DNA of 64,000 bases from a virus, in IMG/VR virus record IMGVR_UViG_3300048910_000074, one strand, 5' to 3'. Of this stretch, positions 1-64,000 are shown piece after piece. Within the stretch, counting starts at the first letter, position 1. Each line of letters starts with the position of its first letter. The translations under genes were made by a program, and so were the position numbers. A model generated the notes under the pieces. It saw only the letters and a program-made list of their open reading frames with translations, ran no database searches and was not told the DNA's origin.

Positions 1-266
1 TCGCGTGTATCAAATTCGCGACGAGGCTGATGCAGAAGCGTAAGAAGCTCAAGCGCACCCTGACCGCGCGTCAGATCAGTGCGCTACGGAGGGCCCTGGA
101 TGAACAGTCCAGGGCCGTCCTGCAACGAGATCAGGCACTACAAGATCGCGACGCCCGGCGTCGCAGGAGGAGCTGGGTTGTACCACGACCTGAAGGGTGA
201 GGACCTGTAGTTTCGCCTGTGCCCTTGGTGAGGTGCGCCCCGTCCTGGAGACCAGGAAGGAAGGCC

Positions 267-767
267 ATGTTGCCCGAATCGCAGAGATCACGACTGATCG
301 GTAAGGAACGCCGTCAGCTGCGTGTTTCGATGAAGGCCCGAAGCTACACGCAGCCCACCAAGATGCATCCGGAAAAGACCAAGAGAAAGTGCGGAGCAAC
401 TGGCAAGATCAAGTGGCTGACCGAGTTGGATGCCAAGATCGCGATCGGCAATCGGGACGTCGCACGAGGTTCCAACTGCATGCGCAACGGCCACAGCGAG
501 CATGAGGTCCGCGTCTACCAGTGCCCCGAGTGCGACCACTGGCACACCACCCACCTACGCGAATACAGGGAGCCCCGTGAACAGCCCATCCCCATCAAGC
601 GAGCCAAGCCCAAGGGGCCACACCCAGCCCACAAGGCCGTTCCGTGTGGAACGGTGGCGGGCTGTTCTGAGGTACCGGGGCATCTACGAAGTGTCCACTC
701 GGGGGAGGGTGAAGTCTCTTGCCAGGGTTACCACGGGAAAGAACGGGACGCCCAGAAGGCTTCCTGA
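267..767 (+). CDS. Hypothetical protein with Cys/His zinc-binding motif
   Basis: RBS-like GGAAGGAAGG then ATG at 267; motif RVYQCPECDHWHTTH; 3' end overlaps the following HNH gene by ~120 nt. Confidence 0.65.
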   Translation: MLPESQRSRLIGKERRQLRVSMKARSYTQPTKMHPEKTKRKCGATGKIKWLTELDAKIAIGNRDVARGSNCMRNGHSEHEVRVYQCPECDHWHTTHLREYREPREQPIPIKRAKPKGPHPAHKAVPCGTVAGCSEVPGHLRSVHSGEGEVSCQGYHGKERDAQKAS

Positions 768-1113
768 GCGCATCCTGAAGGGCAACTCGTCCGGGTCTAA
801 CGGCTACGTCAGCGTCCGTCTCACGGACACGGATGGCGGATCGAAGGCCTGGCATGTGAATGTGCTGGTTTTGGAGGCTTTCGTGGGGCCTCGTCCGGAT
901 GGCTTGCAGTCCCTACACCGAGATGACATTCGCACCAATAACGACCTGAGCAACCTGTACTGGGGGACCTTCGAGGATAACGCCGCTGACAAGATGAAGA
1001 ATGGTCGAAACGGCAACGCGAATAAGACCCGGTGCCCACGTGGGCACGAGTACACCGAGGCAAACACGAGGGTTTACAAAGGGAAGAGGAACTGCCGTGC
1101 CTGCTGGGGATGA
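646..1113 (+). CDS. NUMOD4-HNH homing endonuclease
   Basis: VERWRAV..YEVSTRGRVKS (NUMOD4-like), HVNVLVLEAFVGPRP..LHRDDIRTNNDLSNLYWGT (HNH), C-terminal KTRCPRGHEYT..CRAC; GTG start at 646 inferred. Confidence 0.85.
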   Translation: MERWRAVLRYRGIYEVSTRGRVKSLARVTTGKNGTPRRLPERILKGNSSGSNGYVSVRLTDTDGGSKAWHVNVLVLEAFVGPRPDGLQSLHRDDIRTNNDLSNLYWGTFEDNAADKMKNGRNGNANKTRCPRGHEYTEANTRVYKGKRNCRACWG

Positions 1114-1963
1114 TAGAAAATTTCGAATCGTCACCCATAAACGGTGGCTGGCAGACCGGTTTTCCTCACTTGGAGGTGTTCAAGATTGGGGGTGGGATAT
1201 CGACCCCAGCACCGCCATGGACACCGTGTGGTGGGCCCCAGGAGCCTGGGTGGCCAGTGCCGCCAAGGCGGGTGTGCGGCTGCCGCTGATGTCTTGCGGT
1301 CCTCGCTGGCTGGACGAGCTAGCGTACGGCTACAAGGGACGTGCTGTGGTCACCGCTGAGCTGCAGAGCATTCGGCACTGGGCATTCAAGCCTGAGGTGT
1401 TCCTCAAGCTCCCTGAGGCCAAGCTGGATGACTGCCCAGCCAAGGTCTACCGCACTGCCTATATGGCCGACACGCTCAAGCAGTTCAACCACTACCCGCC
1501 TGAGACCTTGGTGCAGATTCAGGACCCGATGGAGTTCGTCATCGAAGCACGCTTCTGGGTGGCGCACAGGGAGATCGTCGCCGAGAGCCTGTACAAGATC
1601 GGTGACATGATCTGGGGCTACGAGACGTTCGACAGCAAGGCCGAACACCTCATGAGCAAGCGCATCTATCGACGCATGCGCGAGCTGGCTGAGGAGATTG
1701 TCAGACATGCGGCAACCCCGCCCGGCTACACCCTGGACATCGGGTGGACCAGAGACGGCCCGTTCGTCGTGGAAGCCAACGCCGCGTGGTCGTCAGGGCC
1801 GTACAATGCCGACCCCGAAGGCATCTTCAGGGCCATCGTGGCCAGCCACGACTTCGAGGGCAAATACTCACTCTGGGCGTGGCGACACAATCCCGTGTTC
1901 GATAAACGTGCAACCGCTCAAGACACCCCTAGGCGAGCCATGTTTCAACTGCGGTCGGCGTGA
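1001..1963 (+). CDS. ATP-grasp domain protein (DUF4343/R2K-like)
   Basis: VFLKLPEAK, EARFWV, YTLDIG..PFVVEANAAWSSGPY motifs; true start uncertain and may be downstream. Confidence 0.7.
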   Translation: MVETATRIRPGAHVGTSTPRQTRGFTKGRGTAVPAGDDRKFRIVTHKRWLADRFSSLGGVQDWGWDIDPSTAMDTVWWAPGAWVASAAKAGVRLPLMSCGPRWLDELAYGYKGRAVVTAELQSIRHWAFKPEVFLKLPEAKLDDCPAKVYRTAYMADTLKQFNHYPPETLVQIQDPMEFVIEARFWVAHREIVAESLYKIGDMIWGYETFDSKAEHLMSKRIYRRMRELAEEIVRHAATPPGYTLDIGWTRDGPFVVEANAAWSSGPYNADPEGIFRAIVASHDFEGKYSLWAWRHNPVFDKRATAQDTPRRAMFQLRSA

Positions 1964-1984
1964 CCGCGACAAGACGAAAGAGAA

Positions 1985-2773
1985 GTGCTACCTGTGCTGA
2001 CTGAACCGTCCAAGATTGCCGTCATCGGAGACTGGCATGGAAATACCCGCTGGGCCTGCAATGCCCTGAAGTACGCCAAGGACAACGGCGCAGACGCCGT
2101 GCTGCAGGTCGGCGACTTCGGCTTCTGGCGTCCCGACGACCCAGACACGCAGCCCCACCTGGACGCCATCTCTGAGGCTGCCAAGGCTGTCGACATCGAC
2201 GTCCTCTGGCTGCCGGGCAACCATGAGTACTGGCCAGGCCTGCCGCATGATCCGGGCATGCTCCCCGGTCGGGGCAAGAAGCCATCGTTGATCAACGGCA
2301 ATTTGCTCTACTTGCCACCGGGCTACCGCTGGTCGTGGTGGGGCAAGAACTTCATGGCCGTCGGTGGTGCGTTCTCTATCGATCGCTTCATGCGCACCGA
2401 GGGCAAGGGTTACTGGCTGGAGGAGACGCTCACCGATGAGGATGTCGAGTACGCCAGCCGTGAGCCTCATGGGCTGGACGTCATCTTCAGCCATGACTGC
2501 CCCAAGGGTGTGGACATCCCTGGCATCGGACCGGACTCCAAGCCGCGTGGTGGTGCCTCTCTGTGGCCTCCCCTGATGCTGCTGCAGGCTGAGGAGCATC
2601 GGCAGCGCATGAAGGACATCTGGGACGTCCACAAGCCTCAGCGCTGGATTCATGGTCACTACCATGTGTACCATGAGACTTGGTATGGACCCACCATATT
2701 CACCGGGTTGGATATGGATGGAACCACTCCTGAAACGAACATCATGTTTCTAGGACCAGGTGATTTGAAGTGA
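1985..2773 (+). CDS. Calcineurin-like metallophosphoesterase
   Basis: GDWHGN, GDFG, GNHE, SHDCP, HGHYH motifs in canonical order. Confidence 0.9.
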   Translation: MLPVLTEPSKIAVIGDWHGNTRWACNALKYAKDNGADAVLQVGDFGFWRPDDPDTQPHLDAISEAAKAVDIDVLWLPGNHEYWPGLPHDPGMLPGRGKKPSLINGNLLYLPPGYRWSWWGKNFMAVGGAFSIDRFMRTEGKGYWLEETLTDEDVEYASREPHGLDVIFSHDCPKGVDIPGIGPDSKPRGGASLWPPLMLLQAEEHRQRMKDIWDVHKPQRWIHGHYHVYHETWYGPTIFTGLDMDGTTPETNIMFLGPGDLK

Positions 2774-3234
2774 CTCGTTGGGTGGTTGTGACTCGTGACG
2801 ATCGTTATCTCGTTTCCGATGAGGGCGAAGTCAAGAATGCTGAGACCGGTCGCGTGCTCTCGCAATCACCTAACGTCCAGTCCGGTCATATGCGTGTGAT
2901 GATGGGCAATAGGACCACCAACGTGCACGTCATCGTGCTGGAGTCCTTCGTCGGGCCGTGTCCTGAGGGCATGGAGACGCGGCACCTGGATGATGATCCA
3001 TCCAACAACCACCTGAGCAACCTGTGCTGGGGAACTCGCGGCCAGAATGTGCGCGACCGAGTGCGGAACGGCATCCACAACAACACTCGGAAGACTCACT
3101 GCCCCCGCAACCACGAGTACACCGAGGACAACACCATTCGAAGCAAGAATGATTGTGGTGGTCAGAGTCGCAGATGCAGAAAATGCCACAACGATCAGCG
3201 TCGAGCGCGCCGTCACGCTGGAAGTAAGAACTAG
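2770..3234 (+). CDS. NUMOD4-like HNH homing endonuclease (paralog of 646-1113)
   Basis: YLVSDEGEVKN, VHVIVLESFVGPCP..TRHLDDDPSNNHLSNLCWGT, KTHCPRNHEYT..CRKC. Confidence 0.88.
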   Translation: MTRWVVVTRDDRYLVSDEGEVKNAETGRVLSQSPNVQSGHMRVMMGNRTTNVHVIVLESFVGPCPEGMETRHLDDDPSNNHLSNLCWGTRGQNVRDRVRNGIHNNTRKTHCPRNHEYTEDNTIRSKNDCGGQSRRCRKCHNDQRRARRHAGSKN

Positions 3235-3241
3235 ACACCAA

Positions 3242-3261
3242 CCCTGTAGAAAAGGTATAGT
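3242..3261 (+). promoter_or_regulatory. Class A promoter: CCCTGTAGAA-N4-TAYAGT. Copies at 3242, 4979, 8589, 24857, 38649, 48440; related CCCTGTAG-TARAA variants near 15430, 26802, 37291; CCCTGTAG also near 55600 and 57688
   Basis: Repeated intergenic motif at a fixed distance from a TATAGT/TACAGT -10 box, upstream of genes. Confidence 0.75.
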
Positions 3262-3268
3262 AACTATC

Positions 3269-3787
3269 ATGAAAATGAGGGCGATGAAGACTGCCGCCAT
3301 CGTTGATATGGATGGCACCATGGCCAACGTCTCGGGCATCCGCCACATGGTGGACGGCATCAAGCAGAAGAAGGACTTCCACGCATTTCACCGCGCGTCG
3401 GAGTTCGTACCGGCCAACAAGCAGGCCATTGACTTCTGTCGACGGCACCACAAGGCCGGTAACGCCATCCTGGTGGTGACTGCCCGCATGCTGATGTGGA
3501 AGCCCAACACCACGCGCTTCTACGAGCGTGAGTTGGTTCAGGCTCATGGCGTGCCTGTGGCCGAGGACTTCTACAGGCCTGACGGTGATTACCGACCCGA
3601 CTACGAGATCAAGAAGGAGATTCTGGCTCAGATTCGGGAGCGGTACCACGTTGTCGCCGCATGCGATGACAACCCCAACGTCATCAAGCTGTGGAGGGAG
3701 GAGGGCATCCCCGAGATCGAAGAGGTGCCCGGCTGGGATCACGAGTCGGCAGCCAAGTACGCCGCCATTGCGAGCAAGCACCGATGA
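3269..3787 (+). CDS. HAD-family phosphatase resembling the polynucleotide kinase/phosphatase 3'-phosphatase domain
   Basis: IVDMDGTMA (DxDGT), VVTAR, RPDGDYRPDYEIK, CDDNPNV motifs; ATG 8 nt after a TATAGT -10 box. Confidence 0.85.
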   Translation: MKMRAMKTAAIVDMDGTMANVSGIRHMVDGIKQKKDFHAFHRASEFVPANKQAIDFCRRHHKAGNAILVVTARMLMWKPNTTRFYERELVQAHGVPVAEDFYRPDGDYRPDYEIKKEILAQIRERYHVVAACDDNPNVIKLWREEGIPEIEEVPGWDHESAAKYAAIASKHR

Positions 3788-4152
3788 GCGCCCTTGAGTG
3801 GTTCCTGTTCATTGCGCTGCTCTTCTCTGTGTTCCTCGGCATCTCGCTGGGGTACCGCCAACGCAAGCATCGTCACACTTGGACCACGTGGTCTCGGGTG
3901 TGGGATGACGAGAAGTCGGAACTTACCCAAGATCAGGAACGAGTGTGCACGGGGTGCGGCCTGCGCGAGTTCGAGGCCTACATCGATCCATCAAGCCTTG
4001 CTCCAAAGATGTGCCGACCCGAGGTTGGCAGCTCCGAACACGATTGGGGTAGGTGGCAGCCACAGAGGTACAGGTACCCCGGTGGTCGAGTTGTCGACGG
4101 CCAGAAGCGCACATGCCGCGTCTGCGGACTAGATGAGGATAAGCACTCATGA
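3784..4152 (+). CDS. Hypothetical protein with N-terminal TM helix and two CxxC motifs
   Basis: Overlapping ATGA start; hydrophobic N-terminus; CTGC and CRVC. Confidence 0.6.
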   Translation: MSALEWFLFIALLFSVFLGISLGYRQRKHRHTWTTWSRVWDDEKSELTQDQERVCTGCGLREFEAYIDPSSLAPKMCRPEVGSSEHDWGRWQPQRYRYPGGRVVDGQKRTCRVCGLDEDKHS

Positions 4153-4985
4153 CCGCCTACCTGACCATCGAGACCGAGAACCGTGTGCCAGGTCTGCAGC
4201 CTGAGGTGTTCCAGTTCCCTGGTGGGGAGTGGCACCTGCGCAACATCCCCGAGTACGACGGCGAGTGGGGCCTCAATCCTGTCTATGTCGCTGATGTGCG
4301 TGGTGCCGACCCCAACGACTTGATCAAGGCGGCACTGTGGGCCGACGTCGCACGTGCCAACGCTGCCAGGTTCGTGCTAATGATGCCCTACCTGCCTGCA
4401 GCACGTGCTGATCGTGGTGAACCACTGGGAGCATCTGTGTACGCCAGGATGATGCGAGCTTTGCAGCCCGATTGCACTCTCACCCTGGACCCACACAGTG
4501 AAGTCATGCCACGCCTGATTCATAATTTGCGCATCGTGGATCACGACACTCTGATCGCACAGGCGTTCGATGGCATTCACATCGACGCGTTGATCTGTCC
4601 GGATGAGGGTGCCAAGGCGCGCGTGGAGAGCACAGCGCAGCTGCTGGGCCTGGATGTGCACTACGCCAGCAAGAAGCGTGACTTCGAGACCGGCAAGCTC
4701 AGCGGCTTCGCGGCTCCCGACACGCTGCCCAGGAAGGGCCGCTATCTGGTGGTGGATGACATCTGTGACGGTGGTGGCACCTTCATGGGTCTGGCCGAGG
4801 CACTGGGCTTGCATCGTGATCAGCTGGCCCTGTGGGTCACTCACGGCATCTTCAGTGGCAAGGCTGACCAGCTGCGCCAGGCCTACCGGTGGATCGCCAC
4901 CACGAGCAGTCATCCCGGCAGCAGCCGACCCGAGGTCGCAACACACGTTGTTCAGGTGTTCGATCACCTCAAGGAATACCTGTAG
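4149..4985 (+). CDS. Ribose-phosphate pyrophosphokinase-like protein (candidate NARP1 Adps)
   Basis: FQFPGGE, YLPAARADR, LDPHS, PDEGA, LVVDDICDGGGTF PRTase motifs; upstream of a Nampt-like gene. Confidence 0.88.
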   Translation: MTAYLTIETENRVPGLQPEVFQFPGGEWHLRNIPEYDGEWGLNPVYVADVRGADPNDLIKAALWADVARANAARFVLMMPYLPAARADRGEPLGASVYARMMRALQPDCTLTLDPHSEVMPRLIHNLRIVDHDTLIAQAFDGIHIDALICPDEGAKARVESTAQLLGLDVHYASKKRDFETGKLSGFAAPDTLPRKGRYLVVDDICDGGGTFMGLAEALGLHRDQLALWVTHGIFSGKADQLRQAYRWIATTSSHPGSSRPEVATHVVQVFDHLKEYL

Positions 4986-5030
4986 AACTGGTATAGTAGT
5001 TTTTGTCTCACCCACGAAAGGAATGGCCCC

Positions 5031-5315
5031 ATGGCCAACTACACGCTCCTCGCGCATTCGCGCTTGGGAGATCGCGCTTTGCTCTCTCATGAGCAGGACC
5101 CCGCGCATGCCTACTGGTACAACTTCGGCCTCGGTCTGACCAGCGTCACTACCTACAAGCTCGCAGGTGATCCGGCCAACGAGTACACCGGGCCCGACTG
5201 GGTCACCCAGTTCCCCGAGGCGGACATCGCCGAGGATGCCGCGTGCCCGGAGTTCGACACCATCGAGCTGGTTCGCCACTACATCGACACCCACGAAAGG
5301 GTAACCCCAGCATGA
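5031..5315 (+). CDS. Hypothetical protein
   Basis: ATG after GAAAGGAA RBS and a repeated promoter motif; stop overlaps next start. Confidence 0.7.
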   Translation: MANYTLLAHSRLGDRALLSHEQDPAHAYWYNFGLGLTSVTTYKLAGDPANEYTGPDWVTQFPEADIAEDAACPEFDTIELVRHYIDTHERVTPA

Positions 5316-6820
5316 GCGACGCCACTGCAATCCTCTTCGAGGTGGACGCCTACAAGCTCGACCACCGACGGCAGTATGAACTGTCCGGCAACGTTAGCCG
5401 GGTGTACTCGAACTACACCAACCGCAAGAGCCGCGTGAAGGGCATGGATCACGTCGTGCACTTCGGTCTTCAGGCCTATCTGGACCACCTGCACGAGGGG
5501 TTCGAGCACTTCTTCGGCAATCTGCAGAGCACTGTGGTGGGTGAGTACGCCTACCGGCTCGAACGTGTTCTCGGTGCTGACGCAGCACGGGCGATCGGCA
5601 CTGATCACATCGCCGCGCTGCATGACCTGCAGTACGTGCCGCTGAAGTTCAGCGCTGTACCGGAGGGCACCCTGGTGCCTATCCGCATCCCCAGCGTCAC
5701 GGTGGAGAACACCGTGGACGAGTTCTACTGGCTCACCAACTACATCGAGACCGCGCTGAGCGCCAGCCTGTGGATGCCCAGCACCTCGGCCACCATCGCC
5801 CACGCCTATCGTGTGCTGCTCGATGACCGTGCGTTCCTCACGGGCGCTGACAGCACCGCTGTGGACTTCCAGCTGCACGACTTCAGCTACCGAGGCATGA
5901 GCAGCAACGAGAGCGCTGCTGCCTCGGCTGCTGCACACCTGCTGAGCTTCAAGGGCTCGGACTCGCTGGTGGCCATGGAGTGGATCGAAAAGCACTACGG
6001 CGGTGCCTACGATCTGCTCAGTGTCGCGGCTACCGAGCACAGCGTCATGAGCACTGGCATCATGAGCAATCCACACACGTTCAACCTGAACCGCGCCGAG
6101 TCCGAGAAGGAGGTGTTCAGCAAACTCCTGGACTTGTATCCCACTGGCATTCTCAGCGTGGTGTCTGATACGTTCGATCTCTGGAACGTGCTACGCACTA
6201 TCCTGCCTGACCTGCGAGAAAAGGTGATGCAGCGTGATGGGAAACTGGTCATCAGGCCCGATTCGGGAGACCCGGTGAAGATCATCTGTGGCAACCCCGC
6301 AGGCCGCACTGTCGATGAGCAGCGCGGCGTGATCGAACTGCTCTGGGACACCTTCGGCGGCACGATCAACGGTGAGGGTTACCGGGAGCTGGACACGCAC
6401 ATCGGGGCCATCTACGGCGACAGCATCACCCTGGCGCGCGCCGACGAGATCACCGCGAATCTGGAGAAGATGGGCTTCGCGTCCACCAACGTCGTGTTCG
6501 GTGTCGGCAGCTTCACCTACCAGTACAACACTCGTGACACTTTCGGCAGCGCCATGAAAGCCACGTGGGCCAAGGTCGACGGCAAGGGTGTGAACCTGTT
6601 CAAGGACCCCATCACCGACGACGGCACCAAGAAGAGCGCTACGGGGCGGTTGGCTGTTCTCGGCGGAGGCGACGAGGAGTTCTACCTCGTGGAGAACGCC
6701 GACGAGCAGGCCGAGCTGGCCAGTGCGCTGCAGCCGGTGTGGATCGACGGCGAGTTCGTCAAACACCAGAGCTTCGCCGACGTGCGCGAGACCCTGGCCA
6801 AGGGACGGGCGCGCGTCTGA
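5312..6820 (+). CDS. Nicotinamide phosphoribosyltransferase family protein (candidate NARP1 Namat)
   Basis: DAYKLDH, HDFSYRG, AATEHSVM, SVVSDTFD, VIRPDSGDP, IYGDSIT, FGVGSFTYQ, KDPITDDGTKKSATG motifs. Confidence 0.92.
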   Translation: MSDATAILFEVDAYKLDHRRQYELSGNVSRVYSNYTNRKSRVKGMDHVVHFGLQAYLDHLHEGFEHFFGNLQSTVVGEYAYRLERVLGADAARAIGTDHIAALHDLQYVPLKFSAVPEGTLVPIRIPSVTVENTVDEFYWLTNYIETALSASLWMPSTSATIAHAYRVLLDDRAFLTGADSTAVDFQLHDFSYRGMSSNESAAASAAAHLLSFKGSDSLVAMEWIEKHYGGAYDLLSVAATEHSVMSTGIMSNPHTFNLNRAESEKEVFSKLLDLYPTGILSVVSDTFDLWNVLRTILPDLREKVMQRDGKLVIRPDSGDPVKIICGNPAGRTVDEQRGVIELLWDTFGGTINGEGYRELDTHIGAIYGDSITLARADEITANLEKMGFASTNVVFGVGSFTYQYNTRDTFGSAMKATWAKVDGKGVNLFKDPITDDGTKKSATGRLAVLGGGDEEFYLVENADEQAELASALQPVWIDGEFVKHQSFADVRETLAKGRARV

Positions 6821-6983
6821 TGGCATCGCTGATGGGTTATGACATGGATCGGATCAGCAAGCCGATCACCAGTGCTATCAACTCGTTCACCACCGCTTAC
6901 CGTGAGCGCACCGAGGTCGTGGCTAAGCAGGCCGACGCGCTCTCGCGTCTGGCTGATGTCGCTGAAGGGAAGGTTTTCGTCTC

Positions 6984-7728
6984 GTGAGTCTGGTACTCAA
7001 GTCTGTGCGGCCCCCACGCCGCCGCTGGTGGGACAACGGCATGAACATCCTGTTCCTGGTGGTGCTCACCTACGGTCTGGTGCTGGTGGCTATGTCCACC
7101 GAGGGCCCTATTTTCAACGCGGTGCAGGCATATCGCGGCATGATCTTCATCGTGCTGGCTACCATGCTCTCGGTGCTCAATGCACTGTGGAGCATCCGCC
7201 GCGCCATCACCCGTGATCGCATCATCGAAGGTGACATCTTGGCGCACATCAGCACCGTCACCGCACCCGACCCCGTGGAGGACAAGTCATGAGCAACCGA
7301 GGCACGGGCATCCTGGGCACTGTTCAGGTTGTGCTGATCATCGCCAAGTTCATCGACGCGCCGTGGAACACGGCCTATCACATCCCGTGGGTGTGGGTGT
7401 TCACTCCGGTCTACATCACCATCGCCATCGTGGTGCTGGCCATGGTCGTTGCTGTGCTGGCCGCGATCTCATCGGAAGGCAAGTAGCCATGACCATGCGC
7501 CCGGCTCCACGCATGAGCGAGAAGGACGTCAGCGCCCTGTTCGCCCTTGGCGCGTTCTTCATCGGTGCCCTGCGTCTGCTCTTCATCGCTTTGGTGGTGC
7601 TGGGCGTGATCTGGACCGGTCGCGAGGTTGCTCCTGGGCACCTGTTCGACATTCACAACTTCTGCCAGGGCGCATGGGTGTTGACTGTGGGCCTGATTCT
7701 TGTGCACTTCACCGAGGAGTGGGGCTGA
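6984..7728 (+). CDS. Run of three small membrane proteins (6984-7292, 7289-7486, ~7489-7728)
   Basis: Coupled starts and stops; each ORF has two hydrophobic segments. Confidence 0.6.
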
Positions 7729-7775
7729 GGTGAAGTCCGATGGATGTGATGTTCTGGCGGGAAGGGATGGGTCAC

Positions 7776-8588
7776 ATGACACCTGAAGAGGCTTACGCAC
7801 GCCAGCACACCGTGCTGCTGGTACGCACCGGCAGCCAGCTGTTCGGCACCAGCGTGTCCACCACCCCCGATGACGACGAGGTGGGTATCTTCGTGGAGGG
7901 ACAAGACAGCATGTTCAGCGCTGATTCGCTCTACAAGCGCCCCGATCAGGTCAGCTACCGCACCGCTCGTGGCCCTGACGGTATGGACGCGCGCAGCAGC
8001 GCCAACGACGTCGATGGTCAGCTCATCAGCCTGAATCACTTCATGCGTGAGACGGCCAAGGGCAACCCCAACACCATCACCCTGCTGTTCGCACCCAAGG
8101 ACAAGATTCTGGCCAAGGACTGCTGGGAGGTAGTGGGCAGCTTGCTCACCCCTCAGCACCGTGACCGTTTCATCTCCAAGGCCATGGGCACCCGCTATCT
8201 GAGGTATGTGCTCAATCAGCGCACCATGTACCTGGACAACCCCAAGGTCAAGCGGTCCGAGCTGGTGGCCCAGTACGGTTTCGACACCAAGGGTGCCTAC
8301 CATGCTCTGCGGGTAGCGCTGCAGGGTTATGAGCTGATGAGCACCGGCCACATCAGCCTTCCGATGACTACCACGTGCCGCACTTATCTGCTGGGGGTAC
8401 GCCGGGGTATGTACTCCAAGGCTGAGGTCTTCGAACACCTGCGCGAGCTGGAGAACAATCTGGCCCGTGCGATCGTGGAATCGGACTGGCCGGACGAACC
8501 CGACTATAGCCTGCTCACTAGGTGGAATTCAGACTTGCATGAGGTATACTGGGACTACCAGCAGGAATGCGGAAAGAGACTTTTCTAA
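7776..8588 (+). CDS. Pol-beta superfamily nucleotidyltransferase (RlaP/PF10127-like)
   Basis: GSQLFGTS..DDDEVGIF (GS..DxD), KGNPN, YDTKGAYHALR-like C-terminal helical motif. Confidence 0.8.
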   Translation: MTPEEAYARQHTVLLVRTGSQLFGTSVSTTPDDDEVGIFVEGQDSMFSADSLYKRPDQVSYRTARGPDGMDARSSANDVDGQLISLNHFMRETAKGNPNTITLLFAPKDKILAKDCWEVVGSLLTPQHRDRFISKAMGTRYLRYVLNQRTMYLDNPKVKRSELVAQYGFDTKGAYHALRVALQGYELMSTGHISLPMTTTCRTYLLGVRRGMYSKAEVFEHLRELENNLARAIVESDWPDEPDYSLLTRWNSDLHEVYWDYQQECGKRLF

Positions 8589-8648
8589 CCCTGTAGAAAG
8601 TGTATAGTCACTCCTATAGAACCCCTCAGAAAGCGGTATCCCACCCAT

Positions 8649-8897
8649 ATGGACCAGAACGAGAAGCCACACACACCCGCGTGGCACTACGCCGAGGCTG
8701 ATCGGCTGCTGCGACGTGCACAAGAGCTGTCGGAAAAGTACTCGAACACCAGCATCAAGTCCCTGGAGCTGAAGACAGACCTGCAGGGAATGGGCAGGCT
8801 ACTCACGGATCGTGCCCACGCTCACGCCGCACTGGCTCAGACCGACATCATGGTCTCTGAGCAGGCACGCACCTGGCATCGGAACAGGACCGACTGA
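8649..8897 (+). CDS. Hypothetical protein
   Basis: First ORF after the promoter motif at 8589; WHYAEADRLL. Confidence 0.6.
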   Translation: MDQNEKPHTPAWHYAEADRLLRRAQELSEKYSNTSIKSLELKTDLQGMGRLLTDRAHAHAALAQTDIMVSEQARTWHRNRTD

Positions 8898-8899
8898 TC

Positions 8900-9562
8900 A
8901 TGACCGTACTCACGGACGCACCAGGAACACCCGAGGCACAGCTGCTGGTCACGGACCTGCACAAGGTCCTGCACAACGCGCACCTGTTCGTACACAAGGG
9001 CGACGAGATTCCCAGCATTAACGGGGTGTATCTGGAGAGCACAGGCACACACCTGGTTGCCACCGGCACCGACCGCTTCATGCTGGGTGCATCAGCTGTG
9101 GCCTACGCCGATGAGAAGTGGACGACGCTGCTGCCGTTGGCCCACGTCACCACGCTGCTGGCGGTGCTCAAGGCCAGCTCACATCGCGCAGGTCCCTGGA
9201 AGAGCGCCACGGTGAAGCTGTCCCCGGAGGGTTATCGGCTCAAGGTCGCTGTCCCCACCGATGACATCAAGTTCTCGTTTCCCACGGCCCGCCGTCATGA
9301 CGACAAGATCGAGTTCCCGCTGTGGAAGCAGCTGCTCAAGGAACCCACCGAGCCTATCACCGACACCACGCGCAAGATGTGTGTGGACGCCCAGAAGCTG
9401 GCCAAGTTCTCCAGGGTGAAGGCTGACCGTCACGTCATGGAGATCACCGTGCGCAACCCGAACAAGTCGATGCGCGTGCGGATGGGTTCGGACTTCATTG
9501 GGCTCATCATGCCTATCCGCATCACCTCTATTGAGGACTGGAAGGAACCGACATGGCTCTGA
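8900..9562 (+). CDS. DNA polymerase III beta-clamp-like protein (partial, ~220 aa)
   Basis: PSINGVYLE..LVATGTDRFML and EFPLWKQLL..GLIMPIR resemble DnaN domain II/III motifs. Confidence 0.65.
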   Translation: MTVLTDAPGTPEAQLLVTDLHKVLHNAHLFVHKGDEIPSINGVYLESTGTHLVATGTDRFMLGASAVAYADEKWTTLLPLAHVTTLLAVLKASSHRAGPWKSATVKLSPEGYRLKVAVPTDDIKFSFPTARRHDDKIEFPLWKQLLKEPTEPITDTTRKMCVDAQKLAKFSRVKADRHVMEITVRNPNKSMRVRMGSDFIGLIMPIRITSIEDWKEPTWL

Positions 9563-11747
9563 GTTCGTCGCATCACAAGGACCGCGCCGAAGAGCTGATC
9601 AAAGAGGGTGAGCGTGTCGCCTCCCAGATCAGCAGGCTCAAGGACGATAGAAGCGGCGCAACCGGCGGGCTGCGTGACGACTTCACCGAGCGCATGGACG
9701 AACTCGGCAAGAAGGCCATGGGCATCTGGGCGCAGGCCCAGGTCCACGCCACCCTGGCCACCATCCCGGACCGCCTGACTCCCCGCTTCCCTAACGTCAC
9801 CGAGCTGGACTCTGACGGCCTCACCAGGCTTGAGCCATGACCGAGCAAGAGTTTCAGGCCGAGTACGAGCGTGGGTACAGCGTCGGCAAGTATCACGGCT
9901 TCAAAGAGGGCGAGAAGGTCGGCTACGAGAAGGCTCAGCAGGAGCTGCACGACAAGATGGTGACGGCGTTCGAGCGCATGCCAGCCATAATTCAGGCTTT
10001 CACCGAGCACCTCACGAAAGGGGACGCCCATGGCGACCAAGAGTCTGACCAAGGCTGAGTTGAACGAGGCCCTGCGAGAAGCTCAGTCGCAGATCAATGC
10101 ACTGGACGGTGACCTGCGCTCCATGACACGTGACCGTGACGAGCACCGGTCCTTCAAGGAGCACGCCACTCGTGATCGGGACGAGGCCATTGCGGCACTC
10201 TACGAGATCGTCAAGGTTCACACGCCTTTTGCCGACCCCACCAACTTCGTGCGCGGTGAGAACCGTGACAATGAGCCCTGGGGCGTCACGATGCGCTGCG
10301 GTGTCTGCCACACCAAGGAGCACCACACCCGCGCCGAGAAGAACTACGAGGTGTGGCCGTGCCCCACGGTCAAGCCCATCCTGCGTCTGCGCGAGGAGTG
10401 GGAGCGCGCTCAGGAAGAGCGCAAGGCTGAAGCTGTCGAGGAACGGCGCGCTGCCGAGACCTACGACTGCGGCATCGGGCGCACCGACGACGCCACCGAG
10501 CTGGAGAACCTGTTCGTCACCACCCCGTGGCAGAAGACCCAGGAGTGGCGTGACAGCGTGGGAAACATCTGGAAGTACTCACAGACGTACAAGGCCTGGA
10601 GGCTGTTCTATGAGCCCATCGGTGAGTGGCGGACAGAGACCCCCGACTCTGCCTTCGGCCCGTACACCAGGATCGAGCCGTGAAGAAGCCTCTACCCTGT
10701 GTGCCGTACCTGCTGCTGGATAAGCCGTGGCAGGTATTCACCATCTGGCGGGCCTATCGCGTGTACCGCATCCGCAAGGAAGCTGACGAGCACGACGACG
10801 TTCAGTGGATCGCTGACGTGCGTGCGGACTGGGAGAAGAAGTCATGAACATCAGCACCTACATGGCCACCGGGGCTATGGGCTCACCACGTCGCCGAGGG
10901 CCTGGTCCCGCATGGGACAGCAAGCAGGAGAAGGCCGACAACTGGTCGGTGGTTGGCTTCCTGGTCGGTTTCATCGTGCTGCCAGTCATCGCGATCGGCT
11001 TTCTCATCTGGGCCACACTCACCGCACCTGACGCCAAAGGCGACTCCACCCTGCTGCCCACAACGCCCCCAGCGCTGCCCACGTACATCGTGAAAGATGA
11101 CGGCACCCGCGTGTCGTGCGGGCCCAACTACCGGTGGTGCTGGGAGAATCAGCAGCCATGAGCGGAATCAAGGGCATCAAGTGGGAGATGGCCGTCGAGG
11201 AAGATCAGCAAGGCGGCGTGCACAAGATCACGTTCGAGCTGCGTCTGCCGATCGCTGTCTCTCGCGACAAGGCTCAAGAGGTCATGAGGTCGGCCATGCG
11301 TCGCTACCTGGATGGACAACTCACCGATAAGGAGAACGGCAGTGGGCATTAGCCTCCACACTCTTGCAACACGCCGTGGGGATGCCGCTGCTGGTGTGAG
11401 AGCGACAAGGGCTACGACATGAGGACGACGAATAAATGAACCTGTTTCAAGTCATCTGGGCCGAGCTGAAGAACGTCGCCTACACGTTCGGAGTCAACAG
11501 GCATGAGTTCGGCCTGCGCCGCGCCGTGAGCACAGCGCGTTACGCCGTGGTCGGCATATTCGCCCATCACCAGGAGGGCACCACCGGCTGCCTGTGTGGG
11601 TGGCAATGCTGGCCCGGCCTGGAGCTGGAACAAGAGGCTCAGCTGCTCGGGCATCTGGAGATTTGCCCCGAGGCCATCGCGCACCGCAAGAAGACCGGCT
11701 GCGATCTGCGCGGCCACAAGCACGACCGGACAGAGGTGCAGGGGTGA
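9553..11747 (+). CDS. Run of small translationally coupled hypothetical ORFs (9553-9840, 9837-10058, 10030-10683, 10844-11161, 11436-11747 and others)
   Basis: Overlapping ATGA/GTGA junctions and phage-like codon usage; no recognisable motifs. Confidence 0.55.
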
Positions 11748-12160
11748 TCCAGAACACCGTCAACGCCCTCGTGCTGGGATTCGCCGCCCACATGATTGGC
11801 GACTACGTCCTGCAGTCGGACTGGATGGCCCAAGAGAAGACTAAGCGCTCCGAGGTCGCCCTGCTGCACGCGCTGACCTACAGCTGGCCGTTCATCCCGC
11901 TGTTGTTCCTGTTGGATGTGCAGCACCCTCTGATTGCCATCCTGGTCATCTGGCTCACTCACGCGGTGATCGACCACTACCGGCTGGCCCGGCACGTGGT
12001 GTGGTTCAAGAATCAGTTCGCCCCGCGTGAGTTCCGCCCTGGTCACACCACAACAGGACACGCCGAGGATCGCCCGGCATTTTTGACCATCTGGTTGGTG
12101 ATCTACGTCGACAACATCATCCATGTGGCCATCAACACGGCGGCGCTGGTCTGGCTTTAG
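11744..12160 (+). CDS. DUF3307-like membrane protein
   Basis: AHMIGDYVLQSDWMA..LLHALTY..THAVIDHY..DNIIH conserved His/Asp pattern in TM helices. Confidence 0.75.
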   Translation: MIQNTVNALVLGFAAHMIGDYVLQSDWMAQEKTKRSEVALLHALTYSWPFIPLLFLLDVQHPLIAILVIWLTHAVIDHYRLARHVVWFKNQFAPREFRPGHTTTGHAEDRPAFLTIWLVIYVDNIIHVAINTAALVWL

Positions 12161-12187
12161 CCTCTAGGAACTGGTACACTTACTGGC

Positions 12188-15100
12188 ATGGCTAACCCAC
12201 CCACGGAGTCAGAAGAACTTCGGCTCGGCCCCTGGAAGATGACCGGCTCATTCCCGGCCCGCAAGCTCACCCGGTACTCAGTAGTCGATGATCAGATTGT
12301 CGAGTGCATGTACGAAGACGACGGTCATGGCAACCAGACCACGCAGTTCTTGGCTCAGCTTGTGGAGTTGAAGCGTGATTATCCGCTCACGTTGGGCGAC
12401 GTGAAGATCACCGAGCCCGCGCGCCCCAAGGTCGTCAAGACCGAGGACCGCACAGTGATCACCATTCGCCCGGCCAGCGTGGCTGATGACCCCAAGGCAC
12501 TTGCTGAAGCCCTGATCGGACCGATCGACACTGAGTTCGACGCTCAGGTCCTTGCCAGCATTCTCAGTGAGCACACGCATCGGGGTTGGAGCGACTGGGA
12601 GGCCGTCAGCACCCACACCGAGGTCACGGAGACGATCCTCTGATGGCCGAGATCAACCTGCCTGACCTGGAGTCGCTCAAGGCTGAGACGCTGCGCCTGC
12701 GTCGCCACATGGATGAGCGTGTAGCCGAAGCTCGTCCTGATGTGCTTACCGCACCCGCATCGGTGGCTGAGGTGACCGAGCTGGCCATTTTGTTGGATCA
12801 GGTGTTGAACATGCTCGCGCCGGTCTCGGACAACGCGCGCCTGACCGCGATCGAGCAGAACCTGACCGAGCTGAACAACCACCAGCATCAGTACTACCTA
12901 TCCACCTTTAAGGGCAAGCAACTGGCCAAGACCACACGCCCAGTCGGATTCGGGAGCAAACGATGATGAGCATCAGGAACTTCATGGTCACCGCGATAGC
13001 GGGCGGCGGCAGTGCGGCCCTGGCTCTCATCGTGGGTATATGGCTCTTCGGCGACACGGACTCACCGCCGGATTGGTGGCAGACCTGGATGGCTCTGTCG
13101 TGCATCGTCTGCGTCGTCGCCTTCGTCGTCGGCATCATCATGGAGATATTGAATGACTAAGAACCAGCGCGTCGCGATCGGCATCATGGCCGCGAGCGTG
13201 ACCAACATCGCCGTCGCGGCGATCTACGGCTTCGCCACCTTCGGCCTCACGGGCACCGCGCCAGTGTGGTGGAGCGTCTGGGTGCTGCTGCCTAGCTTCA
13301 CAGGCGCGCTACTCGGGGCGTGGTTCATGCTCAAGCGAGAGAAGGTCAGGGTGACCACTGTCGAAGTGTTCCGTGACGAGTTCCGGATGACCGACAAGGA
13401 TGTCGACGGCAACACCGTCTCCTTCGACATCATCGAAGATGAGTCCGGCGACACATACTGGGCGATCGGCCATGACATCACCCCGGAGTATTTCCGCATC
13501 GAGATCAACCGGTGGTTGAAGCACACGGGAGTACTCGATGAAGGCTGCGGTCGAGTTCTCGTCGCGCCGCCTCACCTGGACCGGCTGTGGGCCAAGTACG
13601 ACGAGTCGGGAGCTGAATACTTCCGCCTGGTCGACAAGCCTTGGCTGGGCACCAAAGAACAAGCTGATGGCGTCTTCCCGGTGACGCGGGTGATGCTCTG
13701 ATGATCAAGCGTGGACGTAACCCGCGCACCGGCAAGCTCATCTGCAACGCCGTGTTCAACGACACGCAGTTCGGTGCGGACAGCTGCACCCGCGACAAGG
13801 GCCACCGGGGCGACCACTTCGACAGCGTCAGCAAGCACTACGGGAGCAACAATGAGTCAGCAAGTCGACCAGCTCGCTGACTCTCCGTGCGTCTACGGTG
13901 AGGCTGGTGAGCGCATGTGCAAGCCCATGCGACCCTTCTGCCCGACGTGGTGCTGTCTTCACGGTGAAGGCACTCCGGTGGAAGACACAGGGATGAGCAC
14001 ATGAAGAAGGGCATTGACGCCATCAGGACGCAGATCAAGCGCTGCACCTGGGAGGAAGAGACACCCGAGGACAAAGCGCGCAAGGCCGAGTACCGCAAGC
14101 AGCGTGAGCGTGACGACGAGCGCTACAAGTCCATTCAGGCTGAGCGTCAGGCCTACTACGACTCGCTCAATGGCCCGGTATCTTCACGTGCCCGTGATCG
14201 TTGGGTGGATGAGTGCGCCTGCGGTGCGCCGTGTCACGTGCATATCGACCAGGACGGCCAGAGGGTTATCGAGAGCCACGCCAGCGGCATCTACGGTAGT
14301 GACGTGCCGTGCTTCTGGGCATCATGAACCCTCTGGAGATAGAACCACACTGGTTCGAGACGCCATGCCCGCCGCTGTGCGGGTATCGATACAACTTCGA
14401 CGGCACCTGGTGCGACGCACCTGAGCAAGACCATCCAACGAGAGAGGAAGTACAAGCGCGTGGACTATGACCTTTTCGATGACATCGGTGACTTTCTGGC
14501 AGAGTTGCCCTGGGAGTTCATCCTCACCTTCCTGCTCGGCATGGCTGCCGGTGCCGGACTGATGTGGTGGTATCTCTGATGCCGACGATTCCACCCGCAG
14601 CTAACCGACCCAAGCGGCTTGTGCATATCTTGCGCACTCTGCTGGAAGACCAGGCCGAGGTCGAGGACTACGGCGACAACACGGTGACCATCACGGGCCC
14701 GGTTGACCTGGATGAGCTGGCGTTCGAGCTGGGTAAGCGCCAGGCTCTGCACCAGATCAAATGGCCACCGGTCAAGATCGCTGGGGTATGCGCCAGCACC
14801 ATCAACATCAGCGACGTGGGGGCACCATGAGCATGGCTCAGCCAACCAACGAGGAGCGCCGCATCTGGGCGCTCAATGCCGCCGTGGCGCACCATGCGCG
14901 CGAGCACGTGGTTCGTAGCGCCGTGCTGGAGACCGCCAGGCAGTTTGAGAGCTACCTGCGTTCTGGGGACACTCCACGATGACGCCGTGCAACGGGGGCG
15001 GCATCATCACCCTGCTGCGCCGCGTGGAAGGGCAGGACAAGCCACAGCGTCTGGCCTACCTGATGATCCGCCGGGACACGCCGCCGATGCCCAACCCGGC

Positions 15101-16198
15101 TCCCGAGTCTCCCAGCGGTGGTCACACGCTTGATCTGGAGATGTACGAGTTCTGGAGCAGGGAGCACTGGGAAGAGATCATCGGTGACGCCGACACCTGT
15201 TTCGGCGCGTTGATCGACGCCGCACGCCGCGACGAGGTGTACATGAGCAAGTTCATCAGGTCTCCATCAGGCAGGACCAAGGTGCGTGAGTTCAGCCTGG
15301 TTGACGCTGTGTGGACTGCTGACCTGGACGGCGAAGACCCGTGGTGTCGCGCTGGCGAGACGAAGGTCAACATGCCGCGCCGGTTCACCGTCAGTAACGC
15401 GCTGGCCGGAAACCCTGTAGACATGCCAAACCCTGTAGTAGAATTGAAGGACAATGAGCAACCCATTGACGACGCCCAGTAGCGTCCCCGCCACCACGCC
15501 CGTACCGCGCAACCCGGACGGTTCACCCCTACCACGCCAGCGCATGAAGGCCGCAATCGAGCGTGTCAAGAAGAAGCTGGGCATTCCTGAAGGAGAGCCC
15601 TGGGAGTTCAACGAGGCCGAGGCCGCTGCGTTCTTCGAGAAGCGTCCCGACATCGTGGCTCAGGTCGACAACGGCGACATCGTCACCATGGAGGTGCAGG
15701 AGCCCAGGTGGGTCAACGATGAGGAGGCTGCGAAGATCAGGGCCGACATCGCCACGGCCACCGACAACCAGGTGATCAATCCCGGCGCTGTCGACTTCTC
15801 GCGCAAGATGGAGCCCGGTGTCTACACCGATCAGGGCTTCACCCCCGGAGGCAGTCCGGCAGGCACCTACACCGACGATGCCATCCAGCAGGCTGTCGAG
15901 GACGTCGACCTTCGCATCACCGTCGACAACCGCGAGCGTCCCGCCGAAGTCATCGCCGAGCTGACCCCACAACAGAAGCGTGCTGCGACCCTCGCGGCCA
16001 AGAAGGCTGCCAAGGAGGCGCAGAACAATGGCTAATCCCGCACAGGACCTGAGGGACCTGGCCGCACAGCTCGATGAGGTGGCCAACGGCGAGTACGACG
16101 GTGAGGTCCTCATTGACGACCCCGACATCAAGGAGTGGCTGTCTTGGGCCAAGTCGGGCCTGGAGCGCTCCATCGACAAGCTGAAGGCCGCGCAGTGA
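12188..16198 (+). CDS. Run of hypothetical ORFs (12188-12643, 12643-12966, 12963-13160, 13153-13701, ~14022-14327, 14564-14830, 14979-15482, 15454-16035, ~16028-16198)
   Basis: Coupled + strand ORFs after the promoter at ~12161; some membrane-anchored. Confidence 0.55.
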
Positions 16199-16812
16199 CC
16201 GACTGCGTGTTCTGCCCGGCCAACTGGGACAAGCTGGACATCGTCCAGGAGATCAATGGGTCTCACCTCACAGGGCGCATGGGCAAGATGATTGTCGTCC
16301 GTCCGCTGGACCCGGTGACCGAGGGCCACGTGCTGATCATCCATGAGCGGCACAGCAAGGACCTCAGCGACGACCTCTTCGTGGCTATGGAAACAGCAGC
16401 GGCTGCAGCGGCCCACGTGCGTAGTGAGCGCATCGTGCGCGGTGAGAGTTTTCAGGCCAATATCATTACCAGCGTCGGCCCGCACGCCACGCAGACGGTG
16501 ATGCACACGCACGTCCATGTCGTCCCCAGACGCGAGAACGACGGCCTGCCGCTACCCTGGACGCCCCAGCACGAGCTGAAGAAGCTCAGGGCCATTCAGG
16601 CCCTGCAGCAGATCGCTGCGGAGTCCAGACTGGACAACTACAGTCACGGCATCTTCCAGCAGCAGTCTCCACCTAGCTGGTTGAACGGTGCTGCGGCAGC
16701 GGCCCACGGGTACATCGAGAAAATCACAGGTGGTGACGGCGGTCCGCTGATGCGTCCGTCCAACCCCTACCTCGCCACCGAGGGTATCGGATATGACGAC
16801 TCTGATGACTAA
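16195..16812 (+). CDS. HIT-family (histidine triad) nucleotide hydrolase
   Basis: DCVFC, PLDPVTEGHVLII, QTVMHTHVHVVPR (HxHxH). Confidence 0.9.
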   Translation: MTDCVFCPANWDKLDIVQEINGSHLTGRMGKMIVVRPLDPVTEGHVLIIHERHSKDLSDDLFVAMETAAAAAAHVRSERIVRGESFQANIITSVGPHATQTVMHTHVHVVPRRENDGLPLPWTPQHELKKLRAIQALQQIAAESRLDNYSHGIFQQQSPPSWLNGAAAAAHGYIEKITGGDGGPLMRPSNPYLATEGIGYDDSDD

Positions 16813-17191
16813 GTTCAATCCGGTCATCCCGTATTCGGATGAGGAAGAGCACCTTGTCACCCTGGTGATGAACGCGCTTCGAGACCCGAGCTGGCCCGGC
16901 ACATCTAGGGACGTGGCTCGTCAGATTCGCCTACTGATCCGCGCGGAGATCATGGCCGCAATGACCCCACCAGAGCCTGAGCCTTCGGTGCTGGACGAGC
17001 ACGACATCATCAAGCACGTTTATCGCACGGGCATGAAGGACTGGGGGCTGCAGCTCATCCACGAGCCCACGGGCATCAGCGTGCTGCGCGACTCCTCAGA
17101 CGGCTTCAAGAGTCTGCTGCAGGGCACTGTGGACGCCATGAAAGAGCTGGAGGGACGGGTCAGTGAGAATCTCGCGCGTCGAAGCAGCTAA
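16793..17191 (+). CDS. Hypothetical protein
   Basis: ORF coupled to the HIT gene. Confidence 0.55.
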   Translation: MTTLMTKFNPVIPYSDEEEHLVTLVMNALRDPSWPGTSRDVARQIRLLIRAEIMAAMTPPEPEPSVLDEHDIIKHVYRTGMKDWGLQLIHEPTGISVLRDSSDGFKSLLQGTVDAMKELEGRVSENLARRSS

Positions 17192-17635
17192 GGCCTACGG
17201 CTGCCCGGATTGCGGCGTCTCTCCCGGTGATGTCTGCTGGCCCCGTCAAGAGGACGATTCCCCCTGGGCGCACACCACCCGCGTCAAGCTCATGGAGATG
17301 AACATGTACCAGTATTCGGTCGTCCCGGCGTGATCAACGCTCAGATCAAGCGCGTGGGCAGCTGCCCGGTCCCCAACGAGCTGCGCTACTACTCCAAGCG
17401 TGAGGCCGAGGCGAACATCTCGCGCGGCTACCTGGTGTATCAGTGCGGCATGCACTTTCACCTGACCCACCAGGATAATGGCTGACCACATCGACTATGC
17501 GGCTCAGTTCTTCGGGGAGCACGTCCGGTGGCCTGAGACGCCCATCGCGCCGAACGAGTTCCCCTGGGTCGGCCTGGCGATTCTGATGTTTCAATATCTG
17601 GATCAACGCGGGTTCAAAGTCGTTCGCGAATAGGC

Positions 17636-17665
17636 TTGCATTTGTTCCAGGAGCTGTGCCATACT
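17636..17665 (+). promoter_or_regulatory. Class B promoter: TTGCAW/TAGACA -35, TTCYAGGAVCTG spacer box, CATACT -10. Copies at 17636, 18385, 19979, 20281, 22537, 22943, 28800, 29176, 32335, 35712, 42384; partial at 12161 and 38626
   Basis: At least 11 near-identical copies, each immediately before a gene cassette, with SigA-like 17-18 nt spacing. Confidence 0.85.
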
Positions 17666-17671
17666 TGAGCC

Positions 17672-17797
17672 ATGAGCAACACAGACTCCCGCGAGGCCGA
17701 CAAGCAGGCCAAGCAGCAGGGCCGACCGAGGCCGCACGACATCAATCGCAGTAACCCCGAGGAGTTCGGGAAGTTCTACCGTCAGCTTTTCGGCTGA
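17672..17797 (+). CDS. 41-aa leaderless ORF (MSNTDSREADKQ...)
   Basis: ATG 7 nt after the CATACT of a repeated promoter; open to TGA at 17797. Confidence 0.5.
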   Translation: MSNTDSREADKQAKQQGRPRPHDINRSNPEEFGKFYRQLFG

Positions 17798-17799
17798 TG

Positions 17800-18219
17800 A
17801 CAAGCTGGACCACAGACAACTGAACAGTGCATCTGGACCACTGACGTACCACGCAAGTACCCCTGTGAAACAGTCCCTGACGGTTAACGACCACGTCCGG
17901 CGTGCCCGCTTACAACGGGAACATCACGACGGCGATCCCTGAATGAAGGACTGCGGAGGGTGAAATCCGCCGTGAGTGAAGGTGAGGCCTGCCGGTAAGA
18001 GGCCGGATGGCCGAGAGAACAGACAGGTCTAGTACCGAGGGTAGCCGGGGCGTGCGCACAAGCCGGGGAGAGTAGGGAACGAAACTGTCTGGCCAGGTGC
18101 ACCGTTGAGTTGTCTGCAGCAACTCAGGTGGCTCGGATCGCGACCGAACTGCTAGCACGACGGGGGATGGTGCCCCCAGCCGCAAGGCTTACCTGTGTTC
18201 GATTCCGGGGCGTGCGCCA
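17800..18219 (+). ncRNA. Large structured non-coding RNA candidate ending in a tRNA-like T-arm plus CCA
   Basis: No credible + strand ORF in an otherwise gene-dense region; many hairpins (GCGGAGGGTGAAATCCGC, GAGTTG..CAACTC, GGGGGATGGTGCCCCC, AGCCGCAAGGCT); ends GTTCGATTCCGGGGCGTGCGCCA. Confidence 0.6.
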
Positions 18220-18237
18220 CGACAACTGAATCAAGAC

Positions 18238-18301
18238 GCTCGTTGGGGACAATGGCTATGCCGCCCGAGAGGGAGATTCCAGTTCGATTCTGGAGCGAGC
18301 A
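18238..18301 (+). ncRNA. tRNA-like RNA lacking an anticodon loop
   Basis: GCTCG/CGAGC acceptor-like stem, TCCAG-TTCGATT-CTGGA T-arm; CCC-GAGA-GGG tetraloop hairpin at the anticodon-arm position. Confidence 0.55.
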
Positions 18302-18383
18302 GCGTGACGGAGGTCGGTGTCTCCTGGACGTGCTCACCTCAGACGTGGACGTCCATCCCAGTTCGATCCTGGGGCACGCACCA
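18302..18383 (+). ncRNA. Atypical tRNA-like RNA ending ACCA
   Basis: GCGTG/CACGC-ACCA acceptor, CCCAG-TTCGATC-CTGGG T-arm, long TGGACGT..ACGTCCA arm with no canonical 7-nt anticodon loop. Confidence 0.55.
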
Positions 18384-18449
18384 CTTGCAATTCCTTCCAG
18401 GAACTGTCATACTTGAAGGACCAAAGCCACCCACGCGAAAGGCCTCACC

Positions 18450-21400
18450 ATGAGCGCGTTCCCCACCCGATTCGTCGCCATCGCCGAGCAGAACGGCTGG
18501 ACCACCCGACGCCCCGGTTACTTCGGCTGGTGGACTCTGGAATTCATCCGTGGTGACGAGCGCCTGAAGCTGCGCCTGCTCAATGGCAAGCTCACCGCAG
18601 CGGCGCACTACAACGGCTCAGGCGTGCTCCTGGAGATCAAGAAGGACAAGCGCCAGCAGGCCTACAACATCCTGTCCGCCGAGCGTGCGGCATGATCACT
18701 CCGCCCTACGACATCAACTGGCTGCGCGAGCAGTCAGGACAGCGCTGGGACAGCTGCTCGCCCGCCATGTTCATGAAGGTCCTTGCTTGGGCCCTGGAGA
18801 TGCACGACGAACTGGAGAAGAAGTGATCACGGTTCTCGGCATCCTTGGATTGGCGGTGTTCTTCATCGCCTTGGACTACGTCATCGTCCGATCTCTCGGT
18901 GCTGATCCTGACCTGGTCGGCGCGGGTGTGACGCTCATCTTCACCGGTATCGTGATTGCGATCTTGCTGTGATCACCAAGTATCTCGCTGAGATCGATGA
19001 GCGCGGCCATCTGGTCGCCTGCGGCAGCGACAACTGGAAAGTCCTGTTCGTTATCGCCTGCGCCCTCGCACTCATCGCTACGCTGATGTGGTCGTGGTGC
19101 AAGGTCTGCGAGAAATTCGACTCGGGTTGGGTCTTGGTTCAGGCCGGGACTGTCATCCTCATCGCCATCTTCGGCGTCGCCATCGGCAGCTTCTTCGTGG
19201 CTGCCTACCTCACCACAGGGAGCTGCTCGTGACCGAGGTCCTCGGCATTTCTGCCACCCGTGTGCCCGCCACCGACATCAAGGTGGGCGACAAGATCGTG
19301 GTCTTCGGGATGGTGTATTGCACCGTGGAGTGGGTGCGTCAATGGTCAGATGGCGGCGTCTATCTGGCTGGCATACGCAACACCGGGGAGCCGCACGTGT
19401 CCAATCTGTCCGCCGGGGCCAAGATTCCCCGCATCTTCGACATCAAGGAGCAGCCGTGAACGCCATGCAGGCCATCAACCAGGCGTTGAAGGCCAACGGC
19501 TGGGTCGGGCATTCGATCAACGACACCGACATCGGGCGCACGATGGAGTACATCCAGAAGGGCGGCACGCAGCTGCTCTCCATCACCTACCGCATGTACG
19601 GCAGCACAGGCAGCATGCGCCTGTGTCGGGCCCACGGCAAGGACCCCAACGATGGCATCAACTGGGGTGTGGAGCGTGCCACGCTGCACTGGCTCGTGGA
19701 GGACCTGACCAAGGCCGAAGGCGACGTCTGGCAGAGAGTCAAGTCCTTCACCGGCAAGAACAAGAAGGGTCAGCTGATCAAGTTCGCCAAGGAGGGGCTC
19801 AGTGCCGGGGCTAACGTCTGAGCACCGGGATGCACGTGGCCGCATCAAGGCCAAGGCGGTGCTGCGGGTGCCGGGTGTCTACCGTGACCTCACGCCCGAG
19901 CAGCGGGCGGCGTGGAATAAGGCCAGCACGGCGGCGCTGGAGCTGATCGAAGTGTTCACGGAAGTGCCGAGAACGGACTTGCAATAAGTTCCAGGAGCTG
20001 TCATACTTAATGCATGACGAACACCACCGCCGCCCGCGCCACCGCCAACCTTGATCTTGACCTGATTGCCCGTCGCGGCCAGGCTCCGGTCCACATCGTC
20101 CGCCTCGCCCGCGTCATCTCCGACATCTTCGCCACCAACGCCCGCGTCGCCGTCAAGGCCGCTTTCACTGTCGATGCCACCGGCACCTACACCAGCACCT
20201 CGCTGCGCCGCCTGACCAACGCGGGTGGCTACACCTACGACATCGTCCGCTCCGCTGTCGACGTCGCTGAGGCTGACGACTAGACATTCCCTCTAGGACC
20301 TGTCATACTAGATGCACACCCACGGAACCAAGGAGAACACCATGTTCAAGTTCAACGAGATCGCCACTCGCACCGTTGTCGAGATGGATGCCGAGGGCGA
20401 AGAGCACCCCATTGGCACCGAAGAGGTGCAGATTCTGGGCGTCACCAAGGTGGCCGGTGAGGTCATCGTGCGCCCGCTGAACAGCGAGGACCGCATCATT
20501 GTCCACATCCGTCACCTGGACGAGGTGGCGTGATGACGGACACCGAGGTCATCAAGCGCCAGATCGTCCGGCGTCAAGAACTCCTGGACCAGGGCATCGG
20601 CCTGGGCGAGTTGGACGAGTACAACGTGCTCACTTTGAACATCGCCCAGAGCGCGTCCAAGCTGCTGCGTGCCGTCGAGGATGTCATCGCTCTGCGCGAC
20701 GAGCTGCTGGCGACCCCGGACGGCCCTGCCGCTCCGGTCGCCAAGGCGTTCGGCCTGGAGATCGATCGCGCTCTGAAGGGGCAGCGAGGATGACCGAACC
20801 ACGCAGAGGCCTGACATGGTCCAAGCGCTGGCACATCGTGGACGAGACCAAGTCCAACCCGCGCTACGACATGGCACTGTGCGGGGCGTACCTGTACAAC
20901 GCCGAGAAGGAGAAGGCCTGCTTCCGGGGTAACAGGATGCCCGAACACCTGCAGCGCATCATCGACGGCACCGCCAAGAGCGCGGGTGACTGCAAGCTGT
21001 GCAACAAGAGCGCGGGCAGGAAGAGCCTGAGTGATTTGTTGGTGGACGAGAAGATGGCCGACCAGATCGGCAAGCTCATCTTTAAACGTACCCAGCTGGT
21101 CGACATGGACGCTAGCGACCTGGCCTGGGACATCATGGCCTTGATCACCAAGGAGGCGAGCAGCTGATGTGGGCCGTCTTCCACACTCTCGCCACGCGCC
21201 ACGGTGACGGCCGGTATCTCGCCTCGGTCAAGCTCGATATCCTGCCCGACGTCGGCAAGTTCGTTTACGTCAACGGTCGGCTGCGTCAGGTGGTCGGCCA
21301 GGAATGGCACATCAATGGGGAGAAGACGTTCGAGCGCGACGACATTGTGCTGCGACCGCCCTACGTGATTGTGAAGGTGAAATGATCTGCCCCGGCTCTC

Positions 21401-30458: not shown

Positions 30459-31646
30459 ATGACCACCCACGACGACAAGCTCTTCGCCGAGCTGGGCGCA
30501 TTGTTCGCCAAGGCCAACCGGCAGCTTTTCCTGGTCGGCGGTTCGGTACGCGACATCACCTTGAGCCGTGAGGTCAAGGATTGGGACTTCACCACCAACG
30601 CCACGCCCGAGGAGATTGAAGAGATCGTCATCGACTGGTGTGACGCGCTGTGGGACGTGGGCCGGGACTTCGGCACCATCGCACTGCGCAAGCGTGATGT
30701 AGACATCGAGATCACTACGTTCCGCATCGACGGCCCCGGACGCAAGCCCACGGTGGAGTTCTCCGACTCGCTGCTCGATGACCTGCGTCGCCGGGACTTT
30801 ACCGTCAATGCGATGGCCTGCCCTGTGACTGCCGAGGGTATCGACTTCGGTGCGGAGTCCCTGATCGATCCGTTCGGCGGCATGGGACACCTGCTGCAGC
30901 GCGTCCTGGATACGCCGCGCTCTGCCGAGGAGTGCTTCAACGATGACCCGCTGCGCATGATGCGCGCAGCGCGTTTCTCCGCACAGTTGGGGTTCAATCC
31001 CTCCAAGCGGGTCATGGATGCATGCCGGGGACTGGGTCCGCGTATCAAGACCATCAGCGCCGAGCGCGTGCAGGCAGAGCTGATCAAGCTGCTCTCGGCA
31101 CCCTTCCCGGAGAAGGGTGTGCGCTTCATGCACGACTCCAAACTGCTGCGGATCGTTCTGCCGGGGGTGTCCGCGATCGACACCTACCAGATGCTGCTGG
31201 GCGACGACTGGCAGACCCGGCTGGCTGACCTGATGCGGCAGGTCGGGCCCTTCGCGGTGCGCGAGATCATGATGCGTCTGAAGATGAGCAACGCTGACAT
31301 CCAGCTGGTCACGAACCTCGTGACGTGGGTCCATCGTTTCGAGAAGTCCACGTGGACCGATGGCGCTGTTCGCCGCCTCATCGCTGCCGCTGGAGAGGAC
31401 CTGGAGCGACTTCTGACACTCATGGGTGACATCACCCTGGATGCACGTGCTAGGGAGGTTTTGGAGCGCGAGGGACACCCGGAGCCGCCGCTGACCGGCA
31501 AGGAGATCATGGACGTCCTGGGCGTCGAGCCCGGACCTCGTGTTGGCGAGGCTCAGCGTTTCCTGTGGCAGTCTCGGCTGGACGGTGGTCCACAGACCAA
31601 GGACAACGCAGAAAGGACACTGAAGGCATGGGCGGCACTGTCGTGA
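30459..31646 (+). CDS. tRNA nucleotidyltransferase (CCA-adding enzyme/poly(A) polymerase family)
   Basis: LVGGSVRD..KDWDFTT, EITTFR, DDLRRRDFTVNAMA, FNDDPLRMMRAARF, ISAERVQAEL, PPLTGKEIM..PGPRVG. Confidence 0.93.
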   Translation: MTTHDDKLFAELGALFAKANRQLFLVGGSVRDITLSREVKDWDFTTNATPEEIEEIVIDWCDALWDVGRDFGTIALRKRDVDIEITTFRIDGPGRKPTVEFSDSLLDDLRRRDFTVNAMACPVTAEGIDFGAESLIDPFGGMGHLLQRVLDTPRSAEECFNDDPLRMMRAARFSAQLGFNPSKRVMDACRGLGPRIKTISAERVQAELIKLLSAPFPEKGVRFMHDSKLLRIVLPGVSAIDTYQMLLGDDWQTRLADLMRQVGPFAVREIMMRLKMSNADIQLVTNLVTWVHRFEKSTWTDGAVRRLIAAAGEDLERLLTLMGDITLDARAREVLEREGHPEPPLTGKEIMDVLGVEPGPRVGEAQRFLWQSRLDGGPQTKDNAERTLKAWAALS

Positions 31647-32403
31647 AGTGGAGCGGCGGTGGCAACATATGGTGGTCGTCGGGTACCAATCGACGCTGGT
31701 ATCTGACGCGACGCCGCTCCAAAGTGAACAGAGGTAGGCGCGTCGTGGGGTGGAACATCTCGGTCAGACGTCCTGACGGCATCAGGGTGCTGCACAAGTG
31801 GTGCTGGACTCTCAGCGGTGCCAAGCGCTGGGCCGAGAATGAGGATCAGTTCTACAAGGAGAAGAAGGCATCATGAGCACCTACCGCAATCGGTTTGGCC
31901 AGGAGGTCAAGATCGGTGACGTCGTCGGCTGGGGTCATCGCAGCGGAAACATGAGTCATCAGCACGTTGGCCTCGTGCTGGAGGTCAAGGACCAGGACGG
32001 CAAGATCAAGACCACGTGCGCGTGGGTCGACGGTCCGAACACCCCGCGCCGTTCGGCGACCACTGATCAGCTGTTTGTTCTGGACGTCAACACCTTGTCG
32101 CACGAGCTGTATTCCAAGATCGTGCAGACCGCTGCTCGGATTGTGGAGGAGCAGGCGAAGGCCGAGGAAGCGGACAGCAGTGTTTCGGTGGAGGCGTAAG
32201 GCTGCGCACTGTCCGCACGGTCATCTCATTGGCATCTATGGTGACGCTGTCAACGCCTGCGGGGGTTGGCGGCTGCGTTGTGCGGACTGTGGCACCTACC
32301 TGGAGGGCCCGGTGAGTCTGGCACGCGACAGGACTTGCTAATCCTTCTAGGACCTGCCATACTTAATGGGTACCGCACGGAACCTGAAAGCAAGGAGTAC
32401 ACC

Positions 32404-32877
32404 ATGTACGAACGCCACTTCACTGGACGCAACTGCCCCACCGGCTACGTCACCGGCAGCGAAATCACCAAGATGATGCGTGCCGACATCAAGGACGCGA
32501 TCAAGGCGGGCAAGCTCCCCGGTATCACGCGCAACTACTCGGTGACCGTGGACAACTACTCCGGTGGCCGTTCCATCCGCATCGAGGCCCGCGACCTGAG
32601 CGACATGTGGACCAAGTGCTCGGATTCGCATTGCAACCATTGGCCGTGTGAGCGCGGCAACGAGCGCGCTGACGTGCTCACCGCCGAGGGACAGCGCGTG
32701 CAGGCTGTTCTCAAGGACATCCATTCGTCGTACAACTACGATGCCTCGGATTCCCAGGTGGACTACTTCAATGTCAATTTCTATGGCGACGCGTCGATTG
32801 AAAACCCGCGTCAGGCGGTGTTCCGTGCCAAGGAGAAGGCCCGCAAGGCAGCACGAAAGATGGCAGGTGCGGCATGA
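32404..32877 (+). CDS. LPD29-like domain protein
   Basis: MMRADIK..YSVTVDNYSGGRSIRI..YNYDASDSQVDYF resembles large-polyvalent-protein-associated domain 29; recalled motif, needs HMM confirmation. Confidence 0.55.
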   Translation: MYERHFTGRNCPTGYVTGSEITKMMRADIKDAIKAGKLPGITRNYSVTVDNYSGGRSIRIEARDLSDMWTKCSDSHCNHWPCERGNERADVLTAEGQRVQAVLKDIHSSYNYDASDSQVDYFNVNFYGDASIENPRQAVFRAKEKARKAARKMAGAA

Positions 32878-33437
32878 TCTGGTCTCTGTTCTTCGCCCTC
32901 TTCCTAATCGTCGGGGGAGCCATCCTCGTCTTCGGGGGTATCGCCCTGATCATCACTGTCATCACCGGGCCGAGCGAGGTCGCCGAGTACAAGACCACCG
33001 ACGAGAAAGGTCGCCGTGACGGTCTGGGGGTGACCTACCCGTGAAGAAGATGAGTCAGGCGGAACGTCGCCGACGACAAGCCCAGTGCCAGGTGGTCTGG
33101 GAAGCTGCACAGGTCCTCAAGGCTCACCACGCCTCACACGAACTGATCGTCGCGCTCACCGAGTGGGCTGACAAGATCGCCTCACCACCTGAAGAGGTGA
33201 CTAGGCCGTGAAGGAGGTTCGGGAGTGCTACCTGTGTCACCGCCGGGGAGAGCGCGGCTTTCATCGGATGTTGAGAGGAGACATCTCTCGATGGCGTTGT
33301 GACAGCAGCCGAGCCTGTGACGATCGCCAGTATCGGAATTTCATGGGCCTGAAGTGAAGATGATCGTTTACAACTCCTAGAACACCATGTAGTATTGACG
33401 TAGTAAGTTTCATCCCACCCACAGAAGGAAACACAAC

Positions 33438-34736
33438 ATGAAGATCGCACCTACGGCGTTGGTCGCGGCGGCACTGACCGCTGGCATCGCCTTCGCCCCT
33501 CTCGCCCAAGCAGCGGGCACCGACACCCTGTTCGTTCCCGGCACCGGCAGCACCAAGAAGGGTGCCTCTGACAAGGTCGATGCCGCATGGCTCGACGGCG
33601 GACGTTGGGGCAAGGACCCGGTGTACTGCATCTGCGACAGCGACCAGTACCCTGCTGCGCTCGGCCCTGGCGTCGGTCAGGCGTCTGCCGATCAGGGCAA
33701 GGAGTCCACAGTCCAGTTCCTGCTGGCGCACCCCGAGGTCAAGAACGTCATCGCTGGTAGTCAGGGTGGCGGTGTGGCCTACGAAGCGGTGAATGACCCA
33801 CGTCTGGCCGGTCGCGAACTGAACGTCGTGCTGTACTCCGACATGGACGCCCCGAACGGGATGCGTGCCCGCGCTGTCGGCGTCAACGACATTCCGTTCG
33901 TCGGCTTGCGGGGCGGCGTGCCGGTCACGCAGAACGATCCGAGCAAGGCCGTGACCGACATCGGCCACGAGTGGGACCCGGTGTTCCGGTCGCCCAAGTA
34001 CCAGGCCAGCTGGGTCGTCACCATCCCCACCGGCATGGTTGGGTTCATCGTCTACCACAGCGCGCTGGGTGGCCCCTACGGTGCTATGCAGATCGACTAC
34101 GCCGGGGCTAAGGTCGAGAAGGCCGCTGACGGTCGCACGATCATCACGATCAAGGACCCGCTCACTCCGTGGGGCCAGCTGGCGACGATCCTGGTGACCA
34201 ACGTCGCCGGTCCCAAGGTCGGTTTCGCGTTCCAGACGCTCATCAAGCCGGTGGACGACATCGCTGCCGGGGTCCTGAACGCGGTCGGTGGCTACGACGA
34301 GAAGGGCGGCGCGACGGTCGGACCGACCTCGGCTGGTGAGGTTCAGCGGATGGCTCAGCGGTTTGCCGATGGCTTCACCAACGCGGCCAAGGACTTCGCT
34401 GCCATTCCGCAGAAGCTGTCCCAGGGTCCCAAGCCCAAGGTGACCACGCCGCCGTCGCTACCTGCTGCGGAGACCCCTGTTGCCGTCGAGACCCCGGTTG
34501 TCGAGAAAGCCCAGGTCGCCAAGGTAACGCCGCAGGTCAAGACCACGCCCCGGACCAAGGCACCGAAGCCGTTCGGTGGCCCCGGCAACCCGGTGCACGA
34601 CACCATCAAGACGGTGCAGGGCGCGATCAACAACACCGTCAAGACCTGGTCTCCTAAGCCGAAGAAAGCGTCGGAGACCAAGGCCGATCAGGGTGGCGCT
34701 GACAACGGCGGCAAGCACGCCAAGAAGGCGGGCTAG
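33438..34736 (+). CDS. Secreted PE-PPE-domain (cutinase-like) serine hydrolase with Pro/Lys-rich tail
   Basis: Signal peptide ending AQA; LFVPGTG, YPAALG, AGSQGG (GxSxG), WDPV; low-complexity P/K/T C-terminus. Confidence 0.75.
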   Translation: MKIAPTALVAAALTAGIAFAPLAQAAGTDTLFVPGTGSTKKGASDKVDAAWLDGGRWGKDPVYCICDSDQYPAALGPGVGQASADQGKESTVQFLLAHPEVKNVIAGSQGGGVAYEAVNDPRLAGRELNVVLYSDMDAPNGMRARAVGVNDIPFVGLRGGVPVTQNDPSKAVTDIGHEWDPVFRSPKYQASWVVTIPTGMVGFIVYHSALGGPYGAMQIDYAGAKVEKAADGRTIITIKDPLTPWGQLATILVTNVAGPKVGFAFQTLIKPVDDIAAGVLNAVGGYDEKGGATVGPTSAGEVQRMAQRFADGFTNAAKDFAAIPQKLSQGPKPKVTTPPSLPAAETPVAVETPVVEKAQVAKVTPQVKTTPRTKAPKPFGGPGNPVHDTIKTVQGAINNTVKTWSPKPKKASETKADQGGADNGGKHAKKAG

Positions 34737-35746
34737 TGCCTGATCTGGAAACCGAGGTGGTCGTCCTGCCAGCGCAGCCGCAGAACCTGGGCATCTGCTC
34801 CAAGTGTCTGCTGAACTGCTACTGGCAGGACGCTCCCGGTGGAGGTTGGTGGATTCATGAATGGCCCAATCGTCTGCTGGAAGCTCAAGTGAAAGCCGAC
34901 CCCCGAAAGGTGCATGATGCCGACCCAGGTTGGGAGCCGACACAGCATGACGAGGATGTCATCTGACGTCATCCCGGTGTTCGCTCTGGACGGCTTCTGG
35001 GACCTTCCCAGGCCCTCCGGGGCACCCCGGCACAACCTGCGCTACGACAGCCTCCTGACGGTCACCGACGGGAAGCTGGACTACCACTGCACTGGCTGTG
35101 GAGGCTGGGACAGTGACAACAACTGGAGTCACCCGATACCGCCGATGTGCGTGTTCAGTGCCAGCGACTTCATCGATCCGGCTACTGATCATTGGATGGT
35201 GGACATTGAGCGAGCGACCTGACTACATCGAGTGCTGCAACCGCTGCCCTGGCAAGCGGTGCCCGGACTTCATCTGGGATCAGCTTCCAGTGCGGCCCTT
35301 CGAACTGCGTGGCCAGCTCATGGAATTCAACTCCAAGATCAGGTCGCAGGTGTTGTTCGTGGAGCATCGCGACGGCGGCACTGATTCTTACGGCCCCTAC
35401 AACAGTCCGCTGATGATGTCTTATATCGCCGGGCTGGTCGTGGGAGACCTGGACGCGCGGGGCGTCCATCCTCGTGACATCGAGCTGTGGATGATGCCGT
35501 GCCTCTGACGTGGCGACTGCTCACCCCAGAGGAGGTAGCAGAGTGGAACCGTAAAGCGGAAGAGGAGCACCAGGAGATGCTAAAGCGCTGGCCGGTGAGC
35601 CAGCGACGTCCTCGCTGTCCGATGTGCGGGTGCTGGCTGAAGGAGAACGGCAACTGGTGGGACTGGCAGTGCAAACGGTGCGGGGCCAACGAGAGAAACA
35701 CTCAGTAGGGGTTGCAATTCTTTCTAGGAACTGTCATACTTGAGTC

Positions 35747-37025
35747 ATGACCAACACCGCCGCTGAGATCACCGCCCGCGCCGCTGCCATCTCTTCGCAC
35801 GACGAGTGGATCGCCTTCATGACCGCTGATGAGAACATCACCGAGTTTGCCCACGAGGCCATCGGTGTGAACGCCATGGACCTGAACGACTACTACGATC
35901 AGCAGTTGGTGGCCGGTGAGGTGCAGTACTACCTGCGCCTGGAGGTCAAGACCGACGCTGAGCTGCTGACCGAGTACGTCGAGAATCAGCGTGCGCATCG
36001 CTCCATCCGCGAGATGGATGGCTGGGACTACGACGTGGAGGACCACGAGGCCTATTACCGTCGTCAGGGCGACATCAGCGCTTTGATGGAGTTCCGTCGG
36101 ATTCGCAAGGTCTACATGCAGAACCTGGCTCTGACTCACAACCCGTTCCTGGCCCTGCAGACCACCTACGCCGCCTGACCATCACCCACCCCAGAAGGAG
36201 ACCACCATGGCCACCAAGACCAACGCCCGCGAGAAGTTCATCCAGTACGTCAAGGACAACGGCTGGATTCCTGATCCGACCATGACAATCCGAAAGCTCA
36301 CCGGTTACGACAAGAGCACGGAGACTCACGTCTACGGGAACGTGCAGAGCCCGTTTGCTTTCATGACAACCAACGCCCCTGACGGCGGCACCTGGCACAT
36401 CTACCTGGACTACTCCATCAAGTCGTTTTCTTGGGATCGACACGATCGGATCAGCAACACCCTCAAGGGCATCGTGGTTGATTATGTCGACGCTGATGGG
36501 CAGGACCGGCGCAGGATCGGCATTCTGGCCAACATCGACAACCAGTCGTACGACACCTACCGCAAGAAAGCTCTTTGGCATGCGTTGCGGCAGGAGAAGC
36601 CCAGCGGCTCCGCGTCGTTGATCGATGCCGCCAAGCTCCTGATCAAGGACCCGACGACGGCTGTGTGGCTGTCTTTTCAGAAAGACCATGAAGAGCAGCT
36701 GAGGCTGGATGCTGCTAATGCCGCAGCCCGGAAAGAGCACATGTTGCGAGCGCGTCCGCTGCCTGTCACGGTTAGCTCGGATGGCTGGTCGTCGGAGTGG
36801 AAGAAGTTGACTCATCGGCTCAAGAGTGTCGCTGGAAACATTCATGACGCCGACGGCAAGGCTGATCTGGTGCAGCTGGTGACGGACCTGGTCATCGCCA
36901 CCGAGGAGATTCGTTCGGTGCTAACTGATGAGGCCGAGCAGGCTGTCGAGGCCAACCTGCACGAGGTGCACGCCAAGCTGACCGTGCAAGACCTAGAAGC
37001 ACTCAAGAAGTTCCTGCAGTCATGA
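35747..37025 (+). CDS. Two hypothetical proteins (35747-36178, probably leaderless; 36207-37025)
   Basis: Follow the repeated promoter at 35712; second ORF has an AGAAGGAG RBS. Confidence 0.65.
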
Positions 37026-37503
37026 GCGAGCCCGTAAGCATGCTGATTGCCTTTGTCGTCGCCCTGGTGTTCATGCTGGGGCTGCAGTGGAGTGTTCGCA
37101 AGGTGGTGAGCTGGTATCGCGTGCGCCGGTTCCGCAAGATCGTGCTGGAGCAGTTCGGAGGCGACATGGAGGCTGCTCAGGTCGTCATTCAGGACGCCCT
37201 CTATCTGGGGCTGGCCGAGCTGTTCAACGCTCAGGAGATGAACGCGATGGTGTTCGACCTCCGTCAGCGCATGGGTGCGATACACTCAAACCCTGTAGTA
37301 GAAAACAACAAAAAGGAGAACCATGGGCGTCAAGCTGCTGGCTGAGAAGCGTGGGTCGCTTCAGGGTCTGGACGTGTCCACCATCGTGCGTCAAGCCTAT
37401 GGCGAGGACTACAAGTACGACCCGTCCATCGCCAGTGATGAGCACGTCGGCGCAGTGGTCCACAAGAGCACCGGAGCTGTCATCGACCACGTGGTGGAGT
37501 TCC

Positions 37504-38358
37504 ATGACGTCTAGGCCGGTGACGACTGTCAACACCATGCTGAGTGACTCAGGGGCCAAGCCTGAGCGCGCGGTCGTCAAGCCCAAGCCACTGACACCTG
37601 AGCAGGCTTTCCTGAGCGAGGTCACCGAGCACCGGATGACCATCATGAAAGATGAGGGCCTGTACCGGCACGTGAAGTTCGCCCGGCCCGATTCGAGCAT
37701 GTACCGGTTCGACCTGGTGACCTGGCCCGGCCATCTGGTGATCTGTGGGGACCTGGAGGACTATCACTTCGCCCGGACGCCGGACATGTTCACGTTCTTC
37801 CGCAATAACCCGGACCGGCCACACTCGATCAACCCGGACTATTGGGCCCAGAAGCTGACCGGACACCGGCAACAGGCCGAGACCTACTCGTTCGATGCTT
37901 TCAAGACATCGGTGACGTGGGACTTCCTGTGGAACCGGGACTCCATTCCCGATGGTCAGCGCCGCCGGGTCTGGAGGGCGATTCGTGAGGAGATTTTTGA
38001 TGATCCTGACGTTCAGCACTCCCGTGAGGCGGCGTATCAGGCGGTCACCGAGTTCAATGTGTGGTTGCCGGGTGAGTCTCGCGGTGAATCGATCTTCCGA
38101 TTCCACGACACCTACGAGCTGAACTTCACCGACTGGGACTGGCACTTCCTGATCAGCCTGCACGCGATCGTCTGGGGCATCAAGCAGTACGACACACGCA
38201 CGCATCACACCGAGGCCGAATGGCTGCGTGAGGACCTCTCATCGGCCCGCATGGAGTCCAGGATGCTCAAGGCATCGGTGAGTCACCTGGAGGGAAAGGT
38301 GCGATCCCTGGAGGGCGAGTACCAGGACCTGCGTAACGATGTGCTGAGAGGGGTCTGA
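37504..38358 (+). CDS. Conserved phage hypothetical protein
   Basis: EHRMTIMKDEGLYRH..FDLVTWPGHLVICGD..DMFTFFR..INPDYWAQKL pattern recalled from phage proteins. Confidence 0.6.
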   Translation: MTSRPVTTVNTMLSDSGAKPERAVVKPKPLTPEQAFLSEVTEHRMTIMKDEGLYRHVKFARPDSSMYRFDLVTWPGHLVICGDLEDYHFARTPDMFTFFRNNPDRPHSINPDYWAQKLTGHRQQAETYSFDAFKTSVTWDFLWNRDSIPDGQRRRVWRAIREEIFDDPDVQHSREAAYQAVTEFNVWLPGESRGESIFRFHDTYELNFTDWDWHFLISLHAIVWGIKQYDTRTHHTEAEWLREDLSSARMESRMLKASVSHLEGKVRSLEGEYQDLRNDVLRGV

Positions 38359-38717
38359 ATGGCAGAAGTCTTCGAGATCGCTGGACAGATCAAGCTGTTC
38401 AAGGCTGGACTGATGGGCACGGCGGTCACCGTGCACAGCAGCTACGAGGGTGGCTACGGCCCGCACGTGCTGGAGGTCGAGCCGGGCAAAATGGTCATCG
38501 TCCGTTTGGATGATGAAGAGATCGAGACGCAGCTGGAGTTCGCGGGCGCGTACATCTGCGGCTTCATCGAGGCCGTGGGTGGTGACCTGCGGAAAACCAA
38601 AATCTGGCTGGAACCGTTCCATGATGTTCTAGGAACTGTTGACACTGACCATGTAGAACCCGTATAGTCGTTTTTGTCAGTTCAACTACTTCTCGCCCAC
38701 AACGAAGGAGACACCCA

Positions 38718-39941
38718 GTGTCCACCACCATCCTCCCCGACCTGCCGACCACCAACCTGATCGGTGCCGACATCCCCACCCTGATCTCGGTGCTCAAAGA
38801 CCAGGACGCCCAGCGTCTGGACGCGGTCGTGCCGCGTAGCTCCATTCGGGTCAACTCGATGGGCAACCTGGAGTTCGCCACGATTGATGAGGTCGAGACC
38901 ACCAAGCCGATCATCACCCTTGAGGGCTCGCCCACTTCGTTCAACCCCTCCGGTGCCTACGGCTTGACCGCCAACGCCGAGGCTCAGGTCGCCGCGATGT
39001 TCAAGATTCCGCTGGAGTACCTGCGTCGGTCGAAGGTTCTGGACCCGGCTTTCTACGCCCAGCAGATCAACGAATGGGCCAAGGTCGCCGAGGGTGCCAA
39101 CATGCTGCGCCTGATGTGGGGCAAGGTCGAAGGTCGTCCGGAGCTGACCGGCATGGCCCGCGCCATCATGAGCGACAAGTACAAGAAGATGGACAACGTC
39201 GATACCCTGATGTCCCTGCTGGAGGGCCTGACCGAGGCTGGCGATGCTGCCGGTATCCAGATCGGCCCGCAGCACATCCAGCAGATCAGCCTGACCGACT
39301 CGCGGATGTACATCGACATCAACGTCCCGGAGATCGCCATCAACGGTCGCGAACTGGTCAAGGGCTACCACAGCCCCTACACCGGCCTGAGCGGTGCCGA
39401 GCTGCCCCTGATGAACGCGGGTGTACGGATCACCAACTCCGAGACCGGCAAGGGACGTCTGGCCTTCATCCCCCGCGCGATGTTCCAGGTTTGCACCAAC
39501 GGCATGCAGATGAACGCCTTCGGCATGTTCAAGACCCACCTGGGCACCAAGATCGAAGAGGGTGTCATCGACTGGTCCGACGCCACCATCGAAGCCCACG
39601 ACCAGCTCATCAAGAGCCAGGTCAAGGACGCCGTCAGTACCTTCCTGTCGACGGACTTCCTGGACAAGATGCTGACTGAGGCCGAGAAGGACGCCGGGGT
39701 TCCCGTCGCTCGCCCGGAGACCACGGTCCAGCTGGTGGCCAAGGAGATGCGCTACACCGATGAGCGTGCCGACGCGATCCTGAAGAACTTCATGGAGGGT
39801 GGCAAGTTCACCTCCGGTGGTCTCTTCCAGGCCGTCACCGCCACCGCACGGGACCTGGCCCAGGTCGACCCGGACGCCGAGTACGAACTGGCTTCCAGCG
39901 CTCCGCAGGCCATGAAGGTCGCGGCCAAGGTCGCCAGCTAG
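38718..39941 (+). CDS. DUF932-like phage/plasmid protein
   Basis: RAIMSDKYKKMDN, ITNSETG, FQVCTNGM motifs; own promoter and downstream terminator. Confidence 0.65.
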   Translation: MSTTILPDLPTTNLIGADIPTLISVLKDQDAQRLDAVVPRSSIRVNSMGNLEFATIDEVETTKPIITLEGSPTSFNPSGAYGLTANAEAQVAAMFKIPLEYLRRSKVLDPAFYAQQINEWAKVAEGANMLRLMWGKVEGRPELTGMARAIMSDKYKKMDNVDTLMSLLEGLTEAGDAAGIQIGPQHIQQISLTDSRMYIDINVPEIAINGRELVKGYHSPYTGLSGAELPLMNAGVRITNSETGKGRLAFIPRAMFQVCTNGMQMNAFGMFKTHLGTKIEEGVIDWSDATIEAHDQLIKSQVKDAVSTFLSTDFLDKMLTEAEKDAGVPVARPETTVQLVAKEMRYTDERADAILKNFMEGGKFTSGGLFQAVTATARDLAQVDPDAEYELASSAPQAMKVAAKVAS

Positions 39942-39951
39942 CCACCTGAAC

Positions 39952-39999
39952 GAGGCCCGGTCTCCCTTACCCCCCAGGAGACCGGGCCTCCCCACTTTT
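39952..39999 (+). terminator. Intrinsic terminator-like hairpin
   Basis: GAGGCCCGGTCTCC ... GGAGACCGGGCCTC 14-bp stem followed by CCCACTTTT. Confidence 0.7.
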
Positions 40000-40021
40000 C
40001 CCACCCACTTCAAGGAAGAAC

Positions 40022-40780
40022 ATGACTGATCTGAAGACCCGGCACTACGCCGAGACTGTCATCCTCGCTTCGGCGTTGACTACCACGAGCTACGTCCTGG
40101 CCGAGGTCGCCGGGTGGCAGGTCACCACCGGATGGGTGCACTGGGTCGAGGTGTTGGCCGTGTGGACCAGCTATGTGTCCACGTGGCTCTGCGTGCGCCA
40201 GCGACGCTGGAATTACGTCTGGGGATCGATCAGCTCGGTGCTGTACGCCGTGCTGTTCCTGCAGTCCAACCTGCTCGCCTCGGCCATCCTGAACGCCTAC
40301 CTCGCGCCCGCGTTGGCCTACGGCTGGGTCCGGTGGCGTCAGGACACCAACACTCGGCCTGTGGCCAACCTGAAGTGGCGCTGGGTGCCCGTCTACGCCA
40401 TCAGCACGGCGGTCGCCTACTGGGGAGCTGTCCAGGTCGCCCACTTCTTCGGTGGCTCCATGGCTGCGTGGGACTCGGTGATCCTGATCGGCACAATCCT
40501 GGCCCAGTTCCTGCTGGACAACAAGAAGCTCCAGACCTGGTACGTCTGGGCGGTTGTCAACGTCATCGCCATCGGCACCTATGCCGCCTCCGGGCTGTGG
40601 CTGGTCGCCTTCCAGTACGTCCTGTTCTTGATCAACACCTACATCGGATACCGAGTCTGGAAGAAGAGCCTGATCAAGCAATCACGGGAGCTTTACAAAT
40701 TCGACATCAATACCAGTCGCTGGCCGTTCGGGGAGTCGACCGGAGAGACAATGATCAAACTCAAATCGGAGGAATCGTGA
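40022..40780 (+). CDS. pnuC: Nicotinamide riboside transporter PnuC-like
   Basis: Multi-TM; WLCVRQRRWNY, YGWVRW, WDSVIL..LAQFLLDNKKLQTWYVWAVVN motifs; adjacent to a NadR-like gene. Confidence 0.85.
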   Translation: MTDLKTRHYAETVILASALTTTSYVLAEVAGWQVTTGWVHWVEVLAVWTSYVSTWLCVRQRRWNYVWGSISSVLYAVLFLQSNLLASAILNAYLAPALAYGWVRWRQDTNTRPVANLKWRWVPVYAISTAVAYWGAVQVAHFFGGSMAAWDSVILIGTILAQFLLDNKKLQTWYVWAVVNVIAIGTYAASGLWLVAFQYVLFLINTYIGYRVWKKSLIKQSRELYKFDINTSRWPFGESTGETMIKLKSEES

Positions 40781-41841
40781 CGCGTAAGGCGTTCGTCTTG
40801 ATGACGGCTATGCCGCCGACCACGGGTCACCTGCAGCTGATCCAGTTCGCTAAGGGCTTGTCCGATCACGTCGTGGTGATGTTCACTAGCCAGCCCGACG
40901 AGCCGTTCGCCGAGGAGCGCGCGCTGGCGCTGCAGGTCGCTATCGATCGGGTTGCCTCACTCACCCACACGGAGTTCATCCACTACACCCGGCCCATGGA
41001 CCCCAATCCAGAGTCTGATGGCTTCCGGGACCGCTGGGCGGGCATCATGATCGGTGCCGGTGCCAACCCCGGTGACCTGCTGGTGATCAGTGAGTCCTGG
41101 GGTCGGTGGTTGGCTGAGATGACCGAGATGGACTGGCGTCCCTACGACATCGCTCGGGAGATCAACGCGACCAAGGGCACGCGGGTGCGCGAGGACCCGT
41201 ACCGGAACTGGGACGCCATCCTTCCGGAGTTCCGCAAACACCTTCAGGTACGTGTGACCATCTTCGGGGCGGAGTCGGTCGGCAAGACCACGCTGGCTCA
41301 GCGTCTGCGCGAGGTGCACCACGGCAACAGCCGGTTCCCGGCGTGCACCGTGCTGCCCGAGTACGCGCGCCCGTATCTGGAGAACACCGTCAACGAGATC
41401 ACCGTGCGCTCCATGAAGGCGATCTGGGAGGGCCAGCGGGCGCTGCAGCGCCAGGAATACCTGGATCACCCGCTGATCGTTCAGGACACTGACCTGTTAT
41501 CCACCTGGGGGTACTGGAAGTACTGGACAGAGCGAATCGATCAGAAACGTAATCTCGGCTGGCCACCCGATCAGCTGTATTCGGATGCTCGCGAGCTGAA
41601 GAGTGACCTCTACATCATGCCGCCGTCGGTGGTGCCTTTCGAGCCCGATCCGTTGCGTTACGGCGGCGATCGACGGGAGATCGAAGACGACTATTGGATC
41701 AATCTCTGTTCGTGGCAGAACCTGAACTTTCGGATTCTTGGTCGGGCTCCCGAGTACTGGGTGAGTGAAGCCACCGAGATGATCCGGCAGGAGATGAAGA
41801 AGAAGGCTGAGCTGATGGTCTATGACCGTAATGGGTACTGA
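40777..41841 (+). CDS. nadR: NadR-like bifunctional NMN adenylyltransferase/ribosylnicotinamide kinase
   Basis: N-terminal MPPTTGH (HxGH-like), then GAESVGKTT Walker A, PEYAR, DTDLLST, DPLRYGG. Confidence 0.85.
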   Translation: MTRKAFVLMTAMPPTTGHLQLIQFAKGLSDHVVVMFTSQPDEPFAEERALALQVAIDRVASLTHTEFIHYTRPMDPNPESDGFRDRWAGIMIGAGANPGDLLVISESWGRWLAEMTEMDWRPYDIAREINATKGTRVREDPYRNWDAILPEFRKHLQVRVTIFGAESVGKTTLAQRLREVHHGNSRFPACTVLPEYARPYLENTVNEITVRSMKAIWEGQRALQRQEYLDHPLIVQDTDLLSTWGYWKYWTERIDQKRNLGWPPDQLYSDARELKSDLYIMPPSVVPFEPDPLRYGGDRREIEDDYWINLCSWQNLNFRILGRAPEYWVSEATEMIRQEMKKKAELMVYDRNGY

Positions 41842-42406
41842 GAAGGGTATGACCGTCCTGGTCAGTGATGATCGCGGGCGCGTCGCCTGCGGGGAGTATC
41901 TGGCTCTGGAGATCGTCGCCTATGAGATTCTGGCTGAGGACCGGCGCAATGGCTCCAAGCGCATAGTCGACCAGCAGTTTTGGCTGTCTGAAGAGCAGTT
42001 CAGTCTGCGATACAAGCACGAGGTCTACAACAAGAACGGCGTCGCTGAGGCATCCCTGTATCAGGGCATGTACCGGCGGGCGTACAACCCGTTGATGGCG
42101 CATGACAGTCGACCGAGAAGGAAGTTCCGGGTCAACAGTGATGAGCTTGAGGACCCTTACTTCGATGTCAAAAGGCAGGGGGCGACACCCCATGCGAACA
42201 TCAGTGCAGACCCCTGGGGCCCAGCCCGGTCACCCTGGTGGAACGACTACGGCTACCACGGTCTGGACCGTTATCAGCGCTGCCGCATCCGCCGGGCGTA
42301 CTGGTCGGCAGGGACGCAGAAGCTGATCGTCAAGGCACAACTGGCCGAGAAGTACGGAGTACCGCCCTGGGTCATCTCACGAGTTGCGATATCTTCCAGG
42401 AGCTGA
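41822..42406 (+). CDS. Hypothetical protein with C-terminal HTH-like motif
   Basis: QLAEKYGVPPWVISRV. Confidence 0.5.
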   Translation: MTVMGTEKGMTVLVSDDRGRVACGEYLALEIVAYEILAEDRRNGSKRIVDQQFWLSEEQFSLRYKHEVYNKNGVAEASLYQGMYRRAYNPLMAHDSRPRRKFRVNSDELEDPYFDVKRQGATPHANISADPWGPARSPWWNDYGYHGLDRYQRCRIRRAYWSAGTQKLIVKAQLAEKYGVPPWVISRVAISSRS

Positions 42407-42437
42407 AATACTTGAACACCACCCACGAGAGGAAAAG

Positions 42438-42767
42438 TGCATGATCGGAAAACTCCTCGGAGCGACCCTAATCGCCGGGGCGGTCTTGACCGCCGTCCCA
42501 GCCCAGGCTGATGAACCCTTCATGGTGTGCCCATCGGGCAACACCGGGGTAGCCAACACGATCACCTCTTGTCCGTTCGCCGACAGCGTCCGTCTGGCCT
42601 ACATCGCCCAGGGTGCCGGTGAGGTCATCGCTCACTCATCGGTGACCGGCGAGGTCTACGGCATGTGGTGCATGCCGGGCCTGCAGGTACGCACCCTGTC
42701 GTGGCCGTACAGTGCGCGAGCGGTGCGCTGCTCGGGAGGAAACAACGCTGTCGTGTGGCTGTTTTGA
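42438..42767 (+). CDS. Small secreted Cys-containing protein
   Basis: Signal peptide ending AQA; CPSG..TSCPFA..VRLAY..SSVTGEVYGMWC. Confidence 0.65.
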   Translation, partial: CMIGKLLGATLIAGAVLTAVPAQADEPFMVCPSGNTGVANTITSCPFADSVRLAYIAQGAGEVIAHSSVTGEVYGMWCMPGLQVRTLSWPYSARAVRCSGGNNAVVWLF

Positions 42768-43178
42768 CCCTGGGTGCAAGCCTTCCGGAACCGTCAATAG
42801 GTGATCGACCGGAAGGAGCTTTCGTGAACAGCGAGAAGTCCATCTACGTGAAGCTGTACCTCGGTGAGCAGGACGGATACGAGGACACCATCATGACCGT
42901 GAACGGTCGGTGGCCCGATCACTTTTTCGTCCATCCGCTCAGTGATGCGCCTCAGGTGCAGAATGCCGAGCGCGAACACGCCGATGACAAGGACATTGTC
43001 CGGGCTATCAAGGATGCGCTGGCAGTGCTGTGCTACGAGTTCACCAAGGCCGACCCCAAGGCGGGCGTGACGGGTGGGAAACAGTACCTGTACACGCGCT
43101 GCCCAGCGTACGACAGGGCTGTTGTAGACCCTGCCGCCGAGGGCGTGACACCTCCAAAGGTGTAGGAGGTATCACCCC

Positions 43179-43640
43179 ATGTTCAAGAACGCAGAACGCG
43201 ACCCGCTGGCCATTCCGTCACGGGGTGCTCGTCGTCCGTCGATGGGTCCGATGCGGCGTGTCGCTGCGGCTGCTGAGGACGCTTACGACCGGGAGGCCGA
43301 GGATGAGATGCATCGTCGCCACCAAGAGCGTGGCGGGGAGGGCACCCCTGATCCTCGCGACTTCCATGCCAATCTGCCTCGGCCAGTTGCCAAGGTGTTG
43401 GATCGGGAAGCGCGCGCCTTCATGGAGCGTGAAGGCAATACCGATGACCGTTCAGAGCTTCTCTACCGCGCTCGCCGTCACGCGAGCACTCTGACTTCCA
43501 CCTGGAGCCGAGACGCCTCGGAGAAGGTCACCACGGCCTTCTGTGGACGTGTGGCAGCGTTGATCCCCAGCAGGCCTCGCATGGCTGCTGCTCAGCCGGT
43601 GACCAAGTTCGCCGACTTTGACGATTCGCTGCTCTACTGA
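43179..43640 (+). CDS. Hypothetical protein
   Basis: AGGAGG RBS, 153 aa. Confidence 0.65.
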   Translation: MFKNAERDPLAIPSRGARRPSMGPMRRVAAAAEDAYDREAEDEMHRRHQERGGEGTPDPRDFHANLPRPVAKVLDREARAFMEREGNTDDRSELLYRARRHASTLTSTWSRDASEKVTTAFCGRVAALIPSRPRMAAAQPVTKFADFDDSLLY

Positions 43641-43689
43641 CCGCCGTGTTTCTTCGAGGAGGGCGGCGTGAGCGAGATGAGGTTTAGCA

Positions 43690-45211
43690 GTGGCGAAGTG
43701 GCGCAATCCGCTCGCGGACAAGAAGCCCACCACGGTGGGCCTCTTTCTGATGACCGCACTCTGGGCTGGCTTCCAGTGGAAGGACCCGACACCTCCGCCG
43801 GTCCTTGACCAGATTCTGGTCGCAAGTTTCGGTGCCTGGTTTGCGGCGGAAGCAGTAGACAACAACAAAAAGAAGAAGAACGATTCTGACCAGAAGGACG
43901 ATGACGAGGACACCAAGGGTGGAACCTGATGCATGTGCTCTCCGATATCCTGAGCGGTTTTGCGACCTGGCATACGCCAGTGTCGTTCCTCGCGGGTATC
44001 GGTACACACCGTCTCTGGATTAGGTTTTTGGTTGATAGGGAGGCACCACGTGACCGAGACGAATGACGACACCCGCTGGCCTGGACGAGCCTGGGTGGTT
44101 CTGTTCTTGGCAGGCGTCTTCGTCTGCTGGATCGGATGGAACACTCAGACGGCTCGTAACGAGACTGACCGACAGGCGCAGCAGACCACGGATTTTGCCA
44201 GACAGACCAACGAGTGCCTGTCATTGGTGATCGGCGTTCTCAAGACCCGCGTGGGTTACAACGAGCAGTTGGACACCATCAATCAGCGTCGGGTAGCTCT
44301 GGATGCCAGGCGTCAGGTGGTGTGGGAGAAGCTGGTTGCCGATCTGGCTCAAGCCAACAACAGCGACGGCTTGAACATGGAGGCGCTCAAGGCCTTCATG
44401 TCAGCAAACGCCGAGGTCAAGGCGGGGCAAGTCAAGCTGCTGGCTGACGAGGCGAAACTGACCCAGGACCGTAATGCCAACGCTTACCCGGAACCCAACT
44501 GTGGGATTAAGCTGCCTGAGCGGTGAGGGTCTACAACTGGGTGGCCATGGTGATGATCATGGTGCTGATTGCGGTCACCGCAGTCGTTCCTGCGACAGCA
44601 GCGCCATACTACTCATGTAGGGATGGGCGCATCGTTCAGAACGCGAGCGACTGCCTCATTCCCCGCCAGCCGATCTCGGTGCTCCCTGGCGCACCAGGAC
44701 ACGGTGACGGTGGGGGCCTACTCGGTACCATCCACCGATTGCTCGGGGGATTGACGGGAGGACTGCTGTGACGGCGGTAGACAGGATCGACTGCGAGCGC
44801 ATCGATCACCAGGGCTTCGTGCCCGAGATTTACGCGGGGCTGATGCTGACCTCGTTCTACCTGGCCCAGCTGGGTCCCAACATCCCCGTGCTGAATGACA
44901 CCCTGGAGGACGGGCTGAACGTGTCGTTGTTCGCGGGCACCTTGTTGGGTCTGGTCGGCGTAGTGACAGGTACCAGGTTGGTGTTTCCCCGGCTTCGCCG
45001 CCGGATCAGCTACATGATCGGATTGTGTGGCATCCCGCTGATCATCCTGCCGCTGGCCCTGTACACCTACGCCACTTTCGATAACGACAACTTGGTCATG
45101 ACGGCCCTGTCCGGTGGGCTGGGGCTGTGCATCGAGGTTGGCCTACTGCGCATGTTTGTGGACCTGGTTCAGGACCTGACCACCGATCATTCCGCTCACA
45201 GGCATTCATAA
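43690..45211 (+). CDS. Cluster of membrane proteins (43690-43929, ~44050-44526, 44523-44771, 44768-45211)
   Basis: TM segments; coupled starts; function not assignable. Confidence 0.55.
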
Positions 45212-45233
45212 CAGCTGCTAGAATGGAGAGACC

Positions 45234-45533
45234 ATGTCATTGACCGTCACCCTGTACACCAAGCCCGAGTGCGTCCAGTGTGTTCAGACCAAGAAGCTGA
45301 TGGAGAAGGAGGGGATTCCCTTCACGTCTGTCGACGTCAGCGAGGATGCAGAAGCCCTTGACTACATCAAGAACCAGCTCAATTACCTCGGTGCCCCCGT
45401 GGTGCAGTGGGAGGCTGGCGGCGTTGTCGGCGGTCACTGGTCTGGATTCCGTCCAGACCAGGTCCGGGAGCTGAAGGTCTATGTCCGCGATGAGTCGGTT
45501 ACCAGCTCTCTGGTGGGCGTGAACGGCGGCTAG
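45234..45533 (+). CDS. nrdH: NrdH-like glutaredoxin
   Basis: TLYTKPECVQC..APVV..HWSGFRPD. Confidence 0.88.
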   Translation: MSLTVTLYTKPECVQCVQTKKLMEKEGIPFTSVDVSEDAEALDYIKNQLNYLGAPVVQWEAGGVVGGHWSGFRPDQVRELKVYVRDESVTSSLVGVNGG

Positions 45534-45535
45534 TC

Positions 45536-47626
45536 ATGAGTATGTGGGGGTTGTGGGGGCTCACCGGGGCTGATGATCCATCAGACCAAACGCGGGAAGC
45601 CGCTCTCGATCTGGATGACTACCGGATGGAGCGACACCGTCAGGAGGTCGCCCTGGAAGGGCTCACTGGCGGTCACCCGGCGGATATTGCCGATCATTTC
45701 GCCCGTGGCGGCGAGCCCTTGATCACCTACAAGGACTGGCTCAAAAACAAGAAGATCAGCGATGGGGAGCAAGCCCAGCGCGAGGGGCCGGTCAGCCACG
45801 AGACATACACCCCAGACGCTGACGCGTGGGGCACCAACGAAGAACTTCCATCGTGGGTTGTCGCTCGATTCGTGACCGCTGGTGCTGCCGGTGATCCGTC
45901 GCAGTGGGTCCAGACCCCCGAGGGCTACGACCACCCCGAGGGATTCCGCGTCCGCCCTTCCACCGAGCACGACGGCTGGCAGCTCTGGGCACCAGCGGCC
46001 AGCATGGGTGGCGAATCGTGGGCCAAGATGCGCGCTCCCTCCGGTGACCTGCAGGACCAGTTCGATTCGCTGCATCAGATGCTGAATCGCTCCAACATCA
46101 GTCAGTGGTTCCGCCGTGGTGGCGGCGTCATGCATCACCGTAGTGAGTTGATCAAAGAGAAGATTCCCGCTGATCGAAACTGGCTGGAACCAGACAGCCC
46201 TTTTCAGGAGTACGACGATGTTCCGTCAACGCCAGTCGATTACACCCAGCACAACGATGAGCCTTCTGGAGACTGGTACCACGTCACATCACAGTCCCTG
46301 ACCCCCGGTACCAAGTTGGTTCCCGGCGGAGGTCATGGGCTGCACGACACGGCTTCTTCTGAGTGGGATCAAGACTCCGGGATGGGTAATCGACGGAATC
46401 ACGTCTGGCTGGCTCCCAACATCGAGAAAGCGATGTTCTGGCAGTCTCAGTTGGGACCTGACTCTCGTATTCACCAGGTGCATCCTGGGGCCAAACCACA
46501 GCGGTGGAATATGACCGGCAGTGAAGGTTGGGTGGTTCCTCACGCTCACGTCATTCAGGACATCACTGACGATCCGAATCTGGCCAGCTTGCGTCAAGCT
46601 CGCGTGGAGATGCCCTACATCCGCAACAACGGTGGTGTGCGTCAGTGGGCCAGCCCGGACGACTACAGCCAGAAGGTCGAGCCGTGGGGCCGGTACATGT
46701 CCGACGGTCAGTACTCCGACGGCCCACTCAATCCGGGGTGGGAGCGCGGCACCGTCGGCTTCGAGAACCCCATGTACATGCCGCACGATGACGGTAATTG
46801 GAAGCAGAATCTCTCCCAGGCTCATGGAGGCCTGACCGGTCGTCAGCTTTCCGATGCCCTGCTGGCCAAAGGCCACGACGGCGTCATCACCCACGACAGG
46901 TACGGCATCGGTGAGATCGTGGACTTGCGCCCCAAGGACCAGCGCGGCCACCAGGTGCAGCACGTCGCCGAAGCTATCGATCGGCACGACCCAAAAGGCC
47001 CCGCGCCCCGATCTGGAGTACCTTCGTCGCCTGGCTCGTCGCGCACAGCGGAGTGGGATGGCACCACAGCTACCCCAGGCCCAGGTCACAAACCCTCCAC
47101 GACACCTTTCATCGCGCGCGGCATGGACGTCAGCCTGCCGGACGATGATCACGACCTGTTCCACGCCATCAACGAGCACCGGGCCACCCCGGAGCACATG
47201 AAGCGGCTGCTCACCCAGCAGGGTCCGAACGTCGGCGTCTGGTGGGGTACCTACAGCCATCCTGACTCTCCTGACCCGCACGCCTACGGAAACTTCGATG
47301 ATTTCGAGGCCCACGCCGGGGCCAATGAGGAGTCAGTGGCCAAGTACCACGACTCTGGCGAATACCACGATCGAGTGGCTGAAGACGGCGGGCAGGGTCC
47401 CGGTCAGATTTTCGCGTCCACGCCGGTCGTTATGGTCGGCAAGCGCCCCCAGCGCGGCGGTGCTCCCTGGGACCCCGAGCTGCACAATCCGGCTGACAGC
47501 CTGATGGGCAACAGCTACCTGGACGACAACGAGCCGGTCGATCTCCACGAGGTGCACTACCACTCTGGTCGCGGCTGGGTGAAGGTTCCCATGCAGGGAC
47601 ATCAGGTCTTGGCATTCCTGATCTAG
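45536..47626 (+). CDS. Multidomain protein with ADP-ribosyltransferase-like domain(s)
   Basis: WYHVTSQSLTPGTKLVPG..VWLAP..A.FW..RIHQVHP (~46270-46560) resembles the Arr-type ART fold; FENP..KGHDGVI..EIV (~46760-46930) resembles ART-PolyVal. Confidence 0.55.
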   Translation: MSMWGLWGLTGADDPSDQTREAALDLDDYRMERHRQEVALEGLTGGHPADIADHFARGGEPLITYKDWLKNKKISDGEQAQREGPVSHETYTPDADAWGTNEELPSWVVARFVTAGAAGDPSQWVQTPEGYDHPEGFRVRPSTEHDGWQLWAPAASMGGESWAKMRAPSGDLQDQFDSLHQMLNRSNISQWFRRGGGVMHHRSELIKEKIPADRNWLEPDSPFQEYDDVPSTPVDYTQHNDEPSGDWYHVTSQSLTPGTKLVPGGGHGLHDTASSEWDQDSGMGNRRNHVWLAPNIEKAMFWQSQLGPDSRIHQVHPGAKPQRWNMTGSEGWVVPHAHVIQDITDDPNLASLRQARVEMPYIRNNGGVRQWASPDDYSQKVEPWGRYMSDGQYSDGPLNPGWERGTVGFENPMYMPHDDGNWKQNLSQAHGGLTGRQLSDALLAKGHDGVITHDRYGIGEIVDLRPKDQRGHQVQHVAEAIDRHDPKGPAPRSGVPSSPGSSRTAEWDGTTATPGPGHKPSTTPFIARGMDVSLPDDDHDLFHAINEHRATPEHMKRLLTQQGPNVGVWWGTYSHPDSPDPHAYGNFDDFEAHAGANEESVAKYHDSGEYHDRVAEDGGQGPGQIFASTPVVMVGKRPQRGGAPWDPELHNPADSLMGNSYLDDNEPVDLHEVHYHSGRGWVKVPMQGHQVLAFLI

Positions 47627-47713
47627 TCGTGCTACAGTGGTCACCATGTTCACCGCCCTGAGTTTGTCATCCTCCCTACGACTTTCGTAGGTTGAGGGCT
47701 CTTGCCCTCGTCT

Positions 47714-47796
47714 GGAGGGTGAGTATCAGGTGATACAGGTGGATTGCTAATCCGCTACGGTACACATCCCGTGAAGTTCGAATCTTCCTCCCTCCG
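47714..47796 (+). tRNA. tRNA-Ser(GCT)
   Basis: GGAGGG/CCCTCC acceptor, TTGCTAA loop, long variable arm, TTCGAAT T-loop. Confidence 0.85.
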
Positions 47797-47862
47797 CAAA
47801 GCCTTCCCTCCCGGATGTGATGCCAGGTAACGCTGGTGCGAGTGTCGAGTGGGGAGGCCTTT

Positions 47863-47945
47863 GGAAGATACCGCTAGATGGTCGGCAACCGGCGTCGAAT
47901 ACCGGGGCTGGGTAACTCCAGGGGGTTCGATTCCTCTATCTTCCG
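47863..47945 (+). tRNA. tRNA-Ser(CGA)
   Basis: GGAAGAT/ATCTTCC acceptor, GTCGAAT loop, long variable arm, GGTTCGATTCC. Confidence 0.8.
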
Positions 47946-47949
47946 CGTT

Positions 47950-48033
47950 GGAGAGTGAACTGGGTAGGCACCCAGGTCCGCTTGGAAAGCGGCACGTGTC
48001 GCAAGGCATGGGTTTCGAGTACCTCTCTCTCCG
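47950..48033 (+). tRNA. tRNA-Ser(GGA)
   Basis: GGAGAG/CTCTCC acceptor, CCGC-TTGGAAA-GCGG, long variable arm. Confidence 0.82.
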
Positions 48034-48056
48034 CGCTACAACTGAATAGTGACCAT

Positions 48057-48143
48057 GCCTGTGTGATGGAATTGGAAGACTTGCCAGATTCAGAATCTGG
48101 TGTCCGTGAGGGCGTGTGGGTTCGAGTCCCACCACAGGTACCA
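48057..48143 (+). tRNA. tRNA-Leu(CAG)
   Basis: CCAGA-TTCAGAA-TCTGG, long variable arm, TTCGAGT, encoded ACCA. Confidence 0.9.
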
Positions 48144-48144
48144 T

Positions 48145-48217
48145 GGTGCGGTAACCCAACGGCAGAGGTAGTGGTCTGAGAGGCCATTCAGTGGGGGTTC
48201 GAATCCCCCTCGCACTA
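48145..48217 (+). tRNA. tRNA with GAG anticodon (nominal Leu), short variable loop
   Basis: GTGGT-CTGAGAG-GCCAT, GGGGG-TTCGAAT-CCCCC. Confidence 0.8.
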
Positions 48218-48218
48218 C

Positions 48219-48302
48219 GCCCGAGTGGTGAAACAGGCAGTCGCGCCAGGCTCAAACCCTGGTGTCCGCAAGGACGTGCGGGTTCGAGCCCCGCCTCGGG
48301 TA
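48219..48302 (+). tRNA. tRNA-Leu(CAA)
   Basis: GCCCGAG/CTCGGGT, CCAGG-CTCAAAC-CCTGG, long variable arm. Confidence 0.88.
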
Positions 48303-48516
48303 CTTCAGCTGCGCTCGGCGAGAACCTGGGCATGTGGAAGCATGTTCAGCTCGTCGTTCTGGTCATTGCAGGAAGTCAGGCTCAGTGTCATCGCGAGCAC
48401 CGCAAAAAGTGTCTTCATGACTACCAGAATACACCCAAACCCTGTAGAATCCCTATAGTGGAATCAACACTTGACAGGGCGCGCGGACGTCATGCTATGG
48501 TGGTGCGGTGTAGAAG

Positions 48517-48909
48517 ATGAGTCAAGAGCCTCAGGCCCAATCCGATAAGTTCTATATCGCGGTTCGCCGAGACCTTCCACCAGGCCCCCAGTTGGCCCAG
48601 TCTGTTCACGCAGCTATCCAGTTCTGTCATGAATGGCCCGGCATCGCTGAGCGCTGGTACACAGAATCCAACTTCCTCGTGGTCGTTTCCGTGAAGGACG
48701 AGCAGGCGCTCAAGGAGCTGGCCGAGAACGCCAGGCTCTTGGAGCTGAAGTACTCTGCCGTCCAGGAACCCGATTACAAGGACGCCTGGACCGCTGTGGC
48801 CCTGGAGCCTGGCGAGATTGCCCGCATGATGTGCTGCTATGAGGACCTGGCCCTCAAGACGGCTGAAGAGCCGCCGCTGATGGACTGGGAAGACATGATC
48901 AAAAACTGA
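48517..48909 (+). CDS. Peptidyl-tRNA hydrolase 2 (PTH2)-like protein
   Basis: YIAVRRDL..GPQLAQSVHAA..VVVSV..VQEPD..TAVALEP; lies within the tRNA cluster. Confidence 0.8.
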   Translation: MSQEPQAQSDKFYIAVRRDLPPGPQLAQSVHAAIQFCHEWPGIAERWYTESNFLVVVSVKDEQALKELAENARLLELKYSAVQEPDYKDAWTAVALEPGEIARMMCCYEDLALKTAEEPPLMDWEDMIKN

Positions 48910-48919
48910 ACAGAGACTT

Positions 48920-48994
48920 GGGAGCCCTGTGGGGTCGTGGCATCTCGTGACAACGGATGCACCGAGGGAGGTTCAATTCCTCCCACTCCCGCCA
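48920..48994 (+). tRNA. Degenerate tRNA or tRNA-like RNA, anticodon ambiguous
   Basis: GGGAG/CTCCC-GCCA, GGAGG-TTCAATT-CCTCC T-arm; mismatched anticodon stem. Confidence 0.5.
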
Positions 48995-48995
48995 A

Positions 48996-49049
48996 CGGGG
49001 AGATGCAGTTTAGCTTGCTCTGGAGGTTCGTGACCTTCCTCCCCGACCA
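48996..49049 (+). ncRNA. 54-nt mini tRNA-like RNA with no anticodon arm
   Basis: CGGGGAG/CTCCCCG-ACCA acceptor, one small hairpin, GGAGG-TTCGTGA-CCTTC T-like arm. Confidence 0.55.
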
Positions 49050-49050
49050 T

Positions 49051-49155
49051 GGGGCTGTGCAATTGGAGCACCTGATCCGGCACCGCAGCGAGGTGAGCGC
49101 TCACCAGACTGTAGGACCGGGGAGGGGCGGGTTCGATTCCCGGCCAGCCCCACCA
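49051..49155 (+). ncRNA. 105-nt tRNA-like RNA with expanded anticodon region
   Basis: GGGGCTG/CAGCCCC-ACCA, GTGC..GCAC D-arm, GGTTCGATTCC, internal GGTGAGCGCTCACC hairpin. Confidence 0.55.
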
Positions 49156-49156
49156 A

Positions 49157-49228
49157 GCGGTATGGCGCACGGCGCGCTAGGAGCCTCTAAACCTCCAACG
49201 CTGGGTTCGATCCCCAGGTACCGCACCA
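49157..49228 (+). tRNA. tRNA with CTA anticodon (amber suppressor/Pyl-like)
   Basis: GCGGTAT/GTACCGC-ACCA, GGAGC-CTCTAAA-CCTCC, CTGGG-TTCGATC-CCCAG. Confidence 0.75.
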
Positions 49229-49295
49229 CACTGTAGAAGTCGCAAGCAGCATCCCGAACCAGTAGGGACAACACCACCACTGGAAGTAGGCAGGG

Positions 49296-52200
49296 ATGAG
49301 TGACTTCGGTCTGTTCGAAGCGGAACTTGACGCATCGACCGCACCAGAGCGAGTTCGGCGGCAGGCCAGCACTAAGCTCGCCAACGCCATTGACGAGGTG
49401 CGAGACCGCTACGGCGACTTCCTCCTCACCGCTTCCGGCAAGGATGAGTTCGAGGACCGCTGGTTCTACGCAAAGAACGACATCCGCAAGACTGCCGAAA
49501 CCCACGTCTTTCCCAACACCGGCACCATGCGCCGCATCCACGACGCGCTCAAGCGCGAGTTCGTGGCCTGCGATTGCGACCATGATGACGAGAAGAAGGA
49601 CAAGGACCACAACGACAGCTCCGACCAGGGTGGCGGCTACACTGCGCGCCGTCGGACCGCTGAGGAATTCCACGGCGATCTGATCCCCGAGGACAACTTC
49701 GATGGCTACCTGGACTCGGTCGACCAGGGTGCACCCGAGCGTGTCGAGAATGCTGATTTCGGTCAGGGTGGCGACACCGGCAGCGACCGTGGGCGTGAGG
49801 CCCGCCGCGTCGCGCTGGAGATGTACACCGACTGGGCCGAGGGTAACGGCATGAAGGTGGCCAAGCTGGCCACGCTGGAGCACTACGCCGACACCGGCAT
49901 CTCGGACAACACCTACCACTTGCTGGCCAACTACATTCTAGCCAGCGACGAAGAAGGTGGCTGCGACACCGACACCGATGGCCCTGCAGGCCCGGACAAG
50001 GACTCCGACGGTCCGGCCAAGTCGGACAAGAAGGATGACAGCAAGTCCGATTCGGGAGATGATGACTCCGATGAAGGTGATAGCGACGAGTCCGACGACA
50101 GTGACGTTCCAGCCAGCGACTCCGGAGGAGATGAGTCGTCTGACGATTCGGGAGACGAACCAGCTGACGGGGGAGACAGTGCTCCGCCTGACTTCGGAGG
50201 GGCAGACGCTGATGCTGGAGGCCCTGAGGAAGGACCGCCAGCAGACGATCAAGGATTCGCAGGACCGCCTGAAGGGCCGCAGGGTCTCGATGACGCTTCC
50301 CCCGACATTGCACCCGACGCGGGGATGGGGGATGAATCTGGCGACCCAGCAGCAGCTGGCGGCGACATGTACCCCGACGCCGCTGGCCCTGGTGACCAGT
50401 TCGCCATCCCGGACGCCCCACCTGACCTGAGCCCAGACGAGCAGGGCATGATCCCTGCCGACGATCAGCAGGGTGATCAGTCCATCCCACCGGAGCTGAT
50501 CGATGACATCCTCGGCTTGCCGCCGGGCACCATCGAGCAGCTGGTGGTCCAGGAGATCAGCGGCGGCGGCGCAGCACCGGACGACGGTAGCGGCGCTCCC
50601 CCACCTCCCCCACCGGCTGACGATGACCCATCGGCCCGTCTCGCGCGCCAGCTGTTCGCCGAGTTCACCGGGAAGGACTGGCACAGCAAGTCCCCAAAAG
50701 ATGAATCCGCCGATAAGCCCAAGACCAATTGGGATGACACCAACGGCGGGGTGACCAAGGGCAAGAATCCGATCACCCCAAAGGCGAGCCGTCGCCGGGT
50801 CGCAGGTGAGGATGACGGCAGTGGTGACTCCGGTGCTGACAGCACCCAGGACCCTGCTGCCGGTGGCCAGATCACCGCTCCGCCACAGGGTGCGACTCCT
50901 GCTGCATCTCCGACTCAGCCGGGCCCCGATGACGGTGCCGCGCTGGACCAGGCTGCGCAGGCCGTCACTCAGCTGATCGATCAGAAGACTCAGCAGTACC
51001 AGCAGCTGATCGATCCGCTGCAGCAGGCCGCGCAGGCCATTGAAATGGCGCTGGCGGTCGAGCAGGGAGCCAACCCGCTGGACGTCACCCCGCCTGCGGG
51101 CACGGTGGACGTCGGTCCGGGTGCCGAGCAGCCCGCTGCCGCTCCGAACACCGGCATGCCGACTGCTGCCCTGCAGCGTCACGCCTTCAAGATCGCGGTG
51201 CGCCACGACTTGAGCCAGGACGGCTACCACATGCTGCTGTCCGCCATGAGCAATCAGCACTACCGGCACGTCGCCGAGGCCATCGCGCCGCTGCGGGACC
51301 CGCAGGAGAAGATGGCCCTGGCCTCCTCCCTGGTCGACATGTTCAAGGCTGATAACGTCCGCTTCAACCCCGGAGCCTTCCTGGCATCGGCGGGCATCGA
51401 GCCGCAGCAGCACATGGCCTCCAGCCCGCGTGACCGCGCGGGAGACGGCTGGAAAGACAGCCGTGATCGAGGCGACGCCGAGCACGAGTCGCAAGACACC
51501 GACCCGGACAACTGGGAGGAGCGCGAAGCCGCTCGTCTCGGCCTTGTAGCGAGCCGCCACCCTTTCGCTGAAGGGTCTCGCCGCACTGCAGGTGAGACCC
51601 CTACTCCTGCGACCGGCGGCAACACCATGGACGTATTCGAGTTCCCCGGACAGGGAAAGACGCCCAAGTTCACGGACAACAACAAGCTGACCGATCTCCC
51701 GGCCATGAAGGGCCCCAAGATCGGCACCAGTGTGGTGGACAAGTACCAGCACTACAAGGAGCAGCAGGGCAAGTCTGGCCTGCCTACTGGCGGCGAGACA
51801 GGAGTTGACGGCTTCTTCAACTCTCCTTCTGGTAAGGGCTATGGCAGCCCATCTCAGACCAAGGTGCACGAGGTGGAGGGTCTGCAGCCGCACAAGGTTG
51901 CCAACTTCTTCCAGCCCAAGGTTGCCGGATGGCGCTGGGACGACCACCAGAACGCCTACCTGACTGACGGCCAGAAGCCGTTCCGGTGCACCACGGCGGG
52001 CTGCGACACCGACATCCCGACGCCGAGCCAGACTATGTGCCGCTGTGGCCGTCTCTGGTACACGTACGGCATCGGTGACAGCAACCACGTCGCGTCCAAC
52101 ACCGGACAGCTGTTCCTGGCCCGCGAGATTCCGGTCCGCCCGGACGTGATCATGGCCAACCGTCAGTTCACTGCCGACGAGGAGTTCAACAACGAGTCCG

Positions 52201-52607
52201 GTGACGGTCCGTACCAGGACTACGCCGAGGACGTCGAGTTCTTCAATGATGACGAGCTGGACACCGCCCCCAAGGCGCACGCCCCAGGTGAGACCGACAT
52301 GGACACCACCCGATCGGCAGGGCGTCGCACCGCCACTGATTACCCGGACGATCACAACGTCGTGACTCGCAACGGGGAGAAGTTCTGCAGCGCGTGCGAC
52401 GCCATGCTCTGGGACCCGAACGTCCACCACTGCCCGGAGAAGCAGGCTTCTCGGCGCACGGCGGACTGGACGGTCTATGACGACGACGACAACGCCGGAT
52501 ACACGGAGGGGCCGAGTGGGCCTCCGAGTACCAAGGTCAGCCCTGTTCGCAAGGACTGGGCCAAGGTCGACGGCAAGGGTCGCTACGCCCCCAACACCTT
52601 CAAGTAA
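49296..52607 (+). CDS. Large acidic low-complexity protein, probably virion head-associated
   Basis: 1103 aa with GGCAGGG RBS; D/G/P-rich linkers; C-terminal CxxC motifs; upstream of portal. Confidence 0.7.
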   Translation: MSDFGLFEAELDASTAPERVRRQASTKLANAIDEVRDRYGDFLLTASGKDEFEDRWFYAKNDIRKTAETHVFPNTGTMRRIHDALKREFVACDCDHDDEKKDKDHNDSSDQGGGYTARRRTAEEFHGDLIPEDNFDGYLDSVDQGAPERVENADFGQGGDTGSDRGREARRVALEMYTDWAEGNGMKVAKLATLEHYADTGISDNTYHLLANYILASDEEGGCDTDTDGPAGPDKDSDGPAKSDKKDDSKSDSGDDDSDEGDSDESDDSDVPASDSGGDESSDDSGDEPADGGDSAPPDFGGADADAGGPEEGPPADDQGFAGPPEGPQGLDDASPDIAPDAGMGDESGDPAAAGGDMYPDAAGPGDQFAIPDAPPDLSPDEQGMIPADDQQGDQSIPPELIDDILGLPPGTIEQLVVQEISGGGAAPDDGSGAPPPPPPADDDPSARLARQLFAEFTGKDWHSKSPKDESADKPKTNWDDTNGGVTKGKNPITPKASRRRVAGEDDGSGDSGADSTQDPAAGGQITAPPQGATPAASPTQPGPDDGAALDQAAQAVTQLIDQKTQQYQQLIDPLQQAAQAIEMALAVEQGANPLDVTPPAGTVDVGPGAEQPAAAPNTGMPTAALQRHAFKIAVRHDLSQDGYHMLLSAMSNQHYRHVAEAIAPLRDPQEKMALASSLVDMFKADNVRFNPGAFLASAGIEPQQHMASSPRDRAGDGWKDSRDRGDAEHESQDTDPDNWEEREAARLGLVASRHPFAEGSRRTAGETPTPATGGNTMDVFEFPGQGKTPKFTDNNKLTDLPAMKGPKIGTSVVDKYQHYKEQQGKSGLPTGGETGVDGFFNSPSGKGYGSPSQTKVHEVEGLQPHKVANFFQPKVAGWRWDDHQNAYLTDGQKPFRCTTAGCDTDIPTPSQTMCRCGRLWYTYGIGDSNHVASNTGQLFLAREIPVRPDVIMANRQFTADEEFNNESGDGPYQDYAEDVEFFNDDELDTAPKAHAPGETDMDTTRSAGRRTATDYPDDHNVVTRNGEKFCSACDAMLWDPNVHHCPEKQASRRTADWTVYDDDDNAGYTEGPSGPPSTKVSPVRKDWAKVDGKGRYAPNTFK

Positions 52608-52622
52608 CCAAGGAGTAGTCCT

Positions 52623-52988
52623 GTGGCAAGTGCCAAGGATGTCTGCTGGAACTGCCGACAGTATCTGGAGATCGAGTACACCGAGGCCGGGACCAAACGC
52701 CCGTTCTGCAGGCCGTGCGCCCTCCAGCTACCACCGACGTCTGAAGAGCTAGCCCTGCTCTTCATCGAGGTCACCTGCCCATTCAAGGTGGGTGACAAGG
52801 TGGAGGCATGGACCGCCGGGGAGGTGTTCGACGGCACCGGCGAGGTGCTGGAGATCAGTACCGAGCTACGCAACGGTGGCACGCGGGTCTACCCGTCGTT
52901 CCTCGTAAAGCTGGACACCAAAGAGCATGATCTGGCACCTGACCAGGCCTTTTACACTGAAATTTGCCTGAAGAAGGTGGCAGCGTGA
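52623..52988 (+). CDS. Hypothetical protein with CxxC..CxxC and SH3-like C-terminus
   Basis: AAGGAG RBS; CWNC, CRPC; CPFKVGDKVEAW. Confidence 0.65.
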   Translation: MASAKDVCWNCRQYLEIEYTEAGTKRPFCRPCALQLPPTSEELALLFIEVTCPFKVGDKVEAWTAGEVFDGTGEVLEISTELRNGGTRVYPSFLVKLDTKEHDLAPDQAFYTEICLKKVAA

Positions 52989-55588
52989 GTAACCTCTGGA
53001 CCCCCGGTGAAGGCAGCTGGCAAAGCCAGGTGCACAAGATGGCTGCGCAGAGCATGGACCCCAGGGTCGCTGCGACCGAGGCCGTGCAGGGCAGCTTCCT
53101 CAATGGCACCGACGCCGCCAACCGCAAGCTGATGCGGGCCATGGACAACCGCCGCAAGCTCGGTGGCTATCGAGGCCGTCAAATCATCGGTTCGGCGGGC
53201 TCCAACATGCAGATCGCCATGCCCAAGATTCGCCAGCCTATGGGCACCCTGGGCGATCAGGGCGTGCCGTTCAACGTGGACGACGAAGAGGAGCTGAAGG
53301 AGATTCGGCGTTGGTGCCGTCTCTTCTATCAGACTCACGACCTGGTCCCGCTGCTGATCGACATCTACAGCAAGTTCCCCTGCGTCGGACTGGAGTTCGA
53401 CAGCAAGGACCCCCTCATCAAGAAGTTCTACGAGGAGATGTTCATGGGGTCCGATCTGGACTACATGACGTTCCTGCCCGATTTCGGGCGTGAGTTCTTC
53501 ACCGTTGGTGAGGTCACCTCACTGGGTCACTTCAACGAGTCGCTGGGCGTGTGGTCGTCTGAGGAGATTCTGAACCCGGACATGCTGCGCGTCAGCCGGT
53601 CCATGTTCGTCCAGCGTGACCGTGTCCAGCTCATGGTCAAGGAGATGGTCGAGAGCCTGCGCCAGGGGCCGCTGGGCAGTGGCAACTCCATGGGCGATGA
53701 GGAGACCCCGTCCGAGCGACTGCAGCGCAACCGTGAGTACCAGGAGCTGGTCCAGAACTACCCGGAGATTCTGCAGGCAGCCGCCCAGAACGACGGCCTG
53801 GACATCTCCGAGGCTCTGATCAGCCGCGTGGTCAACCGGCCTACCCCGTGGGCCCGTCGAGGCTGCCCACACCTGCTGCGGTCCTTCCGGACCCTGATGC
53901 AGGAAGAGTCGCTCAATGCCGCGCAGCAGGCTGTGGCCGATCGCCTGTACAGCCCGCTGATCCTGGCCACCCTGGGCTCTGCAGACCTGGGCGACGGCGA
54001 GCCATGGCTGCCCTCGCAGGATGAGCTGGACGACGCCCGTGACGACTTCCAGACCGCGCTATCGGCAGACTTCCGTCTGATCGTGCACAACTTCGGCCTC
54101 AAGGTCGAAAACGTGTTCGGACGCGAGTCGGTGCCGAACCTGGATGCCGACTTCGAACGGGCTCAGTCCAAGCTCATGCAGGCCTGGGGTATTGGTGCCG
54201 CCTTGATCACGGGTGGCGACGGTGGCGCATACGCCAGCTCTGCCCTGAACCGCGAGTTCGTCACGCAGATGATGGTGGGCTTCCAGAATCACCTGCGTCG
54301 GCACATCCAGCGTCGCGCTGAGGTGGTGGCTGAGGCGCAGGGCCACTACGATTACGATCTCAAGGGCGGTGTCCGCGTTCCGATCTACCGCGAGATTGTG
54401 GAGCGCGACCCGGAGACCGGTGAGGAGTACATCCGCAAGGTGCCCAAGCTGCTCATCCCGGACATCAAGTTCTCCACGCTGAACCTGCGTGACGAGAGCC
54501 AGGAGCGCGCCTTCATCGCCCAGCTCAAGGGTATGGGTGTGCCTGTGTCCGACAAGACCATGTCGGTCAACATCGATATGGAGTTCGAGCAGGAGCTGGA
54601 GCGTCAGGCCGAGGAGTCGGTCAACAAGCTCATGGCCACCGCGCAGGCCATGCGCAAGGTGCAGATTCTCTGCGACGCGCAGAACCTGCCCTACCCGCCC
54701 GAGCTGGCTCAGCACCTCATGGCCACCCTGCAGCTGCGCCAAGGCAAGAATCAGACCGACCTGTCAGACGCTCAAACCGAAGCTGGTGTCGAGCAGGCCG
54801 AGCTGCAGACCGATCAGATCGAGCAGCAGAAGGTCATGCTGGAACAGCAGATGGGTGGAGGCGCTCCGATGCCCGGCGCGGGCATGATGCCTCCGCCAGG
54901 GATGATGCCACCAGGGGGCATGATGCCTCCCGGTGCCGGTGGTCCGCCGCCACCTGCCGGACCGGGTGGAGAACCCGGCCAGGATGGCACCGTGGGTGGC
55001 CCCGAGGGTGGCGCACCGGCTGCCCCAGGACCGGGAGCACCGGGCCCCGGAGCCCCGTCTGCAGGCTTCTTCGCCTCTCACAAGAAGCAATACCGTTTCG
55101 GTGGTCCGATCGACGGCCCAACTGCCACACCGATCAGCGCTCAGGGTCCGCACGGACCGGCAGGACCCGAGCTGCCTCCGGGTGTACCCGAGCCCAGCGA
55201 GCCTGCGCGCATGCGTCAGATTCCCGAGGAATCCGGCGACCTCAAGAAGAACATGCCGACGGCGTCCAAGGATGGTCGCAAGCTCAGCAAGTTCGAGATC
55301 GGGCCGTCCAGCTATGGCCAGCACCGACGTGCCTCCGAACAAGAGGTCGAGCGCCAGGTGGGACGCCGCCAGATGCATGCTTCCTTCAGCCCCGGTCGAC
55401 ACCCTAAGATCAGTGATCTGATCAACGACCCGAATTTCTATCGGGCGCTGAACAAGGATGCCTATCGCGGGCAGCTGCAGGCTGACTGGCCTGAGATTCT
55501 CGCTGGTGGAGCCCCAGAGTCGAAGAAGATTCTGACCGACATGGTGGAGCAGTTTGTCGAACTATTCGGAGTTGAGCCCACCTGGTGA
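52985..55588 (+). CDS. Portal protein (large actinophage myovirus type) with Pro/Gly/Met-rich tail
   Basis: IRRWCRLFYQTHDLVPLLIDIYSKFP, LNPD, RGCPHLLRSFRTL..AQQAVADRLYSPLIL; position before protease; MMPPG repeats. Confidence 0.75.
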   Translation: MSNLWTPGEGSWQSQVHKMAAQSMDPRVAATEAVQGSFLNGTDAANRKLMRAMDNRRKLGGYRGRQIIGSAGSNMQIAMPKIRQPMGTLGDQGVPFNVDDEEELKEIRRWCRLFYQTHDLVPLLIDIYSKFPCVGLEFDSKDPLIKKFYEEMFMGSDLDYMTFLPDFGREFFTVGEVTSLGHFNESLGVWSSEEILNPDMLRVSRSMFVQRDRVQLMVKEMVESLRQGPLGSGNSMGDEETPSERLQRNREYQELVQNYPEILQAAAQNDGLDISEALISRVVNRPTPWARRGCPHLLRSFRTLMQEESLNAAQQAVADRLYSPLILATLGSADLGDGEPWLPSQDELDDARDDFQTALSADFRLIVHNFGLKVENVFGRESVPNLDADFERAQSKLMQAWGIGAALITGGDGGAYASSALNREFVTQMMVGFQNHLRRHIQRRAEVVAEAQGHYDYDLKGGVRVPIYREIVERDPETGEEYIRKVPKLLIPDIKFSTLNLRDESQERAFIAQLKGMGVPVSDKTMSVNIDMEFEQELERQAEESVNKLMATAQAMRKVQILCDAQNLPYPPELAQHLMATLQLRQGKNQTDLSDAQTEAGVEQAELQTDQIEQQKVMLEQQMGGGAPMPGAGMMPPPGMMPPGGMMPPGAGGPPPPAGPGGEPGQDGTVGGPEGGAPAAPGPGAPGPGAPSAGFFASHKKQYRFGGPIDGPTATPISAQGPHGPAGPELPPGVPEPSEPARMRQIPEESGDLKKNMPTASKDGRKLSKFEIGPSSYGQHRRASEQEVERQVGRRQMHASFSPGRHPKISDLINDPNFYRALNKDAYRGQLQADWPEILAGGAPESKKILTDMVEQFVELFGVEPTW

Positions 55589-55636
55589 TAAACTCCAGCC
55601 CTGTAGAACCAACAAAGTAATTTTTTAGGAGTCCTA

Positions 55637-56008
55637 GTGGGCGTTCCTGCCTCTGTTCAGTTCGACAGCAGCTACGAGTACGGCTTGCGCCTACCCGATG
55701 GCAACGCTGTGTGGCCTCCCAAGTTGTGGTTCGGGCACAGCTTCCAGACGCCTGAAGAGCGCAAGCGGTTGTTGCAATCTCTCCTAACATCGATCAACAA
55801 CATGAGTCTGCCGCTTGAGCCCACGTTGGCTCAGTACCGCTGGCTCAAGCGGGAGACCCAGGTCATCACCGTCGAACGGGAGGTCATCGTGACCGACCAC
55901 GATATCGAGGGTGAGCTGTCTTGGGCTCCCGACACTGAGACCGAGAACGCCTGCTGTTCTCCCGAGTCCCCTGATGACACCGTCGGCGGCGGTTTCGTCC
56001 AGTCGTGA
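55637..56008 (+). CDS. Hypothetical protein
   Basis: TAGGAG RBS, GTG start. Confidence 0.6.
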   Translation: MGVPASVQFDSSYEYGLRLPDGNAVWPPKLWFGHSFQTPEERKRLLQSLLTSINNMSLPLEPTLAQYRWLKRETQVITVEREVIVTDHDIEGELSWAPDTETENACCSPESPDDTVGGGFVQS

Positions 56009-56069
56009 CCAAGGGCGAGTACCCGGTACCCGTAATGTCACATCTCACCCACGAGGAAAGGTTCCGCTC

Positions 56070-56807
56070 TTGACTGCGGTCACGATCAGTTACATCAAGG
56101 CCACCGACGTCCAGTTGACCGATCAGATCACTGTTGAAGTCATCGACAGCAACTTTTCCGACGCGCGCGTCTGTCAGGCGGCACGCACGTCGACCGCTGG
56201 CGCGCACGCCTCGGAAGAAGAGGGCTACGGCCTGATCAACGCCCTGATGCGCGGGCGGCATGGCACGCCGTTCGAGCACATGAACGTCACTTTCCGGGTC
56301 ACGGGCCCGCTGTTCATGTGGCGCGAGCATCACCGGCATCGTGCGGGGTGGAGCTACAACGAGGAGTCGGGCAGGTACAAGGTCCTGGAGCCGGTGTTCT
56401 ACACCGCAGGCCAGGGGCGTCCTCTGGCAAAGGTCGAAGGGTCCAAGAATATGGACTACGATCTGGCTCCTGGCTCCTTCGAGCAGCACCGACTGATGAC
56501 CGAGTTGGATATCGAAGAGTGCACGTATCTCTACAACAACTACCTGCGCAAGCTGGATGCGGGTATTGTCCGCGAGATGGCTCGGAAGAACCTTCCACTG
56601 AGCATCATGAGCACCTGCGTGGTCACCTGCAACGCCCGCTCGCTCATGCACTTCTTGTCGCTGAGACAGCGACACGACGACGCTGCGTTCCCAAGTAAGC
56701 CGCAGCTGGAGATCAACCTCGTGGCCGACGGATATGAGCGGCTGTTGCAGGAGCTGGCCCCGCTGACCCACAGGGCGTACATCAACAATCGCCGAGTGGC
56801 CCCCTAG
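56070..56807 (+). CDS. thyX: FAD-dependent thymidylate synthase
   Basis: HGTPFEH, REHHRHR..SYNEESGRY (RHRx7S signature), NARSLMHFLSLR, QLEI. Confidence 0.95.
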   Translation: MTAVTISYIKATDVQLTDQITVEVIDSNFSDARVCQAARTSTAGAHASEEEGYGLINALMRGRHGTPFEHMNVTFRVTGPLFMWREHHRHRAGWSYNEESGRYKVLEPVFYTAGQGRPLAKVEGSKNMDYDLAPGSFEQHRLMTELDIEECTYLYNNYLRKLDAGIVREMARKNLPLSIMSTCVVTCNARSLMHFLSLRQRHDDAAFPSKPQLEINLVADGYERLLQELAPLTHRAYINNRRVAP

Positions 56808-56827
56808 CGCAGGAAGCTCAGGTCAAA

Positions 56828-57076
56828 ATGCCTCAGGTAGACATCACTCATCAGGTCATCGTTACCGACCACCCTGACGAGGCGCAGAGCCTTGCCGGTT
56901 ACTTCAATGAGCATGGGGTGTTCGCGGTCGTTTGTGACGATCACGAGGTACGAGCAGCCTCCCCCGACAGCGAGACCGACTCGCTGATCCGCACCTTGAA
57001 GAGCACCTGGCAACACTTCTGGGACAATTCCGATTCAGGCCTCATGGGTCTACCGATGTTCGTCAAGGAGACGTAG
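56828..57076 (+). CDS. Hypothetical protein
   Basis: ORF between thyX and the 2H gene; TAG stop directly abuts the in-frame TTG of the next gene. Confidence 0.6.
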   Translation: MPQVDITHQVIVTDHPDEAQSLAGYFNEHGVFAVVCDDHEVRAASPDSETDSLIRTLKSTWQHFWDNSDSGLMGLPMFVKET

Positions 57077-57694
57077 TTGGAGATCAGGGAGTTCGATACC
57101 GGTTACAACGCGCCGCGCTGGGCCGCCACTCTTGACGACCGAGGAGTAACGAAAGTGACGACCAACCTGGTGCACCCAGAATCTATGCGCATCAAGGACG
57201 CCAGCGCTGAGCAGTCCAAGAAGACCGGCGGCATGATCGCGCTCTATCCGCGCCGGTCCGACCTGGAGAACCTGCTGGTCGATGACCCCAAGGCTGAGCC
57301 GATCGAAGACCTGCACATGACGGTGATCTTCCTGGGCGAGGACGTCACCGGCCAGGACCCCACCGAGCTGATCAGTCAGCTGGACTACGTCTCGCAGAAC
57401 TATTCGCCGATCGAAGCCCAGGCTTTCGCGCACGCTCTGTTCAACCCCAAGGGTGACGAGCCGTGCGCGGTTTACCTGATTGGCGACAACATCGATCTGG
57501 TCGACCTGTACGACGATCTCAAGCGGTACGTCACTGAGCACTACCCCGGCTCCAAGGAGCAGCATCCGGTGTACACCCCGCATATAACCGCTGGGTATGG
57601 CATCGGGATCGACAAGCTGGAGTACACCGGACCAGTGCTCTTCGAGAAGATCGGCCTGCGCTGGCCTGACCACGATCAGGACTGGACCCTGTAG
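57077..57694 (+). CDS. 2H phosphoesterase (2'-5' RNA ligase/Acb1-like)
   Basis: Two HxT motifs: DLHMTVIFLG and YTPHITAGY. Confidence 0.85.
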   Translation: MEIREFDTGYNAPRWAATLDDRGVTKVTTNLVHPESMRIKDASAEQSKKTGGMIALYPRRSDLENLLVDDPKAEPIEDLHMTVIFLGEDVTGQDPTELISQLDYVSQNYSPIEAQAFAHALFNPKGDEPCAVYLIGDNIDLVDLYDDLKRYVTEHYPGSKEQHPVYTPHITAGYGIGIDKLEYTGPVLFEKIGLRWPDHDQDWTL

Positions 57695-57743
57695 CAACCC
57701 CATGCACTCCCCTCAATAGGCAGAAGCCTTATGAGGAGGAAGC

Positions 57744-60700
57744 ATGGCATCGGTTTACACCGACCTCGGACCCGGTGAAGTCACCGAGACGAAGACGATC
57801 CGTGGTCGTACTGAGTACCGCGTGGCCGCTCATGACGGCAGCTTTGACATGTGGCTTCCGGCCACCAAGATCGGCTTCGCCGACGTCGACACTGACAACT
57901 CGGTCAATCTCCCGTACAACCCCACCCCGCAGTACGGCGTCGGCGCGCTGACAGACGCCACGATCCAGCCGATCCACGAGATCGACCCGGACAAGCGTCT
58001 GCACCCTGCCGACAGCCTCAGCTTCGATTCGCGTGGCGAGAGCGAGGGTGGCAACGAGCCGGGCCCCGCAGCTCACCTGTTCGCCGCTGGCATCGACGTC
58101 GACATGAGCGGTTCGACCGGTCTGCCGTCGTCCAGCTTGCCGTACGGTGCTGGTGGCATCCAGCAGGGCCACGACGACGCTCACGCCGACTGGATGGCCA
58201 ACCACGGCGGTCCCGGTGGTGACGCGTGGGAGCACGAGTCCCCGTACTACAACGGCCAGCACCCTTCCCAGGATTACCTGGACGCTCAGGGCGGCGGAGG
58301 GGAACCGCACGACACTCCTCCGGATGACTGGCACCCCAGCGACGAGTACGGCGACCTGAATCAGCCGTACCCGGCAGACACCTGGCGCGGCCAGGATGCC
58401 GAGATGAACCGCTTCGGCGGCTACCGGCAAGCCGACGTGCTGGAGGGCGCACCAACGCGCTTCGAGCCGGACATGATCGTCAACGACACCGATGATGAGT
58501 TCCTGCATAACCAGGACGTCGAGAAGGACGAGCGCGAGACCACCGGTCCCGACGGCATCGTTCACTTCGCTCGTCAGCACACCGCGTGGGCTGCGGCCAT
58601 TCCGGCTGTCGCCGAGGCTATCGGTCCGGCGGTGGCCCGAGGTGTGGGCATGGGAGCTGCTGAGAGCGCGCTCGGTGGTGGTGACGAGGACCCCGGACAG
58701 AATGGCGGGACCCCGCAGTCCGGCGCGGAGTCCGTCAATGGAGCCATGGACCAGATGGCACCCGATGGCCACCCGTTGCCCATTCCGGGCCTGGAGGGCA
58801 CCGGCTGGGGTGATCTGACTCAGAAGCGCGGCAGCACCGGACACAACCTGGATTCCCGGTACGCCGAGATCATCGCGGCTCACGATCCGAGCGACAAGGT
58901 GGCTCAGTTCCGGCATGATCCGGACGCTTTCATCAACCGTGTCGGTCATGTGGAGTTCGAGGGACTGAACCCTCGTATGGCCAGCTACATCGACATGGTG
59001 GACGCTGACGAGAGCCTCCGCACCGCCGCATGGAAGGACGTTCGCGAGAAGGCCACCCGCCTGCGCCGCGAGGGCCGTGTGCACGTCAAGGACGTCGGCC
59101 CGGATCGCATCTACGCTTCGGTGCAGGGCGACCATGGCACCTACGACGTCATGATCAAGAAGGGCGGTGCGTTCGGCGGCTTCGGCGGCGGACACGCCGT
59201 CAGCAACTGGCACTGCAGCTGCGAGTGGGGCAAGTGGGCTTTCCAGCGCCGCTTCACCTTCATCGGTCGTCTGTGCAGCCACGGCTATGCCAGCTACCAG
59301 GAGATGCAATCTCAGCACCTCAAGGGCGTGAGTCAGAAGCGCAAGCGCGTGAACCCACGCAACCGCACCGCCTCGGATCAGACCGAGAAGGACTGGACAG
59401 TCGACGGCGACGTCCCGACCAGCGAACTGGGTCAGCTGCGCAGCTGGGCCGAGCAGGAGCATGACACCTGGAACGGCTCGCAGGCCGATCACGTGGACGA
59501 CGTCCAGGACACTGTCCAGCGCGCTCGCGATGAGGGTGTGGACGCTGACCAGTTGGTGGCCAGCCTGCATCGTCAGGCTGACAGCGCGTGGGACGCCCTG
59601 CAGCGTGCCCAGTCGGATTATCCGACCCAGGGTCAGGTGGACCCCAAGTCGGTGCAGACGTCGGCTCCGTCGACCGCTCCCAGCACCAATTTCGGTCCGG
59701 CTATCGGTGGCCCAGGGCAGCCTGCCTATCCCGGATACGCGGGCGGACAGCAGCACATCAACCCGACGCACGGCAAAGACGCCCCGAGCACGGGCCCGAA
59801 CTCTCCATCAGGCATCGGTACCGGCATCAACGGGCCACAGCCTGGCGGTGGCGCACCACCTGCCGCCCCGGCGGCTCCGGGTGCACCGGCAGCTCCCGCT
59901 CCGAGCCCTAGCGGCGGCACCTCTACCCCGATGAGCGACCCTGGTGGTGGTTCGGCCTCCCCAGGTACCGGCGGCATCGGTATGGGTGACTACAAGATTC
60001 AGTCCGGCGACACTCTGAGCGACATCGCGCAGCGGTCCGGCTACGGCGGCGACTACAACTCGCTGGCACAGCAGAATCACATCGCCGACCCGAACAAGAT
60101 CAACGCGGGCGACACCATCAAGATCGGTGATCCCAAGGCTAGTGCGGGCGAACAGCAGGCAGGTTCCGCCCCGAGCCCGGCTGCCCCGGCGTCGTCGGAA
60201 AGCGGAGCAAGCGTTGCTGCCCCGGTCAAGGTCAACACCGAGGCTGTGGGTGGCACCTCCTCGCCTGTGCAGACCGACACGTCGAACATGACCAGCGACA
60301 CCGGATCGGACACCTCCAGCGGAGCTGCTGGTGGTGGAGCGGGAGGTCAGAGCACGAGCCCTGGCTCCCCAGCTTCCGCCGCTGACGCCGCCACGGACGC
60401 CACCAAGACCAGCGCCCTGCAGGTGGAGGCTGACCGCGACTGGTTCGAGGCTGCCTACCCAGACCGGCAGTGGCACGATCACCTGCCGTTCAACGGCAGC
60501 GGTGGCCTCAATGTCACCGAGTGGGGTTCATCCAAGGAGAACGTCAAGGACAACTACTCCGACAACCTGCAGGACGTCACTGAGGAGCCGTCGGGAAGCT
60601 ATCTGACAGACACCGCCCCTCTGAAGGATATGCAGAAGGGCAAGGACCCGGTGACGGCCTCTGTCGGAATCCAGCGCGCCGGACATGGACCGCAGCGTCA

Positions 60701-61154
60701 GGCTGTGGAGCCTGTCGTGGTGCGCGAGCGCAAGCCGCGTCGTCCTGGCACCGCAGCGGTCGCTGTGGAAGCCGAGCACATTCCGGATGAGTTCGACCCG
60801 CTGGCTCCTCGTACGGCTGCCAGCTTCGATGACCCGTACGCGCAGAGCGACGCCGACGCGCACGCGGTGCTGGCTGCGGCCAACCGATCCAGCAACGACA
60901 TCGTGGCGCAATTCCAGGCCAACGGTGGCGGTGCGGTGTTCGTGGAGGCTCAGTCCGGCGGTGACCAGTATGACGACTTCGCCAGCTCCCCAGCGATTCG
61001 TCAGGCCATGCAGCGCACGGCAGGACGGAACTACTCGCTGGCTGAGCAGGACGCACTCATCCGTGAGGGCGACAAGGGCGGCGCGGGCAACCTGGGAGAC
61101 CTTCAGCTGGCTGGCACCCACTACGAGGCCATGAACTCCGTCGGCCTGTGGTGA
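57744..61154 (+). CDS. Large modular protein with SWIM zinc finger and LysM domain
   Basis: WHCSCEWGKW..LCSHGY (~59205-59290); YKIQSGDTLSDIAQR..LAQQNHIADPNKINAGDTIKI (~59990-60127). Confidence 0.8.
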   Translation: MASVYTDLGPGEVTETKTIRGRTEYRVAAHDGSFDMWLPATKIGFADVDTDNSVNLPYNPTPQYGVGALTDATIQPIHEIDPDKRLHPADSLSFDSRGESEGGNEPGPAAHLFAAGIDVDMSGSTGLPSSSLPYGAGGIQQGHDDAHADWMANHGGPGGDAWEHESPYYNGQHPSQDYLDAQGGGGEPHDTPPDDWHPSDEYGDLNQPYPADTWRGQDAEMNRFGGYRQADVLEGAPTRFEPDMIVNDTDDEFLHNQDVEKDERETTGPDGIVHFARQHTAWAAAIPAVAEAIGPAVARGVGMGAAESALGGGDEDPGQNGGTPQSGAESVNGAMDQMAPDGHPLPIPGLEGTGWGDLTQKRGSTGHNLDSRYAEIIAAHDPSDKVAQFRHDPDAFINRVGHVEFEGLNPRMASYIDMVDADESLRTAAWKDVREKATRLRREGRVHVKDVGPDRIYASVQGDHGTYDVMIKKGGAFGGFGGGHAVSNWHCSCEWGKWAFQRRFTFIGRLCSHGYASYQEMQSQHLKGVSQKRKRVNPRNRTASDQTEKDWTVDGDVPTSELGQLRSWAEQEHDTWNGSQADHVDDVQDTVQRARDEGVDADQLVASLHRQADSAWDALQRAQSDYPTQGQVDPKSVQTSAPSTAPSTNFGPAIGGPGQPAYPGYAGGQQHINPTHGKDAPSTGPNSPSGIGTGINGPQPGGGAPPAAPAAPGAPAAPAPSPSGGTSTPMSDPGGGSASPGTGGIGMGDYKIQSGDTLSDIAQRSGYGGDYNSLAQQNHIADPNKINAGDTIKIGDPKASAGEQQAGSAPSPAAPASSESGASVAAPVKVNTEAVGGTSSPVQTDTSNMTSDTGSDTSSGAAGGGAGGQSTSPGSPASAADAATDATKTSALQVEADRDWFEAAYPDRQWHDHLPFNGSGGLNVTEWGSSKENVKDNYSDNLQDVTEEPSGSYLTDTAPLKDMQKGKDPVTASVGIQRAGHGPQRQAVEPVVVRERKPRRPGTAAVAVEAEHIPDEFDPLAPRTAASFDDPYAQSDADAHAVLAAANRSSNDIVAQFQANGGGAVFVEAQSGGDQYDDFASSPAIRQAMQRTAGRNYSLAEQDALIREGDKGGAGNLGDLQLAGTHYEAMNSVGLW

Positions 61155-61189
61155 CCGTTCCGAGTGGCTAGAAGTAGGGAGGAGGTGCT

Positions 61190-64000
61190 GTGAGCACTCG
61201 GCACGTATTGGTCGGTGAACGGGTCCGTAACCCTAGCGGACAACAGATTCGCAAGATCATCGGCAAGAGCCATGTGGCGGCAAACTGGCGGATGAAGCCG
61301 GGGTACCTGTACACCGTGGTGCGCGCCATTAGCGCTCGCGTCAACCAGAACTTCGACGGCTGGCCTTCACACGAACTGAAGGAAGCCGCCCACACCTTCG
61401 TGGGCAAGCCGGTGTTTGTCAATCACGAGAACTTCAACCCCGAGAAGGCTCGTGGTGTGGTCGTGGCTGCCCGCTATATCGAGAACGGTCGCGACAAGTA
61501 CATCGAGACCGTCATGGAGATCGACGCAAAGCGGTTCCCCATCTTGGCCAAGGAGATCAAGGAGGGTGGACTTGACAGCGTCTCCATGGGCGCAGAGGCC
61601 GGGTTTACCATCTGCAGCGCCTGTGGCAACAAGGCCTATGACGAACCCGACATGTGCGACCACGTCAAGTTCCACAAGGGTCAGACCATCCGGGTCCGCA
61701 ACCGCAAGACCGGCAAGATCGAGGACAAACTGGTCTTCGAGTCCTGCCACAAGCTCAGCTTCTTCGAACTGAGCTACGTCTTCGATCCTGCAGATGAGAC
61801 TGCTGTGGCGTCCAAGGTTGTCGTGGGTGCCAAGCACGTGCACTCGGATACCTGCCAGCCAGGCCAGCCGTGCTGGGGTACCCGCATGCACAATGACAAG
61901 GCCGAGATCGGCGGCGGTGGTTCCGCCATCGCTGGGGGAAGCCCAGCGGTGCTTGGTCAGCCTGCAGGCAATCAGACTCAGAAGCCGGGCGCACCCGCTG
62001 CGACAGCTGGTGGCGGCGCACCGAGCAGGGACCTCACCGAGGCGCTGACCCGCGCGGGTATCGACCCGGCCATGCATCCGCTGATCTCGGGCTTCGCAGT
62101 GGCCGAGGGCAACAATCCGTCCGGCGCGCCAACACTGGGCTTCACCGATTCGCAGGCCGGTACCTCACTGGACAGCCACGCCCAGGCCTTGTCCAAGCAG
62201 ATCAAGGATCGCGCTTCGGTGTCTGGTGAGTTCCCCAAGGCCGGAACTCCCGAACAGCAAGCCTCGTGGATGGCCACCACTGTGGGGCAAAACGGAGTCC
62301 AGAGCGACTGGCAGGGCAATGCCCAGCCTGCCCGTTCGGATTACGTCAACAGCATCGTCAAGAACATGCCTGCCGCCGCCCCGGCGACGGCCACCACCAC
62401 GACCATGGCTCCGACGGCTACACCTCCGTCGGCCCCGGCTCCCAGCACCACGACGACCAGCTCCCCGGCGGCAGACGCTAACAAGGCCACGACGGCCATG
62501 GTGCGCCAGGCCGTGCTCAAGCGGCTGGCTGGCCATTCCGAACCAACTCGTATTCCAGTCAGCTTGAAGGAGCGCATCGCGATGGCCGTCTACCAGAAGG
62601 TCGCTTTCGGTGAGGTCGAAGCTCCACCGGAGGTGGACACCTTGCGTGAGGAAGGCACCGCGCCCGAGGACGACAACGACGACTTCCACCACTACGTGGA
62701 CGCTCCGCAAGAGCTGTCGATGCCGGACCTCTCCGACGCTGCCCGACTGGACCGCGCTCAGGACGAGAACGACCAGCAGGCCATGGACACCGGCACGCCG
62801 GGACCGAACAGCCCTGAAGGGGGACCGCCACCCGCTGGTGATCCCGGCGTGCAGGGTGACGAAGGGCAGTACATGACCCTCAAAATTCCAGTCCCGCAGC
62901 CTCAGCCTGCTGCCCCGGCTGGCCCCCCAGCACCTGCATCTCCACAGATGCCGATGCAGACATTCGGTTCCAAGCAGCTGCTGTCTTGGTTTGACCGTTA
63001 CTACGGCTACAGGGTTGCCCGTGACGTGACCCTGGAAAACGTCGCAGCAGATTCACCAACTAGTAGGAACTCCGTGAAAGGAACCGCCAACATGGCACGC
63101 AGCACTCTCGCCACCCGTCGCGCTACGGCGGGTACCCGGCATTTTGCCGAGGGTCCGTTGACCGATGGCGGCGACAAGTCGCGCAATGACGAGGGTGAGC
63201 AGGAGGAGGCCTTCATCACGCAGGTCCCCGCCGAGGACTCCACCTCGCTGCCCGACGAGGACACCTCCAACATCAGCAACACCGAAGGCAACCTGGTTGC
63301 CGATGAGGCTTACGCCCACAGCCTGACCGCCCGCATGCGTTCGCAGCAGGCCTCTCTAGAAGCCACGGCTCGGGAGTACAAGCTGGCTCTGGCTCAGGGT
63401 CTGATCAAGCGCGCCAACGGTGACGCAGGTGGCCCAACAGCCACCGAGGTCAACCCCGAGGTCCCGACGCCGTCCGCCGAGCAGCTGACTGGTGACGACT
63501 TCGACTCGGCTGACCCGAACCCGAGCATCGACACCTCGGTGGCCGGTCCGGGTACGACCACCCTGCCGATCGAGTCGAGCCTGCAGGCCTTCCGGGCCTT
63601 CGACAAGTGGCTGACCGCTGGCACCCGGAAGAGCGCCCGCCACCACAGCGAGTCCAACATCCGCAAGGCTGCCAAGCAGTTCGCCGACTACAACGGCATT
63701 TCTGTTCAGGCCATGTTCCCCGCACTGGGAATCGCGCTGCGAGAAGCACGAAAGGTCGAAGCAGCTAAGAAGTCCCAGTCGAAGAAGGTGAGCAACGTGC
63801 GCAAGCAGGCCGTGGACCTGGAGACCGCCGCTCCTGATGAGCGCATCAGCGTTCCGACTCCCGTCTCGAACACCACCGACGCTGAGGCTCAGGCCTCGCA
63901 GTTCGATGAGTCCGGTTGGGACAACAACGCCGGTAAGGACATCACTGATCCTGATCTGTCCACCGGTCAGAACTTCGCTCCGGGCCAGGCCCCGAAGACG
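61190..64000 (+). CDS. Capsid maturation protease fused to a scaffold-like region (runs off window end)
   Basis: GGAGG RBS + GTG; I translated the frame open through the protease domain and the internal start at 63092, and it appears open to the window end; NQNFDGW..EL..TFVGKPVFVNH..RG..VSMGA..CSACGN..CDH..FFELSYVFDPADETA. Confidence 0.8.
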   Translation, partial: MSTRHVLVGERVRNPSGQQIRKIIGKSHVAANWRMKPGYLYTVVRAISARVNQNFDGWPSHELKEAAHTFVGKPVFVNHENFNPEKARGVVVAARYIENGRDKYIETVMEIDAKRFPILAKEIKEGGLDSVSMGAEAGFTICSACGNKAYDEPDMCDHVKFHKGQTIRVRNRKTGKIEDKLVFESCHKLSFFELSYVFDPADETAVASKVVVGAKHVHSDTCQPGQPCWGTRMHNDKAEIGGGGSAIAGGSPAVLGQPAGNQTQKPGAPAATAGGGAPSRDLTEALTRAGIDPAMHPLISGFAVAEGNNPSGAPTLGFTDSQAGTSLDSHAQALSKQIKDRASVSGEFPKAGTPEQQASWMATTVGQNGVQSDWQGNAQPARSDYVNSIVKNMPAAAPATATTTTMAPTATPPSAPAPSTTTTSSPAADANKATTAMVRQAVLKRLAGHSEPTRIPVSLKERIAMAVYQKVAFGEVEAPPEVDTLREEGTAPEDDNDDFHHYVDAPQELSMPDLSDAARLDRAQDENDQQAMDTGTPGPNSPEGGPPPAGDPGVQGDEGQYMTLKIPVPQPQPAAPAGPPAPASPQMPMQTFGSKQLLSWFDRYYGYRVARDVTLENVAADSPTSRNSVKGTANMARSTLATRRATAGTRHFAEGPLTDGGDKSRNDEGEQEEAFITQVPAEDSTSLPDEDTSNISNTEGNLVADEAYAHSLTARMRSQQASLEATAREYKLALAQGLIKRANGDAGGPTATEVNPEVPTPSAEQLTGDDFDSADPNPSIDTSVAGPGTTTLPIESSLQAFRAFDKWLTAGTRKSARHHSESNIRKAAKQFADYNGISVQAMFPALGIALREARKVEAAKKSQSKKVSNVRKQAVDLETAAPDERISVPTPVSNTTDAEAQASQFDESGWDNNAGKDITDPDLSTGQNFAPGQAPKT

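What the first reader, a model, noticed from the sequence alone, without database searches (positions are those of the whole stretch)
17800..18219. ~420-nt structured non-coding RNA candidate with a tRNA-like 3' domain
Seen: the longest ORF-free stretch of the accessory region, downstream of a class B promoter, dense with hairpins (several closed by GNRA-like loops). It ends in a ~120-nt multibranch domain closed by GTGCAC/GTGCGC with a T-loop and terminal CCA. Established: phages carry large ncRNAs such as GOLLD and ROOL next to tRNA genes. Inference: a member of such a class or a new one; I cannot assign it by eye.
Basis: partly seen in the sequence, partly recalled or inferred. Interest (0 to 1): 0.7.

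Follow-up and report, generated by a model that had tools for sequence, protein, structure and literature searches.

The report
New dimer-forming structured phage RNA
The stretch holds a real, roughly 300-base folded non-coding RNA that matches no catalogued RNA family, occurs in all sequenced Bxz1-type mycobacteriophages and many uncultured phages, and carries a loop that looks built to pair two copies together.

Summary
The finding is real, but its limits and reading need changing. The conserved unit is window 17815-18114 (+), about 300 nt. The tRNA-like tail (18119-18220) is local to this phage and is not part of the family.

Relatives: 202 Bixzunavirus records (there annotated as hypothetical ORFs), Myrnavirus phages, 33 uncultured viral contigs and more than 100 metagenome contigs. 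That gives 84 non-redundant members.

Rfam 15 gives no match for the window copy or for 12 other members.

Covariation is strong. In arm 1, 92% of cells are paired against 68% in shuffles and 22-40% when the partners are slid; 20 of 27 pairs show compensatory changes.

Architecture: a long closing stem leads into a three-way junction.
- Arm 1 carries a near-invariant internal loop (CUGACGGYUAACGACCA // AUCCCUGAAYGAA).
- Arm 2 carries a loop-E-like motif and a 14-nt apical loop.

The central 8-mer of that loop is self-complementary in 70 of 70 distinct loops. It takes ten different sequences, and three of them need G-U pairs. This is the signature used to support intermolecular kissing loops in OLE and GOLLD.

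Best reading: a new class of stand-alone ornate phage RNA that forms symmetric homodimers. Its function is unknown. No conserved ORF and no conserved neighbouring gene were found. Expression is not shown. This scan had not found it before on other DNA.

The parts
17636..17665 (+). Promoter-like motif TTGCAT-N18-CATACT. The same motif recurs at 18385-18413, and a close version lies directly upstream of the RNA in Myrnavirus phages.
   Evidence: Sequence. The sigma-70 consensus scan did not call it. Inference only.
17672..17797 (+). 41-aa ORF between the promoter and the RNA (context). The RNA would lie in its 3' region unless it is processed out.
17815..18114 (+). The conserved structured ncRNA, about 300 nt, from the outer closing helix P0 5' strand to its 3' strand.
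   Evidence: Alignments, covariance-model hits, covariation.
17815..17836 (+). 5' strands of closing helices P0 (17815-17825, GACAACUGAAC) and P1 (17827-17836, GUGCAUCUGG).
   Evidence: They pair with 18104-18114 and 18093-18102. P1 shows compensatory changes between the window, Bixzunavirus and Phabba and across 20 members.
17836..17984 (+). Arm 1. Helices: P2 (17839-42 with 17981-84), P2' (17847-52 with 17972-78), P2b (17860-63 with 17958-60), P3 (17871-76 with 17948-53), P4.
   Evidence: Model R1 hit, 117 bits, E 5e-24. Pair counts on 68 distinct sequences. Mutual-information scan.
17877..17895 (+). Near-invariant strand M1 (CUGACGGUUAACGACCACG) of the large internal loop. Its last CG pairs with 17933-34.
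   Evidence: Identical apart from one Y position in every member found. It was the search key, so its invariance is partly by selection. The neighbouring columns are invariant in A3 and A4.
17897..17932 (+). P4, a hairpin variable in length and sequence (18 to more than 100 nt in relatives).
17933..17947 (+). Near-invariant strand M2 (CGAUCCCUGAAUGAA) opposite M1.
17985..18012 (+). Hairpin insert specific to this phage, between arm 1 and the junction.
   Evidence: Gap in all other rows of A3.
18015..18097 (+). Arm 2: junction strand GAGAAC, P5 (18020-26 with 18085-91), P6 (18033-36 with 18075-78), loop-E-like internal loop (GAGGGUAG 18037-44 opposite GGAGAGUA 18067-74), P7 (18045-48 with 18063-66).
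   Evidence: Model R2 hit, 70 bits, E 7e-18. Pair counts. Mutual-information scan.
18049..18062 (+). 14-nt apical loop GGC-GUGCGCAC-AAG. The self-complementary 8-mer is at 18052-18059 and is the candidate kissing-loop dimerisation site.
   Evidence: 70 of 70 distinct loops are self-complementary at this offset, with 10 different 8-mers; 0 of 2000 shuffles reach this.
18093..18114 (+). 3' strands of P1 (18093-18102) and P0 (18104-18114).
18119..18220 (+). tRNA-like module 1, local to this phage and not part of the family. It is a four-way fold with a GCAA-capped arm in the anticodon position, a weak T-arm and a GCCA end.
   Evidence: Fold z-score 0.7. ARAGORN calls it only at 80% threshold. No Rfam tRNA hit. 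Absent in homologues.
18237..18383 (+). Two further tRNA-like modules (18237-18303; 18302-18383, the latter tRNA-Leu(CAG)-like with encoded CCA). They lie downstream and are context only.
   Evidence: ARAGORN at 80-90% threshold; cloverleaf-like folds.

Best explanation
Window 17815-18114 (+) encodes a member of a previously unclassified family of ornate, stand-alone phage non-coding RNAs, about 230-400 nt long.

Shown:
- The family is widespread in large high-G+C phages, including every Bixzunavirus and Myrnavirus record searched.
- Its fold is kept by compensatory changes.
- The fold is a long closing stem, a three-way junction, an arm with a near-invariant 17 x 13-nt internal loop, and an arm with a loop-E-like motif ending in a 14-nt loop.
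- The central 8 nt of that loop are always self-complementary while their sequence changes.

Inferred:
- Two molecules pair through this loop into a symmetric kissing-loop homodimer, as shown for OLE and for bridges in GOLLD.
- The long closing stem lets the RNA be cut out of its transcript, for example by RNase III. Where tRNA-like modules follow, as here, RNase P or RNase Z would trim the 3' side.
- The invariant internal loop is the working site, binding a host or phage partner. I favour a protein-binding scaffold or decoy made early in infection. The partner is unknown.
For: No Rfam family matches at E<=10 in the window core or at E<=1 in 12 other members.

Homologues:
- 217 phage records match, and 202 of them cover at least 80% of the core. 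DNA identity is about 77%, while the flanking genes are not alignable.
- Phabba and Myrna carry it in an unannotated gap.
- The 18-base key gave 34 IMG/VR loci and 120 metagenome loci, the latter capped. After screening for the second motif, about 140 key matches on these loci qualify, which gives 84 non-redundant members.

Covariation, arm 1, 68 distinct sequences:
- 92.4% of cells paired against 68.1% in shuffles (0 of 500 reach it) and 22-40% when slid.
- Covariation score 0.526 against 0.137.
- 20 of 27 pairs have changes on both sides.
- P1, P6 and P7 also covary.
- G-U pairs such as UG:37 fix the strand as +.

No conserved ORF: the I3 gp68 frame breaks up into different frames in relatives, and the window has stops in all frames.

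No conserved neighbouring gene.

Phabba has a promoter-like motif 8 nt before the RNA and a GC hairpin with a U-rich tail after it.

Apical loop: 70 of 70 self-complementary, 10 different 8-mers, centre GC 36 and CG 34, three loops need G-U, 0 of 2000 column shuffles reach this. The same argument was accepted for OLE L9.3 and GOLLD L21a (PMC12286853).

Members that lack arm 2 carry UGCA hexaloops elsewhere.

Closing stems: median 12 uninterrupted pairs, up to 31; shuffled control maximum 12.
Against: - No transcript is shown. The only RNA-labelled runs hold a few short contigs, and the tool rates them as probably DNA.
- The dimer is inferred from sequence alone. A loop that binds a dimeric protein, or that pairs with a second palindromic loop in the same molecule (possible in the short subtype), would give the same pattern.
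- M1 invariance is partly by ascertainment, since it was the search key.
- MFE stability is not above chance.
- Function, partner and processing enzymes are guesses.
- A whole-RNA covariance model could not be built, so the junction and P5 are less well tested than the two arms.
- The family may already sit unnamed in the catalogue of 10,006 viral candidate RNAs (PMC10690425), which I could not search.
Confidence: 0.72

Rival explanations
1. It is protein-coding, as annotated in most Bixzunavirus records (for example I3 gp68 and gp69, hypothetical proteins).
For: ORFs of 87-116 aa are annotated over the region in many records.
Against: - The ORF is absent in the window (stops in all frames) and in Phabba.
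- Similarity to gp68 breaks into short pieces in different frames.
- Several curated records leave the region unannotated.
- Substitutions are compensatory in helices, and length varies by whole hairpins.
Confidence: 0.02
2. It is a cis-acting element (leader, riboswitch, 3' UTR stabiliser or processing cassette) serving the neighbouring genes, not a trans-acting RNA.
For: In the window it follows a 41-aa ORF without a visible terminator and precedes tRNA-like modules. In Bixzunavirus a gene starts about 40 nt after it.
Against: - No conserved gene lies on either side across 75 loci.
- It is closed on itself by a long stem.
- In Phabba it has its own promoter-like motif and terminator-like hairpin.
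- Two or three loci carry tandem copies.
Confidence: 0.1
3. It is a 5S-rRNA-like mimic: a three-way junction RNA whose loop-E arm binds 5S-binding ribosomal proteins (L25/Ctc, L18, L5) and so diverts or regulates ribosome assembly.
For: - The topology matches 5S rRNA: ends paired, two arms, in the same order.
- By eye, from my memory of the E. coli 5S sequence: the window reads CCGAGGGUAG...GGAGAGUAGGGAAC where E. coli 5S reads CCGAUGGUAG...GAGAGUAGGGAAC. Bixzunavirus reads CCGAUGGUAG.
Against: - The Rfam 5S model gives no hit at E<=10 even on 321 nt.
- GGGAAC is confined to one subgroup; the family consensus is GGAGGGUAGG.
- Arm 1 is far larger than the 5S helix II-III arm.
- A subtype lacks arm 2 altogether.
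- The loop E motif is a recurrent module, not a mark of homology.
Confidence: 0.1
4. One reading: one RNA of about 420 nt whose integral 3' domain is tRNA-like, possibly a GOLLD or ROOL relative.
For: - GOLLD lies in tRNA arrays and contains a pseudo-tRNA (PMC6582537).
- Here three tRNA-like modules follow directly.
- L013, L015, L022 and a few others also have a T-arm-like element downstream.
Against: - No GOLLD, ROOL or tRNA hit.
- The tRNA-like domain is absent in the closest cultured homologues and in about 90% of members.
- Its proposed closing helix uses the P1 3' strand.
Confidence: 0.08
5. It is a ribozyme (self-cleaving or other), with the invariant 17 x 13-nt internal loop as catalytic core, possibly active as a dimer.
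For: About 30 nearly invariant unpaired nucleotides lie between two covarying helices. The two strands share CUGA..ACGA.
Against: No match to any ribozyme family in Rfam. Nothing indicates a cleavage site. Invariance is partly by ascertainment.
Confidence: 0.07
6. It is a DNA-level element: the palindrome is an operator or restriction-type site, and the conserved blocks are protein-binding DNA.
For: Most 8-mers are perfect DNA palindromes, for example GTGCGCAC and GTGGCCAC.
Against: - Three loops are self-complementary only with G-U.
- Helices tolerate G-U on one strand only.
- The long-range compensatory pairs span more than 250 nt.
Confidence: 0.03

Closest known systems
OLE RNA (Ornate Large Extremophilic), an RNA-only symmetric homodimer
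   Same: A large, ornate, highly conserved bacterial-type ncRNA. It has a loop whose internal palindrome covaries (GGCC, GAUC, AGCU), and this is taken as evidence for an intermolecular kissing loop (PMC12286853). The RNA here shows the same signature on 8 nt.
   Different: OLE is about 600 nt, chromosomal in anaerobic Firmicutes, and works with the Oap proteins at the membrane. There is no sequence or structure match (Rfam). The RNA here is phage-borne and about 300 nt.
GOLLD and ROOL RNAs (phage and prophage ornate RNAs that form nanocages)
   Same: Phage-encoded, of unknown function, often beside tRNA genes. GOLLD holds a pseudo-tRNA and occurs in Mycobacterium tRNA arrays (PMC6582537). Symmetric kissing loops hold the multimers together.
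   Different: They are 580-800 nt with multiple pseudoknots and 8- to 14-mer cages. No Rfam hit here. Only one self-complementary loop per molecule is seen in the main subtype, which predicts a dimer rather than a cage. The tRNA association is occasional (7 of 75 members).
HIV-1 dimerisation initiation site (DIS)
   Same: From my own knowledge: a 6-nt palindrome (GCGCGC or GUGCAC) in a purine-flanked loop forms a kissing dimer, and subtypes differ in the palindrome. Here an 8-nt palindrome (often GUGCGCAC or GGUGCACC) sits in a loop flanked by GGA/GAU or GGC/AAU.
   Different: DIS dimerises a packaged RNA genome. This is a small RNA of a DNA phage. No homology is implied.
Bacterial 5S rRNA (loop E arm)
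   Same: A three-way junction with the ends paired. It has a symmetric loop-E-like internal loop of the form GA-N-R-GUA opposite GAG-R-GUA, followed by a short helix and an apical loop.
   Different: No hit to the 5S model. Arm 1 is unrelated in size and content. The apical loop is 14 nt with a palindrome instead of a tetraloop-sized loop D.
phi29 pRNA (packaging RNA ring)
   Same: A phage-encoded structured RNA that oligomerises through intermolecular loop-loop pairing (cited in PMC12286853).
   Different: From my own knowledge: pRNA uses two different complementary loops to form a ring on the prohead, and it is confined to phi29-like podoviruses. Here one self-complementary loop predicts a closed dimer, in myovirus-type genomes.

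Membership tests
GOLLD (Rfam) / ROOL (Rfam) | A match to the family covariance model (sequence plus structure). | tested here: not met
   cmscan against all 4227 Rfam 15 families found no hit: at gathering score on the 64 kb window, at E<=10 on 1.1 kb and on 321 nt, or at E<=1 on 12 other members.
GOLLD / ROOL | Location in phages or prophages, commonly beside tRNA genes. | tested here: inconclusive
   The phage location is met. A tRNA or tRNA-like element within 400 nt downstream occurs in 7 of 75 members. The window has three tRNA-like modules directly downstream.
Homo-oligomeric ornate RNAs (OLE, GOLLD, ROOL as a functional kind) | A loop whose adjacent nucleotides stay self-complementary while changing sequence (an intermolecular kissing loop). 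| tested here: met
   70 of 70 distinct loops, 10 different palindromes, 0 of 2000 shuffles. The criterion is as used in PMC12286853.
Homo-oligomeric ornate RNAs | Physical multimer formation by the RNA alone. | not testable with these tools
   This needs native gels, mass photometry or cryo-EM.
tRNA / tRNA-like (for 18119-18220) | Cloverleaf with a 7-bp acceptor stem, a T-arm with 5 pairs and a TPsiC loop, and an anticodon loop of 7 nt. | tested here: not met
   No Rfam tRNA hit at E<=10. ARAGORN does not call it at default settings; it does so only at 80% threshold, with a mismatched acceptor and T stem. The T stem has 3 of 5 pairs. The arm in the anticodon position ends in a GCAA tetraloop.
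5S rRNA | A match to the 5S covariance model; about 120 nt; helices I-V with loops A-E. | tested here: not met
   No hit at E<=10. Only the three-way topology and a loop-E-like motif are shared.
tmRNA / RNase P RNA / 6S-Ms1 / Y RNA | A match to the family model. | tested here: not met
   ARAGORN finds no tmRNA. No Rfam hit.
Structured ncRNA in general | Helices kept by compensatory changes beyond shuffled and slid controls; no conserved ORF. | tested here: met

The most novel reading that the evidence does not exclude
A new class of ornate RNA that works as an RNA-only symmetric homodimer, or a higher assembly. It would be made early by large actinobacterial phages, including the tractable Bxz1, Alice and Myrna mycobacteriophages. 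Its invariant internal loop would be a new ligand-, protein- or RNA-binding or catalytic site. If so, it would be the first such RNA open to direct phage genetics in M. smegmatis.
Probability: 0.45. Interest if true: 0.9.

Novelty: new variant of a known kind. Interest (0 to 1): 0.8.

Why it matters
Large ornate bacterial and phage RNAs (OLE, GOLLD, ROOL, raiA) are among the least understood conserved RNAs. Only a few classes are known, and their functions remain open even after cryo-EM structures.

This family adds a compact class of about 300 nt with three useful properties:
- a clear covariation-supported fold;
- an unusually clean signature of self-pairing;
- presence in about 200 cultured, genetically tractable mycobacteriophages, where it is currently annotated as hypothetical proteins.

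That makes the question of what such RNAs do for a phage directly testable by deletion, loop swaps and pull-downs in M. smegmatis. It also corrects the annotation of a whole phage genus.

Tried and rejected
- Rfam assignment: nothing at any threshold.
I split it into two arm models.
- First metagenome pattern (a window/Bixzunavirus-specific block): 0 hits.
- Whole-genome search of the window's own genome: none is held, so I could not test for a Ro/TROVE gene or the Y-RNA idea that way. I dropped the idea, because the RNA has no conserved neighbour and no Rfam Y-RNA hit.
- Expression:
  - No RNA holder is listed for the window's own DNA.
  - Two wastewater runs labelled RNA-Seq hold exact short contigs only over 17806-17955 and 18086-18242 of the 1.3 kb laid. 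The tool rates them as probably DNA, the depths are 3-12, and the runs were found with this very stretch, so I give this no weight.
- Caulobacter link: 11 of 20 genome hits to the 18-base key lie in a multi-copy Caulobacter/Alsobacter repeat. Model R1 does not match it, Rfam has nothing, and about 17 chance hits are expected in 596 Gb. I treat the shared 19-mer as chance.
- Literature:
  - No paper holds the conserved motif as text.
  - No paper on cluster C phage ncRNAs was found.
  - The viral csRNA catalogue has no searchable supplement.
- Conserved neighbouring gene: none. The largest real family is in 9 of 75 loci.
- Thermodynamic stability as evidence: z-scores of -1.3 to +0.7, not informative.
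- Hammerhead, cobalamin, T-box, k-turn and T-loop resemblances noticed by eye: none survived inspection or the Rfam scan.

Full report
**What is at the coordinates**

The window is a high-G+C phage contig from root metagenomes. Between a 41-aa ORF (17672-17797) and the next promoter-like motif (18385-18413) lie about 590 nt without a credible gene. ARAGORN and Rfam at gathering score call nothing there. Rfam at E<=10 gives only a chance miRNA hit. The minimum-energy fold of 17800-18225 is not unusual, with z = -1.3.

**Conservation**

Blastn of 17600-18450 against 50,697 phage records hit 206 records, all mycobacteriophages. The match covers window 17815-18114 at about 77% identity. By contrast, 8 kb around it shares only a 95-nt piece of a HIT gene with the same phages. 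With the core alone, 202 records cover at least 80% of it. In those Bixzunavirus genomes the region is annotated as one or two hypothetical proteins, or left blank. Myrnavirus Phabba has it in a 590-nt unannotated gap.

The three-way and four-way alignments show invariant blocks separated by inserts of whole hairpins. They also show compensatory changes in the closing helix: window GCAUCUGG/CCAGGUGC, Bixzunavirus GCAUCUGG/CCAGAUGC, Phabba GAACCAGG/CCUGGUUC.

The I3 gp68 frame is not conserved. Its similarity to relatives falls into short pieces in different frames, and the window core has stops in all three frames.

**Family size**

The 18 specified bases CTGACGGNTAACGACCACG (block M1) gave the following:
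- 34 loci in IMG/VR, 33 of which carry the family.
- 20 in GTDB genomes. Only one of these is a true member: an Acidimicrobiales MAG contig identical to an IMG/VR phage contig. Eleven belong to an unrelated Caulobacter repeat, and the rest are coding chance hits. About 17 chance hits are expected in 596 Gb.

Overall, 139 of the 179 key matches on the loci held also carry the second block, CCCUGAAYGAA. After filtering there are 84 sequences less than 92% identical to each other. Contigs of known length are 16-170 kb, and their names include soil, sediment, microbial mat and TARA ocean samples.

**Structure**

A scan for long-range helices found a closing stem in most members. Its sequence differs from member to member.
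- The median uninterrupted length is 12 bp.
- 22 of 84 stems are at least 16 bp, and the longest is 31 bp.
- Shuffled flanks give a maximum of 12 bp.

RNAalifold on 20 compact members gave 46 pairs, of which 35 have double-sided changes. Each hits the window once: 17836-17984 at 117 bits, and 18015-18097 at 70 bits.

R1 found 75 matches in 100 sources. These include second, tandem copies in L096 and L108, and none in the Caulobacter loci. On the 68 distinct rows:
- 92.4% of cells are standard pairs, against 68.1% in shuffles (0 of 500 reach it) and 22-40% when the partners are slid by 1-3 columns.
- The covariation score is 0.526 against 0.137.
- 20 of 27 pairs have changes on both sides.
- Abundant U-G pairs, which would be C-A on the other strand, fix the strand as +.

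An all-against-all mutual-information scan recovered the same helices plus P2b, and nothing else.

**Architecture, in window coordinates**

- Closing helices: P0 is 17815-25 with 18104-14. P1 is 17827-36 with 18093-102.
- Arm 1, helices:
  - P2, 17839-42 with 17981-84.
  - P2', UACCAC with GUG(A)GUG, 17847-52 with 17972-78.
  - P2b, CCC with GGG.
  - P3, 17871-76 with 17948-53.
- Arm 1, internal loop: it is made of 17877-17893 (CUGACGGUUAACGACCA) and 17935-17947 (AUCCCUGAAUGAA). Both strands are nearly invariant.
- Arm 1, tip: P4 is the variable hairpin at 17897-17932.
- A hairpin private to this phage lies at 17985-18012.
- Arm 2 runs as follows:
  - Junction strand GAGAAC.
  - P5, 18020-26 with 18085-91.
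  - P6.
  - A symmetric internal loop, GAGGGUAG opposite GGAGAGUA.
  - P7, CCGG with CCGG.
  - A 14-nt apical loop.

The internal loop of arm 2 reads like the bacterial loop E of 5S rRNA. By eye the window even shares GAGAGUAGGGAAC with E. coli 5S, and the overall three-way topology is that of 5S. However, the 5S model gives no hit at E<=10 on 321 nt, and the shared letters are confined to one subgroup. I treat this as reuse of a motif, not as homology.

**The apical loop**

In the 89 R2 matches there are 74 distinct sequences, and 70 of them have a 14-nt loop. All 70 loops have a self-complementary 8-mer at the same offset. The 8-mers are:
- GUGCGCAC (33)
- GUGGCCAC (23)
- GCGGCCGC (3)
- GGUGCACC (3)
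- GCUGCAGC (2)
- GGUGCAUC (2)
- GUUGCAAC, GGUGCACU, GAUGCAUC and GAGCGCUC (1 each)

The central dinucleotide is GC in 36 loops and CG in 34, and never anything else. Positions 2/7 and 3/6 switch between U-A, C-G, G-C, A-U and G-U. Three loops are self-complementary only with G-U. No column shuffle out of 2000 reaches 70 of 70.

Adjacent nucleotides cannot pair within one chain, so this pattern points to pairing between two molecules. Kretsch et al. used exactly this argument for OLE L9.3 and GOLLD L21a, next to cryo-EM structures (PMC12286853).

The flanks also covary: A..G in 45 loops and C..A in 21. The four odd loops still hold GUGCAC, CUGCAG or UUGCAA. A subtype that lacks arm 2 carries UGCA hexaloops in a long P4 insert and in a hairpin just downstream. 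A self-complementary apical element is therefore kept even when its place changes. In that subtype, though, the two loops could also pair within one molecule.

**Transcription unit**

- In Phabba and Myrna, a motif TTGCAA-N17-TACACT (or TACAAT) ends 8-20 nt before P0. In Phabba a 10-bp GC hairpin with a U-rich tail follows about 100 nt after the RNA.
- Bixzunavirus has TATAGT about 19 nt upstream.
- In the window, the same kind of motif (17636-65) precedes the 41-aa ORF. The RNA would then be the 3' part of that transcript unless it is cut out.
- Neither scan tool calls these promoters or terminators, so they remain inference.
- There is no conserved gene on either side.

**The tRNA-like tail**

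However, its 5' closing strand is the P1 3' strand, the T stem has 3 of 5 pairs, the fold has z about 0, and only a relaxed ARAGORN run calls anything. The tail is absent from the cultured homologues. T-arm-like elements occur within 400 nt downstream in 7 of 75 members, against 2 of 75 upstream. L013 has a weak tRNA-Sec-like hit there.

Modules 2 and 3 (18237-18383) fold as cloverleaves. The third is tRNA-Leu(CAG)-like with an encoded CCA.

A loose link with tRNA-like genes therefore exists, as for GOLLD (PMC6582537), but it does not define the family. In this phage the modules could supply RNase P or RNase Z cuts that free the RNA's 3' side. This is inference.

**Expression**

Expression is not shown. 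No RNA run is listed for the window's own DNA. Two wastewater libraries labelled RNA-Seq hold exact short contigs only over 17806-17955 and 18086-18242, but the tool rates them as probably DNA, and they were found with this very stretch.

**Verdict**

This is a genuine structured RNA gene of a family that is not in Rfam 15. I found it in no paper. It may be one of the unnamed candidates of PMC10690425.

In style it belongs with the ornate phage and bacterial RNAs. It shares their most telling feature, a covarying self-complementary loop, but it is unrelated to them in sequence and fold.

I put these probabilities on the main claims:
- About 0.97 that it is a structured ncRNA family.
- About 0.7 that it forms homodimers through the loop.
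- Well under 0.5 for any specific function. My preferred guess is a dimeric scaffold or decoy for a host or phage protein that binds at the invariant loop.

Noticed in passing
L041, L044, L045, L047, L049, L051-L053, L057-L059 (Caulobacter and Alsobacter genomes): A repeat of about 350 nt or more, highly conserved and multi-copy (at least 4 copies in one Caulobacter chromosome), sits in different gene contexts. It contains CTGACGGATAACGACCACG followed by a long hairpin. It has no Rfam hit and is not matched by model R1. It may be an uncatalogued ncRNA or a MITE.
   Followed up: partly
window 18237-18303 and 18302-18383: Two abutting tRNA-like genes. ARAGORN calls the second as tRNA-Leu(CAG)-like (82 nt, encoded ACCA) at 90% threshold. 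It calls the first as a 67-nt tRNA with a shortened, non-canonical anticodon loop (a 2-base anticodon call) at 80% threshold.
   Followed up: partly
window 17636-17665 and 18385-18413; L005 1191-1220; L008; L025: The same promoter-like motif (TTGCAN-N17/18-[CT]A[TC]ACT, with CCTTC.AGGA.CTG in the spacer) recurs in the window and in Myrnavirus phages. This suggests a shared phage-specific promoter class.
   Followed up: partly
window 17815-17824, 18221-18230, 48037-48046: GACAACTGAA starts the RNA and recurs exactly, right after tRNA-like module 1. TACAACTGAA lies 10 nt before tRNA-Leu at 48057. Many family members start with UUGACAACUGAA. It may be a processing or recognition site. The window count is not above chance (6 observed against 3.6 expected with one mismatch).
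   Followed up: partly
L096 4930-5413, L108 2150-2635, L151 1492-1842: Some phages carry two tandem copies of the RNA (in L151 only arm 2 was searched). The second copy lacks the exact M1 key. In L096 and L108 both copies have the same loop palindrome, so they could form heterodimers.
   Followed up: no
Bixzunavirus records, e.g. NC_067270.1 21110-21729 (L002 1551-2170): The ORFs annotated as hypothetical proteins (I3 gp68 and the 5' part of gp69, and their equivalents in about 200 genomes) overlie the RNA and are probably spurious or mis-started.
   Followed up: partly
window 24776-24848: Rfam calls a tRNA here (40 bits) that ARAGORN does not list at default settings.
   Followed up: no
window 49157-49228: ARAGORN calls a tRNA with anticodon CTA (labelled Pyl), which would be an amber-suppressor-type tRNA in the phage tRNA cluster. 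Rfam did not list it at gathering score.
   Followed up: no
window 17806-17955 and 18086-18242: Two wastewater libraries labelled metagenomic RNA-Seq contain exact short contigs of this root-metagenome phage only over the RNA and tRNA-like module 1, plus diverged relatives that differ mainly in P4.
   Followed up: partly
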